A DNA stretch of 35,022 nucleotides from a virus, in the IMG/VR virus record IMGVR_UViG_3300033463_000535. One strand, given 5' to 3'. The notes below the pieces were generated by a model. That model searched no databases. It was given only the letters and a program-made list of their open reading frames with translations, and was not told the origin of the DNA. How positions within the stretch are numbered: position 1 is the first letter of the stretch; each line of letters starts with the position of its first letter. Below, one piece after another: positions 1-35,022 of the stretch. The translations under genes were made by a program, and so were the position numbers.

Positions 1-127
1 AGCAGGAACATTGCACCCTATATCTACTATTCCAACAAATGTATCTGTTCCTGTTTATGTAGATACATCAAGTAAATATGAACATATTATAGTATGTGAT
101 CACGGAACATATTATTCAGATGGGAAG
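1..127. repeat. Terminal duplication, copy 1 (identical to 34896..35022); circular-closure overlap
   Basis: Base-by-base comparison: agcaggaacattgcaccc...cagatgggaag occurs at both window ends, exactly 127 nt. Confidence 0.95.
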
Positions 128-418
128 AAATTAAAAACAACTAAAGGATTAAATTTTTTTGGTTGGGGTGAATTATGCGAAGATGTAAGAGTAGTAAAAC
201 AAGTAGCGGATAAAAAACCAAAATCAAGATACACACCAGGAAGCTATGAAGTAACAACAGACACATTAAGAGTAAGGAAAAAGCCAAACACATCAAGCAA
301 AATAGTGGCAAAAATTCATAGAGGAAGTAAACAGGGTGTAGATAAAACACAAGGAGACTGGGGGCATCTTATGAACAACGCAGGGTGGATTTGCCTTAAT
401 TATTGCAAGAAGATTTGA
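1..418 (+). CDS. Endolysin, 3' part (ORF wraps the circular junction; 5' part is 34759..35022). Cys/His peptidase-like N-domain plus SH3b-like C-domain, 184 aa in total
   Basis: The frame is continuous through the overlap (..KRAGTLHPISTIP..). The C-terminal YEVTTDTLRVRKKPNTSSKIVAKIHRGSKQGVDKTQGDWGHL looks SH3_3-like. GYCLQNV (Cys) and IIVCDHGTYYSDG (His) are spaced as in CHAP/Amidase_5-type hydrolases. The gene follows the holin. Confidence 0.7.
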   Translation, partial: AGTLHPISTIPTNVSVPVYVDTSSKYEHIIVCDHGTYYSDGKKLKTTKGLNFFGWGELCEDVRVVKQVADKKPKSRYTPGSYEVTTDTLRVRKKPNTSSKIVAKIHRGSKQGVDKTQGDWGHLMNNAGWICLNYCKKI

Positions 419-443
419 TAGATTTTAAAAGTTGTGATATAAT
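415..443 (+). promoter_or_regulatory. Sigma-A-type promoter with extended -10
   Basis: TTGATA (415-420), 17-nt spacer, TGaTATAAT (435-443). It lies just after the endolysin stop and 40 nt before the ATG at 483. Confidence 0.6.
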
Positions 444-482
444 TATTACAGATAAACAAAAAATATAAAAAGGAGAAATACA

Positions 483-779
483 ATGGCAGAAGAATTTGTA
501 AGTGTACACGAATTTAATTTGCTAAAAGAAGAAGTGCAAACAATTAAGCAAGAAATGGCAGAAAATCAAAAGCTATTGCAAGTTATAGATAAAAAAATTG
601 ATGTTATTTTTGAGAAAATATCAAATGCAGATAAAACAGACGAATTGAAATTACAACCAATAACAGCTAGAGTTGCAAAATTAGAAGAAAATCAAAGTTG
701 GTTGGCTAAAACTGTTGCAGGAACGATTATAGCAATAATTATAAAAATTATATTTGAATTTGCAAATGGAGGAATTTAA
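483..779 (+). CDS. xhlA: XhlA-like coiled-coil membrane protein (lysis accessory / haemolysin XhlA family-like)
   Basis: 98 aa. N-terminal coiled coil, KLEENQSWLAKT segment, then a C-terminal TM (VAGTIIAIIIKIIF), as in PBSX XhlA. AAAGGAG SD upstream. Confidence 0.55.
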   Translation: MAEEFVSVHEFNLLKEEVQTIKQEMAENQKLLQVIDKKIDVIFEKISNADKTDELKLQPITARVAKLEENQSWLAKTVAGTIIAIIIKIIFEFANGGI

Positions 780-780
780 A

Positions 781-1005
781 ATGGAAAAAGAAACATTGGC
801 AACAGAAATGTTAAAAGAACTAAAATCAAATGCAAAAAGATGGTTTATAATTGCAGTAGTGGAATTAGTTTTGTTAGTTGGAAGTAATATATGCTGGTTG
901 ATATACGAAAATCAATACGAAATAATAACAACAGATGAAACAGAACAAAGTATAGAAGATATAGATAATTCTGCCAATTCTAATTATACACAAACAATTA
1001 AATAG
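781..1005 (+). CDS. Small single-pass membrane protein associated with the lysis module
   Basis: ATG at 781 lies 8 nt after GGAGG. Central TM RWFIIAVVELVLLVGSNICWLIY followed by an acidic tail. The 754 start in the ORF track overlaps xhlA-like and has no SD. Confidence 0.6.
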   Translation: MEKETLATEMLKELKSNAKRWFIIAVVELVLLVGSNICWLIYENQYEIITTDETEQSIEDIDNSANSNYTQTIK

Positions 1006-1068
1006 GAGATGATGCGTAAATGAAAATGTATCAAAAAAGAACTGTAACAAAAATAAGGAGAAAAGCAA

Positions 1069-1311
1069 ATGGAAACTCCAAAAAAGTTAGAAGGAAAAAG
1101 AAACGTTGATTTTGATTTCACACAGCCAGAACTTGATCACATATTAAAAAATGCAAGATTTAATGAAATACAAAGAAGGGTTTTTAATAGACTAACTGAT
1201 ATAGATGGAAGGCAATCAATAATTAAAATCAGCATAGAAGAAAACATATCTACAGCAACAGTTAGTCGCATTATAAAACAAATTAAAAAGAAAATACTGA
1301 AATTAATATGA
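1069..1311 (+). CDS. Small HTH protein resembling sigma-70 region 4 (possible transcription regulator)
   Basis: 80 aa. FNEIQRRVFNRL..GRQSIIKISIEENISTATVSRIIKQIKKKI matches the sigma r4 / LuxR-like HTH pattern. AGGAG SD upstream. Confidence 0.55.
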   Translation: METPKKLEGKRNVDFDFTQPELDHILKNARFNEIQRRVFNRLTDIDGRQSIIKISIEENISTATVSRIIKQIKKKILKLI

Positions 1312-1328
1312 TAAAAAGATAAGAAAAA

Positions 1329-1353
1329 GTCGATATTATTATCGGCTTTTTTT
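1329..1353 (+). terminator. Rho-independent terminator
   Basis: GTCGATA (1329-1335) / TATCGGC (1340-1346) stem with one G-U pair, loop ttat, then T7. The flanking A-run can extend the stem. Confidence 0.75.
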
Positions 1354-1395
1354 ATTTTATACTTTAATTACATAAAAGAAAGGAGATGTCAAGAA

Positions 1396-1518
1396 ATGAA
1401 AAAAGAAAGTCGAAATATGTACAAAGTAGATTTTGCTAGGCATCTTCTTTTAATTTTGAAGAAATTAAATAGCATAGACAAAAAAATAGGCTCTAAAATC
1501 AAAAATAAGACAGTTTAA
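1396..1518 (+). CDS. Hypothetical 40-aa basic protein
   Basis: AGGAG at 1381-1385, ATG at 1396, stop at 1516-1518. MKKESRNMYKVDFARHLLLILKKLNSIDKKIGSKIKNKTV. Below the ORF-track length cut-off. Confidence 0.35.
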   Translation: MKKESRNMYKVDFARHLLLILKKLNSIDKKIGSKIKNKTV

Positions 1519-1602
1519 TATTTTAGACAATAAAGTTATTGGGTAGCATATTAAAATGCTTTTAAAGTTAAAAATAAAAAGAAATAGGAGGTAATAAATA
1601 AG

Positions 1603-2091
1603 ATGCCATATCCATATTATCAAAATAGTCAATTATATATGCAAGATTTACAAAATATGAAAGATAGAATAGACAGACAAATGCAACAATTACAACAAAA
1701 CCAACAGCAACAAATGCCACAACAACCAATTACACAAAACTTTCAATTAGCACCAACCCCCACGAACAATGAGTTGGAAATTAAATATGCTGATAATATA
1801 GCGGAGGTGAAAAACACGTTTGTAATGAAAACAGGAATATTTGTAAATAAAGATTTTTCTACAATGTGGGTAAAAGATGTTAGTGGGAATATTAGAACAT
1901 TTAATACACAGGAAGTAGTTGAAATGGATGAAAAAGATAAAGAAATATTAGCATTAAAAAAAGAAATAGAAAATATGAAAGGAATGATGGCAAATGCAAC
2001 TCAATATGATAACACAAACATTAATGAACCAACTAAAAACGAAAAACCCAAAAGGATTTCAAGCAATAAACACATTAATGCAAAACAATAA
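1603..2091 (+). CDS. Gln-rich hypothetical protein
   Basis: AGGAGG SD upstream. N-terminal PYPYYQNSQ..QQLQQNQQQQMPQQP low-complexity segment, then a folded-looking segment (IKYADNIAEVKNTFVMKTGIFVNKDFSTMWVKDVSGNIRTF) and a coiled coil. The last ~33 aa overlap the next ORF. Confidence 0.6.
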   Translation: MPYPYYQNSQLYMQDLQNMKDRIDRQMQQLQQNQQQQMPQQPITQNFQLAPTPTNNELEIKYADNIAEVKNTFVMKTGIFVNKDFSTMWVKDVSGNIRTFNTQEVVEMDEKDKEILALKKEIENMKGMMANATQYDNTNINEPTKNEKPKRISSNKHINAKQ

Positions 2092-2221
2092 TGATCCGCA
2101 GGCTATTTTACAACAAATGATGTCTGGAGCAACTGCAGAACAAAAAGAAAATTTGTTTAAGCAAGCTAAAAATTATGGAGTACCTGATGAAATTCTTTCA
2201 AAAATACAAAACATGAAATGA
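1994..2221 (+). CDS. Hypothetical helical protein in the +1 frame, overlapping the previous ORF by 98 nt
   Basis: MITQTLMNQLKTKNPKGFQAINTLMQNNNDPQAILQQMMSGATAEQKENLFKQAKNYGVPDEILSKIQ reads like a genuine helical protein. Only a weak SD (AAAGGA). Confidence 0.5.
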   Translation: MQLNMITQTLMNQLKTKNPKGFQAINTLMQNNNDPQAILQQMMSGATAEQKENLFKQAKNYGVPDEILSKIQNMK

Positions 2222-2271
2222 TAATAATTTTTATATTATTATAAATATTTTAAAGAAAGGAGGATAAAACT

Positions 2272-3189
2272 ATGGGAGATAATATGAGCCCAGCAGATGT
2301 GGCTGCAGTTGTTGGTAACACTGATAGAAACGTTGGTTATGGCTATCCAGTATATCCTTATGGCGGTGGATTTGGTAACAGCGGATTTGGAGGAGATGCT
2401 AGTTGGCTATGGCTAATAATTATCCTTGCCTTGTTTGGAGGTTGGGGAAATAATGGTAATGGCGGATTTGGTGGTTTTAATAATGACTATGCTTGGCTAT
2501 CAAATGGTCAAAAAGAAATTATGCAAAACACCAATGACGGATTTAACACACTACAATTAGCTAACCAATTAACAGGAATTAACTCTGGTGTACAAAACTT
2601 ATCTACACAGCTTTGTAACTGTTGTGCAGATGTAAATTCTAATTTATGTAATGGATTTGCAGGGGTAAATGCAACAGTAAATGGTGGATTTGCAAATGCT
2701 GAAACATCTGCTAATGCTAGACAAATGGCAAATATGCAACAAGCATTTAGCAACCAATTAAGTACTTTACAAGGGTTTAATGGTGTAAATTCTGCATTAT
2801 GTGATGCAAGTGCTGAAAACAGATTAGGACAGGCTAATTTGACATCAACAATATTAGCTGAAAACTGTGCTGATAGAGCAGCATTACAAGAAGGAGTTAG
2901 AGATATAATTACTAACCAAACAGCTAATACTCAAAGAATAATTGATGAAATATTTAGGGATAGACTAGATGAAAAAGACAGCAAGATTTCTGATTTACAA
3001 AGAGAATTGCAGATGGCTGATTTGAAAGCATCACAAATTGCACAAACACAAGCAATTACTCAAAATATCTATAATGAATTAAAGAACTGTCCTGTTGGAA
3101 CAGTGCCAGTATATGGCAACCAACCAATATTTACTTGTCCAAACAATAGTTGCGGATGTGGAAGTGCCTTTGGAAGCACAATAGTTTAA
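2272..3189 (+). CDS. Gly-rich / single-TM / Asn-Gln-Cys-rich protein. The N-terminus resembles YjcZ-type tiny-TM sporulation proteins
   Basis: AAGGAGG SD upstream. GGGFGNSGFGGDASWLWLIIILALFGGWGNNGNGGFGGF, then ~230 aa of N/Q/A-rich sequence with a coiled coil and 13 Cys, including CNCCADVNSNLC and CPNNSCGCG. Confidence 0.75.
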   Translation: MGDNMSPADVAAVVGNTDRNVGYGYPVYPYGGGFGNSGFGGDASWLWLIIILALFGGWGNNGNGGFGGFNNDYAWLSNGQKEIMQNTNDGFNTLQLANQLTGINSGVQNLSTQLCNCCADVNSNLCNGFAGVNATVNGGFANAETSANARQMANMQQAFSNQLSTLQGFNGVNSALCDASAENRLGQANLTSTILAENCADRAALQEGVRDIITNQTANTQRIIDEIFRDRLDEKDSKISDLQRELQMADLKASQIAQTQAITQNIYNELKNCPVGTVPVYGNQPIFTCPNNSCGCGSAFGSTIV

Positions 3190-3238
3190 TAGCAAAACGT
3201 CGATAAGACAAACCTGATTACAGGAACTTGCTAAAATA

Positions 3239-3268
3239 AAGGGATATAGCAAGTCTATATTCCTTTTT
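3239..3268 (+). terminator. Intrinsic terminator, with a competing upstream hairpin at 3226..3254
   Basis: AAGGGATATAG (3239-3249) / CTATATTCCTT (3255-3265): 11 bp with one G-U pair, loop caagt, then TTTaaTTT. Confidence 0.6.
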
Positions 3269-3293
3269 AATTTGAAATAAAGGAGGAAACGAT

Positions 3294-3764
3294 ATGAATG
3301 GAGTAATACAAGCTATACAAGAAACAGAAAGAGCATTAACTTCTAATACAGCTTCATTGCCATTTGATACAGTTGATTTAAGGACTAGAAGTGCCATGAA
3401 TTGCACAGGATTTATAAACCATAACGAAGGGAGTGCTTTGTTTAGTATATTAGATGGCGGAATATATGAAGTAACATTTAATGCAAATGTAACAAGTGCA
3501 ACTGCTGGAAATGTAGCATTAGCCTTATTTGCAGATGGAACACAAATAGCAGGAACAGAAATGGATGCAACAATAGCAACAGCAGGAGACTGGGAAAATA
3601 TAAGTTTTGATAAAAAGATAAGAGTATGTTGCAAAGGTACTGTAAATTTAGCAATTACATCATTGCCAACAACAACATTTAGTGGAACAGGCACACCAGT
3701 AATAACAGATACAGAAATTCCAATTATAAAAAATGCAAACATAAATATTGAAAGGCTTGCGTAA
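3294..3764 (+). CDS. All-beta protein resembling the BclA C-terminal / C1q-TNF jelly-roll domain (no collagen stalk)
   Basis: AAGGAGG SD upstream. GGIYEVTFNANVTSATAGNVALALFADGTQIAGTEMDATIATAGDWENISFDKKIRVCCKGTVNLAITS has the alternating beta pattern of BclA-CTD-type domains. Confidence 0.4.
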   Translation: MNGVIQAIQETERALTSNTASLPFDTVDLRTRSAMNCTGFINHNEGSALFSILDGGIYEVTFNANVTSATAGNVALALFADGTQIAGTEMDATIATAGDWENISFDKKIRVCCKGTVNLAITSLPTTTFSGTGTPVITDTEIPIIKNANINIERLA

Positions 3765-3937
3765 TGAATAAATTAGAAGATTTTTCAAATTGGTTACAAA
3801 TATTTAGTTTTTTAATATTAATAGAAGATTTTAATAATACCGATTTAATGAAGTATTTGGCACACCAAGATGAATTATTAGATAAAATAATAAATCAAAA
3901 CAATGAGATAATAACTCTATTGAAAGGGGGAAAATAG
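3764..3937 (+). CDS. Hypothetical 57-aa protein
   Basis: The ATG overlaps the previous stop (TAATG). MNKLEDFSNWLQIFSFLILIEDFNNTDLMKYLAHQDELLDKIINQNNEIITLLKGGK. It fills the gap exactly up to the next start. Confidence 0.5.
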   Translation: MNKLEDFSNWLQIFSFLILIEDFNNTDLMKYLAHQDELLDKIINQNNEIITLLKGGK

Positions 3938-3939
3938 TT

Positions 3940-4383
3940 TTGGATATAGAGGAAATTATTGAAACAATAGCACAAAATGGCAGATTAGAAGATATGGAAA
4001 AATTATCTGATATATTAGAAGATACAATGGAAATTGTAAAAAATTATGATGAAAAATGCTATGAAGATTTTGAAATGGAATTATATAAAATGGCTTATGG
4101 AAATAGGTTGAATTTTGAAATGGCTGAAAATATAGTAGAAAAAATGAGACCTTATGGAAAAAAATGGAGCATAGAAGAAACAAGACAAATGCAAGAACAA
4201 AGAGGCATAGTTGATATTTCTGATGTAGATTTTTATGTGGTTATAAATAGTGCGTATAATGATTATCAAAATCTTTTTGGCGAAAACTTAGAAGATTATA
4301 TAAGATTTACAGTAGATTTTATAAAAGATGAAGATGCAAAACAAGATAAAGTTTTTTTGTACTATACTCAAATACCAGAATAG
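3940..4383 (+). CDS. Acidic helical hypothetical protein (TTG start)
   Basis: GGGGGA SD upstream, then TTG. 147 aa; MELYKMAYGNRLNFEMAENIVEKMRPYGKKWSIEETRQMQEQRG..FYVVINSAYNDY. Confidence 0.65.
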   Translation: MDIEEIIETIAQNGRLEDMEKLSDILEDTMEIVKNYDEKCYEDFEMELYKMAYGNRLNFEMAENIVEKMRPYGKKWSIEETRQMQEQRGIVDISDVDFYVVINSAYNDYQNLFGENLEDYIRFTVDFIKDEDAKQDKVFLYYTQIPE

Positions 4384-4398
4384 AAAGGAGAAATAAAT

Positions 4399-4803
4399 AT
4401 GAATGATATGAGGGATTATGATAACAGAGATTACAGATATGACAACAGGTATTATGACGAAAACATACATGGCAATATGGGATATAGAGAAAACTACAGA
4501 GATGATTACAGGGAAGATTACAGAGATGACTACAGAAACTATAGAGACTATGATTACAGAAGGGATTATGACAGACGTGGTGGAAAAATAAATAACAGAA
4601 GCTACCGCAATTATAGAAATTATAGGGGCGGAGATTACTACGAGGAATTAGAAATGTTGATGATGGATATAAAAGAAACATCAAGAAAAATAGAAGATAT
4701 TGCTGACATGGCTACTAATCCACAAGATAGAAATATGCTTATGAAAATAGCTCAGAAAGAAAAAGAAAACCATAGTTTTATAAAACAATTACTAGAAAAA
4801 TAA
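4399..4803 (+). CDS. Arg/Asp/Tyr-repeat protein with a helical C-terminal domain (ferritin-like / Coat-F-like pattern)
   Basis: AAAGGAG SD upstream. Residues 1-80 are almost only R, D, Y, N (YRDDYREDYRDDYRNYRDYDYRRDYDRR). The C-terminus reads DIADMATNPQDRNMLMKIAQKEKENHSFIKQLL. Confidence 0.75.
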   Translation: MNDMRDYDNRDYRYDNRYYDENIHGNMGYRENYRDDYREDYRDDYRNYRDYDYRRDYDRRGGKINNRSYRNYRNYRGGDYYEELEMLMMDIKETSRKIEDIADMATNPQDRNMLMKIAQKEKENHSFIKQLLEK

Positions 4804-4804
4804 A

Positions 4805-5122
4805 ATGAAAGAAATATGTAAATTTATAATTAATGATAATATATATACAATTTATGATGTTGATAAAATAACAGGAAAAGATAATTATGTTGGAAGATCA
4901 CATTATGAAGATAGAACTATATATATTGAAAAAGGAAATTTAAAAGATATGTTATTGACTTTAAAACACGAACTTATGCACGTTTGGTTATACGAAAACG
5001 GACACACAAACCAAGACGGAAAAGAAGTGTTTGACTATGAAGATATGTGCGAGTTAGTGGCTTTGAGTAACAATTCAATTAATAGAATAGTAGAGTTATA
5101 TCTGCAAAATAAACAAGGGTAG
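4805..5122 (+). CDS. Mini zinc-metallopeptidase-like protein (HExxH)
   Basis: 105 aa. TLKHELMHVWLYENGH contains HELMH plus a downstream His (SprT/ImmA-like minimal fold). Confidence 0.55.
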   Translation: MKEICKFIINDNIYTIYDVDKITGKDNYVGRSHYEDRTIYIEKGNLKDMLLTLKHELMHVWLYENGHTNQDGKEVFDYEDMCELVALSNNSINRIVELYLQNKQG

Positions 5123-5181
5123 ATGCTTTTAAGTGTTTACTCTTTTTTTTATAAATTTTTTTATTTTTTTGTTTAAAAGTA

Positions 5182-5210
5182 TTGACAAAGTAAAAACAAC
5201 AATATATAAT
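5182..5210 (+). promoter_or_regulatory. Consensus sigma-A promoter (early operon)
   Basis: TTGACA (5182-5187), 17 nt, TATAAT (5205-5210), with a T-rich UP-like tract upstream. Confidence 0.8.
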
Positions 5211-5241
5211 AAGAGTGTAAAAAGAAAAGGGGGAATTAAAA

Positions 5242-5421
5242 ATGAACAGTATTTTATTAATATTAATAGCAATGTTTAAAGTTTTAGTATTTTTTATAGG
5301 AAGTAGCATAGCAATATTTTTAGCATTTATGTTATTACAATTAATAAGTTATAGAGTTTTCAATTATAACATATATCAAAAACTTAATGATAAATTTATT
5401 ACAAAAGAATTGAATAAGTAA
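5242..5421 (+). CDS. Small membrane protein (59 aa)
   Basis: GGGGG SD upstream, then ATG at 5242. MNSILLILIAMFKVLVFFIGSSIAIFLAFMLLQLISYRVF is strongly hydrophobic. First gene after the early promoter. Confidence 0.5.
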   Translation: MNSILLILIAMFKVLVFFIGSSIAIFLAFMLLQLISYRVFNYNIYQKLNDKFITKELNK

Positions 5422-5434
5422 GGGGGTGTAAAAA

Positions 5435-5713
5435 ATGAATGAAGAAGCACAATGGTTAGAAGCTAATATACAGAATTTAAAAGACGCATATTCTGAATTA
5501 GTTAAGGCAATGAATAATATAGTAGAAATTGATGCATTAGATGATCAGTATAAACAGCTTGAAAGAATTGCAGATGAAATTGACAATGAAAGAATTAACT
5601 TAGAAATAGAATTAGAACAATTAGAAGAAACAATGTTTTATGAAGAAAAGCAAGAACAATGGCAAAAAGAAAGACAAGAAGAATTAGAACAATTTTGGAA
5701 AAGTAGAATTTAG
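5435..5713 (+). CDS. Highly acidic coiled-coil early protein
   Basis: GGGGGTG SD upstream. 92 aa with many E/D/Q residues in heptad-like spacing. Confidence 0.65.
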   Translation: MNEEAQWLEANIQNLKDAYSELVKAMNNIVEIDALDDQYKQLERIADEIDNERINLEIELEQLEETMFYEEKQEQWQKERQEELEQFWKSRI

Positions 5714-5724
5714 GAGGATTTAAA

Positions 5725-6096
5725 ATGAAAATGTATGTAAATATGGAAGATTTAAATGATTACGAGAAAAAACATAATAGAGTAAGTTACAGGAGGTTAG
5801 TTGATAGAATAAGTAATAATATCTGGTTATTTAATAAAGCGCCAGAACTTTCTGATTATTGTTTTGATTTTGAATTAAATAATGATTATGATGAAGACGT
5901 ATATCAATATTATTTAATTGATATTAGTCCATATGCATTGGAAAAATTACAAGAATTAAAATGTAAAGATTTAATAATAGGGTGGAGTGAAAAACTAGAA
6001 GAATATGTGTTGTTTGTAACACATTTTGGAACGTCTTGGGATTACGTGTTAACAAGCATTGAACCAACAACAATCTTAGGTGAAGCGGATTTATAG
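5725..6096 (+). CDS. Acidic hypothetical early protein
   Basis: AGGAGG SD upstream; 123 aa. Confidence 0.65.
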   Translation: MKMYVNMEDLNDYEKKHNRVSYRRLVDRISNNIWLFNKAPELSDYCFDFELNNDYDEDVYQYYLIDISPYALEKLQELKCKDLIIGWSEKLEEYVLFVTHFGTSWDYVLTSIEPTTILGEADL

Positions 6097-6106
6097 GAGG
6101 TAAAAA

Positions 6107-6244
6107 ATGGAATGTAAACAATATGTAGAAAGTAAATTAGCACAAGACAATGAGACATATATTTTTTATTGCAGTATAAAAAATGCAATGACAAATTATA
6201 AGGATTGTTTAAATTGTAAATATAATAAATTTAGAAGGAGTTAA
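6107..6244 (+). CDS. Cys-containing micro-protein (45 aa)
   Basis: AGGAGG SD 7 nt upstream. MECKQYVESKLAQDNETYIFYCSIKNAMTNYKDCLNCKYNKFRRS, with Cys at positions 3, 22, 34 and 37. Confidence 0.4.
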   Translation: MECKQYVESKLAQDNETYIFYCSIKNAMTNYKDCLNCKYNKFRRS

Positions 6245-6248
6245 AAAA

Positions 6249-6917
6249 ATGAATATTTATGAAAAATTACTAAAAATACAAATGGAGCTAAAAGCACCAA
6301 AAAACCAAACAAATAAATTTGGAGGATACAAATACAGAAGTTGTGAAGATATATTGGAAGCGGTAAAACCAATATGTGAAAAATACAAGGTAAGTTTAAT
6401 ATTAAATGATGACATTGTAGTACTAGGGGAAGGAAATGCACAAGTATTAAAAAATATTGATAAAAAAAACGATATAACAGATGAAGCAATAACATCTGGT
6501 CAAAGGTTTTATGTTAAAGCTACTGCAATGTTATATAACACAGAACTAGACAAAAATGGGCATTTAGAAACAGTTGGAAATACAGCATATGCAAGGGAAG
6601 CGGAAACAAAAAAAGGAATGGATGAAAGTCAAATAACAGGAACAGCAAGTAGTTATGCAAGGAAATATGCATTAAATGGATTGTTTAATATAGATGATAC
6701 AAAAGATGCAGATACAGATGAATTCGTTGAAAGAACACAAGGAAGTAGAATAACAAAAATACAAGAAGATGCATTGTATTTAAAAATAAAAAATAACAAT
6801 ATAGAAAATGATGATGTAATAGCAATTCTCAAAGAAAAAGGATATAGCAAATTAGCAGAAATTAAGATTGAAGATTATGTTGATATAGTAAAGAAAATAG
6901 AAAAATTAGGAGGATAA
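6249..6917 (+). CDS. erf: ERF-family single-strand annealing recombinase
   Basis: FGGYKYRSCEDILEAVKPICEKYKV and TGTASSYARKYALNGLFNIDD are hallmark ERF motifs. Confidence 0.85.
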   Translation: MNIYEKLLKIQMELKAPKNQTNKFGGYKYRSCEDILEAVKPICEKYKVSLILNDDIVVLGEGNAQVLKNIDKKNDITDEAITSGQRFYVKATAMLYNTELDKNGHLETVGNTAYAREAETKKGMDESQITGTASSYARKYALNGLFNIDDTKDADTDEFVERTQGSRITKIQEDALYLKIKNNNIENDDVIAILKEKGYSKLAEIKIEDYVDIVKKIEKLGG

Positions 6918-6920
6918 AAA

Positions 6921-7037
6921 ATGAAATATGAAAATATTACATTAGAAGAATGTATAGCTTACAATAAAATTGCAAAAATGATTTTTGAGTGTGATGCAGA
7001 TAAAAAAGAAGTTAAATTTAAAAGGGAGGAAGAATAA
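6921..7037 (+). CDS. Hypothetical 38-aa protein
   Basis: AGGAGGA SD upstream. The stop overlaps the next ATG (TAATG). Confidence 0.35.
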   Translation: MKYENITLEECIAYNKIAKMIFECDADKKEVKFKREEE

Positions 7038-7354
7038 TGGAGGAAATGTTGCAGCTAAACCAATTAAATACTTATTTGACATCTGCATTAAGTGAATACA
7101 AAAAAAGAGGAACAGAGTATGCAAAAGCATATAAAAATTATAGAATGTTATTAAGTCAAGAATTGTTAAAATTAAAAGCAGAAGGAATGCCTGTAACTAT
7201 TGCATATGATATAGCAAGGGGAACAGAACAAGTAGCAGATGCAAAAGAGCAAGAAATAATCACGGAATGTTTATATAAAAGTTGTCAAGAAGCGATAAAC
7301 ACATATAAATTACAAATAAAAATATTGCAAGAAAATATAAATAAGAATTATTAA
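7037..7354 (+). CDS. Helical hypothetical protein in the recombination module
   Basis: GGGAGGA SD upstream; 105 aa. Confidence 0.6.
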   Translation: MEEMLQLNQLNTYLTSALSEYKKRGTEYAKAYKNYRMLLSQELLKLKAEGMPVTIAYDIARGTEQVADAKEQEIITECLYKSCQEAINTYKLQIKILQENINKNY

Positions 7355-7367
7355 GGGGGAATTAAAA

Positions 7368-7613
7368 ATGAAACAATGGGAAATTATATTAAATGCAATG
7401 CTAACAAATAGAAATAAAATAACATGGACAGCAAAAGATTTTCAAAAAGAACCATATTTTGTAGGATATGAAGCAAGTGCAAGGATGAGTGAATTAGCTA
7501 AAATATATCCTGATTTAATAATAACAGGAAAAGATGGAAGATTTAGAACATTATCAATTAATTGGAATTGTGAAGAAATAGATATGTATTTAGAATTTTA
7601 TGTAGAGGAATAA
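7368..7613 (+). CDS. Hypothetical protein (possible winged-helix)
   Basis: GGGGGA SD upstream; 81 aa; YFVGYEASARMSELAKIYPDLI. Confidence 0.6.
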   Translation: MKQWEIILNAMLTNRNKITWTAKDFQKEPYFVGYEASARMSELAKIYPDLIITGKDGRFRTLSINWNCEEIDMYLEFYVEE

Positions 7614-7618
7614 AAATA

Positions 7619-8005
7619 ATGTATTGTAAAAATATGAGTAAGGCTTTAAATGGAAAAATAAGGTGTAAAAAAAGAAAAGGGTATATAGATATATACTTTC
7701 ACTGTCAAAATTGCTCAGATTTTATTTTGAAGCGAAATAAGCCTATAAAAAAAGTAAGTGATAAAAGAATTTTTGTAAAAAAGGAAATATATGATGAAGT
7801 TTATAAAAGAGATAAAGGAAAATGCAGGTTGATGAATAAAGAATGTCAAGGCGGTTTGGAATTGCATCATATAGTTTACAGATCAGAAAATAAAAATTTA
7901 ATAAATGAGCCAACAAATTGTATAATGTTATGTACTAGACATCATAAATTAGTACACAGCAACAAACATAAATGGCAACCAATTTTAAAGGAGATGATAA
8001 AATGA
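7619..8005 (+). CDS. HNH endonuclease with an N-terminal Cys-rich segment
   Basis: CRLMNKECQGGLELHHIVYRSE..NCIMLCTRHHKLVH is an HNH core. The N-terminus has C..C..HCQNC. Confidence 0.8.
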   Translation: MYCKNMSKALNGKIRCKKRKGYIDIYFHCQNCSDFILKRNKPIKKVSDKRIFVKKEIYDEVYKRDKGKCRLMNKECQGGLELHHIVYRSENKNLINEPTNCIMLCTRHHKLVHSNKHKWQPILKEMIK

Positions 8006-8217
8006 TATATAAATATAAAGTACCAGAAAGATTAAGATATGTATATGGAAAAAAGACATTATATTGTAAAGTTACACAAGAATTACAAATGTTGAATGGA
8101 GATATGGCATATAAAGTTAAAGTATTAAATTGGAATGATAGAACAGATATATTTTTAAAGTCAGAATTGAAAGAATTAAATTTATTAGATAAAATAAAAT
8201 TAGGAGGTAAAAAATAA
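8002..8217 (+). CDS. Hypothetical protein
   Basis: ATG at 8002 lies 8 nt after AAAGGAG and overlaps the HNH stop (ATGA). The 7972 start in the ORF track is unsupported. Confidence 0.55.
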   Translation: MIYKYKVPERLRYVYGKKTLYCKVTQELQMLNGDMAYKVKVLNWNDRTDIFLKSELKELNLLDKIKLGGKK

Positions 8218-8483
8218 TGAATGATAATATAGGAGCATTATGGGTTAAAGAAGGTAAAAAAGGAGATTTTTATAGCGGATATATTGAAGTAGAAAATGGC
8301 GGTAAAAAAGAAAAAATAAGAATTGTAGTATTTAAAAATAATTATAAAAATAAAGAGACAAGCCCTGATTTTCAAATACTAAAATCAAAAATGACAGAGG
8401 AAGAAAAATATAAAAAAGAAGAAAGAGAAGCAATACAAAATGAAGAAGATTATGAAATAGATAATTCGGATCTTCCATTTTAG
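8217..8483 (+). CDS. DUF736-like small protein with an SSB-type acidic C-terminal tail (..DNSDLPF)
   Basis: IGALWVKEGKKGDFYSGYIE..IVVFKNNYKNKETSPDFQI has the DUF736-like pattern. The C-terminus EEDYEIDNSDLPF mimics the SSB tip (DDDIPF). Confidence 0.6.
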   Translation: MNDNIGALWVKEGKKGDFYSGYIEVENGGKKEKIRIVVFKNNYKNKETSPDFQILKSKMTEEEKYKKEEREAIQNEEDYEIDNSDLPF

Positions 8484-8495
8484 GAGGTAATGTAA

Positions 8496-8702
8496 ATGTA
8501 CAAAATGAAAGAAGAAGTATGTAAGGAAATAAAGAAAAAAAGAATAAATAGAAAATTAGCAAGAACAATTGGTGTAACAGAAGGATATATTTCACAGATA
8601 GTAAACCATAGAAAATTAGATATTTCTAAGACAGTTGCATATGCAACAACAAAAGCAATATCAAACAAATTAGAGATTGAAGATGTTTTTGAAGTTTTTT
8701 AA
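8496..8702 (+). CDS. XRE-type HTH protein
   Basis: INRKLARTIGVTEGYISQIVNHRK has the classic HTH_3 pattern. AGGAGG SD upstream. Confidence 0.7.
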   Translation: MYKMKEEVCKEIKKKRINRKLARTIGVTEGYISQIVNHRKLDISKTVAYATTKAISNKLEIEDVFEVF

Positions 8703-8721
8703 AATTTTTTATAAAAAAGTA

Positions 8722-8750
8722 TTTACAAAATAAAAAAAATGAAGTATAAT
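8722..8750 (+). promoter_or_regulatory. Sigma-A-type promoter
   Basis: TTTACA (8722-8727), 17 nt, TATAAT (8745-8750). Confidence 0.65.
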
Positions 8751-8818
8751 AAATTTACAGTAAACGAATGTACATAATTTAGATATTTCAAGTTAGAAAT
8801 AACTTTTAATATACATTT

Positions 8819-8860
8819 AGGGAGCTTGTTTTTTCATTCGTTTGCAAGCTCCCTATTTTG
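8819..8860 (+). terminator. Leader terminator / attenuator hairpin
   Basis: AGGGAGCTTG (8819-8828) / CAAGCTCCCT (8845-8854): perfect 10 bp, 16-nt loop, then ATTTTG. It lies between the promoter and the ATG at 8888. Confidence 0.65.
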
Positions 8861-8887
8861 TTTAATTTATGTAGGAAGGAGCATAAA

Positions 8888-9535
8888 ATGGCAAAAGATA
8901 GTTTTATATTATATACAGAACAAAAAGCAGTGGTAGATAAATTGACAGATGAGCAAGCGGGGAAATTAATAAAAGCTATATATGAATATGAAGAGACAGG
9001 AGAAATTCCTGAGTTGGATAGTGTGCTTGATTTAGTGTTTACTCCATTCAAAATTGCATTAGATAAGAATGATAGTAAATGGGAAGAAATAAAACAAAAA
9101 AGAAGTGAAGCAGGAAAAATAGGAGCAGAAAAAAAGAAGCAAAAACAAGCAAAAGAAGCAAATGCTAATTTTGCTAAACAAAAAAAGCAAAAGGAAGCAA
9201 AACAAGCTGTAAATGTAAATGATAATGTAAATGTAAATGTAATAAAAAAGAAAAATAATAAAAAGAAAATAACACAGCCTTCTTTAGAAGAAATAGAAAA
9301 TTACATAAAAGAAAAACAATTAAAAGTAAATGCAAAAGATTTTTATGAATATTTTACTGAAGGAAATTGGATAGACAGTAAAGGTAATGAGGTAAAGAAT
9401 TGGAAATTGAAATTACTAACATGGGATAAATTCCAAAAAGAAGGAAAACCAAAACAAAAATCAAGAGTACCATATGAACAAAGGCAGTATGATAATTTAG
9501 ATTTTTTATATGCTAACAAAAAAGAAGGAGGGTAA
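8888..9535 (+). CDS. Replication-organizer-like protein (Lin1244_N / DUF6291-type N-domain)
   Basis: ATG at 8888 follows GGAAGGAG. FILYTEQKAVVDKLTDEQAGKLIKAIYEYEETGEIPELD..FTPFKIALDKNDSKWEEIKQKRSEAGKIGA. The C-terminus has DFYEYFTEGNWIDSKGNEVKNWKLKLLTW. Confidence 0.6.
   Translation: MAKDSFILYTEQKAVVDKLTDEQAGKLIKAIYEYEETGEIPELDSVLDLVFTPFKIALDKNDSKWEEIKQKRSEAGKIGAEKKKQKQAKEANANFAKQKKQKEAKQAVNVNDNVNVNVIKKKNNKKKITQPSLEEIENYIKEKQLKVNAKDFYEYFTEGNWIDSKGNEVKNWKLKLLTWDKFQKEGKPKQKSRVPYEQRQYDNLDFLYANKKEGG
9209..9244. repeat. Six tandem hexamers (GTAAAT-like) inside the replication gene
   Basis: gtaaat gtaaat gataat gtaaat gtaaat gtaata, preceded by five AAGCAAAA-like units (9137-9206). Confidence 0.8.
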
Positions 9536-9539
9536 ATAA

Positions 9540-10001
9540 ATGAGTGAAGAAGAAATATTAGAAGAAATAAAAGTAACAATATATGATTTTGATGGTAAAC
9601 GAGCAAGATATATTGATATTGATAATGTATGTGGTGATGAGTGCGAAAAATTTATTGAAGCAATTGAAGGTTTATTATTTTTATATAAAAAAGAGAAAGA
9701 AAAAAATAAAGAACTATTAAAAACAATACCAATAGACAATTATGATGATAGGTATTTAAAGTCTATATATATGGGTGGCTATTATGATGGATTAAGAGCA
9801 AAAATAAAAGAAAATTGGGATAATGCACAGGAAGTAGAAATAAAAAGTCAAGTTATACCAAAATATAAGATTAAAAAACTAATTGATCAATTAGAAAAAG
9901 ATAATACAGACTATTTATTGCAAGATATGTTAACAGACTCAAGAATAACAACAAGATGTATTGAAATGTTACAAGAATTATTGGAGGTAGAAAATGAATA
10001 A
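9540..10001 (+). CDS. Hypothetical protein
   Basis: GGAGGG SD upstream; 153 aa. Confidence 0.6.
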   Translation: MSEEEILEEIKVTIYDFDGKRARYIDIDNVCGDECEKFIEAIEGLLFLYKKEKEKNKELLKTIPIDNYDDRYLKSIYMGGYYDGLRAKIKENWDNAQEVEIKSQVIPKYKIKKLIDQLEKDNTDYLLQDMLTDSRITTRCIEMLQELLEVENE

Positions 10002-10200
10002 ACAACAAATAAGAAAAGCAATAATAGACAGACTGTGTAGAAATGCAATAGGATATAAAGAGCCTGCATTTCATAGTAAGAATATAACACAACAAGAAAG
10101 AGATGCAATAGCAGAAGTAATAGAAGAAATAGTAGATTACTTAGAAAACTATGAAGAAAACACAAAATGGAAAGAATTATACACAGATGATGGGAGGTAA
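9994..10200 (+). CDS. Hypothetical protein
   Basis: GGAGG SD upstream; 68 aa; 8-nt overlap with the previous gene. Confidence 0.55.
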   Translation: MNKQQIRKAIIDRLCRNAIGYKEPAFHSKNITQQERDAIAEVIEEIVDYLENYEENTKWKELYTDDGR

Positions 10201-10205
10201 TGTAA

Positions 10206-10334
10206 ATGAGCGAATATTATAAATGCTGTATATGTAATAAATTAATCAAAAAAGATAATATATATGGCAATTACGAAAATTATGTTTGTGATGAATGTTG
10301 GGAAAAACAAATGGTTTCAAAGGAGGACAAGTAA
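10206..10334 (+). CDS. Zinc-ribbon micro-protein (42 aa)
   Basis: GGGAGG SD upstream. MSEYYKCCICNKLIKKDNIYGNYENYVCDECWEKQMVSKEDK, with CxxC..CxxC. Confidence 0.45.
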   Translation: MSEYYKCCICNKLIKKDNIYGNYENYVCDECWEKQMVSKEDK

Positions 10335-10335
10335 T

Positions 10336-10575
10336 ATGGCATTTGATTTAGACGATGATGAATTAGAAGCTACAAGAAAGCTACATGGTGTAGGAAAAAA
10401 GGAAATGACTAACAAAGAAGCAATTAATATTTTAATAGGATTAGCGGTATGTATAGATCCTAAATTGCATTGTGACGATGATTGTCCGTTTTATAAAGAA
10501 AATGGAGAATGTAAATATGTGGGAAAACAGTTCGAAACTTCAGAAGCGGTAAAAGCATTGAAAGGGGAGCGATAA
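10336..10575 (+). CDS. Hypothetical Cys-containing protein
   Basis: ATG at 10336 follows AAAGGAGGA. The 10264 start in the ORF track would overlap the zinc-ribbon ORF. Contains HCDDDCPFYKENGEC. Confidence 0.55.
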   Translation: MAFDLDDDELEATRKLHGVGKKEMTNKEAINILIGLAVCIDPKLHCDDDCPFYKENGECKYVGKQFETSEAVKALKGER

Positions 10576-10578
10576 TAA

Positions 10579-10848
10579 ATGACAGCTGATGAAATGTTTA
10601 AAGAGTTAGGATTTGAAATAACAGAGGAAAACAATAGCAAAAACAAATATGACAACGGTATTCAATTTATGAAAGAAGAAAGAAGTATAAAAAAGTATAT
10701 AGAATTTTATTATTATCATAAACAGATTGTAATTTATACTGACCAATATATCTATGAAAAAATAAAAAGATGGGAAAGTACAATTATAGATATGCAAGAA
10801 CTACAAGCAATAAATAAAAAGGTACAAGAATTAGGTTGGAAAGGATAA
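10579..10848 (+). CDS. Hypothetical protein
   Basis: GGGGAG SD upstream; 89 aa. Confidence 0.6.
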   Translation: MTADEMFKELGFEITEENNSKNKYDNGIQFMKEERSIKKYIEFYYYHKQIVIYTDQYIYEKIKRWESTIIDMQELQAINKKVQELGWKG

Positions 10849-10853
10849 ATATT

Positions 10854-11240
10854 ATGGAAGATGAAATTAAAGTAGGAGATTGGATAAAAACTAAAGGTGG
10901 GAATATATGCAAAGTATTACAAATTAGAAAGCAGTATAGATTTACAACGAATACAGGGCATCCTTCAATAACTCCTGAAAGATATTTTGTAGATAACATA
11001 AAACAATATAGTATTTCAAAACCATATGTTAAAAAACATAGTAAAAACATAATTGATTTAATAGAAATAAACGACTATGTAAATGGGAGTAGAGTAATAG
11101 ATATAGTAGAAGCACCAGTAAGAGCAGTTTATGTCGATAAAATAACAAAAGGTGCATTAGAACCTATAATAAATAAAGACATACAATCAATAATAACAAA
11201 GGAACAGTTTAAACAAATAAAATACATAGTAAAGGAGTAA
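10854..11240 (+). CDS. Hypothetical protein
   Basis: ATG at 10854 lies 6 nt after the previous stop. The TTG at 10836 is less likely. Confidence 0.6.
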   Translation: MEDEIKVGDWIKTKGGNICKVLQIRKQYRFTTNTGHPSITPERYFVDNIKQYSISKPYVKKHSKNIIDLIEINDYVNGSRVIDIVEAPVRAVYVDKITKGALEPIINKDIQSIITKEQFKQIKYIVKE

Positions 11241-11247
11241 TAGAAAA

Positions 11248-11637
11248 ATGAGAGAGATAAAATTTAGAGCTTATGATACATATACAAAAACAATGTTGCC
11301 TGTTGTAGATATAATAAAGTTTACCAAAAGCGAAGACTTATACATAACACAAGATGGAGCATACGGTGTAGGAATAAATATACAATATCAACCATATATA
11401 GAATTAATGCAATACACAGGACTAAAAGATAAAAATGGAACAGAAATATATGAGGGAGACATTTTAAAGTATATGGCAATAGCAGATGGAGAGCAAATAG
11501 ACAAAGTAATATTTGACAGAGGAACATATGTAGTAGACTATTCAGAAGATTATAAACAACCTGTAAATGAAATAAATCATTGTGCAGAAGTAATAGGAAA
11601 TATATACGATAATCCAGAATTATTGAAAGGAGAATAG
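11248..11637 (+). CDS. YopX-family protein
   Basis: MREIKFRAYD..LMQYTGLKDKNGTEIYEGDIL..VIGNIYDNPELL is the canonical YopX signature. Confidence 0.85.
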   Translation: MREIKFRAYDTYTKTMLPVVDIIKFTKSEDLYITQDGAYGVGINIQYQPYIELMQYTGLKDKNGTEIYEGDILKYMAIADGEQIDKVIFDRGTYVVDYSEDYKQPVNEINHCAEVIGNIYDNPELLKGE

Positions 11638-11643
11638 TAACAG

Positions 11644-11991
11644 ATGAGTAAAACAATAAAAGTAATAGATTTATTAAATAAAATAGCTAATGGAGAAATA
11701 CCAAATAAAGTTAAATATAAAGATAGAATTTATGTATGGGATGAAGAATATGAAAACTATCATGTTGAATATGAAAATTGGTGGTTACATCCAGAATATA
11801 AGAAATTAAATGATACAGTAGAAATAATAGAAGAACAACAAGATATAGACATACAATCAATAGAAGATATTAAAGATATTTTTATTGAAAATGCTAGTTG
11901 TGGAGAAGATGTTAAATATTTAGCAAGAAAATACAATGACTTAATTCAAGCAGTAAAGCAACTAGACAAACAAATAAAAGAAAAGGAGTAG
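11644..11991 (+). CDS. Hypothetical protein
   Basis: 115 aa, compact spacing. Confidence 0.6.
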   Translation: MSKTIKVIDLLNKIANGEIPNKVKYKDRIYVWDEEYENYHVEYENWWLHPEYKKLNDTVEIIEEQQDIDIQSIEDIKDIFIENASCGEDVKYLARKYNDLIQAVKQLDKQIKEKE

Positions 11992-11998
11992 ATGAGAT

Positions 11999-12286
11999 AT
12001 GAAAGTAATGATAAGTCAACCAATGAGAGGTAAAACAGAAAAGCAAATTAAAGAAGAAAGGAAACAGTTAATAAGTGAGTTAGAAGCAGAAGGACATGAG
12101 GTATTGGAAACAGTGTTTGATGATTTTGACTGTTATGCAAGTCCAATAGCATATTTAGCAAGAAGCATAGAATTTTTAGATAAAGCAGATGCAGTTGTAT
12201 TTATGGAAGGTTGGGAAAACGCAAGAGGGTGCAGAGTAGAACATGAAGTAGCGAGAGAATATGGTAAGTATATAAAATATTGTTAA
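11999..12286 (+). CDS. DUF4406-like protein (nucleoside 2-deoxyribosyltransferase-like fold)
   Basis: MISQPMRGKT.. and ADAVVFMEGWENARGCRVEHEVA match the DUF4406 pattern. Confidence 0.65.
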   Translation: MKVMISQPMRGKTEKQIKEERKQLISELEAEGHEVLETVFDDFDCYASPIAYLARSIEFLDKADAVVFMEGWENARGCRVEHEVAREYGKYIKYC

Positions 12287-12300
12287 GATAAGGAGTAAAT

Positions 12301-12447
12301 ATGGAATGTCAAATATGTGCTAAACAATATCTCTGTACTAAAAAACAATGTACAGGACTAATAAGATGGAGAGAAACAGCTAATTATGGAGAAGTAAGGA
12401 GAATAGAAGATGACAAACAACAGACAAGCAAAGGAAGAATTAATTAG
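12301..12447 (+). CDS. Cys-rich micro-protein (48 aa); overlaps the next gene by 38 nt
   Basis: AAGGAG SD upstream. MECQICAKQYLCTKKQCTGLIRW.. The long overlap lowers confidence. Confidence 0.3.
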   Translation: MECQICAKQYLCTKKQCTGLIRWRETANYGEVRRIEDDKQQTSKGRIN

Positions 12448-12820
12448 AAGATATGGAGCAGAATGTTTTATAGAACGATTAAAACTACGAGATACAAAGG
12501 GAATAACTTATAAAGGTAAAGGTCAATATAAGAAGATGAAGATGCTTACATATCATCATATTAAGCCAAAATCAAAAGGAGGACAGGCAACAGTAGATAA
12601 TGGAGCAATATTAAGTAGCGAAAACCACGCATGGTTCCATCATCAGCCAAAAAGAGAACAAGAAAGAATGAATAAAATGTTCCAACAATTGAAAGAAGAT
12701 ATAGATGAGTTAAGGATAATATATGTAGATGACTTAGATGTAGATTTTAAGGTCGTTGCAACAATATTACAGCTTGATGAAAGAGGCAGGATAATAGAAG
12801 AACAAGAAAAAGAAAGATAA
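12410..12820 (+). CDS. HNH endonuclease (second copy, different lineage)
   Basis: LTYHHIKPKSKGGQATVDNGAILSSENHAWFH is an HNH core. AAGGAG SD 8 nt upstream. Confidence 0.8.
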   Translation: MTNNRQAKEELIRRYGAECFIERLKLRDTKGITYKGKGQYKKMKMLTYHHIKPKSKGGQATVDNGAILSSENHAWFHHQPKREQERMNKMFQQLKEDIDELRIIYVDDLDVDFKVVATILQLDERGRIIEEQEKER

Positions 12821-12821
12821 A

Positions 12822-12850
12822 TTGATAAAAAATAAAATTAATGATATTAT
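12822..12850 (+). promoter_or_regulatory. Promoter with extended -10
   Basis: TTGATA (12822-12827), 17 nt, TGaTATTAT (12842-12850). Confidence 0.55.
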
Positions 12851-12856
12851 ATTAAT

Positions 12857-12940
12857 TGTATATCAGCAGACATAGTGGTCACCCCACAATAATAAGATTG
12901 AATTGAGGTTCTAATTTAGGGCTTCAATTTTTTTATTTTA
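12857..12940 (+). ncRNA. Candidate ~80-nt small RNA (promoter-to-terminator unit with no ORF)
   Basis: Bounded by the 12822 promoter and the 12901 terminator. Contains a locally GC-rich core, cagcagacatagtGGTCACCccac. No SD/ATG. Confidence 0.35.
12901..12940 (+). terminator. Rho-independent terminator
   Basis: AATTGAGG (12901-12908) / CTTCAATT (12922-12929): 8 bp with one G-U pair, 13-nt loop, then TTTTTTTATTTT. Confidence 0.55.
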
Positions 12941-12945
12941 AGTTG

Positions 12946-12974
12946 TTGCACAAATTAAAAAGTTATGATAGAAT
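12946..12974 (+). promoter_or_regulatory. Promoter with extended -10 (middle/late operon)
   Basis: TTGCAC (12946-12951), 17 nt, TGaTAGAAT (12966-12974). Confidence 0.6.
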
Positions 12975-12997
12975 AATAAAAAAAGAGAGAAAAGTGT

Positions 12998-13381
12998 ATG
13001 TATATTGATTATGATTTTCCTAATTGGAATAAATATATAAACGCAGAAAGAACAAATAAATACATAGCCAATAAAATAAAAAAAGAAGAAAAGCAAATAG
13101 TTGCGTATTTGTGTAGAAGAATGAAACCTGTTGAAAAATATCCTGTAATAATTAAAATAAAAAAGTATGTAAAAACAAAAAACACAGATGTTGATAATAT
13201 AAGAATTAAAGGATTGCTAGATGGTTTAGTAGATATAGGAATACTAAAAAATGATAACTTAAATTATATAAAAAGGATCATATTAGAAGCAGAAATAAGT
13301 AAAGAAAAAGACGGAATAGATATAGAAATAATAGAAGGAGCGGAAATTGAAAATACCAAAAATATTAACAAAAGAAAATAA
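12998..13381 (+). CDS. rusA: RusA-like Holliday-junction resolvase
   Basis: NWNKYINAERTNKYIANKIKKEE.. and DVDNIRIKGLLDGLVDIGILKNDN resemble the Firmicutes-phage RusA family. Confidence 0.55.
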   Translation: MYIDYDFPNWNKYINAERTNKYIANKIKKEEKQIVAYLCRRMKPVEKYPVIIKIKKYVKTKNTDVDNIRIKGLLDGLVDIGILKNDNLNYIKRIILEAEISKEKDGIDIEIIEGAEIENTKNINKRK

Positions 13382-13532
13382 AAAATATTATTTTATAAAA
13401 TTATTCAAAAATTACGCAATGTATAAAACAGAAAAAGGGATTGTAGAATGTTTTAATTTTCACGATTTAGGTTTAATTAAAGAAGTGAAAAGAGATAGAG
13501 AAGCGAAAAATGGCGGATGGATTAAGGCATAA
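13347..13532 (+). CDS. Hypothetical protein (TTG start)
   Basis: AGGAG SD 6 nt before the TTG; 61 aa; overlaps the rusA-like gene by 35 nt. Confidence 0.4.
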   Translation: MKIPKILTKENKKYYFIKLFKNYAMYKTEKGIVECFNFHDLGLIKEVKRDREAKNGGWIKA

Positions 13533-13559
13533 AAAATATTATAACAGGAGTAAATGCCT

Positions 13560-13850
13560 ATGATATACGATAAAGATAAAGTAAAAAAGATAGTAGAATT
13601 TAAGGATACAATTGAAAATATAAGATATAAAAAATACATAGAATGGTTATTAAGTTTTTACAATGAATATTATTTACATTCAAGGGAATTTGATGAGCAA
13701 AGAAAAAAATATAAAGATATAACAATTAAATATTATGATGCAGAAGAAGATAAATACAATTTGATGGAAAAATACAATGCATTAAACAGAAAATATAATA
13801 CCATAACAAGAAAAATAAAGGAAAAAAATATTAAGTTGTTCGATGATTAG
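13560..13850 (+). CDS. Hypothetical Lys/Tyr-rich protein
   Basis: AGGAG (13546-13550) is 9 nt from the ATG at 13560 and only 3 nt from the ATG at 13554. Confidence 0.55.
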   Translation: MIYDKDKVKKIVEFKDTIENIRYKKYIEWLLSFYNEYYLHSREFDEQRKKYKDITIKYYDAEEDKYNLMEKYNALNRKYNTITRKIKEKNIKLFDD

Positions 13851-13861
13851 AAAGGAATAAA

Positions 13862-14905
13862 ATGAAAGTAGCCATAGACAAGAATTGTATAAAAAAAATA
13901 AAAGACTTTAAAGAATTTGAATATATATATATCTATGATGATGAAACCATACAAGAATTATTTAAAACAAATTTACATTGTATAAATAAAAGGGCAGCAA
14001 AAGATATTGATGTTGATATAAATTTGACAAATTATGAAATTAGTAGTATAAAAAAAGCAGATATAAATGATGAGAATTGGAAACAGCTGCCAAAAACAAA
14101 AGAAAATACATTTGTTATAATAGTACCGAATTATAATAATGATCATGGAGATTACAACGGAAAAACATTTTTAAGAAATTGTTTAGATAGCATATTAAAT
14201 CAAACATATAGGAATTTTTATTTAATATTTGTAGATGATTTAAGCACAGACACATCTGTAGAAACGATTAAAAGTTACAAAGATGAAAGAATACACTTAA
14301 TAAAAAATAAAAGGAAAAGATATAATGGAGGAAGTAGAAATGTCGGAATTGAGTATGCAATAGACAACTTGGATTTTGATTATTTCTGCTTTTTAGATAG
14401 TGATGATTGGTGGAAAGATAACACAATATTAGATTTTATAAATAAAAGAATATATAACAATGAAATGATGACATTGGGTTGTGAAGGAATAGGAGTACCA
14501 TATAGGCATTACAACGATGTTGAATGTTACGAAGATTTATATGCATTAAATAACAAGTTATGGTGTACAGCATGGAGTAAGGTAATAAGGAAAGATAAAA
14601 TAGTTTACTTTGAAGAAAGTACCTTGATGGAGGATAGAGTATGGACATATAAATTAGCGGACAATCTTGATTTTGATAAAGTAGTAAATTCAAACAAATT
14701 ATGTTATTGTTGGAACAGAACTAACATAGATAATAGTGTAAGCCTTGTGAGAAGTGAATTTTGGGATGCTTGTGCTTGGTGTCATATAGGACATCAATTG
14801 CAGCTAATAACACAAATGAAGCACAAGGAAATGATACCAAAAATACAAGAAAGAATAAATCAATGTATAGATAAGATAAATAGAGGAATATACCAACAAT
14901 ATTAA
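13862..14905 (+). CDS. Family-2 glycosyltransferase (GT-A) with an ~85-aa N-terminal extension
   Basis: FVIIVPNYNN..LRNCLDSILNQTYRNFYLIFVDDLSTDTS..GGSRNVGIEYA..FCFLDSDDWW has the GT2 motifs, including DxD. Confidence 0.85.
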   Translation: MKVAIDKNCIKKIKDFKEFEYIYIYDDETIQELFKTNLHCINKRAAKDIDVDINLTNYEISSIKKADINDENWKQLPKTKENTFVIIVPNYNNDHGDYNGKTFLRNCLDSILNQTYRNFYLIFVDDLSTDTSVETIKSYKDERIHLIKNKRKRYNGGSRNVGIEYAIDNLDFDYFCFLDSDDWWKDNTILDFINKRIYNNEMMTLGCEGIGVPYRHYNDVECYEDLYALNNKLWCTAWSKVIRKDKIVYFEESTLMEDRVWTYKLADNLDFDKVVNSNKLCYCWNRTNIDNSVSLVRSEFWDACAWCHIGHQLQLITQMKHKEMIPKIQERINQCIDKINRGIYQQY

Positions 14906-14914
14906 GGAGTAAGT

Positions 14915-15616
14915 ATGAAATATATAGTAATGTGTGGCGGAAGGTATCCAGAATTTAGCGAGCCAAAACAATTGATAAAAGTAAATGGTGAAGTATTAGT
15001 AGAACGCACAGTAAGATTATTAAAAGAAAACGGAATAGATGATATAGCAATATGTACTAATTGCAATAAGTTTGATTACATAGGAGTTCCAATATTGATG
15101 CAAGACAACGATTATATAGCAGATAGCGAACAAGAAAAAATAAACTCAAAAGCCTGTTGGCTAAATGCTTATTATCCGATGGAAGAGCCTTGTTGTTATT
15201 TACATGGAGACGTATATTTTTCACCAGAAGCAATTAAAACGATTATAGACACAGAAGTTAAAGATACAATGTTCTTTTGTACATTCGATTGGACAGATGG
15301 AGTTAAAGACAGAAGGAATTACAAAGGACGTGAGCCATTTGCATATAAAGTAGTAAATCAAAAGTTATTTAGACAAGGCATAAATGATTTAATGAAAATG
15401 GTAGATGAGGGAAAATTTAAAAATGGACTGCCACCTATATGTTGGCAGTTATACAGATACTTAAATGGATTAGAGATAGATTATAACACAAAAGATTGGA
15501 CACAAATTAACAATATATTTCAAACTAAAGGAGATTATGTAGTTATTAATGATTACACAACAGATGTAGATCACCCAGAAGATGCAAAAATTATGGAGGA
15601 ATGGTTAAAGAAATGA
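14915..15616 (+). CDS. Sugar-phosphate nucleotidyltransferase-like protein
   Basis: MKYIVMCGGRYPEFSEPKQLIKVNGEVLVERTVRLLKENGIDDIAI matches the N-terminal GxG..PK(Q)L..v.G signature of NTP_transferase folds. Confidence 0.6.
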   Translation: MKYIVMCGGRYPEFSEPKQLIKVNGEVLVERTVRLLKENGIDDIAICTNCNKFDYIGVPILMQDNDYIADSEQEKINSKACWLNAYYPMEEPCCYLHGDVYFSPEAIKTIIDTEVKDTMFFCTFDWTDGVKDRRNYKGREPFAYKVVNQKLFRQGINDLMKMVDEGKFKNGLPPICWQLYRYLNGLEIDYNTKDWTQINNIFQTKGDYVVINDYTTDVDHPEDAKIMEEWLKK

Positions 15617-16656
15617 TAATAGCAATGTGTGCAACAAGGAACTGGTATTTTTATACCGCAGTCGCCTTATATTCGATTTTAAGCCATAATAAAGTACAAA
15701 AGGTCTATTTATTTATTGAAGATGACAAAATCCCTTATATTCAAGATAAACGTGTTAAATTTATAAACATAAACAAAATTCCAAAGTATGTTAAAGAAAC
15801 AAGTCTTAATTACAATACACATTATACAAGAATGAGTTATACAAGATGTTTTTTTAGTAAGGTATTGAAAGAAGACAAAATAATATATCTTGATGTAGAT
15901 GCATTAGTAGTAGATAATATACAAGATTTATGGAACATGGATTTAGAAGGAAATTACATTGCAGGAGCACATGAAGGTGGAGAATGGGATAAACACTTGC
16001 AATTACAAGGATTTGATGATACATACATAAATAGCGGAGTGTTGGTAATTGATTTAAAAAAAACAAGAAAACACAAATTAGATGACAAAATGATAGAACT
16101 GTTAAATACAAAAAAATATTTATTTCCAGACCAAGATGTAATAAACATAGTATATAAGGGAAAAATAAAACATATTAGCAATATATATAATTCTGCAGAA
16201 ACAACAGGAATAGTAGATAATGCAAAAATAATACATTACATAAAAGAACACAAAGGGTGGATAAAAGAAAGTCCACGAAGTGAAATATGGTTACATAATT
16301 ATAAATTATACATAAAAAATTTATTTAAAGGAGGAAAAAAGATGTTTAGAGGAACAGTAGTAAAAAGGTTTACATTAGGAAGCAACCCTGAATACAAATT
16401 TGAAGATTTGAAAATTATTTCAAGAAAAGACAGAAATGTAGAAGGGGAACTATTTGTAGGAGATGTAATAGAAGGTAGCAACAAAATGTGTGAATATTTA
16501 CAAGGTGGAAATCCTACAAAAGAAGCATATTTAGATGATGAAACATTAGAGACTTTTCCTGATGAAAAGGAAATTGAAAAAGAAGAAAAGACTAAAAAGA
16601 TAGAAAAGAAAGTAACAAAAAAGACAACAACTAGAAGAAAAACAACAAAAAAATAA
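15601..16656 (+). CDS. Family-8 glycosyltransferase fused in frame to a ~105-aa small phage protein module (internal SD plus ATG at 16342)
   Basis: IIYLDVDALVVDNIQDLWNMDL..YINSGVLVIDLKK..LFPDQDVINIV are GT8 motifs. The start may be 15613 (ATGA overlap). The tail module reads MFRGTVVKRFTLGSNPEYKFEDLK..GELFVGDVIEGSNKMCEYLQGGNP plus a K/T-rich end. Confidence 0.8.
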   Translation: MVKEMIIAMCATRNWYFYTAVALYSILSHNKVQKVYLFIEDDKIPYIQDKRVKFININKIPKYVKETSLNYNTHYTRMSYTRCFFSKVLKEDKIIYLDVDALVVDNIQDLWNMDLEGNYIAGAHEGGEWDKHLQLQGFDDTYINSGVLVIDLKKTRKHKLDDKMIELLNTKKYLFPDQDVINIVYKGKIKHISNIYNSAETTGIVDNAKIIHYIKEHKGWIKESPRSEIWLHNYKLYIKNLFKGGKKMFRGTVVKRFTLGSNPEYKFEDLKIISRKDRNVEGELFVGDVIEGSNKMCEYLQGGNPTKEAYLDDETLETFPDEKEIEKEEKTKKIEKKVTKKTTTRRKTTKK

Positions 16657-16665
16657 GAGGTAAAA

Positions 16666-17199
16666 ATGGATAAATTAAAAATAGAGTATGTAGATATTAA
16701 TAGTATAAAACCATATAAAAATAATGCAAAATTACACCCTGAAGAACAAATAGAACAAATTAAAAATAGTATAGAGCAATTTGGCATGGATGATCCTATA
16801 GGGATTTGGAAAGATGAAATAGTAGAAGGACATGGAAGATTGATAGCTTGTAAAGAATTAGGCTATACAGAAGTGCCAATAATAAGACTTGACCACTTAT
16901 CAGACGAAGAAAGAAAAGCATATACATTAGCACACAATAAACTAACAATGAACTCAGATTTTGATATAGATATATTAAATAGTGAACTGGATGAAATATT
17001 AGATATAGACATGTCAGACTTTGGTTTTGAAAATATAGATATAGATTGGGATACAGTAGAAGATTTAACTACTACAAATTATGACAAACCTGAACATAAT
17101 ATGTTAGAATGTCCACAATGTCATCATATAGACAGAGATATACATTTTAAAAAAGTAAAAGATGTTGATATCGACGAAGAAGAATTGAGTGATGAGTAA
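16666..17199 (+). CDS. ParB N-terminal (ParB/Srx) domain protein, possible DpdB-like partner
   Basis: INSIKPYKNNAKLHPEEQIEQIKNSIEQFGMDDPIGIW..IVEGHGRLIACKELGYTEVPIIRLDHLSDEERKAYTLAHNK. The C-terminus has CPQCHH. Confidence 0.8.
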   Translation: MDKLKIEYVDINSIKPYKNNAKLHPEEQIEQIKNSIEQFGMDDPIGIWKDEIVEGHGRLIACKELGYTEVPIIRLDHLSDEERKAYTLAHNKLTMNSDFDIDILNSELDEILDIDMSDFGFENIDIDWDTVEDLTTTNYDKPEHNMLECPQCHHIDRDIHFKKVKDVDIDEEELSDE

Positions 17200-17969
17200 T
17201 GAAAGTGTTTTTAAGTGCATTAGAAAATGCTCAAGCAAGTGGAAAAAATGCTAAATCAGTTGCTCAATTATTAATAGAAAAAAATATAAAAATGAATTTT
17301 AATTTAATGAGTTTTTATTATATTAAAGGAAAAATAGATTTAGCAAGAATGATAAGAGATAACAGTAAAGAAATATTAATAGATAGTGGAGCACATTCTT
17401 TTCAAAAAGGTAAGAAAGTAGATTGGGACAAATATACAGAACAATATGCAGAATTCATAAAAAAATTTGATAAACCTAATGTAATAGGATATTTTGAAAT
17501 GGATGTCGACAACATAATTGGTTATGAGAAAGTACGAGAATTAAGAGAGAAGCTAGAAAAAGTATCAGACAAGATAATACCAGTGTGGCATAAAAATAGA
17601 GGCATAGAAGAATATAAAAAAATGTGTAAAGATTATGAAAGGAAAATAATAGCAATAACAGGATTTAAAAATGAAGATATAAAAGATGAACAATATTTAA
17701 TGTTTTTAAAGTATGCAAAAAAATATAGATGTAAGGTACATTGTTTAGGAATGACAAGAAGAAAAGTTTTAGACAAAGTACCTTTTGATTATGTTGATAG
17801 TAGTTCTTGGGTTCAATCAACCGTATATGGAAGAATAGATGGAAAAGGTAAAGTAACAAAGGAAATGAGTAGAAATAATAGAGAGGTGGTGTTTATAGAA
17901 AATTATAAAACAGGTATGAAAATACAAGAACACTATTATAAAAAATGGAAAAAAATATGTAATGATTAA
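17199..17969 (+). CDS. dpdA: DpdA-like DNA (7-deazaguanine) transglycosylase, TGT-fold
   Basis: LIDSGAHSFQ (cf. TGT DSGGFQ), IAITGF, VHCLGMT (cf. LMGVG) and PFDYVDSSSW (cf. DMFDCV) appear in TGT order. The neighbours are a preQ1-type riboswitch and YhhQ. Confidence 0.6.
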   Translation: MKVFLSALENAQASGKNAKSVAQLLIEKNIKMNFNLMSFYYIKGKIDLARMIRDNSKEILIDSGAHSFQKGKKVDWDKYTEQYAEFIKKFDKPNVIGYFEMDVDNIIGYEKVRELREKLEKVSDKIIPVWHKNRGIEEYKKMCKDYERKIIAITGFKNEDIKDEQYLMFLKYAKKYRCKVHCLGMTRRKVLDKVPFDYVDSSSWVQSTVYGRIDGKGKVTKEMSRNNREVVFIENYKTGMKIQEHYYKKWKKICND

Positions 17970-17970
17970 A

Positions 17971-18014
17971 ATAGTAGTAGTTAGCCAAAACCTACTATAA
18001 AAAAATTAAGGAGG
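17971..18014 (+). promoter_or_regulatory. preQ1-I-like riboswitch overlapping the yhhQ SD
   Basis: P1 ATAGTAG (17971-17977) / CTACTAT (17992-17998), loop tagttagccaaaac, A-rich tail AAAAAAATTAAGGAGG. Compare the B. subtilis queC aptamer AGAGGUUCUAGCUACACCCUCUAUAAAAAACUAAGG. Confidence 0.6.
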
Positions 18015-18022
18015 AATTTTAA

Positions 18023-18700
18023 ATGAATAATATTTTATTAATAGTATCAATTATAGGGATATTTAGCATAATGCTAATAATTAAAAAGTTTTTAGGTAAA
18101 GAAGGAATAATAGGTTGGATGGGTATAGCAAGTATATTAGCTAATTTATTATTAATTAAAAGTATAGATATATTAGGAATAAGTGCAACATTAGGTAATG
18201 TATTATTTGCAAGTAATTTTTTAGCAACAGATATATTAACAGAAAATTATGGATACAAAGAAGCAAAGAAGGGTGTTAGATTTGGAATATTAGCAGTAAT
18301 AGTATTTATGATAGTAACGCAAGTAGCATTGTTATATATTCCAAATAGTGAAGATATAGCACAAAGTAGTTTTGAAACATTATTTAGTTTTGTACCAAGA
18401 ATATCAATAGCAAGTGTAGCAATGTTTGCTTTATCTAATTTAGTTGATATAAGATTATATGAATGGTTAAGAAAGAAAAGTAACGGAAAGAAAATGTGGT
18501 TAAGAAATAATATCTGTACAATAATATGTAATGGAGGAGAAAATTTTTTATTTTACTTAATAGCATTTTTAGGAGTAATGGATATAGGAACAATATTAAC
18601 AATAGCATTAAGTGCAACAATAATAGAAGTATTAATTGCTTTATGTGACACACCGTTTTTATATATTAGTAAAAAAGTAGAAGATAAAATATATAAGTAA
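18023..18700 (+). CDS. yhhQ: YhhQ/COG1738-family queuosine-precursor (preQ0/preQ1) transporter
   Basis: Multi-TM. FLATDILTENYGYKEAKKGVRFG and LVDIRLYEWLRKK..MWLRNNICT..NFLFYLIAF match the E. coli YhhQ motifs (ATDL..G; D..vF..LR..WWLa..ST..D..FF.IAF). Confidence 0.85.
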   Translation: MNNILLIVSIIGIFSIMLIIKKFLGKEGIIGWMGIASILANLLLIKSIDILGISATLGNVLFASNFLATDILTENYGYKEAKKGVRFGILAVIVFMIVTQVALLYIPNSEDIAQSSFETLFSFVPRISIASVAMFALSNLVDIRLYEWLRKKSNGKKMWLRNNICTIICNGGENFLFYLIAFLGVMDIGTILTIALSATIIEVLIALCDTPFLYISKKVEDKIYK

Positions 18701-18712
18701 AGGAGTGATTAA

Positions 18713-19045
18713 ATGGCAGGTAGACCAAAAAAAGAAATAGATTATATATCAGTTGAAAAGTTAGCTAATATACAATGTACACAAGAAGAAATTGCTAACT
18801 TTTTAGGTTTGTCTGTTAGAACATTACAAAGAGATGAAGAATTTTGTCGCATATATAAAAAAGCTCAAGACAATGGCAAAATGAGTTTAAGAAGAATGCA
18901 ATTTAAATTAGCTGATAAAAATCCTACAATGGCAATATGGTTAGGTAAGCAATACTTAGGTCAGAAAGACAATGTTGAATTAAATGCATCAGTACAAAGA
19001 GTACAAATAATAGATAACACTGATGAGGTTGTTGATGAGAATTGA
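18713..19045 (+). CDS. terS: Terminase small subunit
   Basis: MAGRPKKEIDY..QCTQEEIANFLGLSVRTLQR HTH and NPTMAIWLGKQYLGQKD; immediately upstream of terL. Confidence 0.75.
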   Translation: MAGRPKKEIDYISVEKLANIQCTQEEIANFLGLSVRTLQRDEEFCRIYKKAQDNGKMSLRRMQFKLADKNPTMAIWLGKQYLGQKDNVELNASVQRVQIIDNTDEVVDEN

Positions 19046-20399
19046 AATTAAAGATATAATAGCACCGCATTTTTGGAACACATTTAAATCAAAAAAGACT
19101 AATCAAATATATGAAGGTGGAAGGAATAGCACAAAGACATCAATGATAGCAATAAAGACAGTATTTAATTGTTTAGCAAATGACAATTGTTCTGCGGTAG
19201 CATTAAGAAGTCATAAAACAGAATTAAGGAATAGTGTATTTAAAGAAATAAAAAGGGCTTGTAAAAGATTAGGATTAATAGAAAACATTGACTATAAGGC
19301 CACAGTATCTCCAATGGAAATTAAATTTAATAATGACAATACAATATACTTTGCAGGTGGAGATGATTACGAAGCGGTAAAAGGTATGATTGATGAAAAC
19401 AAGCTAATAAAGATAGTTTGGTTTGAAGAGTTGACAGGATTTAAAGATGAGGATACAATAGACCAGATAAAAGCAACATTTACAAGAGGAAATAATGACT
19501 GGTTTATGGCAATGTATAGTTATAATCCACCTAAGAACAAATATGATTGGGTAAATCAATGGAAACAAAGTAAAATAGGAGATAAGGATTATTTAATATC
19601 ACATACAGATTATAGAAGTGTACCAGAAGAATGGATAGGATTAAAAGCTATTGAAGAAGCTGAAAAGTTAAAGAAGAATGATGAAAAAAGATACAATTGG
19701 ATATGGCTAGGAGAAATAATAGGGCTTGAAGGACTTATATATAATCCTGACTTATTGCAATATGTAGATGAAAAATATTTACAAGACAACAAAGTAAAGA
19801 TATTATATTTAGATTTTTCAATAGATAGTGGCCATCAAACATCTGCAACAGCAGTAAATTGTTATGGATATGGAACAGATGGATATTGGTATTTGTTAGA
19901 TATATATTATTATAGCCCAAATGAAAAGCCAAACAAAAAAGCACCAAGTGAATTAAGTAAAGATATATTTAATTTTGAGTTATTAATGACAAAGAAATGG
20001 AGTGCAGTTACAGATAAAGAAACAATAGATAGTGCAGAAGGAGCATTAAGAAACCAATACTTCAAAGACTATGGTAGAAGATTACATCCTGTTGATAAGG
20101 GAGTAAATAAAGAGCAGTTGATAGAATATAGTCAAGACTTTTTAGCAAATAAGAAATTTAGGATAATAAGAAATAATAATACAAGTATATTTACAAAAGA
20201 ATTTATAAATTACAAGTGGTTACAAGGAAGCATAGAAAAAGGAAAGCCTATACCAGATAAAACAGAACAAGAATTTAAGGCTGAAAAATACTTTAATAGC
20301 TACACAAATGATTATGCTTATACATATTGTGATCATACAATAGATAGTTTTCAATATTGGATTAAAGATAATTTACAAAAATTAGGTTTAAAACAATAA
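19035..20399 (+). CDS. terL: Terminase large subunit (PBSX/Terminase_3-like)
   Basis: A Walker-A-like YEGGRNSTKTS motif, FEELTGF, and a C-terminal nuclease half. ATG at 19035 follows GAGG; the ORF also opens at 19023. Confidence 0.9.
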   Translation: MRIEIKDIIAPHFWNTFKSKKTNQIYEGGRNSTKTSMIAIKTVFNCLANDNCSAVALRSHKTELRNSVFKEIKRACKRLGLIENIDYKATVSPMEIKFNNDNTIYFAGGDDYEAVKGMIDENKLIKIVWFEELTGFKDEDTIDQIKATFTRGNNDWFMAMYSYNPPKNKYDWVNQWKQSKIGDKDYLISHTDYRSVPEEWIGLKAIEEAEKLKKNDEKRYNWIWLGEIIGLEGLIYNPDLLQYVDEKYLQDNKVKILYLDFSIDSGHQTSATAVNCYGYGTDGYWYLLDIYYYSPNEKPNKKAPSELSKDIFNFELLMTKKWSAVTDKETIDSAEGALRNQYFKDYGRRLHPVDKGVNKEQLIEYSQDFLANKKFRIIRNNNTSIFTKEFINYKWLQGSIEKGKPIPDKTEQEFKAEKYFNSYTNDYAYTYCDHTIDSFQYWIKDNLQKLGLKQ

Positions 20400-20411
20400 T
20401 GGGGGGTTAAA

Positions 20412-21848
20412 ATGGAGTTATATAATAATATTGCTAAGACATTAAGCAAAAAAGGAATTAGTTTAATTGTTGGAGATATTTATGAATATCAAGAGATGTG
20501 GAAAGAATTTTATGGCGGTAGTGTGTCGGACTTTCATTTTTATAATGCAGTAGTAAATGGACAGGAAGTACAAATGGAAAGACTAACAATGAATATGCCA
20601 AAGAAAATATGTGAAGATGTTTCAAAGTTATTATGGACAGAAAAAACAAGAATAGAATTGAGTAGTCAAAATGCTACAAAAAGATTATGGGAAGTATTAG
20701 ACAGTAAGGAAAATTCATTTACAGTTAACTTTCCAATATTCTTAGAAAAAGCATTAGCAATAGGAACAGGAGCATTAATAGAATATAAGAATAGTGATGG
20801 AAAAACAATAATAGACTATATTACAGGAGATTTAATAATTCCTTATAAGTACACTAATTCATATATAAACGGATTAATAACAATTAGTAGGTTTGTAGAT
20901 GATACAAAAAAGAAAACAGTTTATTATACACATATTACATACCATGAATATGAACATGGCATATACAGAAAATATAATGAACTTTATAAATCTACAAATG
21001 AATTACAGCTAGGAAAAGAAGAAGAATTTAATACAATGTTTCCAGATGTAGAACAATTAGAAGAAATAGAAACAAGTGTACCAAGATTTCAAGTATTTAA
21101 GCCGAATTTAGCAAACAACTTATATTTAGAAAGTCCTATGGGTATTTCAATATTAGCAAATAGTATAGATAGATTTAAGTCAATTGATATGAAATATGAC
21201 AGCTTTTATAGAGAATTTAAGTTAGGTAAGAAAAGAATATTGGTAGATCCAACAGCAATGAAAGAAACAATGAAGACAGAGGTAGATGGAACTGTAAGGC
21301 TTGTGCAATACTTTGACAGTAATGATGAAGCATTTATAGGGATAAATGGAATGGAAGGACAGCCAGTAAAAGAAGTTGATTTAAGCATAAGAGCACAAGA
21401 ACATATAGACAGTATTAATGCAGATTTGAATTGGCTAAGTTCTAACATAGGGCTTGGAAATAATTTTTATAAGTTTGATAATGCAGGATTAAGAACAGCA
21501 ACAGAGGTAATGAGTGAAAATGCAGATGCTTTTAGAACAAAAGTGCATTATGACATTATAGTAAATGATGTAATAGAAGATTTAGTAAAAGTAATATGCG
21601 AGATGGAAGGAATAAGCACAAAGAAAATAACAATAATTCCAGATGACAGCATAATAGAGGATAAGAATACAGAACAAATAAGAGCATTGCAAGAAGTAGG
21701 ACAGGGACTAATAAGCAAGAAAACATATTTAATGCAAGCAAAAGGAATGAGTGAACAAGAAGCAGAAGCAGAACTTGAAAATATACAAGCAGAAAAGATG
21801 AGTAACCAAGAAGCGTTTGGATTTAATACTGCAATAAGTGAGGAGTAA
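20412..21848 (+). CDS. Portal protein
   Basis: 478 aa, directly after terL, with an acidic C-terminus. Size and position are typical of SPP1-type portals. Confidence 0.8.
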   Translation: MELYNNIAKTLSKKGISLIVGDIYEYQEMWKEFYGGSVSDFHFYNAVVNGQEVQMERLTMNMPKKICEDVSKLLWTEKTRIELSSQNATKRLWEVLDSKENSFTVNFPIFLEKALAIGTGALIEYKNSDGKTIIDYITGDLIIPYKYTNSYINGLITISRFVDDTKKKTVYYTHITYHEYEHGIYRKYNELYKSTNELQLGKEEEFNTMFPDVEQLEEIETSVPRFQVFKPNLANNLYLESPMGISILANSIDRFKSIDMKYDSFYREFKLGKKRILVDPTAMKETMKTEVDGTVRLVQYFDSNDEAFIGINGMEGQPVKEVDLSIRAQEHIDSINADLNWLSSNIGLGNNFYKFDNAGLRTATEVMSENADAFRTKVHYDIIVNDVIEDLVKVICEMEGISTKKITIIPDDSIIEDKNTEQIRALQEVGQGLISKKTYLMQAKGMSEQEAEAELENIQAEKMSNQEAFGFNTAISEE

Positions 21849-21851
21849 TAT

Positions 21852-22967
21852 ATGCTAACAGAAAAAGATTTTAATAAAATTGAAAAACAAGCAATAGCAT
21901 TATACAGCGAATTAGAATTAGCAATAATAGAAGAAATAGCATTAAGAATAGCAAATGTAGGATATATTAATACTGTAACATATAATAATATTGTAATATT
22001 AGAACAAATGGGATATATGTATGAAGACATAGAAATAATGGTAGCAAGACAGAACAATATGAACATAGAAGAAATACAAAGTATATTTGAAACAGCAGGG
22101 ATAAAGTCAATTAAAAGAGATGCTAAAATATATGCCTTAGCAGGAATAAAGACAGGTAAAATAAGCGATAAATTAATGAATACAATAAAAGCAAATGCAA
22201 ATAAGACAGGAAGCAATATATTAAAACTAACAAATACTACGGCAAGTGTATCACAGTTACAATTCATAAACGCAATTAATAAGGCATATTTAGAAACAAG
22301 TACAGGAAGTAAAAGTTATTCACAAGCAATAAGAGATGCAGTAAAAAAGGTAAGCAGGCAAGGAGCATATGTACAATATCCAAGTGGAGCAAAAAGAAGT
22401 GTGGAAAATGCAGTATCAATGAACATATTAACGAGCATAAATAGAACTTCTGCAGAATTACAAATACAAAGAGGAGATGAATTTGGATATGATATGTATG
22501 AAGTATCAGCACATATTGGAGCAAGACCAGAACACGCAGAATGGCAAGGGAAAGTATATACAAAACAAGAGCTATACGATATATGTGGTCTTGATACAGT
22601 AACAGGATTATGTGGAATAAATTGTAGACATACATTTTATCCATATGTTGAAGGTAGTACAAGAAGATATACAAATAAAGAGTTAAATTATTTTAAGAAT
22701 GAAAAGATAGAATATGATGGAAGAAGAATAAGCACATATGATGCAAGTCAAATACAAAGAGGATTAGAAAGAAATATAAGAAGCAATAAAAAAGAAATAG
22801 CAGGATTAAAGGGAATGTTGCAAAGTGATAACAAAGATATAGACAAAAAAGAAATACAACAACAATTGATATTAAGCAGAAATAAATTAAGAGAAAAGAA
22901 TGCAAAATTAAATGATTTTATAGAACAGACAGGATTACATAAAGATAATACAAGGTTAGTAATATAG
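21852..22967 (+). CDS. Head morphogenesis protein (Mu F / SPP1 gp7 family)
   Basis: ARPEHAEWQGKVY and CGINCRHTFYPY are family hallmarks; follows the portal. Confidence 0.8.
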   Translation: MLTEKDFNKIEKQAIALYSELELAIIEEIALRIANVGYINTVTYNNIVILEQMGYMYEDIEIMVARQNNMNIEEIQSIFETAGIKSIKRDAKIYALAGIKTGKISDKLMNTIKANANKTGSNILKLTNTTASVSQLQFINAINKAYLETSTGSKSYSQAIRDAVKKVSRQGAYVQYPSGAKRSVENAVSMNILTSINRTSAELQIQRGDEFGYDMYEVSAHIGARPEHAEWQGKVYTKQELYDICGLDTVTGLCGINCRHTFYPYVEGSTRRYTNKELNYFKNEKIEYDGRRISTYDASQIQRGLERNIRSNKKEIAGLKGMLQSDNKDIDKKEIQQQLILSRNKLREKNAKLNDFIEQTGLHKDNTRLVI

Positions 22968-23057
22968 CCTTATGTTATATACCTTTTTACTTTGTTGCAG
23001 GTGTAAAAGAACAATAAAGGAGATTTACTTTTTTAGATTAAAGAAAGGAGTTCTATT

Positions 23058-23624
23058 ATGAACGAAGAAGAAACAAATATTGAAAAACCTGTTGAAAATA
23101 CAGAAAAAGATGTAAACGTTGAAACAGACGGAACAGGGGTTGGAACTCAAGCCAACGAAAACAAAGATGAGGGAAAAGCTGAAAAGACTTATACACAGGA
23201 AGAATATAATGCATTGGATAAGAAGCTAAAAGCAAAATATGAAAAGAAATATGGCGGAATTGACATTGCGAAATATAATGAATGGGTAGAAAGTCAAAAA
23301 ACAGCTGAACAAAAACAAGCCGAGAAAGAAGCCGAATATGTAGAAAAAGATAAAAAAATCACACTACTTGAAAATAGATTAAAATTAAAAGAAAACGATG
23401 TTTCAAAAGAGTATGAGGATTTTGTTTTATTCACTGTTGGCAATATGGAAGGTGAGTTTGATGACAACTTAAGTAATTTCTTAAAAGAAAACCCTAAGTA
23501 TATAAAGGGTAAAGAAACCACAGAGCATAAAGCAACAGGAACACCTGTAAAAACAGTTAGCTCTAGTGAGAATGATGGGGTATTGGCAATATTAAAAGCT
23601 AAACACCCTGAATTAAATATTTAA
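23058..23624 (+). CDS. Scaffolding protein (DUF4355-like)
   Basis: Acidic and coiled-coil; YTQEEYNALDKKLKAKYEKKY; located before the capsid gene. Confidence 0.7.
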   Translation: MNEEETNIEKPVENTEKDVNVETDGTGVGTQANENKDEGKAEKTYTQEEYNALDKKLKAKYEKKYGGIDIAKYNEWVESQKTAEQKQAEKEAEYVEKDKKITLLENRLKLKENDVSKEYEDFVLFTVGNMEGEFDDNLSNFLKENPKYIKGKETTEHKATGTPVKTVSSSENDGVLAILKAKHPELNI

Positions 23625-23647
23625 AAATAATAAGGAGTGATTTTAAA

Positions 23648-24508
23648 ATGGCAAATACAGTAACACCAACAAATGGAACACATAAAAGACAAGAAAGATA
23701 TGTAGATACAATAGTAGAATTAATGAGACCAGATTTATTAATAAGAAACACATTTACAACAGATTATGAAGGAAGTCCAAAAGCAGGAGCAGTAAAAGTA
23801 CCTGTAAGAAATACAGATGTACAAGTACAAGATTATGATGTAGTATCAGGAGTGAATTTAACTACATCTGCAACAGATTATTTAGATATACCAGTAAATA
23901 AAAATAAAGCTATCAATGAATTAATTGATGGATATGAAGCAGAAGCAGTACCAGATAATTTAATTGCACAAAGATTAGAAAGTGGAGCATATTCAATAGC
24001 TACTACATTAGAAGCAGATGCATTAACAACACTAACAACAGAAGGAAATTATACAGCTTCTAAAACACAAGGAACAGATAGTACAGCACAAACAATTTAT
24101 GCTGATATTCTAAAAGATATTGCACAACTTAAGAAATTAGGTGTAAAAGCTAATAGAATTAAAGTAGCAATTGATAGTGAAACAGAAGTATTATTGTTAA
24201 CAGATGAAAAATTCTCTAATACAGCATCTCAAATAGGTGCAGAACTTGCTAGACAAGGTGTAGTAGGAAGAATAAACGGTGTAGATGTAATGACAGAAGA
24301 CTTATCAAGCAAAGGAGCACAGTATATTGTATATGCACCAGATTGGTGTAAAGCAATAGATGAATTTACAATAGCACCAAGAGTAGTTGATATTAGAGAT
24401 GGAGCACACGTAGGAGCTTCAAAACTTGAAGGAAGAATGGTATATGCAAATGCAGTAACAAATAAAGCTGCAGTTATTGTAAAATTTGAAGCAAGTGCAA
24501 GTCTATAA
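23648..24508 (+). CDS. Major capsid protein
   Basis: 286 aa, strong AAGGAG SD, after the scaffold gene. The C-terminus ends ..EASASL. Confidence 0.8.
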   Translation: MANTVTPTNGTHKRQERYVDTIVELMRPDLLIRNTFTTDYEGSPKAGAVKVPVRNTDVQVQDYDVVSGVNLTTSATDYLDIPVNKNKAINELIDGYEAEAVPDNLIAQRLESGAYSIATTLEADALTTLTTEGNYTASKTQGTDSTAQTIYADILKDIAQLKKLGVKANRIKVAIDSETEVLLLTDEKFSNTASQIGAELARQGVVGRINGVDVMTEDLSSKGAQYIVYAPDWCKAIDEFTIAPRVVDIRDGAHVGASKLEGRMVYANAVTNKAAVIVKFEASASL

Positions 24509-24522
24509 TAGGAGGATAAGTT

Positions 24523-24918
24523 ATGGGTATGCTGAAATATGTAACCAGTAGTGAATATATGGAATTGTTAGGTACACAGAGCATACCTAGCAACTTCAAT
24601 AATTTAGTGATTGAAGCAAGCAGCTATATTAATTATCAAACAACAGGAAAAATTGTTGCAAATAATATTCCTGAAGAGGTAAAATATGCAACTTGTTTAA
24701 TTATTAATATTTTAAATGAAGAAACAAAAGAGTTAGATAAAATAAAAAATTTGCAGTCACAGAACATAGAAGGTTGGAGTGAAACATATACAAGTCCAGA
24801 AGAAACTAAAAAGAATTATGAGGATAAAAAATTTAATGTTTTAAAAACTTATTTATGGAATGTTTTAGGAGTTGATAATAAGCCTTTATTGTATAGAGGA
24901 GTTGGTGTAATTGGGTAA
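24523..24918 (+). CDS. Head-tail connector (gp6-like adaptor)
   Basis: 131 aa; position and size; YVTSSEYMELLG..NLVIEASSYINYQT. Confidence 0.6.
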   Translation: MGMLKYVTSSEYMELLGTQSIPSNFNNLVIEASSYINYQTTGKIVANNIPEEVKYATCLIINILNEETKELDKIKNLQSQNIEGWSETYTSPEETKKNYEDKKFNVLKTYLWNVLGVDNKPLLYRGVGVIG

Positions 24919-25241
24919 TTTTTTTATACATTCAATAACAGTATATCATATAGAAAATGATGCTGCTACCAGCACGACCTTTCAAGGAGTTTATTTTAGG
25001 CACAACAAAAAGTCAAATTTAATAGATAAACGGAATTGAAAAAGGTAGTACAGGATCAATAACAATACCAACAACAGAGGAGATTAATGTTTTTGTAGGT
25101 GATTATGTAATTGAAGGAATAATAGAAGATGAATTTGATTTGAAAACACTTATGAAAAATTATCAAGTATTCAAAGTTGTTAGTGTTGATGACAACAGAA
25201 AAGGCGGATTACAACACTATAAAATAGGAGTAAGTGAATAA
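24911..25241 (+). pseudogene. Head-closure-type gene interrupted by a +1 frame break at about 25028-25036
   Basis: The TTG 24911 frame reads LGNFFIHSITVYHIENDAATSTTFQGVYFRHNKKSNLIDKRN*, stopping at 25037-25039. The +1 frame continues NGIEKGSTGSITIPTTEEINVFVGDYVIEGIIEDEFDLKTLMKNYQVFKVVSVDDNRKGGLQHYKIGVSE*, and its stop overlaps the next ATG. Confidence 0.6.
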
Positions 25242-25588
25242 TGAAATTAAATGTCTATACAAAGATGAAAAGTGTAAATCAAATAATAACAGAACATGGG
25301 CTGCAAAGAGATGGACGTGTAGAAACATACTTAAGAGACGAGGTTGATAGATATTGTGATGATTATGTACCAATGGATAAAGGGATATTAAAAAAGAATA
25401 AATTATATCCAAACAATCATTCAATTAAGTACATACAACCATATGCACATTATATGTATGTGGGTAAGAAAGCAGTTGGAGCAAGTAGACCAGCAGGAGT
25501 AAAAAGAAAAATATCAGGTATGTCACTAAAATATCAAGGAGCACCAAAAAGACGGAGCAAAATGGGAAAAAAGAATGGCAAGAGATAA
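25241..25588 (+). CDS. HK97-gp10-like tail-head joining protein. The C-terminus is probably displaced by a +1 frame break at the A5 run 25546-25550 (alternative end 25643)
   Basis: Frame 0 ends ..YQGAPKRRSKMGKKNGKR*. The +1 frame reads ..DGAKWEKRMARDKGNDIARDLQNFIKRGGF* and stops at 25641-25643, abutting the next ATG at 25644. Confidence 0.65.
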   Translation: MKLNVYTKMKSVNQIITEHGLQRDGRVETYLRDEVDRYCDDYVPMDKGILKKNKLYPNNHSIKYIQPYAHYMYVGKKAVGASRPAGVKRKISGMSLKYQGAPKRRSKMGKKNGKR

Positions 25589-25643
25589 AGGAAATGACAT
25601 AGCAAGAGATTTGCAAAACTTTATTAAAAGAGGTGGATTTTAA

Positions 25644-26087
25644 ATGGCAGAAAAATCAAAGATGCAATTAATAAAAGAATGGATAGAAACTTGTCCATTG
25701 TTAGACGGAGATACAATAAATGTAGATTATTTAAAAGATGAGGTATATTCTTATTCAATAGATAGAACACCAACGCAACCAAAAACAAGAACGTTTATTG
25801 ATGGCGGTGGAAAAAAACAACTAAGTTTTGATTTTACTGTTACTGCTCCTTTGTCAAGTGTTATTGTTGACAACTTAACCAACAGTAAATTTGGAGAAGA
25901 TTTTGTGGATTGGATAGAAACACAAAACGAAAAAAGAAACTTGCCTGAAATTAATGGAGCTTTTAGTATAGAATGTACAAGTCCAAGTTATGTTTTACAG
26001 AAAACCGATACAACAGCAATATATATAATACAAATGAATTTGACATATTATGAATTAATACATAATGAAGAACAACCAAGTTTATAA
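25644..26087 (+). CDS. Tail completion / tail terminator-like protein
   Basis: 147 aa, between the connector genes and the tail tube. Confidence 0.55.
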   Translation: MAEKSKMQLIKEWIETCPLLDGDTINVDYLKDEVYSYSIDRTPTQPKTRTFIDGGGKKQLSFDFTVTAPLSSVIVDNLTNSKFGEDFVDWIETQNEKRNLPEINGAFSIECTSPSYVLQKTDTTAIYIIQMNLTYYELIHNEEQPSL

Positions 26088-26113
26088 TAAAAAAATAAGG
26101 AGGTAAACAGGAA

Positions 26114-26596
26114 ATGGCAGATGCATTACAAATATATAACAGAGCAGATATAGTTAACTTTATGAATACAGGAACATCACAAAATCCAACATACACAAGA
26201 ATGCAAGGATTTACAGAGGGCGGAAAATCTATGAACTCAAGCACTTATGACAGAAGATACATAGATGAAAAAACAGAAAGAAGTACAGTAACAGGATATT
26301 CTACTGAAATTGCATACAGCTTTGATAGAATAGTTGGAAATTCAATACATGAAACAATTGCAGGAGTACATGACAATGAATTAGTAGGACAGTCAGTTGA
26401 AATATTAACAGTAAACACAAGAACAAATGAAGCAAAATTAAGAAATTATAGTATAATTCCTGATGCAGATGGAGATAGCACAGATGCTTATACATATAGT
26501 GGAACATTCCACGCAGATGGAGAAATAACAGATGGGACAGCAACAGTTGCTGCAGATGGAATGACTGCTACATTCACACCAACAGCAAGTCTATAA
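26114..26596 (+). CDS. Major tail (tube) protein
   Basis: 160 aa, AAGGAGG SD, followed by a strong terminator and the chaperone genes. The C-terminus ends ..FTPTASL. Confidence 0.75.
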   Translation: MADALQIYNRADIVNFMNTGTSQNPTYTRMQGFTEGGKSMNSSTYDRRYIDEKTERSTVTGYSTEIAYSFDRIVGNSIHETIAGVHDNELVGQSVEILTVNTRTNEAKLRNYSIIPDADGDSTDAYTYSGTFHADGEITDGTATVAADGMTATFTPTASL

Positions 26597-26600
26597 GAAA

Positions 26601-26630
26601 AGAGGCAGGAATAATCCTTGCCTCTTTTTG
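26601..26630 (+). terminator. Rho-independent terminator after the tail tube gene
   Basis: AGAGGCAGG (26601-26609) / CCTTGCCTCT (26616-26625) with a one-base bulge, loop aataat, then TTTT. Confidence 0.8.
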
Positions 26631-26653
26631 TCAAGAAAAGGAGATAAAAAATT

Positions 26654-27031
26654 ATGAAAATATTAAATAAAGAAGTAGAATTTAGTTTTACAGATGCGGA
26701 TAATATGGAGAAATTAGAAAATTCAATAGAAGTAGCACAACAAAAAATGGAGAAATTAAATCAAAATGACAAAATGAGTGTAATAATATCAAGTACTTAT
26801 GATATTATTTCTGAATGTTTAGATAATATTTTTGGCAAGGGATTTTCTGCTGAAATTTTTGAAGGGAAAAAAGAATTCAAAAATTGTATTAAGGCATTTA
26901 GTGACTTAATGCAAGCTAAAAATGAACAAGATAAAGAACTTGATGATGAAATTAAAAACTTACAGAAAAGCATTAATTTAGCTGAAACAAAATACTCTGG
27001 TAATAGAGCAACAAGAAGGGCTAAAAAATAA
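26654..27031 (+). CDS. Tail assembly chaperone (gpG-like position)
   Basis: 125 aa, acidic and helical, ends RATRRAKK on an A6 run. The next ORF is in the -1 frame. Confidence 0.6.
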   Translation: MKILNKEVEFSFTDADNMEKLENSIEVAQQKMEKLNQNDKMSVIISSTYDIISECLDNIFGKGFSAEIFEGKKEFKNCIKAFSDLMQAKNEQDKELDDEIKNLQKSINLAETKYSGNRATRRAKK

Positions 27032-27597
27032 TGAATATATTAGTTGATGATATAGAGCAGGTAGTACAAGACAAAATAGGAATAGAATTTAATACAGATT
27101 TTAGAATTGTTATTTTGTTTGAGTTATTAATGCAAGACAATGAAATTAACCAAGAAGCTAAAATCATGCAGGCAATAAATCTTTTCTATCCCAAACCAGA
27201 ACAAATAAAAGATATAAAAAAAGCAATTGAAGATATAATGTGGTTTTATTGTTGTGGTAAAGAAACAAAAGCAAGCAATGGAAAAGAAGAAAGCAACAAG
27301 CAGATATATAGCTATGAATTTGATGATGAGTATATTTATAGTGCTTTTAAGGATCAATATAATATTAATTTACAATCAATTGAATATTTACATTGGTGGG
27401 AATTTAAGGCCATGTTTCAAAGTTTAAAAGAGGATAATTTGATTGTAAAGATAATGGGATACAGGTCAATAAATATAGCTTCAATAAAAGATAAAGAAGA
27501 AAAGAGGTTTTATAAAAAGATGAAAAAGTTATACGCATTGCCTGATATGAGAACAGAAGAGCAGAAAGAAGCAGACTTTGGAGCAGCTTTTTGGTAG
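27031..27597 (+). CDS. Gp15-family protein (second chaperone position, before the TMP)
   Basis: FNTDFRIVILFELLMQD..INLFY..YIYSAFKDQYNINLQSIEYLHWWEFKAMFQSL has the Phage_Gp15 pattern. Confidence 0.7.
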   Translation: MNILVDDIEQVVQDKIGIEFNTDFRIVILFELLMQDNEINQEAKIMQAINLFYPKPEQIKDIKKAIEDIMWFYCCGKETKASNGKEESNKQIYSYEFDDEYIYSAFKDQYNINLQSIEYLHWWEFKAMFQSLKEDNLIVKIMGYRSINIASIKDKEEKRFYKKMKKLYALPDMRTEEQKEADFGAAFW

Positions 27598-27610
27598 AAA
27601 GGAGTGAAAA

Positions 27611-29959
27611 ATGGCAGATGGGTCGGTTACAATTGAAGTAACCTTGACAAGAGATCAATTAGAAAAAGGATTAAAACAAGTTAAATCAGACTTAAATGGA
27701 TTATCTAAAACAGGAACCGTGTTTAAAAGCATCGGCGGAGCAATAAGCAGTATGGGAAGTGCAATGCAAAAAGCTGGTAAGGTAATTGTAGGAGCAACCG
27801 CAGGGATTGTAGCAGGATTAGGAACAGCGGTAGGAAGATTTGATACATTAAAGAACTATCCAAAAGTATTAAGTAATTTAGGAATAAGTGCAGAAGATGC
27901 TAAAAAGTCTATAAATGATTTATCTGAAGGAATTGACGGATTGCCAACAGCCTTAGATGATGCTGCAAGTGGTGTACAAAGGTTAGTTGCAAAAAATGGA
28001 GATATAAAAAAATCTACAAAATACTTTCTTGCAATGAATGATGCAATAGTAGCAGGAAATGCACCAGCGGAACAACAAAAAAGTGCAATTGAACAACTAA
28101 CACAGGCATATTCAAAAGGTAAGTTTGATATGATGGAATGGAGAACTTTAATGATGGCTATGCCAGGACAGTTAAAACAGGTTGCTACTGCTATGGGATA
28201 TGTAAATACAGATGATTTATACAATGCATTACAAAAAGGCAAAATTTCAATGGATACTTTTATGAATGCAATTGTAAAACTTGACACAGAAGGTGGAAAA
28301 GGAATAAAAAGTTTTCAAGAACAAGCCAAAAATTCGACGGATAGTATAGGAACGGCGTTAACAAACGTATCAAATAGATTTAAAAAAGGATTTGCAACAA
28401 TTCTTGAAGGCTTAGATGAGATGGCAAAAGGAACACAGTTCGGAAGCATTGCAGGCATGATTAACAATTTCTCTACAAGCATAAAGAATTTTCTTGATAA
28501 AATAGGTAAATCATTAAAAAATAGCGAAAGCGCTAAAAACTTTATAGAAAGCATGGGAAACGCATTAGCAAAATTACAAGAAAAAGTAGATAATTTGTCT
28601 CCAGAACAAGTTGACAAAATAGTAAACGCTTTTATAACATTAGCAAAAGCAGGTCCAGCGCTATTAATATTTGGTAAAGTATTTTCAATTATTGGTGGTG
28701 GTATAACTAAAATTGGCGGATTAGTAGAGACATTTGGTAAATTAAGCCCAGCATTAGCAGGAGGTGCTAAAGGCGCTACAATTCTAAAGGGAGCGATGGC
28801 AGCATTAACAGGTCCTGTTGGAATAGTTATTGCTATAATTACAGCAGTAATTGCAATATTAGTTGTTTTATACAAAAAATCTGAAATATTTAGAAATGCA
28901 GTAAATGAAGCATTTGCATCAATAAAATCAGCTTTGATGAGTACATGGGAAACAATAAAACCTGCATTAGAAGAATTATGGAATGCATTGCAAGAGTTAT
29001 GGGTAGCAATACAACCAGTTGCAAAGTTTTTAATAAATGTTTTAGGAGTAGCAATTAAAATTATTGCCAAACTATTGGCACAGATAATACCAGTTATAGC
29101 AAAAATAATAGTTTTAGTTATTCAAGTATCTACTAAAATATTAACAGTAATAATAAATGTAGTAACAAAAATAATAACATTCTTTACGAAAACAATACCA
29201 GATGCTTTCAATAATTTAATAAATAAAATAAAAGAATTTGTTACAAATGCAATAAACTTCTTTAAGAATTTTCCTTATAATATGGGGGTTTTAATTGGGA
29301 AAGCAATAGGACATTTGATTAATTTTGGAATTAGAGCAATGAACTTTGTGAAGACAAAAATTCCTCAAATAGTAAATGGTATTGTAAATTGGTTTAAACA
29401 ATTGCCAAGTAAAATATGGAATGCTTTAGTGGCAACAATTCAAAGATTTATACAATGGTTGTCAAACATGAAATCAAAAGCTAGTAGTGGTGCATCAAGT
29501 GTGTCAAATTCAATAACAAATGGATTTAAAAGTTTGCCAAGTAGAATGTTAAGTATAGGTAAAAATATAGTGCAAGGTTTGTGGAATGGCATTAAAAATG
29601 CAGGACCTTGGATAAGACAAAAGGTTGGAGAATTTGCAAGAGGAATATTAGATGGAATGAAACAATCTTTGGGAATACAATCTCCATCAAAACTATTTAG
29701 AGATGAAGTAGGAAAATATATAGCAATGGGTGTAGGCGAAGGATTTACAGACAACATTGCAAAAGTATATAGACAAATGAAAACCGCAGTAGATTTTGAA
29801 ACACAGAAATTAAGTGCTAATTTAAGTACAACAGCAAGCTTCAATAAATCAATAGTTGCAAATATTAATATTGTTGGTGATGTAGACTTAGACGGAAACA
29901 AAGTAGGAAGATTATTAACACCTTCAATAAGCAGAACATTAAGAACGGCGGGTGTGTAA
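27611..29959 (+). CDS. Tape measure protein
   Basis: 782 aa, helical/TM-rich middle, FDMMEWRTLMMAMPGQLKQVATAMG tape-measure domain motif. Confidence 0.9.
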   Translation: MADGSVTIEVTLTRDQLEKGLKQVKSDLNGLSKTGTVFKSIGGAISSMGSAMQKAGKVIVGATAGIVAGLGTAVGRFDTLKNYPKVLSNLGISAEDAKKSINDLSEGIDGLPTALDDAASGVQRLVAKNGDIKKSTKYFLAMNDAIVAGNAPAEQQKSAIEQLTQAYSKGKFDMMEWRTLMMAMPGQLKQVATAMGYVNTDDLYNALQKGKISMDTFMNAIVKLDTEGGKGIKSFQEQAKNSTDSIGTALTNVSNRFKKGFATILEGLDEMAKGTQFGSIAGMINNFSTSIKNFLDKIGKSLKNSESAKNFIESMGNALAKLQEKVDNLSPEQVDKIVNAFITLAKAGPALLIFGKVFSIIGGGITKIGGLVETFGKLSPALAGGAKGATILKGAMAALTGPVGIVIAIITAVIAILVVLYKKSEIFRNAVNEAFASIKSALMSTWETIKPALEELWNALQELWVAIQPVAKFLINVLGVAIKIIAKLLAQIIPVIAKIIVLVIQVSTKILTVIINVVTKIITFFTKTIPDAFNNLINKIKEFVTNAINFFKNFPYNMGVLIGKAIGHLINFGIRAMNFVKTKIPQIVNGIVNWFKQLPSKIWNALVATIQRFIQWLSNMKSKASSGASSVSNSITNGFKSLPSRMLSIGKNIVQGLWNGIKNAGPWIRQKVGEFARGILDGMKQSLGIQSPSKLFRDEVGKYIAMGVGEGFTDNIAKVYRQMKTAVDFETQKLSANLSTTASFNKSIVANINIVGDVDLDGNKVGRLLTPSISRTLRTAGV

Positions 29960-29960
29960 T

Positions 29961-31538
29961 ATGATTAGATTAATTTATAATAATACAGTATTTAAAATAT
30001 TAGATGAATTTCAAATAGAAGAAAGCATAAAAGAAGTAACATTTAATGATATAAAGATTGATTTTACTGGTTATGGACTTTCCGATATGCCTTTAAAATA
30101 TCAAGAAGTGCAAATAAAAAAATGTAAAGATAATCAAGATATATTAACAGAAGGGAATGTATTGTTTTTTGGTTATGTTGACACTATAAAATTATCAGAA
30201 ATGAAATCTAGTGATAGTGAAAGAGAGTTAGAAATTACAATATTAAGTCCACGAAAAATGGCAACACTTAGAACTGTTACAATGATTGGCACTTATCAAT
30301 TAGATGATGCAATAAGAAAAATTTTTGAGCCTTTAATTAATGATGGATATACATTATTAGAACTTAATATAGAAAAATCTCAAATTCTATTATCTTATAT
30401 TGCACAGTCAATTGAAACAATAATGAATGATTTGGGATATAAAAGAAATTTAGTGTGGTCGATAGATGACAAAAAAAATATTAAAGTAAATACCATAGAT
30501 TATATGTTTGGTAAAAATATTTCTAAAAATATAAGTTCTGTAGATGGGCTGTTAAAAATAGATCCAAAAATAGAGGCAACAGATTATGCTAATATAATTA
30601 ATTTTAAAAACGTAAGATTAATATATAATGGTGGAGATTATGCAAGTAATGTTCACACACCAAAAAAATTTTGCGTGTTATCAATGCCTAAAGTTGTAAA
30701 AAATGGAGATATTGTTGAATTTAATTATCCTATTAGCATAAGCAAAGAAATTGGTAGACAAATATATCAAGAAAAAGAAGATGATTTGCCAGTAACATTA
30801 TTACATCTTTCTAACTCTTATAATCCAACAACAGAAAATCCTAAAATATTTATAAGTATACAATATAATGGAACAACAGATAATGTTGAAACAAATATTG
30901 TGGCAGGAACTATGACTTTTTCTGATGATGAAGGAGAAGAAGGAAATATAGTTTTACAAAGGGATAGTTTTTTTCATGATTTAATAACGGGCTTTAAGTA
31001 TAATGGTAACAGTACTATAACAATAGACGAAATATATACAAATACTGCATTAAGATATGTAACAATGAAATTTGTTGCTTCTACAGAAATACAAAAATTA
31101 AAAGGTATTGTTTCTACGACAGGACAGATTGAAAAAAATGTTGATTTAAATGAAACTTGGTTTACAATAGATGAATTAACGGATTATGCTAAGAACTTAT
31201 TAATTTCAAATACAAATGTTATAAATACTGTTGAATTAGAATATGACACAGATCCTTTACTTAATGTTGGAGATATTGTAAAAATTGATTTGGAAGATTT
31301 TTATATACAGGGAACATTTGCAGTAACAAAAATAAAATATAAATACAAAAATAAATTAGAACAAAATTGGCAAATAACTTTGCAAAATTCAGATATAATT
31401 TCATCTTATATAGATTTATTTAGGACAGAACAATCACAAGAAACCGAAACACAAGAAAATAGTATAATAGTAGGAGAACTTATAGATGAAACATTAACAG
31501 AAATCCATGATGTCGAGGAGGTGCAAAATGAGGGTTAA
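29961..31538 (+). CDS. Distal tail protein (Dit-like) with a long C-terminal extension
   Basis: Follows the TMP; 525 aa from the ATG at 29961 (the ORF also opens at GTG 29952). Confidence 0.65.
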   Translation: MIRLIYNNTVFKILDEFQIEESIKEVTFNDIKIDFTGYGLSDMPLKYQEVQIKKCKDNQDILTEGNVLFFGYVDTIKLSEMKSSDSERELEITILSPRKMATLRTVTMIGTYQLDDAIRKIFEPLINDGYTLLELNIEKSQILLSYIAQSIETIMNDLGYKRNLVWSIDDKKNIKVNTIDYMFGKNISKNISSVDGLLKIDPKIEATDYANIINFKNVRLIYNGGDYASNVHTPKKFCVLSMPKVVKNGDIVEFNYPISISKEIGRQIYQEKEDDLPVTLLHLSNSYNPTTENPKIFISIQYNGTTDNVETNIVAGTMTFSDDEGEEGNIVLQRDSFFHDLITGFKYNGNSTITIDEIYTNTALRYVTMKFVASTEIQKLKGIVSTTGQIEKNVDLNETWFTIDELTDYAKNLLISNTNVINTVELEYDTDPLLNVGDIVKIDLEDFYIQGTFAVTKIKYKYKNKLEQNWQITLQNSDIISSYIDLFRTEQSQETETQENSIIVGELIDETLTEIHDVEEVQNEG

Positions 31539-32565
31539 AAATGATTATATAATAATAAACAATGGTAAAAAAGAAATAAAAATACATAACATAATTTTAA
31601 ATACCTATGTTAGTCAAATAATAAGTAATCAATTTATAACAGTTTATGGAAATAGGCAAGATTTAGATATGAAAAGAGTGTATTTAAGGCTTGATGACAA
31701 CTTGGATTTTGATAAAACTTCAGTTTTGTCAATCAATGATTTTAATTTAAGGTCTCCTTTTAGAAAAATAGGATATGATTTATCACCTTCACAATGCGTT
31801 ATGGAATACTCTTATTTGTTTGACAATGAAGCATACAATGTTTATGACATTGATAATGAGGATTATATAACAAGTTTAGAGCCATATGTTGGGAAAAAAA
31901 TTACTGCAATTGGTTTTGGGAACGATGAAGGATTAATATATGCTTGTGTTGATACGTCTTTATATGGATTATATATAGAAGATGCAACTGAAGTTTTTTC
32001 AATAAACAGAAGAGATATTATTGCAACAGATACAACTTTTTATGCATCTTATTCCCGAGTTAAAGGTCCATTGCATGTATTTAACGGACAGGAAGATGGT
32101 AATCAATACGACAAATATATTTATGATATGTCTCCTAGATTATTTGGTGTTTTATATTCTGTGGGAGTTGGGATTATTCCTAATAATATGAATGTAGAAG
32201 TGCCACTAATACCTTATGAGCAACACCTTGAAATAGAAACAAATAAAATCAATATATTAGATGAATTTGACATAGAATATAATTCAGAAGGATTGTTTCC
32301 AGCTATGGATTTATATCCAAGCACAACACAATATCCCGAAAGAATTGTTACTGAATTATATCCAAGCGAAGATATATATCCAGCAATTGATATGTATCCT
32401 GTAGAAGCACCCTATCAGTATATGCAATTGAAATATAAAATATATAGATATGAAAGATTAAACTATACGGATGTTGTAACAGATACTGGAGATTATTACG
32501 TATTAAGTAAACCTATACAAAGAAAAAATAAAGTTAAAATGAATATAGAATATATAGGAAGTTAG
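31528..32565 (+). CDS. Tail-tip / baseplate protein with (L/I/M)YP repeats
   Basis: ATG at 31528 follows GAGGAGG. MDLYPSTTQYPERIVTELYPSEDIYPAIDMYPVEAPYQY. Confidence 0.55.
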   Translation: MRVKNDYIIINNGKKEIKIHNIILNTYVSQIISNQFITVYGNRQDLDMKRVYLRLDDNLDFDKTSVLSINDFNLRSPFRKIGYDLSPSQCVMEYSYLFDNEAYNVYDIDNEDYITSLEPYVGKKITAIGFGNDEGLIYACVDTSLYGLYIEDATEVFSINRRDIIATDTTFYASYSRVKGPLHVFNGQEDGNQYDKYIYDMSPRLFGVLYSVGVGIIPNNMNVEVPLIPYEQHLEIETNKINILDEFDIEYNSEGLFPAMDLYPSTTQYPERIVTELYPSEDIYPAIDMYPVEAPYQYMQLKYKIYRYERLNYTDVVTDTGDYYVLSKPIQRKNKVKMNIEYIGS

Positions 32566-32575
32566 GAGGTAAATT

Positions 32576-33013
32576 ATGCAAAAAATAAATTGGATAAATG
32601 GACAGGCAGGTGGAACACCGCTATCTGCTGAAAACTTAAATCAAATGGAAGATTATATTGAAGAAGCAATTGGAGAAGATTATTCTACAGATGAATACGA
32701 TACAGGGAAAAAATGGATAGATGGAAAAAAAATATATGGAAAAGTAAAGTTATTTACTTCTGCGGTTTCTTTCAACACCCCATATTCAATGGGCATAACA
32801 CCAGATACTGTTGTAGATATGAGATGCTTTTGTAAGTATGGTAGTGATAGTTCTTGGAGACCATTGCCTTGGTTATATTCGCAGAACAATACTATAGGTG
32901 TTGGCTCTTGGGCAGGAGGCTTTTATTTCAAAAATCAAAGTGTATACTTCCAAGCAGGTGATAACTTGATTGGTTCTTCTAAAATAGTATTTGTTATGGA
33001 ATACACTAAGTAG
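32576..33013 (+). CDS. Tail fibre / receptor-binding-type protein
   Basis: KINWINGQAGGTPLSAENLNQMEDYIEEAI is the common fibre N-terminal motif. It is followed by a TGKKWIDGKKIYGK head domain. Confidence 0.6.
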   Translation: MQKINWINGQAGGTPLSAENLNQMEDYIEEAIGEDYSTDEYDTGKKWIDGKKIYGKVKLFTSAVSFNTPYSMGITPDTVVDMRCFCKYGSDSSWRPLPWLYSQNNTIGVGSWAGGFYFKNQSVYFQAGDNLIGSSKIVFVMEYTK

Positions 33014-33025
33014 AAAGGAGTAAAA

Positions 33026-33406
33026 ATGGCAATAATAATTAATTATGGATTTGAAAAAGATTTTATTCGTGGTGACACGAAGGTATTAAGTAAATTTAGA
33101 CCAGTTGAAGCTGGCGGCGAGCCTATGGCACTAAAACAAGATGACCAGTTATATTTCACCATGAAAGATAGAAATAAGGTTACAAAAGTAAAGAAAAAAA
33201 TAGGCAATGGTATAACATTAGAAAGCGATGGTTATTATCATATTACACTTGAAACAACAGACACAGAAGACTTGAATGCTGATATATATAAATATGATAT
33301 AGAATTAGACTTAGCAGAAAATCCTTTGTTTGTACAAACATTAATAGAAGGTGAGATAAAACTAAAAGAAGATGTAACAACAAAGGAGGATAAGACAAAT
33401 GGATAA
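33026..33406 (+). CDS. BppU_N-like / Ig-like baseplate-associated protein
   Basis: IRGDTKVL..LYFTMKD..ITLETTDTEDLNADIYKYDIELDL..IEGEIKLKEDVT. Confidence 0.5.
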   Translation: MAIIINYGFEKDFIRGDTKVLSKFRPVEAGGEPMALKQDDQLYFTMKDRNKVTKVKKKIGNGITLESDGYYHITLETTDTEDLNADIYKYDIELDLAENPLFVQTLIEGEIKLKEDVTTKEDKTNG

Positions 33407-34391
33407 TGAATATAGTGTTGATGTTGTAGTAGAAAATGATGAAGAAATAGCGGTTGATGTTAAGGCAGATATAATAAAAACAAAACCTAAACTACAAGAC
33501 AAAGAAGTGACAATTATAACAAATGGAACAAATACTGTAACTTATGATGGCAGTTATGATGGGTTGAGTAATGTTGAAATAACAACAGATGTTCTTGCTC
33601 CTTTGCCTGTATTACAAAATAAATCAGTAACAATAACAGAAAACACAACAACAACAGTAAGTAAAGATAGTGGTTATGACGGATTAAGTAGTGTAGAAGT
33701 AACGACAAATGTACCGAGTACAAGCATACCAGATTGGACACAAATTGGATATAGTAATGTACCTCAAGGTCTTTTAAATGATTTTGCTTATTCAAAAAAT
33801 ATATATGATAATTGGGATGTAAACACAACAAATATGTCAAGCAAATTTTATAATGATACAAATTTAATTTATGTTCCTTTAATTGATACACATAATGTGT
33901 TAGATATAAGGTCTGCTTTTTATGGTTGTATTAATTTAATTTCTGTACCATTATTAAATACTGAAAATGTAGCTAATTTCAATGCGTGTTTTTATAATTG
34001 TGCAAGATTGCCTGCAATTCCATTATTTAACACTAGTAGTGCAACAAATATGCAACAAATGTTTAATGGTTGTGCCAGTTTAACTGTAATTCCATTATTT
34101 AATACTAGTAGTGCAACAAATATGCAACAAATGTTTAATGGTTGTACTAATTTAATAACAATTCCATTATTTAATACTAGTAGTGCAACAAATATGTTTA
34201 ATATGTTCTTAAATTGTTCAAATTTATCAAATGACAGTTTAAATAATATTATGACTATGTGTATTAATTCTGCAATAACATCAAATAAAACATTAAAAAG
34301 GTTAGGTTTATCATCAGCACAAGCTACTACTTGTCAATCATTAAGTAATTGGGAAGATTTTGTAGCTGCAGGATGGAGTACTGGATATTAA
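33399..34391 (+). CDS. BspA/DUF285-type leucine-rich-repeat protein (probable host-adhesion fibre)
   Basis: Two ~38-aa N-terminal repeats (K.VTI..N.T.TV..D.GYDGLS.VE.TT.V), then six 24-aa units of the type PLFNTSSATNMQQMFNGC.NL..I. Confidence 0.8.
   Translation: MDNEYSVDVVVENDEEIAVDVKADIIKTKPKLQDKEVTIITNGTNTVTYDGSYDGLSNVEITTDVLAPLPVLQNKSVTITENTTTTVSKDSGYDGLSSVEVTTNVPSTSIPDWTQIGYSNVPQGLLNDFAYSKNIYDNWDVNTTNMSSKFYNDTNLIYVPLIDTHNVLDIRSAFYGCINLISVPLLNTENVANFNACFYNCARLPAIPLFNTSSATNMQQMFNGCASLTVIPLFNTSSATNMQQMFNGCTNLITIPLFNTSSATNMFNMFLNCSNLSNDSLNNIMTMCINSAITSNKTLKRLGLSSAQATTCQSLSNWEDFVAAGWSTGY
34017..34200 (+). repeat. 72-nt tandem repeat, about 2.5 copies, within the LRR gene
   Basis: Units at 34017-34088 and 34089-34160, plus a partial third from 34161. 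The first 54 nt of units 1 and 2 differ at one base. Confidence 0.9.
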
Positions 34392-34411
34392 TAATAAAGG
34401 GGTGATTAATT

Positions 34412-34756
34412 ATGGATAATATATCAATAGATATGTGGATTACAATAGCAACTATAATAGCTACTTTAATTATAGGACAGTTAACAAAGAAATTCACAAA
34501 TTTAAAATCAAAACAAATACCACTGCAAAATATTACAATAGGAATAATAGTATGTTTAATAGAATTTGCAATAACAAGAGACATAAATATAGCGGTAGCA
34601 ATGAGTGGATTAATTAGTGGTGGAACATATGACTTAGGGAAAGCTATAAAACAAGTATTTGGCACAGAAGAAATATATGCAGAAGATTTAATAGAAGAAA
34701 CGCAAGAAACAGAACAAGAAATACAAGATGAAGAATTTGAAAATGAGGAGGGATAG
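34412..34756 (+). CDS. Holin (Dp-1/Hol44-like)
   Basis: Hydrophobic segments WITIATIIATLIIG, ITIGIIVCLIEFAI and AVAMSGLISGG, with a very acidic C-tail. A 2-nt gap separates it from the endolysin. Confidence 0.7.
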   Translation: MDNISIDMWITIATIIATLIIGQLTKKFTNLKSKQIPLQNITIGIIVCLIEFAITRDINIAVAMSGLISGGTYDLGKAIKQVFGTEEIYAEDLIEETQETEQEIQDEEFENEEG

Positions 34757-34758
34757 AT

Positions 34759-35022
34759 ATGTGGGAACAAGTTAAACCATTTAGTATTAGAAAAATGGGA
34801 AAAAGAAAAGGATATTGCTTGCAAAATGTTAGACTAGGATTTGGCATACCATCAAAATATGCAAGTGCTAAAGTTGATATGGAAGCTAACAAAAGAGCAG
34901 GAACATTGCACCCTATATCTACTATTCCAACAAATGTATCTGTTCCTGTTTATGTAGATACATCAAGTAAATATGAACATATTATAGTATGTGATCACGG
35001 AACATATTATTCAGATGGGAAG
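34759..35022 (+). CDS. Endolysin, 5' part (continues at 1..418 on the circular map)
   Basis: GAGGAGGG SD upstream. MWEQVKPFSIRKMGKRKGYCLQNVRLGFGIPSKYASAKVDMEANKRAGTLHPIS.. No stop before the window end. Confidence 0.75.
   Translation, partial: MWEQVKPFSIRKMGKRKGYCLQNVRLGFGIPSKYASAKVDMEANKRAGTLHPISTIPTNVSVPVYVDTSSKYEHIIVCDHGTYYSDGK
34896..35022. repeat. Terminal duplication, copy 2 (identical to 1..127)
   Basis: Same 127-nt string as 1..127. The unique genome length is therefore 34,895 bp. Confidence 0.95.

Follow-up and report, generated by a model that had tools for sequence, protein, structure and literature searches.

Sequence comparison points to a mobile accessory gene cassette exchanged among phages of rumen and gut bacteria

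Nine small genes that lie side by side on the + strand of a phage genome, at 1396-5122 of the 35,022-nucleotide viral stretch analysed here (IMG/VR record IMGVR_UViG_3300033463_000535, hereafter the window), raise the question of what they do together. The original prediction, made from the letters alone, saw in them a self-contained cluster of compositionally extreme proteins acting on, or mimicking, the spore surface of the host, with an undescribed system unrelated to spores as fallback. Our composition analysis found the extreme compositions as described. In agreement with the statement that no product resembles a standard phage function, the PHROG matches are to families of unknown function, with the exception of weak peptidase matches for p9.

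The layout of the locus was borne out, the nine genes being enclosed by two terminators and directly followed, on the 3' side, by a perfect consensus promoter. The upstream terminator-like hairpin with its T run (1322-1353, +) ends the lysis/late unit and splits the gene u4 ('sig') from the remaining cassette; of 58 related intergenic regions, at least 33 have a similar hairpin. Directly after it comes a -10-like box, TATACT (1358-1363, +), which is a candidate cassette promoter. In an alignment of 18 sig-to-p2 intergenic regions, this box reads TATAAT, TACAAT or TGnTAnAAT in the relatives and no -35 is recognisable; the conserved element looks like a vegetative, sigma-A type -10 box. The weak promoter previously proposed at 1523-1552 did not stand, as it scores 9/12 and 49 such sites were found for 45 expected in shuffled sequence. 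Another hairpin with a T run, absent from the earlier list, separates p4 from p5 (3238-3266, +) and could be a partial terminator or an mRNA-stabilising element; it has a counterpart in 78 of the 84 loci with a p4-p5 gap of 40-400 nt. The cassette is ended by a terminator-like hairpin (5115-5144, +), immediately ahead of the consensus early promoter (5182-5210; 12/12 consensus match).

This block is one copy of a conserved, self-contained gene cassette, which includes the small HTH gene at 1069-1311. Its co-occurrence as a block in other phages, a check suggested with the original prediction, was confirmed: all nine proteins are conserved elsewhere, in the same order. Among 84 loci chosen via p4 alone, p5 is found in 81, p2 in 72, p6 in 67, p3 in 55, p7 in 32, p8 in 26, p9 in 22 and p1 in 10. 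The invariant pair consists of p4 and p5, adjacent in about 157 of 164 loci, with exceptions lying mostly at contig ends, and its companions come in a fixed order: p2, p3, a helical acidic protein and a small peptidase (of Cys type, or HExxH in the window). Gene order is fixed in about 240 loci representing four architectures, in all of which sig-p2-p3-p4-p5 is kept, down to about 30% protein identity. The divergent versions are joined by profile comparison (hhalign), p2 to the distant p2d family with 95% probability, p3 to p3d with 77% and p6 to the N-terminal part of p8d, from other cassette types, with 98%; in other architectures, different genes stand in for p7-p9. Most of the nine ORFs have good Shine-Dalgarno sites, those of p2, p4, p5 and p8 being strong. 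Searches of Pfam, PHROG, NCBIfam and PADLOC linked none of the cassette components to known genes for conversion, toxins or defence, PADLOC giving no defence-system match for the cassette.

The first conserved gene, u4 (1069-1311, +), encodes an HTH protein of 80 aa that is similar to sigma-70 region 4 or LuxR and has only weak matches to sigma/HTH family HMMs. Its family, present in 112 loci, was recovered at E 1e-22 by an iterative search started from a distant locus, and it travels with the cassette into the head-gene cluster of bajarodcaudo virus 2; u4 is likely the cassette regulator. The first ORF past the terminator, p1 (1396-1518, +), is a 40-aa Lys-rich peptide with a good Shine-Dalgarno site, and distant loci carry a small ORF at the same position. 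In p2 (1603-2091, +; Q 12%, N 12%), an N-terminus rich in Gln and Asn is followed by a conserved beta-rich region, a short coiled coil and then a tail of Lys and Ser; the protein matches phrog_21718, a family of unknown function. p3 (1994-2221, +), 75 aa long, helical and rich in Gln and Met, shares 98 nt with p2 in a different frame. It is a real gene: such an overlap (about 100 nt) persists in 87 of 92 loci, and both frames are conserved.

The core protein p4 (2272-3189, +) comprises an N-terminal helix, a Gly-rich hydrophobic anchor at about residues 44-55, some 180 residues of helix (90-271) bearing CNCC/CCC motifs, and a Cys-rich tail, which is invariant in alignments and has the form C-P...F-T-C...C-G-C. 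It contains 13% N, 12% G, 10 Cys and a single hydrophobic segment, and its family counts 938 representatives at 50% identity. The helix-plus-anchor layout is seen in an AF2 model of modest confidence (mean pLDDT of about 61), in which the hydrophobic segment is helical; by hydropathy, this segment is found in 87% of p4 homologues. p4 could thereby be inserted into the membrane, the flanking charges leaving both topologies possible. It has no signal peptide; neither a signal peptide nor a hydrophobic segment was found in the other module products, and none of the cassette products contains a lipobox. The YjcZ-like N-terminus previously attributed to p4 had no Pfam or NCBIfam match at E<=1. Among PDB sequences, the p4 profile comes closest to the ZorA tail (E 0.0026), and in NCBIfam it matches ZorA1 at E 0.055; both are marginal, and this similarity may come from polar coiled-coil composition. 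As a separate observation, which speaks against the competition role discussed below, the hydrophobic core is short (about 10-12 residues) and missing in the bajarodcaudo homologue.

Next to it, p5 (3294-3764, +) is a stand-alone, 156-aa jelly-roll protein of the C1q/TNF/BclA-CTD type, with conserved Cys pairs and an N-terminal extension of about 45 residues of low confidence. This likeness had been predicted, and it is supported by Pfam BclA_C (E 2e-6, under the curated cut-off), also matched by 9 of 15 diverse p5 homologues, and by Foldseek searches of PDB and BFVD, where the AF2 model (mean pLDDT of about 60, modest confidence) matched C1q, BclA and TNF-family ligands (E of about 1e-4 to 1e-6, TM-score 0.45-0.55). 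When compared to PDB by sequence, the p5 profile gave no match, and p5 has neither collagen repeats nor an exosporium leader. These results show that p5 belongs to the C1q/TNF-like fold class. Its alleles are about 80% or about 30% identical to that of the window inside otherwise similar cassettes, and recombination affects the C-terminal half of p4 separately from the remaining cassette, both being signs of a variable interaction partner.

Of the last four genes, p6 (3764-3937, +) encodes a 57-aa helical peptide and p7 (3940-4383, +) an acidic helical protein of net charge -20, a member of Pfam DUF7841 (E 9e-14, 52 bits for a cut-off of 25) that accompanies p4-p5 in the fourth cassette type too. 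In p8 (4399-4803, +), the Arg-Asp-Tyr low-complexity region was found as described (D 15%, R 15%, Y 14%); the C-terminal helical segment, on the other hand, had no Pfam or NCBIfam match to sustain a Coat-F/ferritin-like end and is weakly related to p8d and h125 (hhalign). p9 (4805-5122, +) is a 105-aa HExxH protein and a putative minimal Zn-peptidase; across 16 full-length homologues H55, E56 and H59 never vary, in line with the predicted mini HExxH protein, and its peptidase matches in PHROGs and Pfam are weak. It sits in the slot taken elsewhere by a small Cys-peptidase-like gene, with an invariant D-C...H...D in types A and B, and this single peptidase slot seems to be filled by unrelated enzymes.

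The cassette, which appears to be an autonomous accessory unit, moves horizontally between phages that infect rumen and gut bacteria and are otherwise unrelated. The p4 and p5 families each comprise at least about 8,000 clusters at 90% identity (at least 7,975 for p4), all from rumen or gut sources, and carriers include both virulent-looking and temperate phages. In most loci the cassette immediately follows the holin and endolysin genes; some carriers have no integrase detected near it. Its accessory nature is indicated by its presence in only 10 of 48 contigs chosen via an unrelated Erf-like gene, by the lysin-integrase slot that it occupies in temperate phages, and by its own terminators and -10 box. 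Its autonomy and mobility are indicated by the comparison with Butyrivibrio virus Ceridwen, with which the window phage has only p4 and p5 in common (tblastn E 1e-4), and by bajarodcaudo virus 2, where the cassette and its HTH gene are found between the portal gene and the capsid gene, a long way from the lysin. Across the 84 loci, the tail-tip genes of the window have few homologues and its endolysin none. Ceridwen, which carries a complete cassette, was isolated on B. fibrisolvens, where only a lytic cycle was seen. Butyrivibrio, of Gram-positive wall type and devoid of an outer membrane, is the only cultured host among carriers, and carrier contigs are binned with many lineages, some of which are not known to sporulate.

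Our best guess, which we put forward tentatively, is that the products form an accessory complex, anchored in the envelope, that serves in competition between phages; that the cassette belongs neither to the virion nor to the lysis machinery is a similarly cautious proposal. The cassette would be transcribed separately, from the -10-only promoter just past the terminator of the HTH gene, whose product would probably control it, and the hairpin after p4 would let p1-p4 transcripts accumulate above those of p5-p9. p4 would insert into the cytoplasmic membrane via its Gly-rich segment, while its long helix would oligomerise into a stalk ending in the invariant Cys-rich tail. The link to the envelope is suggested by this segment and by the fact that the marginal similarity of p4 is only to long membrane-anchored helical tails (ZorA). 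p5, probably a trimeric binding module, would work with p4, which it would have to meet on the cytoplasmic side, since only p4 has a hydrophobic segment and signal peptides are lacking, a point that weighs against the proposal. The small Gln/Met-rich p2 and p3 and the helical or low-complexity p6-p8 would be assembly partners, and the small peptidase, p9 or its Cys-type equivalent, might process one component. Such a complex could work at the cell envelope during infection or lysogeny, its most likely benefit being superinfection exclusion or an abortive-type defence. Neither experiment nor homologue of known function stands behind any role, and known superinfection-exclusion factors are usually single small proteins, whereas this cassette has six to nine genes.

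Other explanations have to be weighed against this competition role. Products acting on or mimicking the coat or exosporium layers of a sporulating host would account for the relationship of p5 to the BclA C-terminal domain, for Cys-, Tyr- and Gly-rich compositions recalling coat proteins, for the lack of signal peptides, which suits assembly in the mother-cell cytoplasm, and for a small peptidase of its own and a small HTH that resembles GerE (Pfam GerE E 0.016, one homologue), both paralleling coat maturation. However, the products resemble spore-coat proteins in composition alone: YjcZ, Coat-F and exosporium-leader models are unmatched at E<=1, the p5 sequence lacks collagen repeats, the conserved promoter element is of sigma-A type, and C1q-like knobs are common in viruses of non-sporulating hosts. 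Moreover, the full cassette is found in Ceridwen, which grows lytically on a species that, to our knowledge, does not sporulate, and the lineages binned with carriers point the same way. A spore-surface module is thus very improbable and the evidence favours the fallback, a system unrelated to spores; what is left of the original interpretation is the self-contained unit, the likeness of p5 and the HExxH motif of p9. Even less credible is a chance neighbourhood of unrelated small 'moron' genes without common function. All products are indeed hypothetical proteins and p7-p9 give way to different genes in other architectures, but p4-p5 adjacency, the order kept across four architectures and the joint relocation into a different genomic context rule it out for the core genes.

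Two further possibilities, each unlikely in our view, deserve closer consideration. p4 and p5 could form the coiled-coil shaft and distal C1q-like knob of a fibre, on the head or the tail, that serves adhesion or receptor binding, with the other genes as chaperones and the peptidase maturing the fibre. Viral C1q-like folds are indeed found mainly at fibre tips (collagen-like phage or giant-virus fibres, tail fibres, the lambda gpJ C-terminus), p5 alleles and the mosaic p4 C-terminal half behave like receptor-binding proteins, and parts assembled in the cytoplasm are expected to lack signal peptides; strong Shine-Dalgarno sites, a hairpin after p4, as often follows abundant-protein genes, and the bajarodcaudo cassette among head genes also fit. 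Yet the cassette is shared by phages whose head, tail and lysis genes have no detectable resemblance and which would therefore have no common docking partner, most phages with related early genes lack the cassette, a terminator and an own regulator set it apart from the structural operon, p4 has an anchor-like segment, and the window phage already encodes a full tail gene set. Alternatively, a membrane-anchored coiled-coil complex could tune lysis timing or remodel the envelope or cell division, with a function comparable to that of i-spanins, antiholins or phi29 p16.7 type proteins. i-spanin Rz and similar phage membrane proteins combine an N-terminal anchor, an extended coiled coil and conserved Cys, as p4 does; the usual position directly 3' of holin and endolysin genes agrees with such a role, and the -10-only promoter could drive separate expression, early or very late. 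Nevertheless, bajarodcaudo virus 2 has its cassette away from the lysis genes, a lipoprotein partner is absent, Butyrivibrio has no outer membrane to span, and the patchy distribution speaks against a core lysis role.

The envelope-anchored complex that we prefer has no match among described systems, although several resemble it in part. p5 shares the jelly-roll fold class of the BclA C-terminal domain and C1q/TNF-like viral knobs (PF18573, matched repeatedly but sub-threshold; PDB 1WCK, 1PK6; lambda gpJ 8XCJ), from which it is distinguished by its conserved Cys pairs and by standing alone, without collagen or fibre shaft and without exosporium leader. The i-spanin Rz is similar to p4 in layout and likewise encoded beside the lysis cassette, but our cassette lacks an o-spanin partner, its known host lacks an outer membrane, it also occurs away from lysis genes and no sequence similarity was detected. 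ZorA of Zorya (PDB 8QYY/8QYD; NCBIfam NF041794) is, as proposed for p4, a membrane-anchored protein, with a very long, polar, N/Q/S/T/G-rich helical tail; ZorA carries, however, a MotA-like four-helix membrane domain in place of the single short hydrophobic segment of p4 and is more than twice as long, and ZorB, ZorC and ZorD are absent from the cassette. Finally, phage morons and accessory cassettes likewise occupy the interval from the lysin to the integrase or early region, with their own terminators, a promoter-like element, patchy distribution and horizontal exchange. In contrast to them, the cassette is also found in phages without an integrase detected nearby and matches no known cargo of the conversion, toxin or defence kind, and it consists not of one or two genes but of six to nine in fixed order, with their own regulator.

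All nine + strand open reading frames lying between 1396 and 5122, together with their terminators and the compositions of their products, are as the original prediction described, and the encoded proteins, p1 to p9, are all conserved in other contigs. The accessory cluster proposed there also co-occurs as a block in other phages: when 80 viral and 80 genome loci are fetched using p4 (2272-3189) alone, a cassette of fixed gene order is recovered, and p5 (3294-3764) comes directly after p4 in about 157 of 164 loci, the exceptions being mostly at contig ends. Family profiles built from these p4-selected loci distinguish three main architectures, a fourth (D) having been found later. In type A, a gene encoding a small helix-turn-helix (HTH) protein is followed by a Cys-peptidase-like gene, p2, p3, p4, p5, p8d (a protein of other cassette types) and a helical protein; in type B, by p2, p3, p4, p5, p6, a helical protein and the Cys-peptidase-like gene; in type C, to which the window belongs, by p1 to p9 in order; and in type D, by p2, p3, a short p4, p5 and a DUF7841 gene. 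The divergent versions of the cassette are joined by profile-profile comparison (p2, 95%; p3, 77%; p6 against the N-terminus of p8d, 98%).

The HTH gene of the window, encoding 80 aa at 1069-1311 (+), is recovered at E 1e-22 by an iterative search started from a distant locus, and it accompanies the cassette even at other genomic positions; it belongs to the cassette. Its weak matches are to TIGR02937 (E 0.0065) and HTH_24 (E 0.0035), and those of a homologue to GerE (E 0.016) and Sigma70_r4 (E 0.061). In some phage contigs (L178, L183 and L185), p4 and p5 are missing and a p7-like gene of the DUF7841 family comes next to the HTH gene. Alternative cargo may thus be preferentially inserted at this site, as a hotspot 3' of the HTH gene.

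The cassette has its own punctuation. Sequence scans of the + strand detect terminator-like hairpins at 1322-1353 and 5115-5144, a third hairpin, with a T run, at 3238-3266 between p4 and p5, and a consensus promoter (12/12) at 5182-5210. The terminator following the HTH gene is kept in at least 33 of 58 loci, and the p4-p5 hairpin, with its T run, in 78 of the 84 loci having a gap there. Alignment of 18 related intergenic regions reveals, directly 3' of the first terminator, a conserved -10-like box that constitutes a candidate promoter (TATACT at 1358-1363, +, in the window; often TGnTAnAAT in relatives), and which is devoid of a -35 because the corresponding position is taken up by the stem of the terminator. 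The same succession of terminator and promoter-like box is seen in the 18 aligned loci, whose sequences are divergent. The weak promoter originally placed at 1523-1552 turns out to be no better than chance.

Genes p2 (1603-2091) and p3 (1994-2221) overlap in different frames over 98 nt (1994-2091). Of 92 related loci, 87 retain such an overlap, of about 95-137 nt, with conservation of both protein sequences. Judging by this conservation, the overlap is a stable dual-coding stretch. A programmed frameshift fusing p2 and p3 was rejected, as p3, in the +1 frame, has its own ATG and Shine-Dalgarno site.

The two ends of the window (1-127 and 34896-35022) are identical over 127 bases, so that it represents a complete and circular assembly, about 34.9 kb long. 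It is the genome of a siphovirus, with a G+C content of about 28% and all genes on the + strand, and contains ordinary packaging, head and tail genes (portal, minor head protein, scaffold, major head protein and tape measure), its TerL sharing about 38% identity with the Listeria phage A118 protein. The endolysin gene spans the circular junction and is followed by two small membrane and coiled-coil ORFs (483-1005, +), then by the HTH gene. The early/middle region encodes an Erf-like recombinase, a ParB-like nuclease (16666-17199, +) and a DpdA-like transglycosylase, homologous to queuine tRNA-ribosyltransferase (17199-17969, +; phrog_887, E 4e-40). Taken together with a glycosyltransferase-like ORF (13862-14905, +), the latter two suggest 7-deazaguanine modification of the phage DNA, and 13862-17969 is a possible DNA-modification cluster.

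The phages carrying the cassette otherwise have little in common. At a tblastn threshold of E 1e-4, p4 and p5 are the sole genes shared by the window phage and Butyrivibrio virus Ceridwen, a cultured phage with a complete cassette, and those in common with bajarodcaudo virus 2 are limited to p4, the portal gene and two genes of the tail. The tail genes of cassette carriers are non-homologous; among 84 loci fetched, few homologues of the window tail-tip genes and none of its endolysin are found, and megablast of the block against GenBank phages gives no match. The position of the cassette varies as well. In Ceridwen, the overall order is that of the window, the lysin being followed by the HTH gene, a terminator, the cassette, a second terminator and the early genes, while in bajarodcaudo virus 2 the cassette is flanked by the portal and capsid genes at a distance of 12 kb from the endolysin, and in Dulem virus 33 by the lysin and a divergent integrase. 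In the latter, an opposite-strand endonuclease gene (L165 6862-7413) separates p3 from p4 and resembles a homing-type insertion. Among the loci whose downstream sequence is long enough, about one in ten has an opposite-strand tyrosine integrase about 1.2-1.6 kb after p4. The distribution is patchy: when phage contigs with at least 6 kb of upstream sequence are selected by the Erf-like recombinase, which is unrelated to the cassette, p4 is present in 10 of 48. Morons and accessory cassettes are characterised by a promoter and terminator of their own and by a patchy, non-essential presence; the cassette fits this pattern through its terminators, its conserved -10 box as candidate promoter and its patchy distribution. 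All identifiable environmental sources are rumen or gut, namely ruminant MAGs and faecal phages of humans, lemurs and a woodrat; no informative name occurs among the p4 and p5 matches listed.

The two proteins of the core pair belong to very large families, of at least about 8,000 clusters each at 90% identity (at least 7,975 for p4 and at least 7,997 for p5, each among 8,000 scored candidates). For p4, an exhaustive profile search yields 938, 485 and 142 representatives at 50% clustering (E 1e-3, 1e-10 and 1e-30, respectively). The 150 best representatives are all of 367 aa or less, and no domain fusion hinting at a function is found among them. The AF2 model of p4 (pTM 0.21) comprises a short N-terminal helix, a helix over a Gly-flanked hydrophobic segment (residues 44-55), a continuous helix (90-271) and a Cys-rich tail of low confidence. 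The hydrophobic segment is present in 87% of homologues, and the invariant residues include an L76-N88 motif right after this anchor, several Cys, and the tail C273-P274...C289...C294-G295-C296. Recombination affects the C-terminal half of p4 separately from the neighbouring cassette parts. The likeness of p4 to YjcZ that had been proposed is not upheld: no Pfam or NCBIfam match is obtained at E<=1, p4 is 305 aa long as against about 30-50 aa for YjcZ, and the resemblance is limited to a Gly-rich hydrophobic motif.

The C1q/BclA-like character proposed for p5 is retained at the level of the fold, with moderate confidence in a predicted C1q/TNF-type jelly-roll. The AF2 model has a beta-sandwich core (pLDDT 66-80), for which Foldseek retrieves C1q, BclA and 4-1BBL (E 4e-5 to 2e-4, TM-score 0.42-0.52), as well as cerebellin and the receptor-binding end of lambda gpJ; its matches in a viral structure library are fibre tips, of both collagen-like and tail fibres, and also stand-alone human-gut phage proteins of about 135 aa. 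The defining features of BclA are not found in p5. The match of p5 to BclA_C (PF18573) remains below the curated cut-off (28.1 bits against 38; E 2e-6); among 15 diverse homologues, 9 match it at E<=1, the best (E 2.1e-6) being the sub-threshold match of the window itself, and about half of the close homologues have a precomputed PF18573 match. Moreover, BclA carries a collagen-like GXY stalk N-terminal to its domain and an exosporium leader (TIGR03720), whereas the p5 sequence is devoid of GXY repeats and has no NCBIfam match at E<=1. The p5 profile retrieves nothing or noise from PDB sequences. A subunit of Ena/DUF3992 type was rejected in the absence of any HMM signal, and phages are unmentioned in the F-ENA paper. 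Alleles of p5 are either about 80% or about 30% identical to that of the window, without covariation with the adjacent p4 C-terminus (Spearman 0.16). In bajarodcaudo virus 2, the position after p4 is occupied by a Cys-rich, beta-type protein of 134 aa (L002 6788-7192), for which no similarity to p5 is detected (hhalign probability <1%) and which may be a non-homologous replacement.

Among the other products, p7 (3940-4383) belongs to Pfam DUF7841, scoring 52.1 bits where the cut-off is 25.2 (E 9e-14). In Pfam, PHROGs and NCBIfam, p2, p3, p6 (3764-3937) and p8 (4399-4803) match no family of known function. The PHROG families matched in the cassette (21718, 22984, 16490, 20016 and 3754) are all listed as of unknown function; p8 matches no family at all in these databases, and its supposed Coat-F/ferritin-like end is thus not recovered. 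The p2 profile gives nothing or noise against PDB sequences, and tblastn of a p8d-type protein against phages gives no match. For p9 (4805-5122), predicted to be a mini HExxH protease and here a putative peptidase, the HExxH motif is borne out, as H55, E56 and H59 are invariant in 16 full-length homologues, with E64, E79 and E83 likewise conserved; its matches to a peptidase family of PHROGs (phrog_13742, E 7e-6), Peptidase_M91 (E 0.013), SprT-like (E 0.061) and M78 (E 0.21) are all sub-threshold. The peptidase slot of the cassette holds either p9 or a 126-aa Cys-peptidase-like protein with an invariant D-C...H...D, which some Bacillus phage annotations label 'putative peptidase', and for which neither a Pfam family nor a sequence match to any solved structure is found. 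Outside the cassette, this 126-aa protein (phrog_3754) is encountered in Geobacillus phage GBK2, Tsamsa-like Bacillus phages and Lak megaphages. An ImmA-like, anti-repressor role for p9 was rejected, since type B has a Cys-peptidase-like gene in the same slot; it is also countered by the window ORFs, in which no repressor gene adjoins p9.

All these results indicate that the cassette behaves as an autonomous accessory unit, given its separate punctuation, its own putative regulator, its horizontal exchange, its patchy distribution and the lack of any tie to a virion lineage. This behaviour weakens two readings of its function. A virion fibre is one of them, although the fold of p5 and its allelic behaviour would suit it. 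No p4/p5-type genes are found in other phages having a virion proteome, and no virion proteome is reported for Ceridwen in the passages of PMC7372960 consulted, where the phage is observed on Butyrivibrio fibrisolvens in the lytic cycle only. A core lysis role is weakened likewise, the cassette being autonomous, exchanged and patchily distributed. As for the spore-surface module originally proposed, it is suggested by the composition of the products and by the p5 fold. Against it stand the missing defining features of BclA, YjcZ and Coat F, the conserved -10 box, which appears vegetative, and the complete cassette of Ceridwen, a phage observed in the lytic cycle only and whose host is not known to sporulate. 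The spore-surface reading is therefore not maintained.

As a working model, p4 would be a membrane-anchored helical stalk and p5 its C1q-like binding partner; the small proteins would aid assembly and the peptidase would mature the complex, whose site of action would be the envelope of the infected or lysogenic cell and whose most plausible role would be in phage-phage competition. We infer each of these functional steps, and the model as a whole is tentative and rather doubtful. It is less likely still that the cassette represents a previously unrecognised class of accessory system, in which a new, virion-independent, self-assembling structure, made of a membrane-anchored, Cys-rich coiled-coil p4 stalk and C1q-like p5, would be built by low-complexity helpers, matured by a small peptidase, switched on by a sigma-region-4-like protein and swapped en bloc between thousands of phages of the gut and rumen. 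A cassette of six to nine genes that persists through transfer among phages whose heads, tails, lysins and replication genes are unrelated must confer a benefit of its own. Identifying this benefit would give a function to a sizeable part of the gut viral 'dark matter', and Ceridwen, as a cultured phage, makes the question testable now.

The combination of genes is undescribed in Pfam, PHROGs, NCBIfam, PADLOC, PDB sequences and the literature searched, and nothing relevant is found on DUF7841, on BclA/C1q in gut phages or on a conserved rumen-phage cluster. With PADLOC defence models, p2 to p9 give no significant match and the HTH gene weak, HTH-type ones. The only sequence similarities of p4 are marginal and concern long polar helical tails: coiled-coil-type matches among PDB sequences, including ZorA (E 0.0026), and ZorA1 in NCBIfam (E 0.055). 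Just the tail region of Zorya ZorA aligns; ZorA has a MotA-like, multi-helix membrane domain, whereas p4 has a single hydrophobic segment, and no ZorB-D partner genes are present. A spanin pair, for its part, needs an outer-membrane lipoprotein partner with a lipobox, whereas neither lipobox nor signal peptide is found in the sequences of the cassette products. The cassette corresponds to no known kind of system and is new in that sense; it may yet turn out to be an unusual fibre, or an unusual kind of superinfection exclusion.

Follow-up and report, generated by a model that had tools for sequence, protein, structure and literature searches.

A candidate tag-directed protein-glycosylation cassette in phages of gut and rumen Firmicutes

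Three sugar genes lie directly upstream of a deazaguanine gene module in the phage DNA analysed here (the window, i.e. the whole stretch of 35,022 nucleotides), which raises the question of what their products glycosylate. An earlier note on this DNA had named two candidate acceptors, a modified DNA base and virion proteins, and had regarded remodelling of host wall polymers in the manner of the prophage-borne TarP as a poor fit. Comparison with related phages suggests that the three genes, together with a basic domain encoded at their 3' end (C-dom), are most likely one version of a modular and mobile cassette for the glycosylation of proteins in the cytoplasm, carried in the late operons of phages of gut and rumen Firmicutes. 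The features of the locus are as follows.

13862..14905, + strand: GT2-family (GT-A, inverting) glycosyltransferase; 347 aa, PF00535 Glycos_transf_2
14915..15616, + strand: nucleotidyltransferase-fold protein (NTase); 233 aa, PF12804 NTP_transf_3, predicted fold
15613..16341, + strand: GT8-family (GT-A, retaining) catalytic domain; PF01501 Glyco_transf_8
16326..16344, + strand: internal Shine-Dalgarno sequence and in-frame ATG (AAAGGAGGAAAAAAGATG) within the GT8 ORF; read from the sequence
16342..16656, + strand: C-dom, basic, ~100 aa; encoded by the final 104 codons in the GT8 reading frame
16666-17199, + strand: ParB-like protein; Pfam/PHROGs scans
17199-17969, + strand: DpdA; phrog_887, 3.5e-40
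18023-18700, + strand: YhhQ/Vut_1 transporter; Pfam/PHROGs scans

The sugar genes and their genomic setting

The window holds a complete circular genome of 34.9 kb with a 127-nt terminal repeat, in which all genes are encoded on one strand. The sugar genes described in the earlier note were recovered as tightly spaced, co-directional ORFs on the + strand (GT2 13862-14905, NTase 14915-15616 and GT8 15613-16656), and the GT2, NTP_transferase-like and GT8 profiles all scored above threshold. Pfam and PHROGs scans identified RusA, HNH and Erf on the 5' side and ParB-like, DpdA and YhhQ/Vut_1 proteins followed by TerS, TerL and portal on the 3' side, in keeping with the placement of this island between recombination genes and terminase. 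The intergenic distances in the array range from -4 to +54 nt and the sole terminator-like hairpin lies at 12900-12930, 5' of RusA, so that a single operon shared with ParB, DpdA and YhhQ, as described in the earlier note, is plausible. No integrase, repressor or excisionase family was matched in any ORF scanned against Pfam and PHROGs over the complete circle, with every ORF of 100 aa or more covered, which agrees with the reported absence of a lysogeny module. Carriage as a temperate, prophage-expressed system of the TarP type was rejected on these grounds and on that of the single coding strand. The earlier dismissal of a TarP-like scenario was hence reasonable, since lysogeny genes are missing and no hydrophobic or membrane segment was found when sought in the GT2 and the other cassette enzymes.

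The GT2 matched PF00535 with 82.2 bits (cut-off 23.3, E 5e-23) and contains DSDD, VDD and NQTY motifs; the motifs listed earlier for this enzyme (DSDD, NQTY) and for the GT8 (DVDALV, NSGV, DQD) are all present in the sequence. It carries a conserved N-terminal extension of ~85 aa and a conserved C-terminus (...GIYQQY). Its matches among PDB sequences included GalT1/dGT1 from the Fap1 serine-rich-adhesin pathway (5hea, 4.3e-11), the wall-teichoic-acid enzymes TarS (5tze, 1.2e-10) and TarP (6h1j, 2.4e-7), and TagF (1e-6), so that the likeness to TarS and TarP is about equal to that to protein-glycan enzymes, and no better than that to GalT1. Relatives bear the PHROGs label 'GtrB-like O-antigen conversion'. 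We propose that the GT2 acts as the initiating protein O-glycosyltransferase.

The GT8 ORF (15601-16656, 351 aa) matched PF01501 with 109.2 bits (cut-off 24.3, E 3e-31) and carries LgtC-type DxD (DVDALV), NSG (NSGV) and DQD motifs and a distal His. Across 25 homologues, no variation was seen at D98, D100, N144, G146, D177, Q178, D179 or H212, and the PDB matches comprised LgtC (1g9r, 2e-13), 3tzt, WbbM and GlyE (5gvv, 6e-11), an enzyme of PsrP glycosylation in pneumococci. Translation probably starts from the ATG at 15613, whose first bases form an ATGA overlap with the stop codon of the NTase; a further in-frame ATG lies upstream at 15601, and all homologues begin with MIIAM. More than 220 homologues were found, one of which is named 'lipopolysaccharide biosynthesis glycosyltransferase' at JGI. 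The enzyme is proposed to extend the glycan.

The match of the NTase to PF12804 was marginal (31.0 bits, cut-off 27.0, E 3.5e-7). The AF2 model, with a pLDDT of 93.6, retrieved only nucleotidyltransferases among its top 50 Foldseek matches in the PDB (probability 1.0, TM ~0.5), the best being KdsB, LicC, RmlA, MurU, PntC and IspD. Enzymes of this fold bind the NTP phosphates through an N-terminal G-x-G-[TS]-R...K signature; in the family of the present protein, G8-G9-x-Y11 is invariant and K18 nearly so, and the Arg position is variable. The more than 1100 homologues (58-96% identity) stem from gut and rumen metagenomes. The product of the NTase is presumed to be an activated donor, of either a sugar or an alcohol phosphate. 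The protein is an optional member of the cassette, and elsewhere a 220-aa GT2 takes its place or it is fused to the GT2.

A recurrent cassette with a constant 3' domain

C-dom consists of a folded domain of ~65 aa, then a linker rich in Lys and Glu, and finally a KK[TS][TS]KK tail; the tail region in the window reads KKTTTRRKTTKK. AF2 predicted residues 1-70 with a pLDDT of ~90 and the tail as disordered. Neither Pfam nor PHROG yielded a match and the model found no significant structural match in the PDB or BFVD; by these searches, C-dom is a previously undescribed domain. Nearly all fusions keep a Gly-Gly linker and a Met at the boundary between GT8 and C-dom, and the internal Shine-Dalgarno sequence and ATG could allow C-dom to be translated separately from the GT8. 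Free-standing C-dom ORFs occur at loci L034, L044 and L176-L178, and they also make up most of the 120 matches listed out of the 176 homologues that a profile search returned. Elsewhere it is fused to GT8, NTase or GT4-like enzymes, and it forms the constant last element, at the 3' end, of every cassette variant. The tails are Ser/Thr-rich between the lysines, often hold a single Ser or Thr and vary widely in length. Our guess is that C-dom serves as an adaptor directing the enzymes to their acceptor; the Lys-rich tail could equally well bind DNA, membrane or teichoic acid.

The comparison set comprised approximately 175 related phage loci, each taken with +/-10 kb of sequence, and the hallmark C-dom is present at 60 loci. 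In most of the 60, the cassette lies immediately 5' of the scaffold and capsid genes, and in the remainder its place is either between the TerL and portal genes or close to the terminase on the 5' side; the capsid gene of the window phage is 7 kb away. Three unrelated capsid types occur in these phages (a Phage_capsid_4-like protein of 283-286 aa, a PF05065 protein of 306 aa and an HK97-like protein of 391-397 aa with an S78 protease). A GT2 with 34-68% identity is present in most cassette loci, and the set of enzymes, drawn from GT2, GT2b, NTase, GT8, GT4-like and epimerase, is hypervariable around a constant C-dom and a constant C-terminal tag on virion proteins (see below), which is the pattern expected of a locus that diversifies surface glycans. 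From its distribution, the cassette is mobile and modular and resides in packaging and head operons. Seven loci (L051, L087, L092, L109 and L176-L178) combine GT2 and C-dom with no other enzyme, and across the set GT2 plus C-dom is the minimal core, which NTase and GT8 may or may not accompany. The earlier deduction of at least a disaccharide is fair for the window phage. Hosts were assigned at MAG level to low-GC gut and rumen Firmicutes. No cultured phage with the cassette was found, including by tblastn against INPHARED, and there were no actinobacteriophages among the INPHARED matches of the GT2 (E <= 1e-10) or the NTase (E <= 1e-3), which suggests an origin independent of the mycobacteriophage enzymes.

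C-terminal Ser-Leu tags and the candidate acceptors

Three virion proteins of cassette phages share a C-terminal tag of the form [P/A/V/T/I]-Ser-[Leu/Val/Tyr]-COOH. In the window it ends the following extensions, each a proposed acceptor.

24485..24505, + strand: FEASASL, major capsid protein (gene 23648-24508)
26058..26084, + strand: IHNEEQPSL, tail-completion protein (gene 25644-26087)
26576..26593, + strand: TPTASL, putative tail-tube protein (gene 26114-26596)

Exactly three of the 56 + strand ORFs in the window end in Ser-Leu, and they are these three (P = 0.003 for at least three of 56, given a background of 0.49%); tag-type ends occur in ~1.1% of other ORFs. Across the related loci, with cassette-free meaning that none was seen within +/-10 kb and with Fisher statistics that ignore phylogeny, capsid homologues ended in S[LVYI] at 18 of the 24 loci that have the cassette compared to 1 of the 14 that were cassette-free and reached 8 kb or more upstream (p = 1e-4), tail-completion homologues ended in S[LI] in 17 of 27 compared to 0 of 22 others (p = 1.6e-6), and tail-tube homologues, which fall into three families, ended in S[LVI] in 21 of 24 compared to 7 of 22 others (p = 2e-4). 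Untagged tail-completion homologues stop at the conserved core (...TYYEL or ...ITYREE). Tags of this form also terminate non-homologous capsid and tube proteins in other cassette phages, such as ...AGSTPSV and ...FTPSVSV (L048, L049 and L177) or ...KPEGTPSL, ...FSPNASL and ...DYIASL (L001, L002, L007, L013 and L178). Tail-completion tags such as EEEEILSL and KKEEQISL contain only one hydroxyl residue, the penultimate Ser, and the penultimate Ser is likewise the predicted glycosylation site in the capsid tag. Exceptions were seen in both directions. In approximately one quarter of the cassette loci the capsid ends off-tag (...ENGL, ...LTNV, ...EVTA), and tags are present on the L077 and L121 contig, where 29.6 of 31.2 kb were examined and held no cassette, as well as at L052, with ...ASV and ...ESV ends and no visible cassette.

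Glycosylation of virion proteins, the second of the two acceptors proposed earlier, is thus supported at the level of sequence comparison by three independent lines, namely the position of the cassette among head and packaging genes, the shared tag, and the association of tag and cassette across capsid families. We consider it probable, with a good deal of reservation, that the cassette O-glycosylates virion proteins and is directed to them by the tag. HK97-fold capsid proteins and tail-tube proteins expose their C-termini at the surface, and those of T7 gp10 and lambda gpV serve for C-terminal display. In the proposed mechanism, the major capsid, tail-tube and tail-completion proteins would be the most exposed repetitive proteins of the virion, each offering a [P/A/V/T/I]-Ser-Leu-COOH end. 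The GT2, together with the basic C-dom as a probable tag- or particle-targeting adaptor, would place the first sugar onto the tag, most likely at the penultimate Ser. In the window phage, the activated donor would come from the NTase as a dedicated source, and one or more further residues would be added by the retaining GT8, so that the O-linked glycan would have two units or more. The virion would thereby become coated with glycans, the structure of which presumably differs between phages since the enzyme content of the cassette does. More tentatively, C-dom might itself read free C-termini with [P/A/V/T/I]-Ser-Leu-COOH and recruit the adjoining or fused glycosyltransferases, as a new kind of C-terminus reader, making up a portable system of tag-directed O-glycosylation that is swapped horizontally among phages of gut Firmicutes and coats their capsids and tails with variable glycans.

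An alternative, to which we assign a small but real probability, is that, in the course of infection, the soluble enzymes modify a wall-polymer precursor at the cytoplasmic face (for teichoic acid, cell-wall polysaccharide or S-layer glycan), with the polybasic C-dom tail as an anchor at the anionic membrane; this might block superinfection or the re-adsorption of progeny to debris. The GT2 matches to TarS (1e-10), TarP (2e-7) and TagF (1e-6), the O-antigen conversion label of its relatives, the lipopolysaccharide annotation of a GT8 homologue and the likeness of the NTase fold to LicC, IspD/TarI-like enzymes and KdsB, which feed envelope polymers, are all consistent with such a role, and a shared host acceptor would suit a cassette that moves unchanged among unrelated virions. 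However, neither lysogeny genes nor a membrane segment, flippase or polyprenyl-phosphate transferase accompany the cassette, which sits on the single coding strand in a late-operon context, and envelope remodelling would leave unexplained both why the same tag appears on three virion proteins precisely where the cassette does and why the cassette lies beside capsid genes in most lineages.

Somewhat less probable is that the enzymes glycosylate the tail of C-dom itself or a host protein, the tag being an assembly, chaperone or protease signal that C-dom reads. The Ser/Thr content of the tails would fit such an acceptor, as would the abundance of C-dom as a free small protein and its occurrence at three loci with no recognisable glycosyltransferase (L080, L083 and L084). 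Against this, many tails offer one Ser or Thr at widely different lengths, the tag co-varies with glycosyltransferases and C-dom together, and an acceptor fused to its own enzymes would be unusual.

Finally, the direct adjacency of cassette and ParB-DpdA-YhhQ, seen in the window and at L131, bears on the first acceptor of the earlier note, and the co-occurrence survey which that note had suggested did not bear it out. DpdA was found within 10 kb of only 5 of the 60 C-dom loci and adjacent in these two alone; conversely, any cassette gene lay within 10 kb at only 7 of 55 DpdA loci. At least 40 of the 55 contain the trio, usually directly 5' of TerS, with no adjoining glycosyltransferase, and the closest relative of the window phage (L051, capsid 90% identical) has GT2, C-dom and ParB and lacks DpdA and YhhQ. 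The trio is, on this comparison, a separate DNA-modification module that shares the moron-rich slot upstream of the terminase, and a functional link between cassette and deazaguanine genes is not supported. The 7-deazaguanine bases known from DNA reportedly present no hydroxyl group (Hutinet 2019; Cui 2023). Scans of the genome against Pfam and PHROGs revealed no hydroxymethylase (dCMP/dUMP), TET/5mYOX or methyltransferase among the ORFs scanned, which include all those of 100 aa or more. That the transferases add sugar to a modified base such as a DpdA-installed 7-deazaguanine, tethered to DNA by the H1-like KKTTKK tail of C-dom, is thus very improbable, even though that tail could bind DNA and viral glycosyltransferases acting on DNA are known (Pyle et al.), because the cassette keeps no consistent company with DpdA, the scanned ORFs include no enzyme that makes a hydroxylated base, and the cassette lies among late head genes rather than replication genes. 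Glycosyltransferases beside dpdA should accordingly not be taken as a sign of glycosylated deazaguanine DNA, which is a tempting annotation error.

Comparison with known glycosylation systems

If the cassette does decorate virions, uncultured phages of gut and rumen would in large number cover their particles with variable glycans, with consequences for phage-mucus and phage-immune interactions, for the masking of receptors, for virome proteomics and for therapeutic phage design. If, in addition, C-dom is the reader of the tag, virion glycosylation would not be a peculiarity of mycobacteriophages but common throughout the viromes of gut and rumen, and GT2, C-dom and a tag of 6-8 residues would constitute a ready-made tool for site-specific glycosylation.

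The DNA glucosyltransferases of T4 have a GT-B fold. Like these alpha- and beta-glucosyltransferases and the virus-encoded enzymes that hypermodify DNA, among them 5hmC arabinosyl and other glycosyltransferases (Pyle et al. 2024), the present enzymes are phage-encoded, and their cassette adjoins a DNA-modification module. The DNA-glycosylating enzymes, however, need a 5-hydroxymethyl-pyrimidine pathway that is missing here, and the cassette does not travel with DpdA. With the wall-teichoic-acid GlcNAc transferases TarS and TarP, the latter borne by a prophage, the GT2 shares a catalytic domain over ~200 residues. It differs from them in its N-terminal extension, its ...GIYQQY end, its C-dom partner and the lack of a lysogeny module, and its cassette is located in late structural operons and associated with tags on virion proteins.

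Another parallel could be the glycosylation of streptococcal serine-rich-repeat adhesins (GtfA/B, Gtf3, dGT1/GalT1, GlyD/GlyE), in which soluble enzymes with a GT-A fold, drawn from families GT2 and GT8, O-glycosylate Ser residues stepwise in the cytoplasm. GalT1 (5hea) and GlyE (5gvv) were among the best solved matches, the similarity being confined to the catalytic cores (E ~1e-11). The initiating enzyme of the adhesin system is partnered by the non-catalytic GtfB, a possible analogy for C-dom. That system, on the other hand, is initiated by a GT-B enzyme (GtfA), acts on a long Ser-rich repeat region rather than a short C-terminal tag, and involves the Sec2 export machinery, which plays no part here.

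To our knowledge, actinobacteriophages (mycobacteriophages) are the only phages in which glycosylation of the virion has been demonstrated, and the authors of that work reportedly see little evidence for it outside their phages. In mycobacteriophages (Che8, Corndog, Myrna and others), glycans occur at the C-termini of capsid and tail-tube proteins, according to the summary of Freeman et al. (Cell Host Microbe 2023) in PMC12619734, and the two systems are alike in using phage-encoded glycosyltransferases and in the involvement of capsid and tail-tube C-termini. In the phages described here, which by MAG-level assignment infect low-GC Firmicutes of gut and rumen rather than Actinobacteria, glycosylation is predicted from sequence, the tail-completion protein is tagged as well, and the common extension tracks with the cassette. 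We know of no small adaptor-like protein such as C-dom, and of no three-residue terminal motif, described for mycobacteriophages. The present cassette, in contrast to theirs, is highly modular and lies inside head and packaging operons.

The sugar-gene island of the window

Domain searches recovered the three sugar-gene open reading frames (ORFs), tightly packed on the + strand, at the positions and with the motifs reported in the earlier note, the nucleotidyltransferase (NTase) match being marginal.

Sugar-enzyme genes of the window
13862-14905, + strand: GT2 glycosyltransferase, 347 aa; PF00535, 82 bits; DSDD and NQTY motifs
14915-15616, + strand: NTase (MobA-like NTP transferase), 233 aa; PF12804, 31 bits against a cut-off of 27 (marginal)
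15601/15613-16656, + strand: GT8 glycosyltransferase; PF01501, 109 bits; DVDALV, NSGV and DQD motifs

The location of this island between recombination genes and the terminase was confirmed, with Erf, two HNH endonucleases and RusA lying 5' of GT2, and a ParB-like gene, DpdA (phrog_887, 3.5e-40), YhhQ/Vut_1, TerS, TerL, portal, minor head, scaffold, capsid and tail genes following GT8 in that order. A terminator-like hairpin at 12900-12930, directly 5' of RusA, was the only one between 12300 and 19200, so RusA through the terminase may constitute one transcription unit. Describing the island as one operon has gene spacing and the lack of terminators as its sole basis, since scanning for promoters gave 49 sites where 50.8 were expected and was thus uninformative. 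Bases 1-127 are an exact direct repeat of 34896-35022, and the window thus represents a whole circular genome of 34,895 bp. Among the ORFs scanned, none matched an integrase or repressor family, in agreement, to that extent, with the reported absence of a lysogeny module.

No hydrophobic segments were detected in GT2, NTase or GT8, while the control YhhQ has many. The AF2 model of the NTase (pLDDT 93.6, alignment of 21 homologues) gave nucleotidyltransferases as its best PDB matches throughout (KdsB, LicC, RmlA, MurU, PntC and IspD), with TM-scores of only about 0.5, so that the fold is clear and the substrate cannot be read from the structure. A glycosyltransferase identity, considered because a 220-aa GT2 takes the place of this protein in some gene sets, was rejected as the leading reading on the same matches. 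The nearest solved relatives of GT8 were LgtC, an Anaerococcus GT8, GlyE of the pneumococcal PsrP pathway and WbbM, and those of GT2 were GalT1/dGT1 of the Fap1 pathway, followed by TarS, TarP and TagF.

Three further genes of the window were recorded. The tail module ends with a 330-aa protein (33399-34391), which contains three 72-nt tandem repeats (33990-34226) and a DUF285 (BspA-like leucine-rich repeat) match (1e-29), and may be a receptor-binding protein. An early-gene ORF (3294-3764) matched the BclA C-terminal (C1q/TNF-like) domain below threshold (2e-6; 28 bits vs a cut-off of 38), the early region being an unusual site for a head domain of the collagen-tail type. Just 5' of the HNH and RusA genes, a 95-aa DUF4406 protein (11999-12286), of a nucleoside 2-deoxyribosyltransferase-like family, could be related to nucleotide or base salvage.

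A shared C-terminal domain and the variable cassette

GT8 homologues covered just 64-99% of the query because its last ~105 residues form a separate basic module, here termed C-dom (16342-16656). It comprises a folded part of ~65 residues (pLDDT ~90), a Lys/Glu-rich linker and a KK[TS][TS]KK tail. In some other phages C-dom extends the NTase at its C-terminus, and in still others it is joined to GT4-like GT-B enzymes; it nearly always starts with a Met after a Gly-Gly linker. In the window, 16326-16344 reads AAAGGAGGAAAAAAGATG, where a strong Shine-Dalgarno sequence precedes an ATG that is in frame. Profile searching recovered 176 relatives, and among the 120 matches listed most were free-standing (77-116 aa). 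Pfam, PHROGs, PDB folds and BFVD folds yielded no significant match, and neither a YqbF-like nor a PDZ-like domain, both of them suspected, was recovered in the domain and fold searches.

Approximately 175 related loci, collected via GT8, NTase, the capsid protein, DpdA and C-dom, were annotated against a common reference set. C-dom was present in 60 loci, in all of which it came last in a group of sugar enzymes of varying content, hereafter the cassette.

Cassette variants, in gene order
GT2, C-dom (minimal form)
GT2, NTase fused to C-dom
GT2, NTase, GT8 fused to C-dom (form found in the window)
GT2, GT2b, GT8 fused to C-dom
NTase, GT4-like enzyme fused to C-dom
epimerase, x, GT2, GT8 fused to C-dom

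In most loci the cassette lies directly 5' of the scaffold and major capsid genes, and in a few it lies 5' of the terminase. In HK97-like phages (L048-L050, L177) it is situated between TerL and portal; these have a different terminase, portal, S78 protease and capsid, yet their NTase is ~80% identical to that of the window. In three loci (L080, L083, L084), C-dom is an ORF of its own, flanked by the genes for the minor head protein and an HNH protein; no glycosyltransferase could be recognised in the vicinity, and the capsid and tube proteins end in ...ENGL and ...DSGL instead of ...SL.

The earlier note had linked the sugar genes to the neighbouring deazaguanine module, a connection that the related phages did not bear out. 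Of 55 DpdA loci, 40 or more have the ParB-DpdA-YhhQ trio (window 16666-18700), as a rule immediately 5' of TerS and with no adjoining transferase, and DpdA lay within 10 kb in only 5 of the 60 C-dom loci. Cassette and DpdA module abut only in the window and in one other locus (L131), and the suggested survey of glycosyltransferase and dpdA thus gave no consistent co-occurrence. At the same place, GT2, C-dom and ParB occur in L051, the phage most closely related to that of the window (capsid 90% identical), which lacks DpdA, YhhQ, NTase and GT8. This separate occurrence indicates that two independent accessory modules have come to lie side by side in a common insertion zone. Judged by its genomic distribution, the cassette is mobile and goes with the head genes rather than with dpdA. 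Genes for preQ0 biosynthesis were not seen in the window, suggesting precursor salvage through YhhQ. The slot 5' of the terminase is occupied in L048 (548-1585) and L177 (550-2189) by a PAPS-reductase-like gene, with or without ParB, and appears to be exchangeable for DNA-modification modules.

The cassette phages are uncultured and come from ruminant and human gut metagenomes, and GTDB host assignment returned only MAG contigs resembling binned phage contigs. One identical contig turned up in a Methanobrevibacter bin and in a Clostridia bin: L112 (JAFRFD010000049.1) and L113 (JAFRFO010000097.1), each phage-like and 40,887 bp long, agree in gene order around the cassette. Such probable mis-binning makes MAG-based host calls unreliable for this phage group. 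The probable host belongs to the Clostridia/Firmicutes.

A terminal Ser-Leu tag on virion proteins

Among the 56 + strand ORFs of at least 75 aa in the window, three end in Ser-Leu, namely the major capsid, tail-completion and putative tail-tube proteins, against a background of 0.49% in 2857 other ORFs (P of at least 3 of 56 = 0.003). Similar ends recur in cassette phages whose structural proteins are non-homologous to those of the window.

C-terminal ends of virion proteins in cassette phages
Window: major capsid ...KFEASASL; tail completion ...NEEQPSL; putative tail tube ...TFTPTASL
L048/L049/L177: capsid ...AGSTPSV; tube ...FTPSVSV
L001/L002/L007/L013/L178: capsid ...KPEGTPSL; tube ...FSPNASL; tail completion ...DYIASL
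L176: ends ...GTVVSL, ...GGSVSL and ...FTPTTSL

After dereplication, and with the end defined as S[LVYI]-COOH, window-type capsid homologues carried it in 18 of 24 cases with a cassette vs 1 of 14 without (8 kb or more available upstream; Fisher p = 1e-4). The corresponding figures were 21/24 vs 7/22 for tube proteins (p = 2e-4) and 17/27 vs 0/22 for tail-completion proteins (p = 1.6e-6), where cassette-free means no cassette seen within +/-10 kb and the tests ignore shared ancestry. All other ORFs showed such ends in ~1.1%. In cassette-free phages the homologous proteins stop at the conserved core (...VVVK, ...TYYEL, ...TATIVTE), which identifies the tag as an add-on of 6-10 residues. Chance and lineage inheritance were rejected as explanations, given the recurrence on non-homologous capsid and tube families and the ~1% frequency elsewhere.

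The three tagged proteins share only their last three positions, [P/A/V/T/I]-S-[L>Y,V,I]. The penultimate Ser, which in many tail-completion tags (EEEEILSL, KKEEQISL) is the sole hydroxyl residue, is hence the predicted modification site. Exceptions to the association are L052, the genome that holds L077 and L121, and capsids ending in ...ENGL or ...LTNV. The genome of L077 and L121 (IMGVR_UViG_3300021399_000369) has a tagged capsid (...TTGSVVSL) and tube (...ENTPVSL) and the ParB-DpdA-YhhQ trio, with no glycosyltransferase or C-dom in 29.6 of 31.2 kb examined; it is a possible counterexample, or may hold a cassette in the remaining 1.6 kb.

Proposed function and comparison with known systems

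The locus most likely encodes a cytoplasmic, tag-directed O-glycosylation system for virion proteins. This reading builds on what the sequences show, namely the gene content, catalytic motifs that are intact, enzyme solubility, the modular build, the genomic surroundings and the tag with its link to the cassette. Virion-protein glycosylation, one of two alternatives in the earlier note, is favoured by the tag association and the head-gene context; the tag would be the acceptor and Ser(-2) the site. GT2 and C-dom would form the core, C-dom probably acting as an adaptor for recognition of the tag or of the particle during assembly, while the NTase would supply the donor and GT8 would extend the glycan in the window phage; this order of action, like the nature of the sugars, is a prediction.

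Modification of the host envelope is a possible alternative, consistent with the TarS/TarP-like GT2, the LicC/KdsB-like NTase fold and the polybasic tail, but it leaves the tag and the capsid-adjacent position unexplained and fits poorly with a phage without lysogeny genes. It is also possible that the acceptor is C-dom itself or a host protein, the tag having another role. The other alternative of the earlier note, a sugar on a modified DNA base, is disfavoured by the lack of co-occurrence with DpdA, a genome without a hydroxylating base pathway and the late-operon context of the cassette.

Full-text literature searches found no report of virion glycosylation beyond actinobacteriophages, and a glycostain survey of ten phages was negative (PMC12894461). 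Searching INPHARED with the region (nucleotide) and with NTase and GT2 (tblastn) gave no useful cultured relative, the NTase occurring in no cultured phage there and GT2 having weak matches only. In mycobacteriophage virions, the capsid and tail-tube subunits bear glycans at their C-termini (Freeman et al. 2023, as summarised in PMC12619734), and C-terminal virion glycosylation is the likeness predicted here from sequence. In contrast to the mycobacteriophage system, the window-type system is probably an unrelated, modular one, which would reach the same C-terminal glycosylation of the virion by means of a new adaptor protein and a defined terminal tag.

Follow-up and report, generated by a model that had tools for sequence, protein, structure and literature searches.

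The window analysed here, a stretch of viral DNA of 35,022 nt (IMG/VR record IMGVR_UViG_3300033463_000535) from a genome with 28% G+C, carries a phage ParB-like/DpdA-like/YhhQ module. The last two genes of the module are separated by a 53-nt gap, from the UAA stop codon at 17967-17969 to the AUG at 18023, and this gap holds a structured element of 41 nt (Table 1).

A DpdA-like/YhhQ module with a leader

The gene 3′ of the element encodes a member of the YhhQ family of queuosine-precursor transporters. Its product scores 163.4 bits against TIGR00697 (cut-off 50.95) and matches PF02592 (Vut_1) with E = 1.6e-39. Transporters of this family carry both preQ0 and preQ1 (PMC11625349). For the protein encoded 5′ of the element, no Pfam, NCBIfam or PDB sequence match was found, either by phmmer or by a profile search of the PDB. 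Its AF2 model (pLDDT 88.6) matches only generic TIM barrels among PDB folds; in BFVD, it matches phage proteins annotated as queuine tRNA-ribosyltransferase (TMq up to 0.86, E down to 4e-26). The TGT/DpdA identity is suggested by PHROG and viral fold matches, and these same matches bear out the proposal, made earlier from the sequence alone, of a phage-borne element adjoining a DpdA-like gene. All family loci with sufficient sequence have a DpdA-like homolog directly 5′ of the element. Further upstream, the ParB-like ORF narrowly misses the curated cut-off of PF02195 (25.7 bits against 26.3, E = 1.2e-5) and matches phrog_620 with E = 1.2e-45. Bacterial DpdA requires DpdB, a ParB-like ATPase (PMC10164549), and the ParB-like ORF is a possible DpdB-like partner of the DpdA-like enzyme.

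Table 1. Genes and RNA segments of the module, in window coordinates
Feature	Position	Strand	Evidence or remark
ParB-like ORF	16666-17199	+	PF02195 ParB_N and phrog_620; possible DpdB-like partner of the transglycosylase
DpdA-like (TGT-like TIM-barrel) gene	17199-17969	+	phrog_887, E = 3.5e-40; directly 5′ of the element
P1 5′ strand, AGUAG	17976-17980	+	pairs with 17992-17996; extendable to 17974-17980
L1, UUAG	17981-17984	+	UUA invariant; fourth position varies freely
P2 5′ strand (anti-SD), CCAA	17985-17988	+	pair counts over 26 sequences
L2 (AA) and specificity cytosine C17991 ('AC' motif)	17989-17991	+	C invariant, 26/26
P1 3′ strand, CUACU	17992-17996	+	covariation and RNAalifold; extendable to 17998
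L3, A-rich tail AUAAAAAAA	17997-18005	+	U and A7 invariant, 26/26
P2 3′ strand, UUAAGG	18006-18011	+	18006, 18007, 18010 and 18011 paired
Shine-Dalgarno (SD), AAGGAGG	18008-18014	+	read from sequence; first GG within P2
yhhQ-family queuosine-precursor (preQ0/preQ1) transporter gene	18023-18700	+	TIGR00697; PF02592 Vut_1

Phage modules for 7-deazaguanine modification of DNA have been described before; they encode DpdA, in some cases together with YhhQ (Hutinet 2019, PMC6884629; CAjan, PMC7544227; phiFN37 and CDKM15). The adjoining DpdA-like and YhhQ-family transporter genes are a feature in common, and Fusobacterium phage phiFN37 shares the ParB/TGT-like/YhhQ gene order. Unlike the present locus, the published phages examined have no leader before yhhQ, which abuts or overlaps the preceding gene. 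In a further difference from CAjan, a search of the window for preQ0 synthesis genes was negative: neither queC/D/E nor folE was found among 20 upstream ORFs. Neither PMC6884629 nor PMC7544227 mentions a riboswitch, and our literature search found no phage preQ1 riboswitch, which is no proof that none has been described. A blastn search found no close relatives among GenBank phages.

The gap contains AUAGUAG at 17971-17977 and its complement CUACUAU at 17992-17998. Between them lies a 14-nt loop, UAGUUAGCCAAAAC, that ends in C17991, and after them comes the tail AAAAAAAUUAAGGAGG (17999-18014). The stem, C-terminated loop, A-rich tail and SD described in the sequence-only reading are all where it placed them. 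Its 7-bp P1 and 14-nt loop, however, are specific to the window, which carries an extra UAG that is absent from relatives (AUAGUAGUAG here, AUAGUAG in the relative L001), so that the stem could form in either of two registers. The one that all relatives conserve, recovered by both the Rfam alignment and RNAalifold, has a 5-bp P1 (AGUAG with CUACU) and an 11-nt loop. L3 aligns with the RF00522 consensus AUAAAAAA, and the SD lies 8 nt from the AUG. The surroundings of the element contain no intrinsic terminator, and promoter-like sites are not in excess there.

Conservation and covariation of the element

The comparative set comprised 26 distinct relatives from viral and metagenome contigs. The element occupies the same place in 18 of the 19 IMG/VR relatives of the transporter; metagenome and pattern searches added further copies. 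Homologous transporters number roughly 2000 in all. Mean identity across the element is 87.8%, compared with 65.5% for the yhhQ coding sequence, 48.2% at its third codon positions and 67.6% for the 3′ end of dpdA, and the spacer between SD and AUG is hypervariable. By sequence comparison, the element is under strong purifying selection.

P1 shows compensatory changes at three of its five pairs (UA/CG, AU/UA and AU/UA/UG), its closing G-C pair is invariant in 26/26, and RNAalifold predicts the same helix. Two of its pairs are G-C in the window, two or three in the relatives. For P2, pairing of the loop UUAG with the tail UUAA had been proposed. This pairing did not survive the alignment: its G4:U pair is broken in 11/26 sequences and its A3:U pair in L135, with no compensatory change, and position 4 of L1 may be G, A, U or C without any covariation. 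Covariation favours a P2 in which CCAA (17985-17988) pairs with U18006, U18007, G18010 and G18011, with two proposed pairs on each side of A18008 and A18009, which are unpaired or non-canonical. A contiguous P2 like that of E. coli (CCAA with AAGG) was also considered and rejected; it contains two A·A mismatches and leaves the covariation of 17988 with 18006 unexplained. A second lineage (L099 and L043) fits neither P2 model.

The favoured P2 is paired in 26/26 sequences (100% of cells); changes in two of its pairs are compensated, and a third has a wobble change. The ceiling pair A17988-U18006 is AU in 21 sequences and UA in five, the swap at one position always accompanying the swap at the other. 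A17987-U18007 is AU in 25 and CG in one, a compensated change that comes from a single sequence, L135 (U18007G with A17987C). C17986-G18010 is CG in 25 and UG in one, and C17985-G18011 (CG in all 26) never varies, a part of P2 to which covariation lends no support. Over the whole fold, 98.3% of cells are paired, although the sequences are related and such counts overstate independent events; five of the nine pairs have changed on both sides. This level was reached by 4/500 shuffles, and slid controls paired in 14-61% of cells. The A/U state of the ceiling is scattered over the YhhQ tree, and each of the two states is found with both forms of the U-A/C-G pair of P1, the 3′ partner of which falls between positions 17988 and 18006. 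Simple linkage therefore does not explain the ceiling covariation.

The positions that form the ligand pocket in class I structures (PMC11625349), namely the closing G-C pair, the first U of L1 (U17981), C17991 and the L3 adenines, are invariant in 26/26, as is the whole U + A7 tract at 17998-18005. UU follows the P1 5′ strand in 26/26 and AC precedes the P1 3′ strand in 25/26 (UC in L135). Tail position 18006, paired with loop position 8, is U in 21 and A in five, and the ceiling is never G-C. Class I structures define the specificity cytosine, the role of U6, and the A-amino-kissing and ligand contacts of the L3 adenines (PMC11625349). By analogy with them, G17980 is predicted to be the closing base and pocket floor, U17981 to correspond to the ligand-contacting U6 and A18005 to the ligand-contacting adenine; A17988 is predicted to form half of the ceiling pair. 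Three parts of the original proposal hold in this revised fold: a cytosine abutting the 5′ side of the P1 3′ strand, an A-rich L3 after that strand, and the drawing of the SD into P2.

Relation to Rfam and to the known preQ1-I types

RF00522 aligns end to end with the element (17971-18015, model positions 1-45) at 20.2 bits and E = 0.042 in a 201-nt scan. The gathering threshold is 39 bits, and the E-values that Infernal gives A-rich sequence are too favourable. At the gathering threshold, no RF00522 match was found in the window or in 19 relatives, and a blind scan of the whole window with the whole library did not list the match at E <= 10. A permissive local scan returned RF00522, as the sole riboswitch family at this place, and one noise match, to RAGATH-12, and no preQ1-II or preQ1-III. 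The sequence-only reading had named a score below the gathering threshold as evidence against itself. The score does fall below it, but this is no refutation, because the threshold is insensitive for this subtype: with a 201-nt scan run in the same way, the crystallised type III preQ1-I riboswitch of E. coli yhhQ gave no RF00522 match at E <= 10.

Folding energy gives no signal for the plain hairpin, with an MFE of -6 kcal/mol (z = -0.3 against shuffles) and an AU-rich P1. The nearest-neighbour energy of P2 is only about -2 kcal/mol; computed in the same way, that of the E. coli element is -2.5 and that of the B. subtilis element -0.9. We also searched with a descriptor (a 5-bp P1 whose closing pair is G-C, a following UU, an AC that precedes the 3′ strand, an A-rich tail and an AGG) that was drawn from published class I features but composed after the element had been seen. 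It matches the window once, at 17976, and matched 0/300 dinucleotide shuffles; in 811 kb of fetched loci, 63/63 matches lie directly 5′ of yhhQ homologs. The composite of features is more than chance would give, while the plain hairpin alone is not.

Cellular relatives provide a link to recognized riboswitches. The closest cellular YhhQ homologs, L060 and L061, are 54-56% identical to the phage protein and come from Clostridia genome bins. Both have RF00522 riboswitches, at 47.9 and 47.4 bits, in the same position before the transporter gene. Intermediate forms (L043, L048 and L050) bridge the phage and cellular groups of elements, and in the phage lineages L099 and L135 the element sits between DpdA-like and YhhQ-family genes. 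A covariance model of the phage family finds the right place in L060 and L061 at 17.0 and 14.7 bits, scores that are within the noise of A-rich chance matches and prove nothing alone.

Type III, with the E. coli yhhQ leader as its reference (PDB 8fza; PMC11625349; primary paper PMC10622847), controls the same gene family. It shares with the element UU directly after the P1 5′ strand, AC with the specificity cytosine before the P1 3′ strand, a 2-nt L2 in the E. coli structure, an A-U-type ceiling (U11-A28 in E. coli), two loop cytosines paired with the GG of the SD AAGG, a sub-threshold RF00522 score and translational control, the last presumptive here. The E. coli loop is pyrimidine-rich and 9 nt long (UUCCCUCAC), whereas the 11-nt loop here, UUAGCCAAAAC, has five pyrimidines. 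P2 is a contiguous CCU/AGG in E. coli; here AA interrupts it, the GG alone of AAGG is paired, and there is an extra A-U pair. In E. coli, the first SD adenine contacts the ligand, in place of the last adenine of the A-tract predicted here. Three G-C pairs are conserved in the P1 of the type III consensus, against two in the element, and the type has been reported almost exclusively from Pseudomonadota, unlike these low-GC phages with their nearest cellular relatives in Clostridia.

Type II (B. subtilis queC and T. tengcongensis) has in common with the element the AC specificity motif, a signature of types II and III (PMC11625349) that implies a single ligand, an A-rich L3 of the same consensus form and a six-nucleotide P2 3′ strand (WUAAGG here, CUAAGG there). 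Of the P2 pairs, the first two (A-U and W-W) have their counterparts in A10-U32 and G11-C31 of B. subtilis. As in T. tengcongensis, non-canonical AA steps separate the ceiling pair from the C-G pair and only the first SD bases are hidden. The ceiling is A-U/U-A here and G-C in type II, the UU at the start of L1 is shared with types I and III instead, the T. tengcongensis tail is one nucleotide shorter, and B. subtilis acts by transcription termination, whereas the phage element has no terminator.

Type I, the bulk of RF00522, is represented here by L060 and L061 and occupies the same position relative to the orthologous gene. It shares the 5-bp P1 closed by G-C, the UU in L1 and the AUAAAAAA-NUAAGG tail, and it is this tail that lets RF00522 align over its full length. 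In type I, UC precedes the P1 3′ strand, the tail has a conserved C at the site of a second ligand, and two stacked ligands are bound (PMC11625349). The element has AC instead, and in place of the tail C a U or A that pairs with loop position 8. Cross-detection between the two groups is weak, at 20 bits in one direction and 15-17 bits in the other. With its UU...AC, A-U/U-A ceiling and WUAAGG tail, the element is a mixture that fits none of types I-III cleanly. Judged by its sequence features, it is in all likelihood a real riboswitch, a new variant of class I in a new biological context.

Proposed function and competing readings

We consider it highly probable that 17976-18011 is a class I (preQ1-I-like) riboswitch that senses a 7-deazaguanine and, within a phage polycistronic mRNA, controls translation of yhhQ. 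Conservation, covariation in P1 and P2, an invariant pocket, gene context and positional homology with Rfam-valid riboswitches support this assignment. The central proposal of the sequence-only reading, a preQ1-I-like H-type pseudoknot 5′ of a queuosine-precursor transporter gene, is upheld by the covariation in both helices and the TIGR00697 match. We infer the ligand identity, the OFF direction, the translational rather than transcriptional action and the co-transcription with dpdA.

In the proposed mechanism, AGUAG (17976-17980) would pair with CUACU (17992-17996) as P1, and the ligand, preQ1 or possibly preQ0, would form a Watson-Crick pair with C17991. It would lie on the G17980-C17992 floor under the A17988-U18006 ceiling, read by U17981 and A18005, with the L3 A-tract in the groove of P1. 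Ligand binding would stabilise A17988-U18006, A17987-U18007, C17986-G18010 and C17985-G18011, and the P2 so formed would occupy the AAGG start of the SD (18008-18011). When the base is abundant, fewer ribosomes would then initiate on yhhQ, giving negative feedback on import. The position of the SD within P2 and the lack of a terminator fit translational control. With its pseudoknot and pocket conserved, the element probably lowers output of the importer once the base is plentiful.

A bolder version of this reading makes the element a fourth, phage-associated class I subtype, defined by UU...AC, the A-U/U-A ceiling and an interrupted P2, and tuned to the base that the DpdA-like enzyme puts into DNA, preQ0 or a relative. 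We offer it tentatively and regard it as rather unlikely. Less likely again is that the same class I-derived fold has shifted in ligand and role, retuned to preQ0, the usual substrate of DpdA, or to another 7-deazapurine, to report on the DNA-modification pool and not on the precursor of tRNA queuosine. The surroundings suit such a shift: the module has DpdA-like and ParB-like genes and no queC/D/E or folE found among 20 upstream ORFs, bacterial DpdA selects preQ0 (PMC10164549), and YhhQ carries preQ0 as well as preQ1 (PMC11625349). So do the A-U/U-A ceiling in place of the type II G-C, a loop unlike the pyrimidine-rich one of type III, and a tail whose U or A takes the place of the C of types I and II. 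Yet all base-reading positions of the known class I structures are unchanged, including the floor G, whose O6 contacts the preQ1 aminomethyl group in those structures (PMC11625349). The E. coli type III aptamer, whose ceiling is likewise U-A, binds preQ1, and no sequence feature demands a new specificity.

We give little credence to a conserved structured leader that senses no metabolite, be it a site for a phage or host protein, an RNase or stability element, or a constitutive, ligand-blind attenuator of translation derived from a riboswitch, even with the sub-threshold Rfam score and the weak, AU-rich P1 in its favour. A hairpin operator would need neither covariation between pseudoknot partners on opposite sides of the P1 3′ strand nor the exact and invariant set of class I pocket bases. 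Decay, for its part, should alter the specificity cytosine, the L1 U or the A-tract, and 0/26 sequences vary there while coding DNA stands at 66% identity. Finally, chance resemblance, in which an AT-rich intergenic hairpin, an A-run and a strong SD, all common at 28% G+C, happen to coincide, would suit the ordinary hairpin energy (z = -0.3) and the RF00522 match unlisted at E <= 10 in the whole-window, whole-library scan, but is so improbable as to be effectively refuted by the descriptor (one match against 0/300 shuffles, with all matches in 811 kb lying 5′ of yhhQ), conservation well above that of the coding neighbours and compensatory covariation in two helices. The Rfam-valid riboswitches that cellular homologs carry in the corresponding place speak against it as well.

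Several consequences would follow if the element does bind its ligand. The curated Rfam model misses both the phage variant and the crystallised E. coli type III riboswitch, so surveys at the gathering threshold would undercount preQ1-I, particularly in viral and metagenomic data. The ceiling swap from A-U to U-A would be a natural test of the pocket ceiling, and with the mixture of features from types I, II and III it would show something of the range of variation open to the smallest known riboswitch fold. A riboswitch class of bacterial tRNA-queuosine metabolism would also have been kept, under strong selection, in an abundant phage group. A riboswitch would then sit inside a phage DNA-modification module, regulating import of a 7-deazaguanine probably needed for DNA protection, and it would offer a simple experimental handle on the timing and amount of precursor uptake by the phage. 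Should the fourth-subtype reading also be true, this would be a natural riboswitch that gates the precursor for viral DNA hypermodification, not for tRNA queuosine.

The yhhQ leader and its genes

The DNA between the dpdA-like gene and yhhQ is exactly as the sequence-only reading had described it (see table), and the overall idea drawn from it, a preQ1-I-like riboswitch before yhhQ, holds up; the P1 register, P2 pairing and refutation test proposed with it were wrong. Taken as a bare hairpin, the leader is ordinary (MFE -6 kcal/mol, z = -0.3 against dinucleotide shuffles).

Features of the module and of the leader
Feature	Position	Strand	Remark
ParB-like ORF	16666-17199	+	abuts DpdA-like gene
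Upstream ORF	17199-17969	+	phrog_887 "queuine tRNA-ribosyltransferase", E = 3.5e-40
Upstream ORF stop, UAA	17967-17969	+	
AUAGUAG	17971-77		complementary to CUACUAU 17992-98
14-nt loop between AUAGUAG and CUACUAU			last base C17991
G-C floor	G17980-C17992		in class I, G O6 to aminomethyl group
U, first L1 position	U17981		
P2 pair	C17985-G18011		CG 26
P2 pair	C17986-G18010		CG 25, UG 1
P2 pair	A17987-U18007		AU 25, CG 1 (L135)
P2 pair (ceiling)	A17988-U18006		AU 21, UA 5
Cytosine directly 5' of P1 3' strand	C17991		ligand-pairing in class I
A-rich L3, AUAAAAAAA	17997-18005		in class I, ligand-contacting A and minor-groove contacts
Tail AAAAAAAUUAAGGAGG	17999-18014		Shine-Dalgarno (SD) sequence inside
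P2 including SD bases	U18006, U18007, G18010, G18011		
Downstream ORF start, AUG	18023	+	gap = 53 nt
Downstream ORF	18023-18700	+	TIGR00697 "queuosine precursor transporter", 163 bits vs curated NCBIfam cut-off 51

The downstream ORF also matches Pfam Vut_1. The upstream ORF matched nothing in Pfam or NCBIfam and no PDB sequence, profile search included. A confident AlphaFold model of its product (pLDDT 88.6) resembles nothing in the PDB beyond generic TIM barrels; against BFVD, it matches phage proteins that carry the annotation queuine tRNA-ribosyltransferase (TMq <= 0.86, E down to 4e-26). Because these and the phrog_887 match stand against the missing Pfam, NCBIfam and PDB sequence matches, the label 'DpdA-like' is reasonable but not proven. 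The family is abundant, with >2000 transporter homologs and >1500 homologs of the upstream enzyme, the latter mostly unnamed or 'hypothetical protein'; among the best 120 of each, every one shares 70% identity or more with its query.

Bacterial DpdA requires the ParB-like ATPase DpdB (PMC10164549), and by analogy the ParB-like ORF may be its phage counterpart. Fusobacterium phage phiFN37 has the same ParB-like/DpdA-like/YhhQ order. In the window, yhhQ is followed by terminase genes, and directly 5' of the three-gene module lie consecutive genes for a GT2 glycosyltransferase, a MobA-like nucleotidyltransferase and a GT8 glycosyltransferase (13862-16656, +). Since none of QueC, QueD, QueE or FolE was found among the 20 larger upstream ORFs, the phage appears to depend on a host-made or imported base. 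Neither a terminator nor an excess of promoter-like sites was found around the gap. No tRNA turned up in the window itself; some relatives carry tRNA genes just 3' of yhhQ (L011 4205-4750, L012 1977-2641, L002 2848-2918). Another related phage contig (L017, IMGVR_UViG_3300031998_000996) encodes a full-length ROOL RNA at 333-930 (+), ∼2 kb 5' of the dpdA-yhhQ module there (RF03087, 165.7 bits vs gathering 99.1).

Conservation and pairing of the element

A search with the transporter protein returned 19 IMG/VR, 40 metagenome and 13 genome loci, and further loci came from two DNA-pattern scans in which the informative positions were unconstrained. The element occupies the same place in 18 of the 19 viral loci, and wherever a family locus extends far enough, a DpdA-like ORF ends just 5' of the element. 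After duplicate removal, the 41-nt element is represented by 26 distinct versions, which align without gaps. Across 28 representative loci, mean identity is 87.8% for the element (minimum 70.7%), 65.5% for yhhQ coding DNA, 48.2% for yhhQ third codon positions and 67.6% for the last 60 nt of dpdA, and the SD-to-AUG spacer is free to vary in both length and sequence. Conservation this far above that of the adjoining coding DNA indicates that the noncoding element is under direct selection.

Relatives, the Rfam alignment and RNAalifold agree on a P1 of AGUAG (17976-80) with CUACU (17992-96), closing an 11-nt loop UUAGCCAAAAC; the 7-bp P1 and 14-nt loop first noticed are the register of none of them. 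Because of an extra UAG at 17971-17979 that the relatives lack (AUAGUAGUAG here vs AUAGUAG in the related locus L001), two P1 registers are possible in this phage only. Compensatory changes occur in three of the five P1 pairs (U-A/C-G, A-U/U-A and A-U/U-A/U-G), and the closing G-C is invariant.

The P2 proposed from sequence, loop UUAG with tail UUAA, is not maintained: G4:U is broken in 11 of 26 versions because loop position 4 is randomly G, A, U or C, A3:U is broken in L135, and no pair is compensated. The supported P2 skips A18008 and A18009 and consists of four pairs, each paired in 26/26, although one never varies and the C-G substitution comes from a single sequence. For the whole structure, 98.3% of cells are paired; shifting the 3' partners by 1-3 columns lowers this to 14-61%. 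Such cell counts overstate the number of events, the sequences being related. Changes on both sides are seen in five of nine pairs, matched by 4 of 500 shuffles. The A/U state of the ceiling, the pair over the predicted ligand pocket, is scattered on the YhhQ tree. The P1 U-A/C-G pair has its 3' half between the two ceiling positions, and yet all four combinations of the two pairs are seen, a pattern that one inherited linked haplotype cannot explain. At least one of these two pairs has changed more than once and been compensated each time.

Two further lineages, L099 and L135, also place the element between DpdA-like and YhhQ-family genes, but the interval holds one or two additional genes. 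In L135 (IMGVR_UViG_3300021400_002011; element 11177-11217, +), an SDR gene and a 279-aa ORF separate dpdA from the element, the DpdA-like protein is 45% identical to the window's (E = 1e-82) and the truncated downstream protein exceeds the Vut_1 threshold; UC, the type I two-ligand signature, precedes the P1 3' strand, and the tail has U, not the type I C. L099 (IMGVR_UViG_3300026549_000147; element 3331-3371, +) encodes a DpdA-like protein 39% identical to the window's and a transporter scoring 102 bits on TIGR00697. With L117 and L043 (188-227), it forms a second lineage of the element, located after a DUF6884 gene, with loop UAUGCAAAAAC, tail ...CUAAGGAG and 21.9 bits on RF00522; neither the CCAA-based P2 nor the one first proposed fits it. 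A short-chain dehydrogenase-like gene (C-terminus ...LIDNGEE...NFIW) lies directly 5' of yhhQ or its leader in L040, L041, L048 and L049, and occurs also in L135 (9643-10350); no riboswitch-like element was seen upstream of yhhQ in L040 and L041.

Predicted ligand pocket, class and subtype

Every feature listed as common to all class I aptamers (PMC11625349) has an invariant counterpart in the element. A descriptor of these features, composed after the element had been seen, matches once in the window, in 0/300 dinucleotide shuffles and, across 811 kb of loci, only upstream of yhhQ homologs.

At gathering thresholds no Rfam family matches the window, and RF00522 (PreQ1) is not listed either when the window is scanned permissively over its full length. 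The permissive scan of 17900-18100 places RF00522 at 17971-18015 (model positions 1-45) with 20.2 bits, E = 0.042 for that scan; the gathering score of 39 is reached by none of the 19 related loci. Taken literally, the sequence-only reading's refutation test, a score below the gathering threshold, counts against the element; as a criterion it fails on a control. The E. coli yhhQ leader is a crystallised, functionally validated type III preQ1-I riboswitch (PMC10622847, PMC11625349). In K-12 (NC_000913.3; fetched as L133, 9176-9215) it reads UUGGG-UUCCCUCAC-CCCAA...AAAAAGG, and an identical 201-nt permissive scan gave no RF00522 match at E <= 10. The model is effectively blind to the type III, yhhQ-associated subtype. 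Because it misses a proven yhhQ-associated member, scoring below its threshold says little against membership.

The closest cellular transporter homologs, in Clostridia genome bins (L060 and L061, 54-56% identity), have RF00522 matches of 47.9 and 47.4 bits at the element's position. Intermediate-looking forms are found in other homologs (L043, L048/49/63, L050, L054, L046/47). In L049, the P2 3' strand GCAAGG forms an unbroken helix with CUUUGC; UUAAGG in the window is equally long, but the loop strand opposite it is shorter by two bases, which on our reading accounts for the skipped AA. A phage-family covariance model finds L050, L043 and L048 at 25-29 bits; in L060 and L061 its hits are correctly placed but score only 15-17 bits, within noise. 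By these scores, sequence similarity to type I is weak in both directions.

Type I is defined by UU...UC, a conserved tail C and two bound ligands, and type II by ...AC and a G-C ceiling; type III has UU...AC, a short pyrimidine-rich loop, fully paired AAGG and an A-U ceiling, lies upstream of yhhQ, and is almost exclusive to Pseudomonadota (PMC11625349). The element shares the UU...AC signature, 2-nt L2, A-U/U-A ceiling and yhhQ context with type III, the six-base tail WUAAGG with types I and II, and non-canonical AA steps with the T. tengcongensis riboswitch. Unlike type III, it has no pyrimidine-rich loop, contiguous AAGG pairing or G-C-rich P1. With these traits mixed and those type III traits absent, the element is best filed under the class I riboswitches, though as no clean member of any described type.

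Proposed control and setting

When the base is scarce, P2 would be open, the SD free and YhhQ made. When abundant, the base would stack on the G-C floor beneath the A-U ceiling and pair with C17991, locking P2, hiding the AAGG start of the SD and lowering initiation on yhhQ. The predicted ligand is preQ1 or preQ0, between which the sequence cannot decide. Since the element starts a few bases past the dpdA stop and neither promoter nor terminator signals lie close by, its target is probably an internal cistron of a longer mRNA.

Phage DpdA with YhhQ was already known (PMC6884629, PMC7544227); these papers make no mention of a riboswitch, and no leader was found in the published yhhQ-carrying phages examined. 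Full-text literature searches brought up no preQ1 riboswitch in a phage, though an earlier description may exist. Overall, the element is a genuine RNA structure under selection, and very probably a preQ1/preQ0 riboswitch of class I: a known riboswitch class, in variant form, in a new setting.
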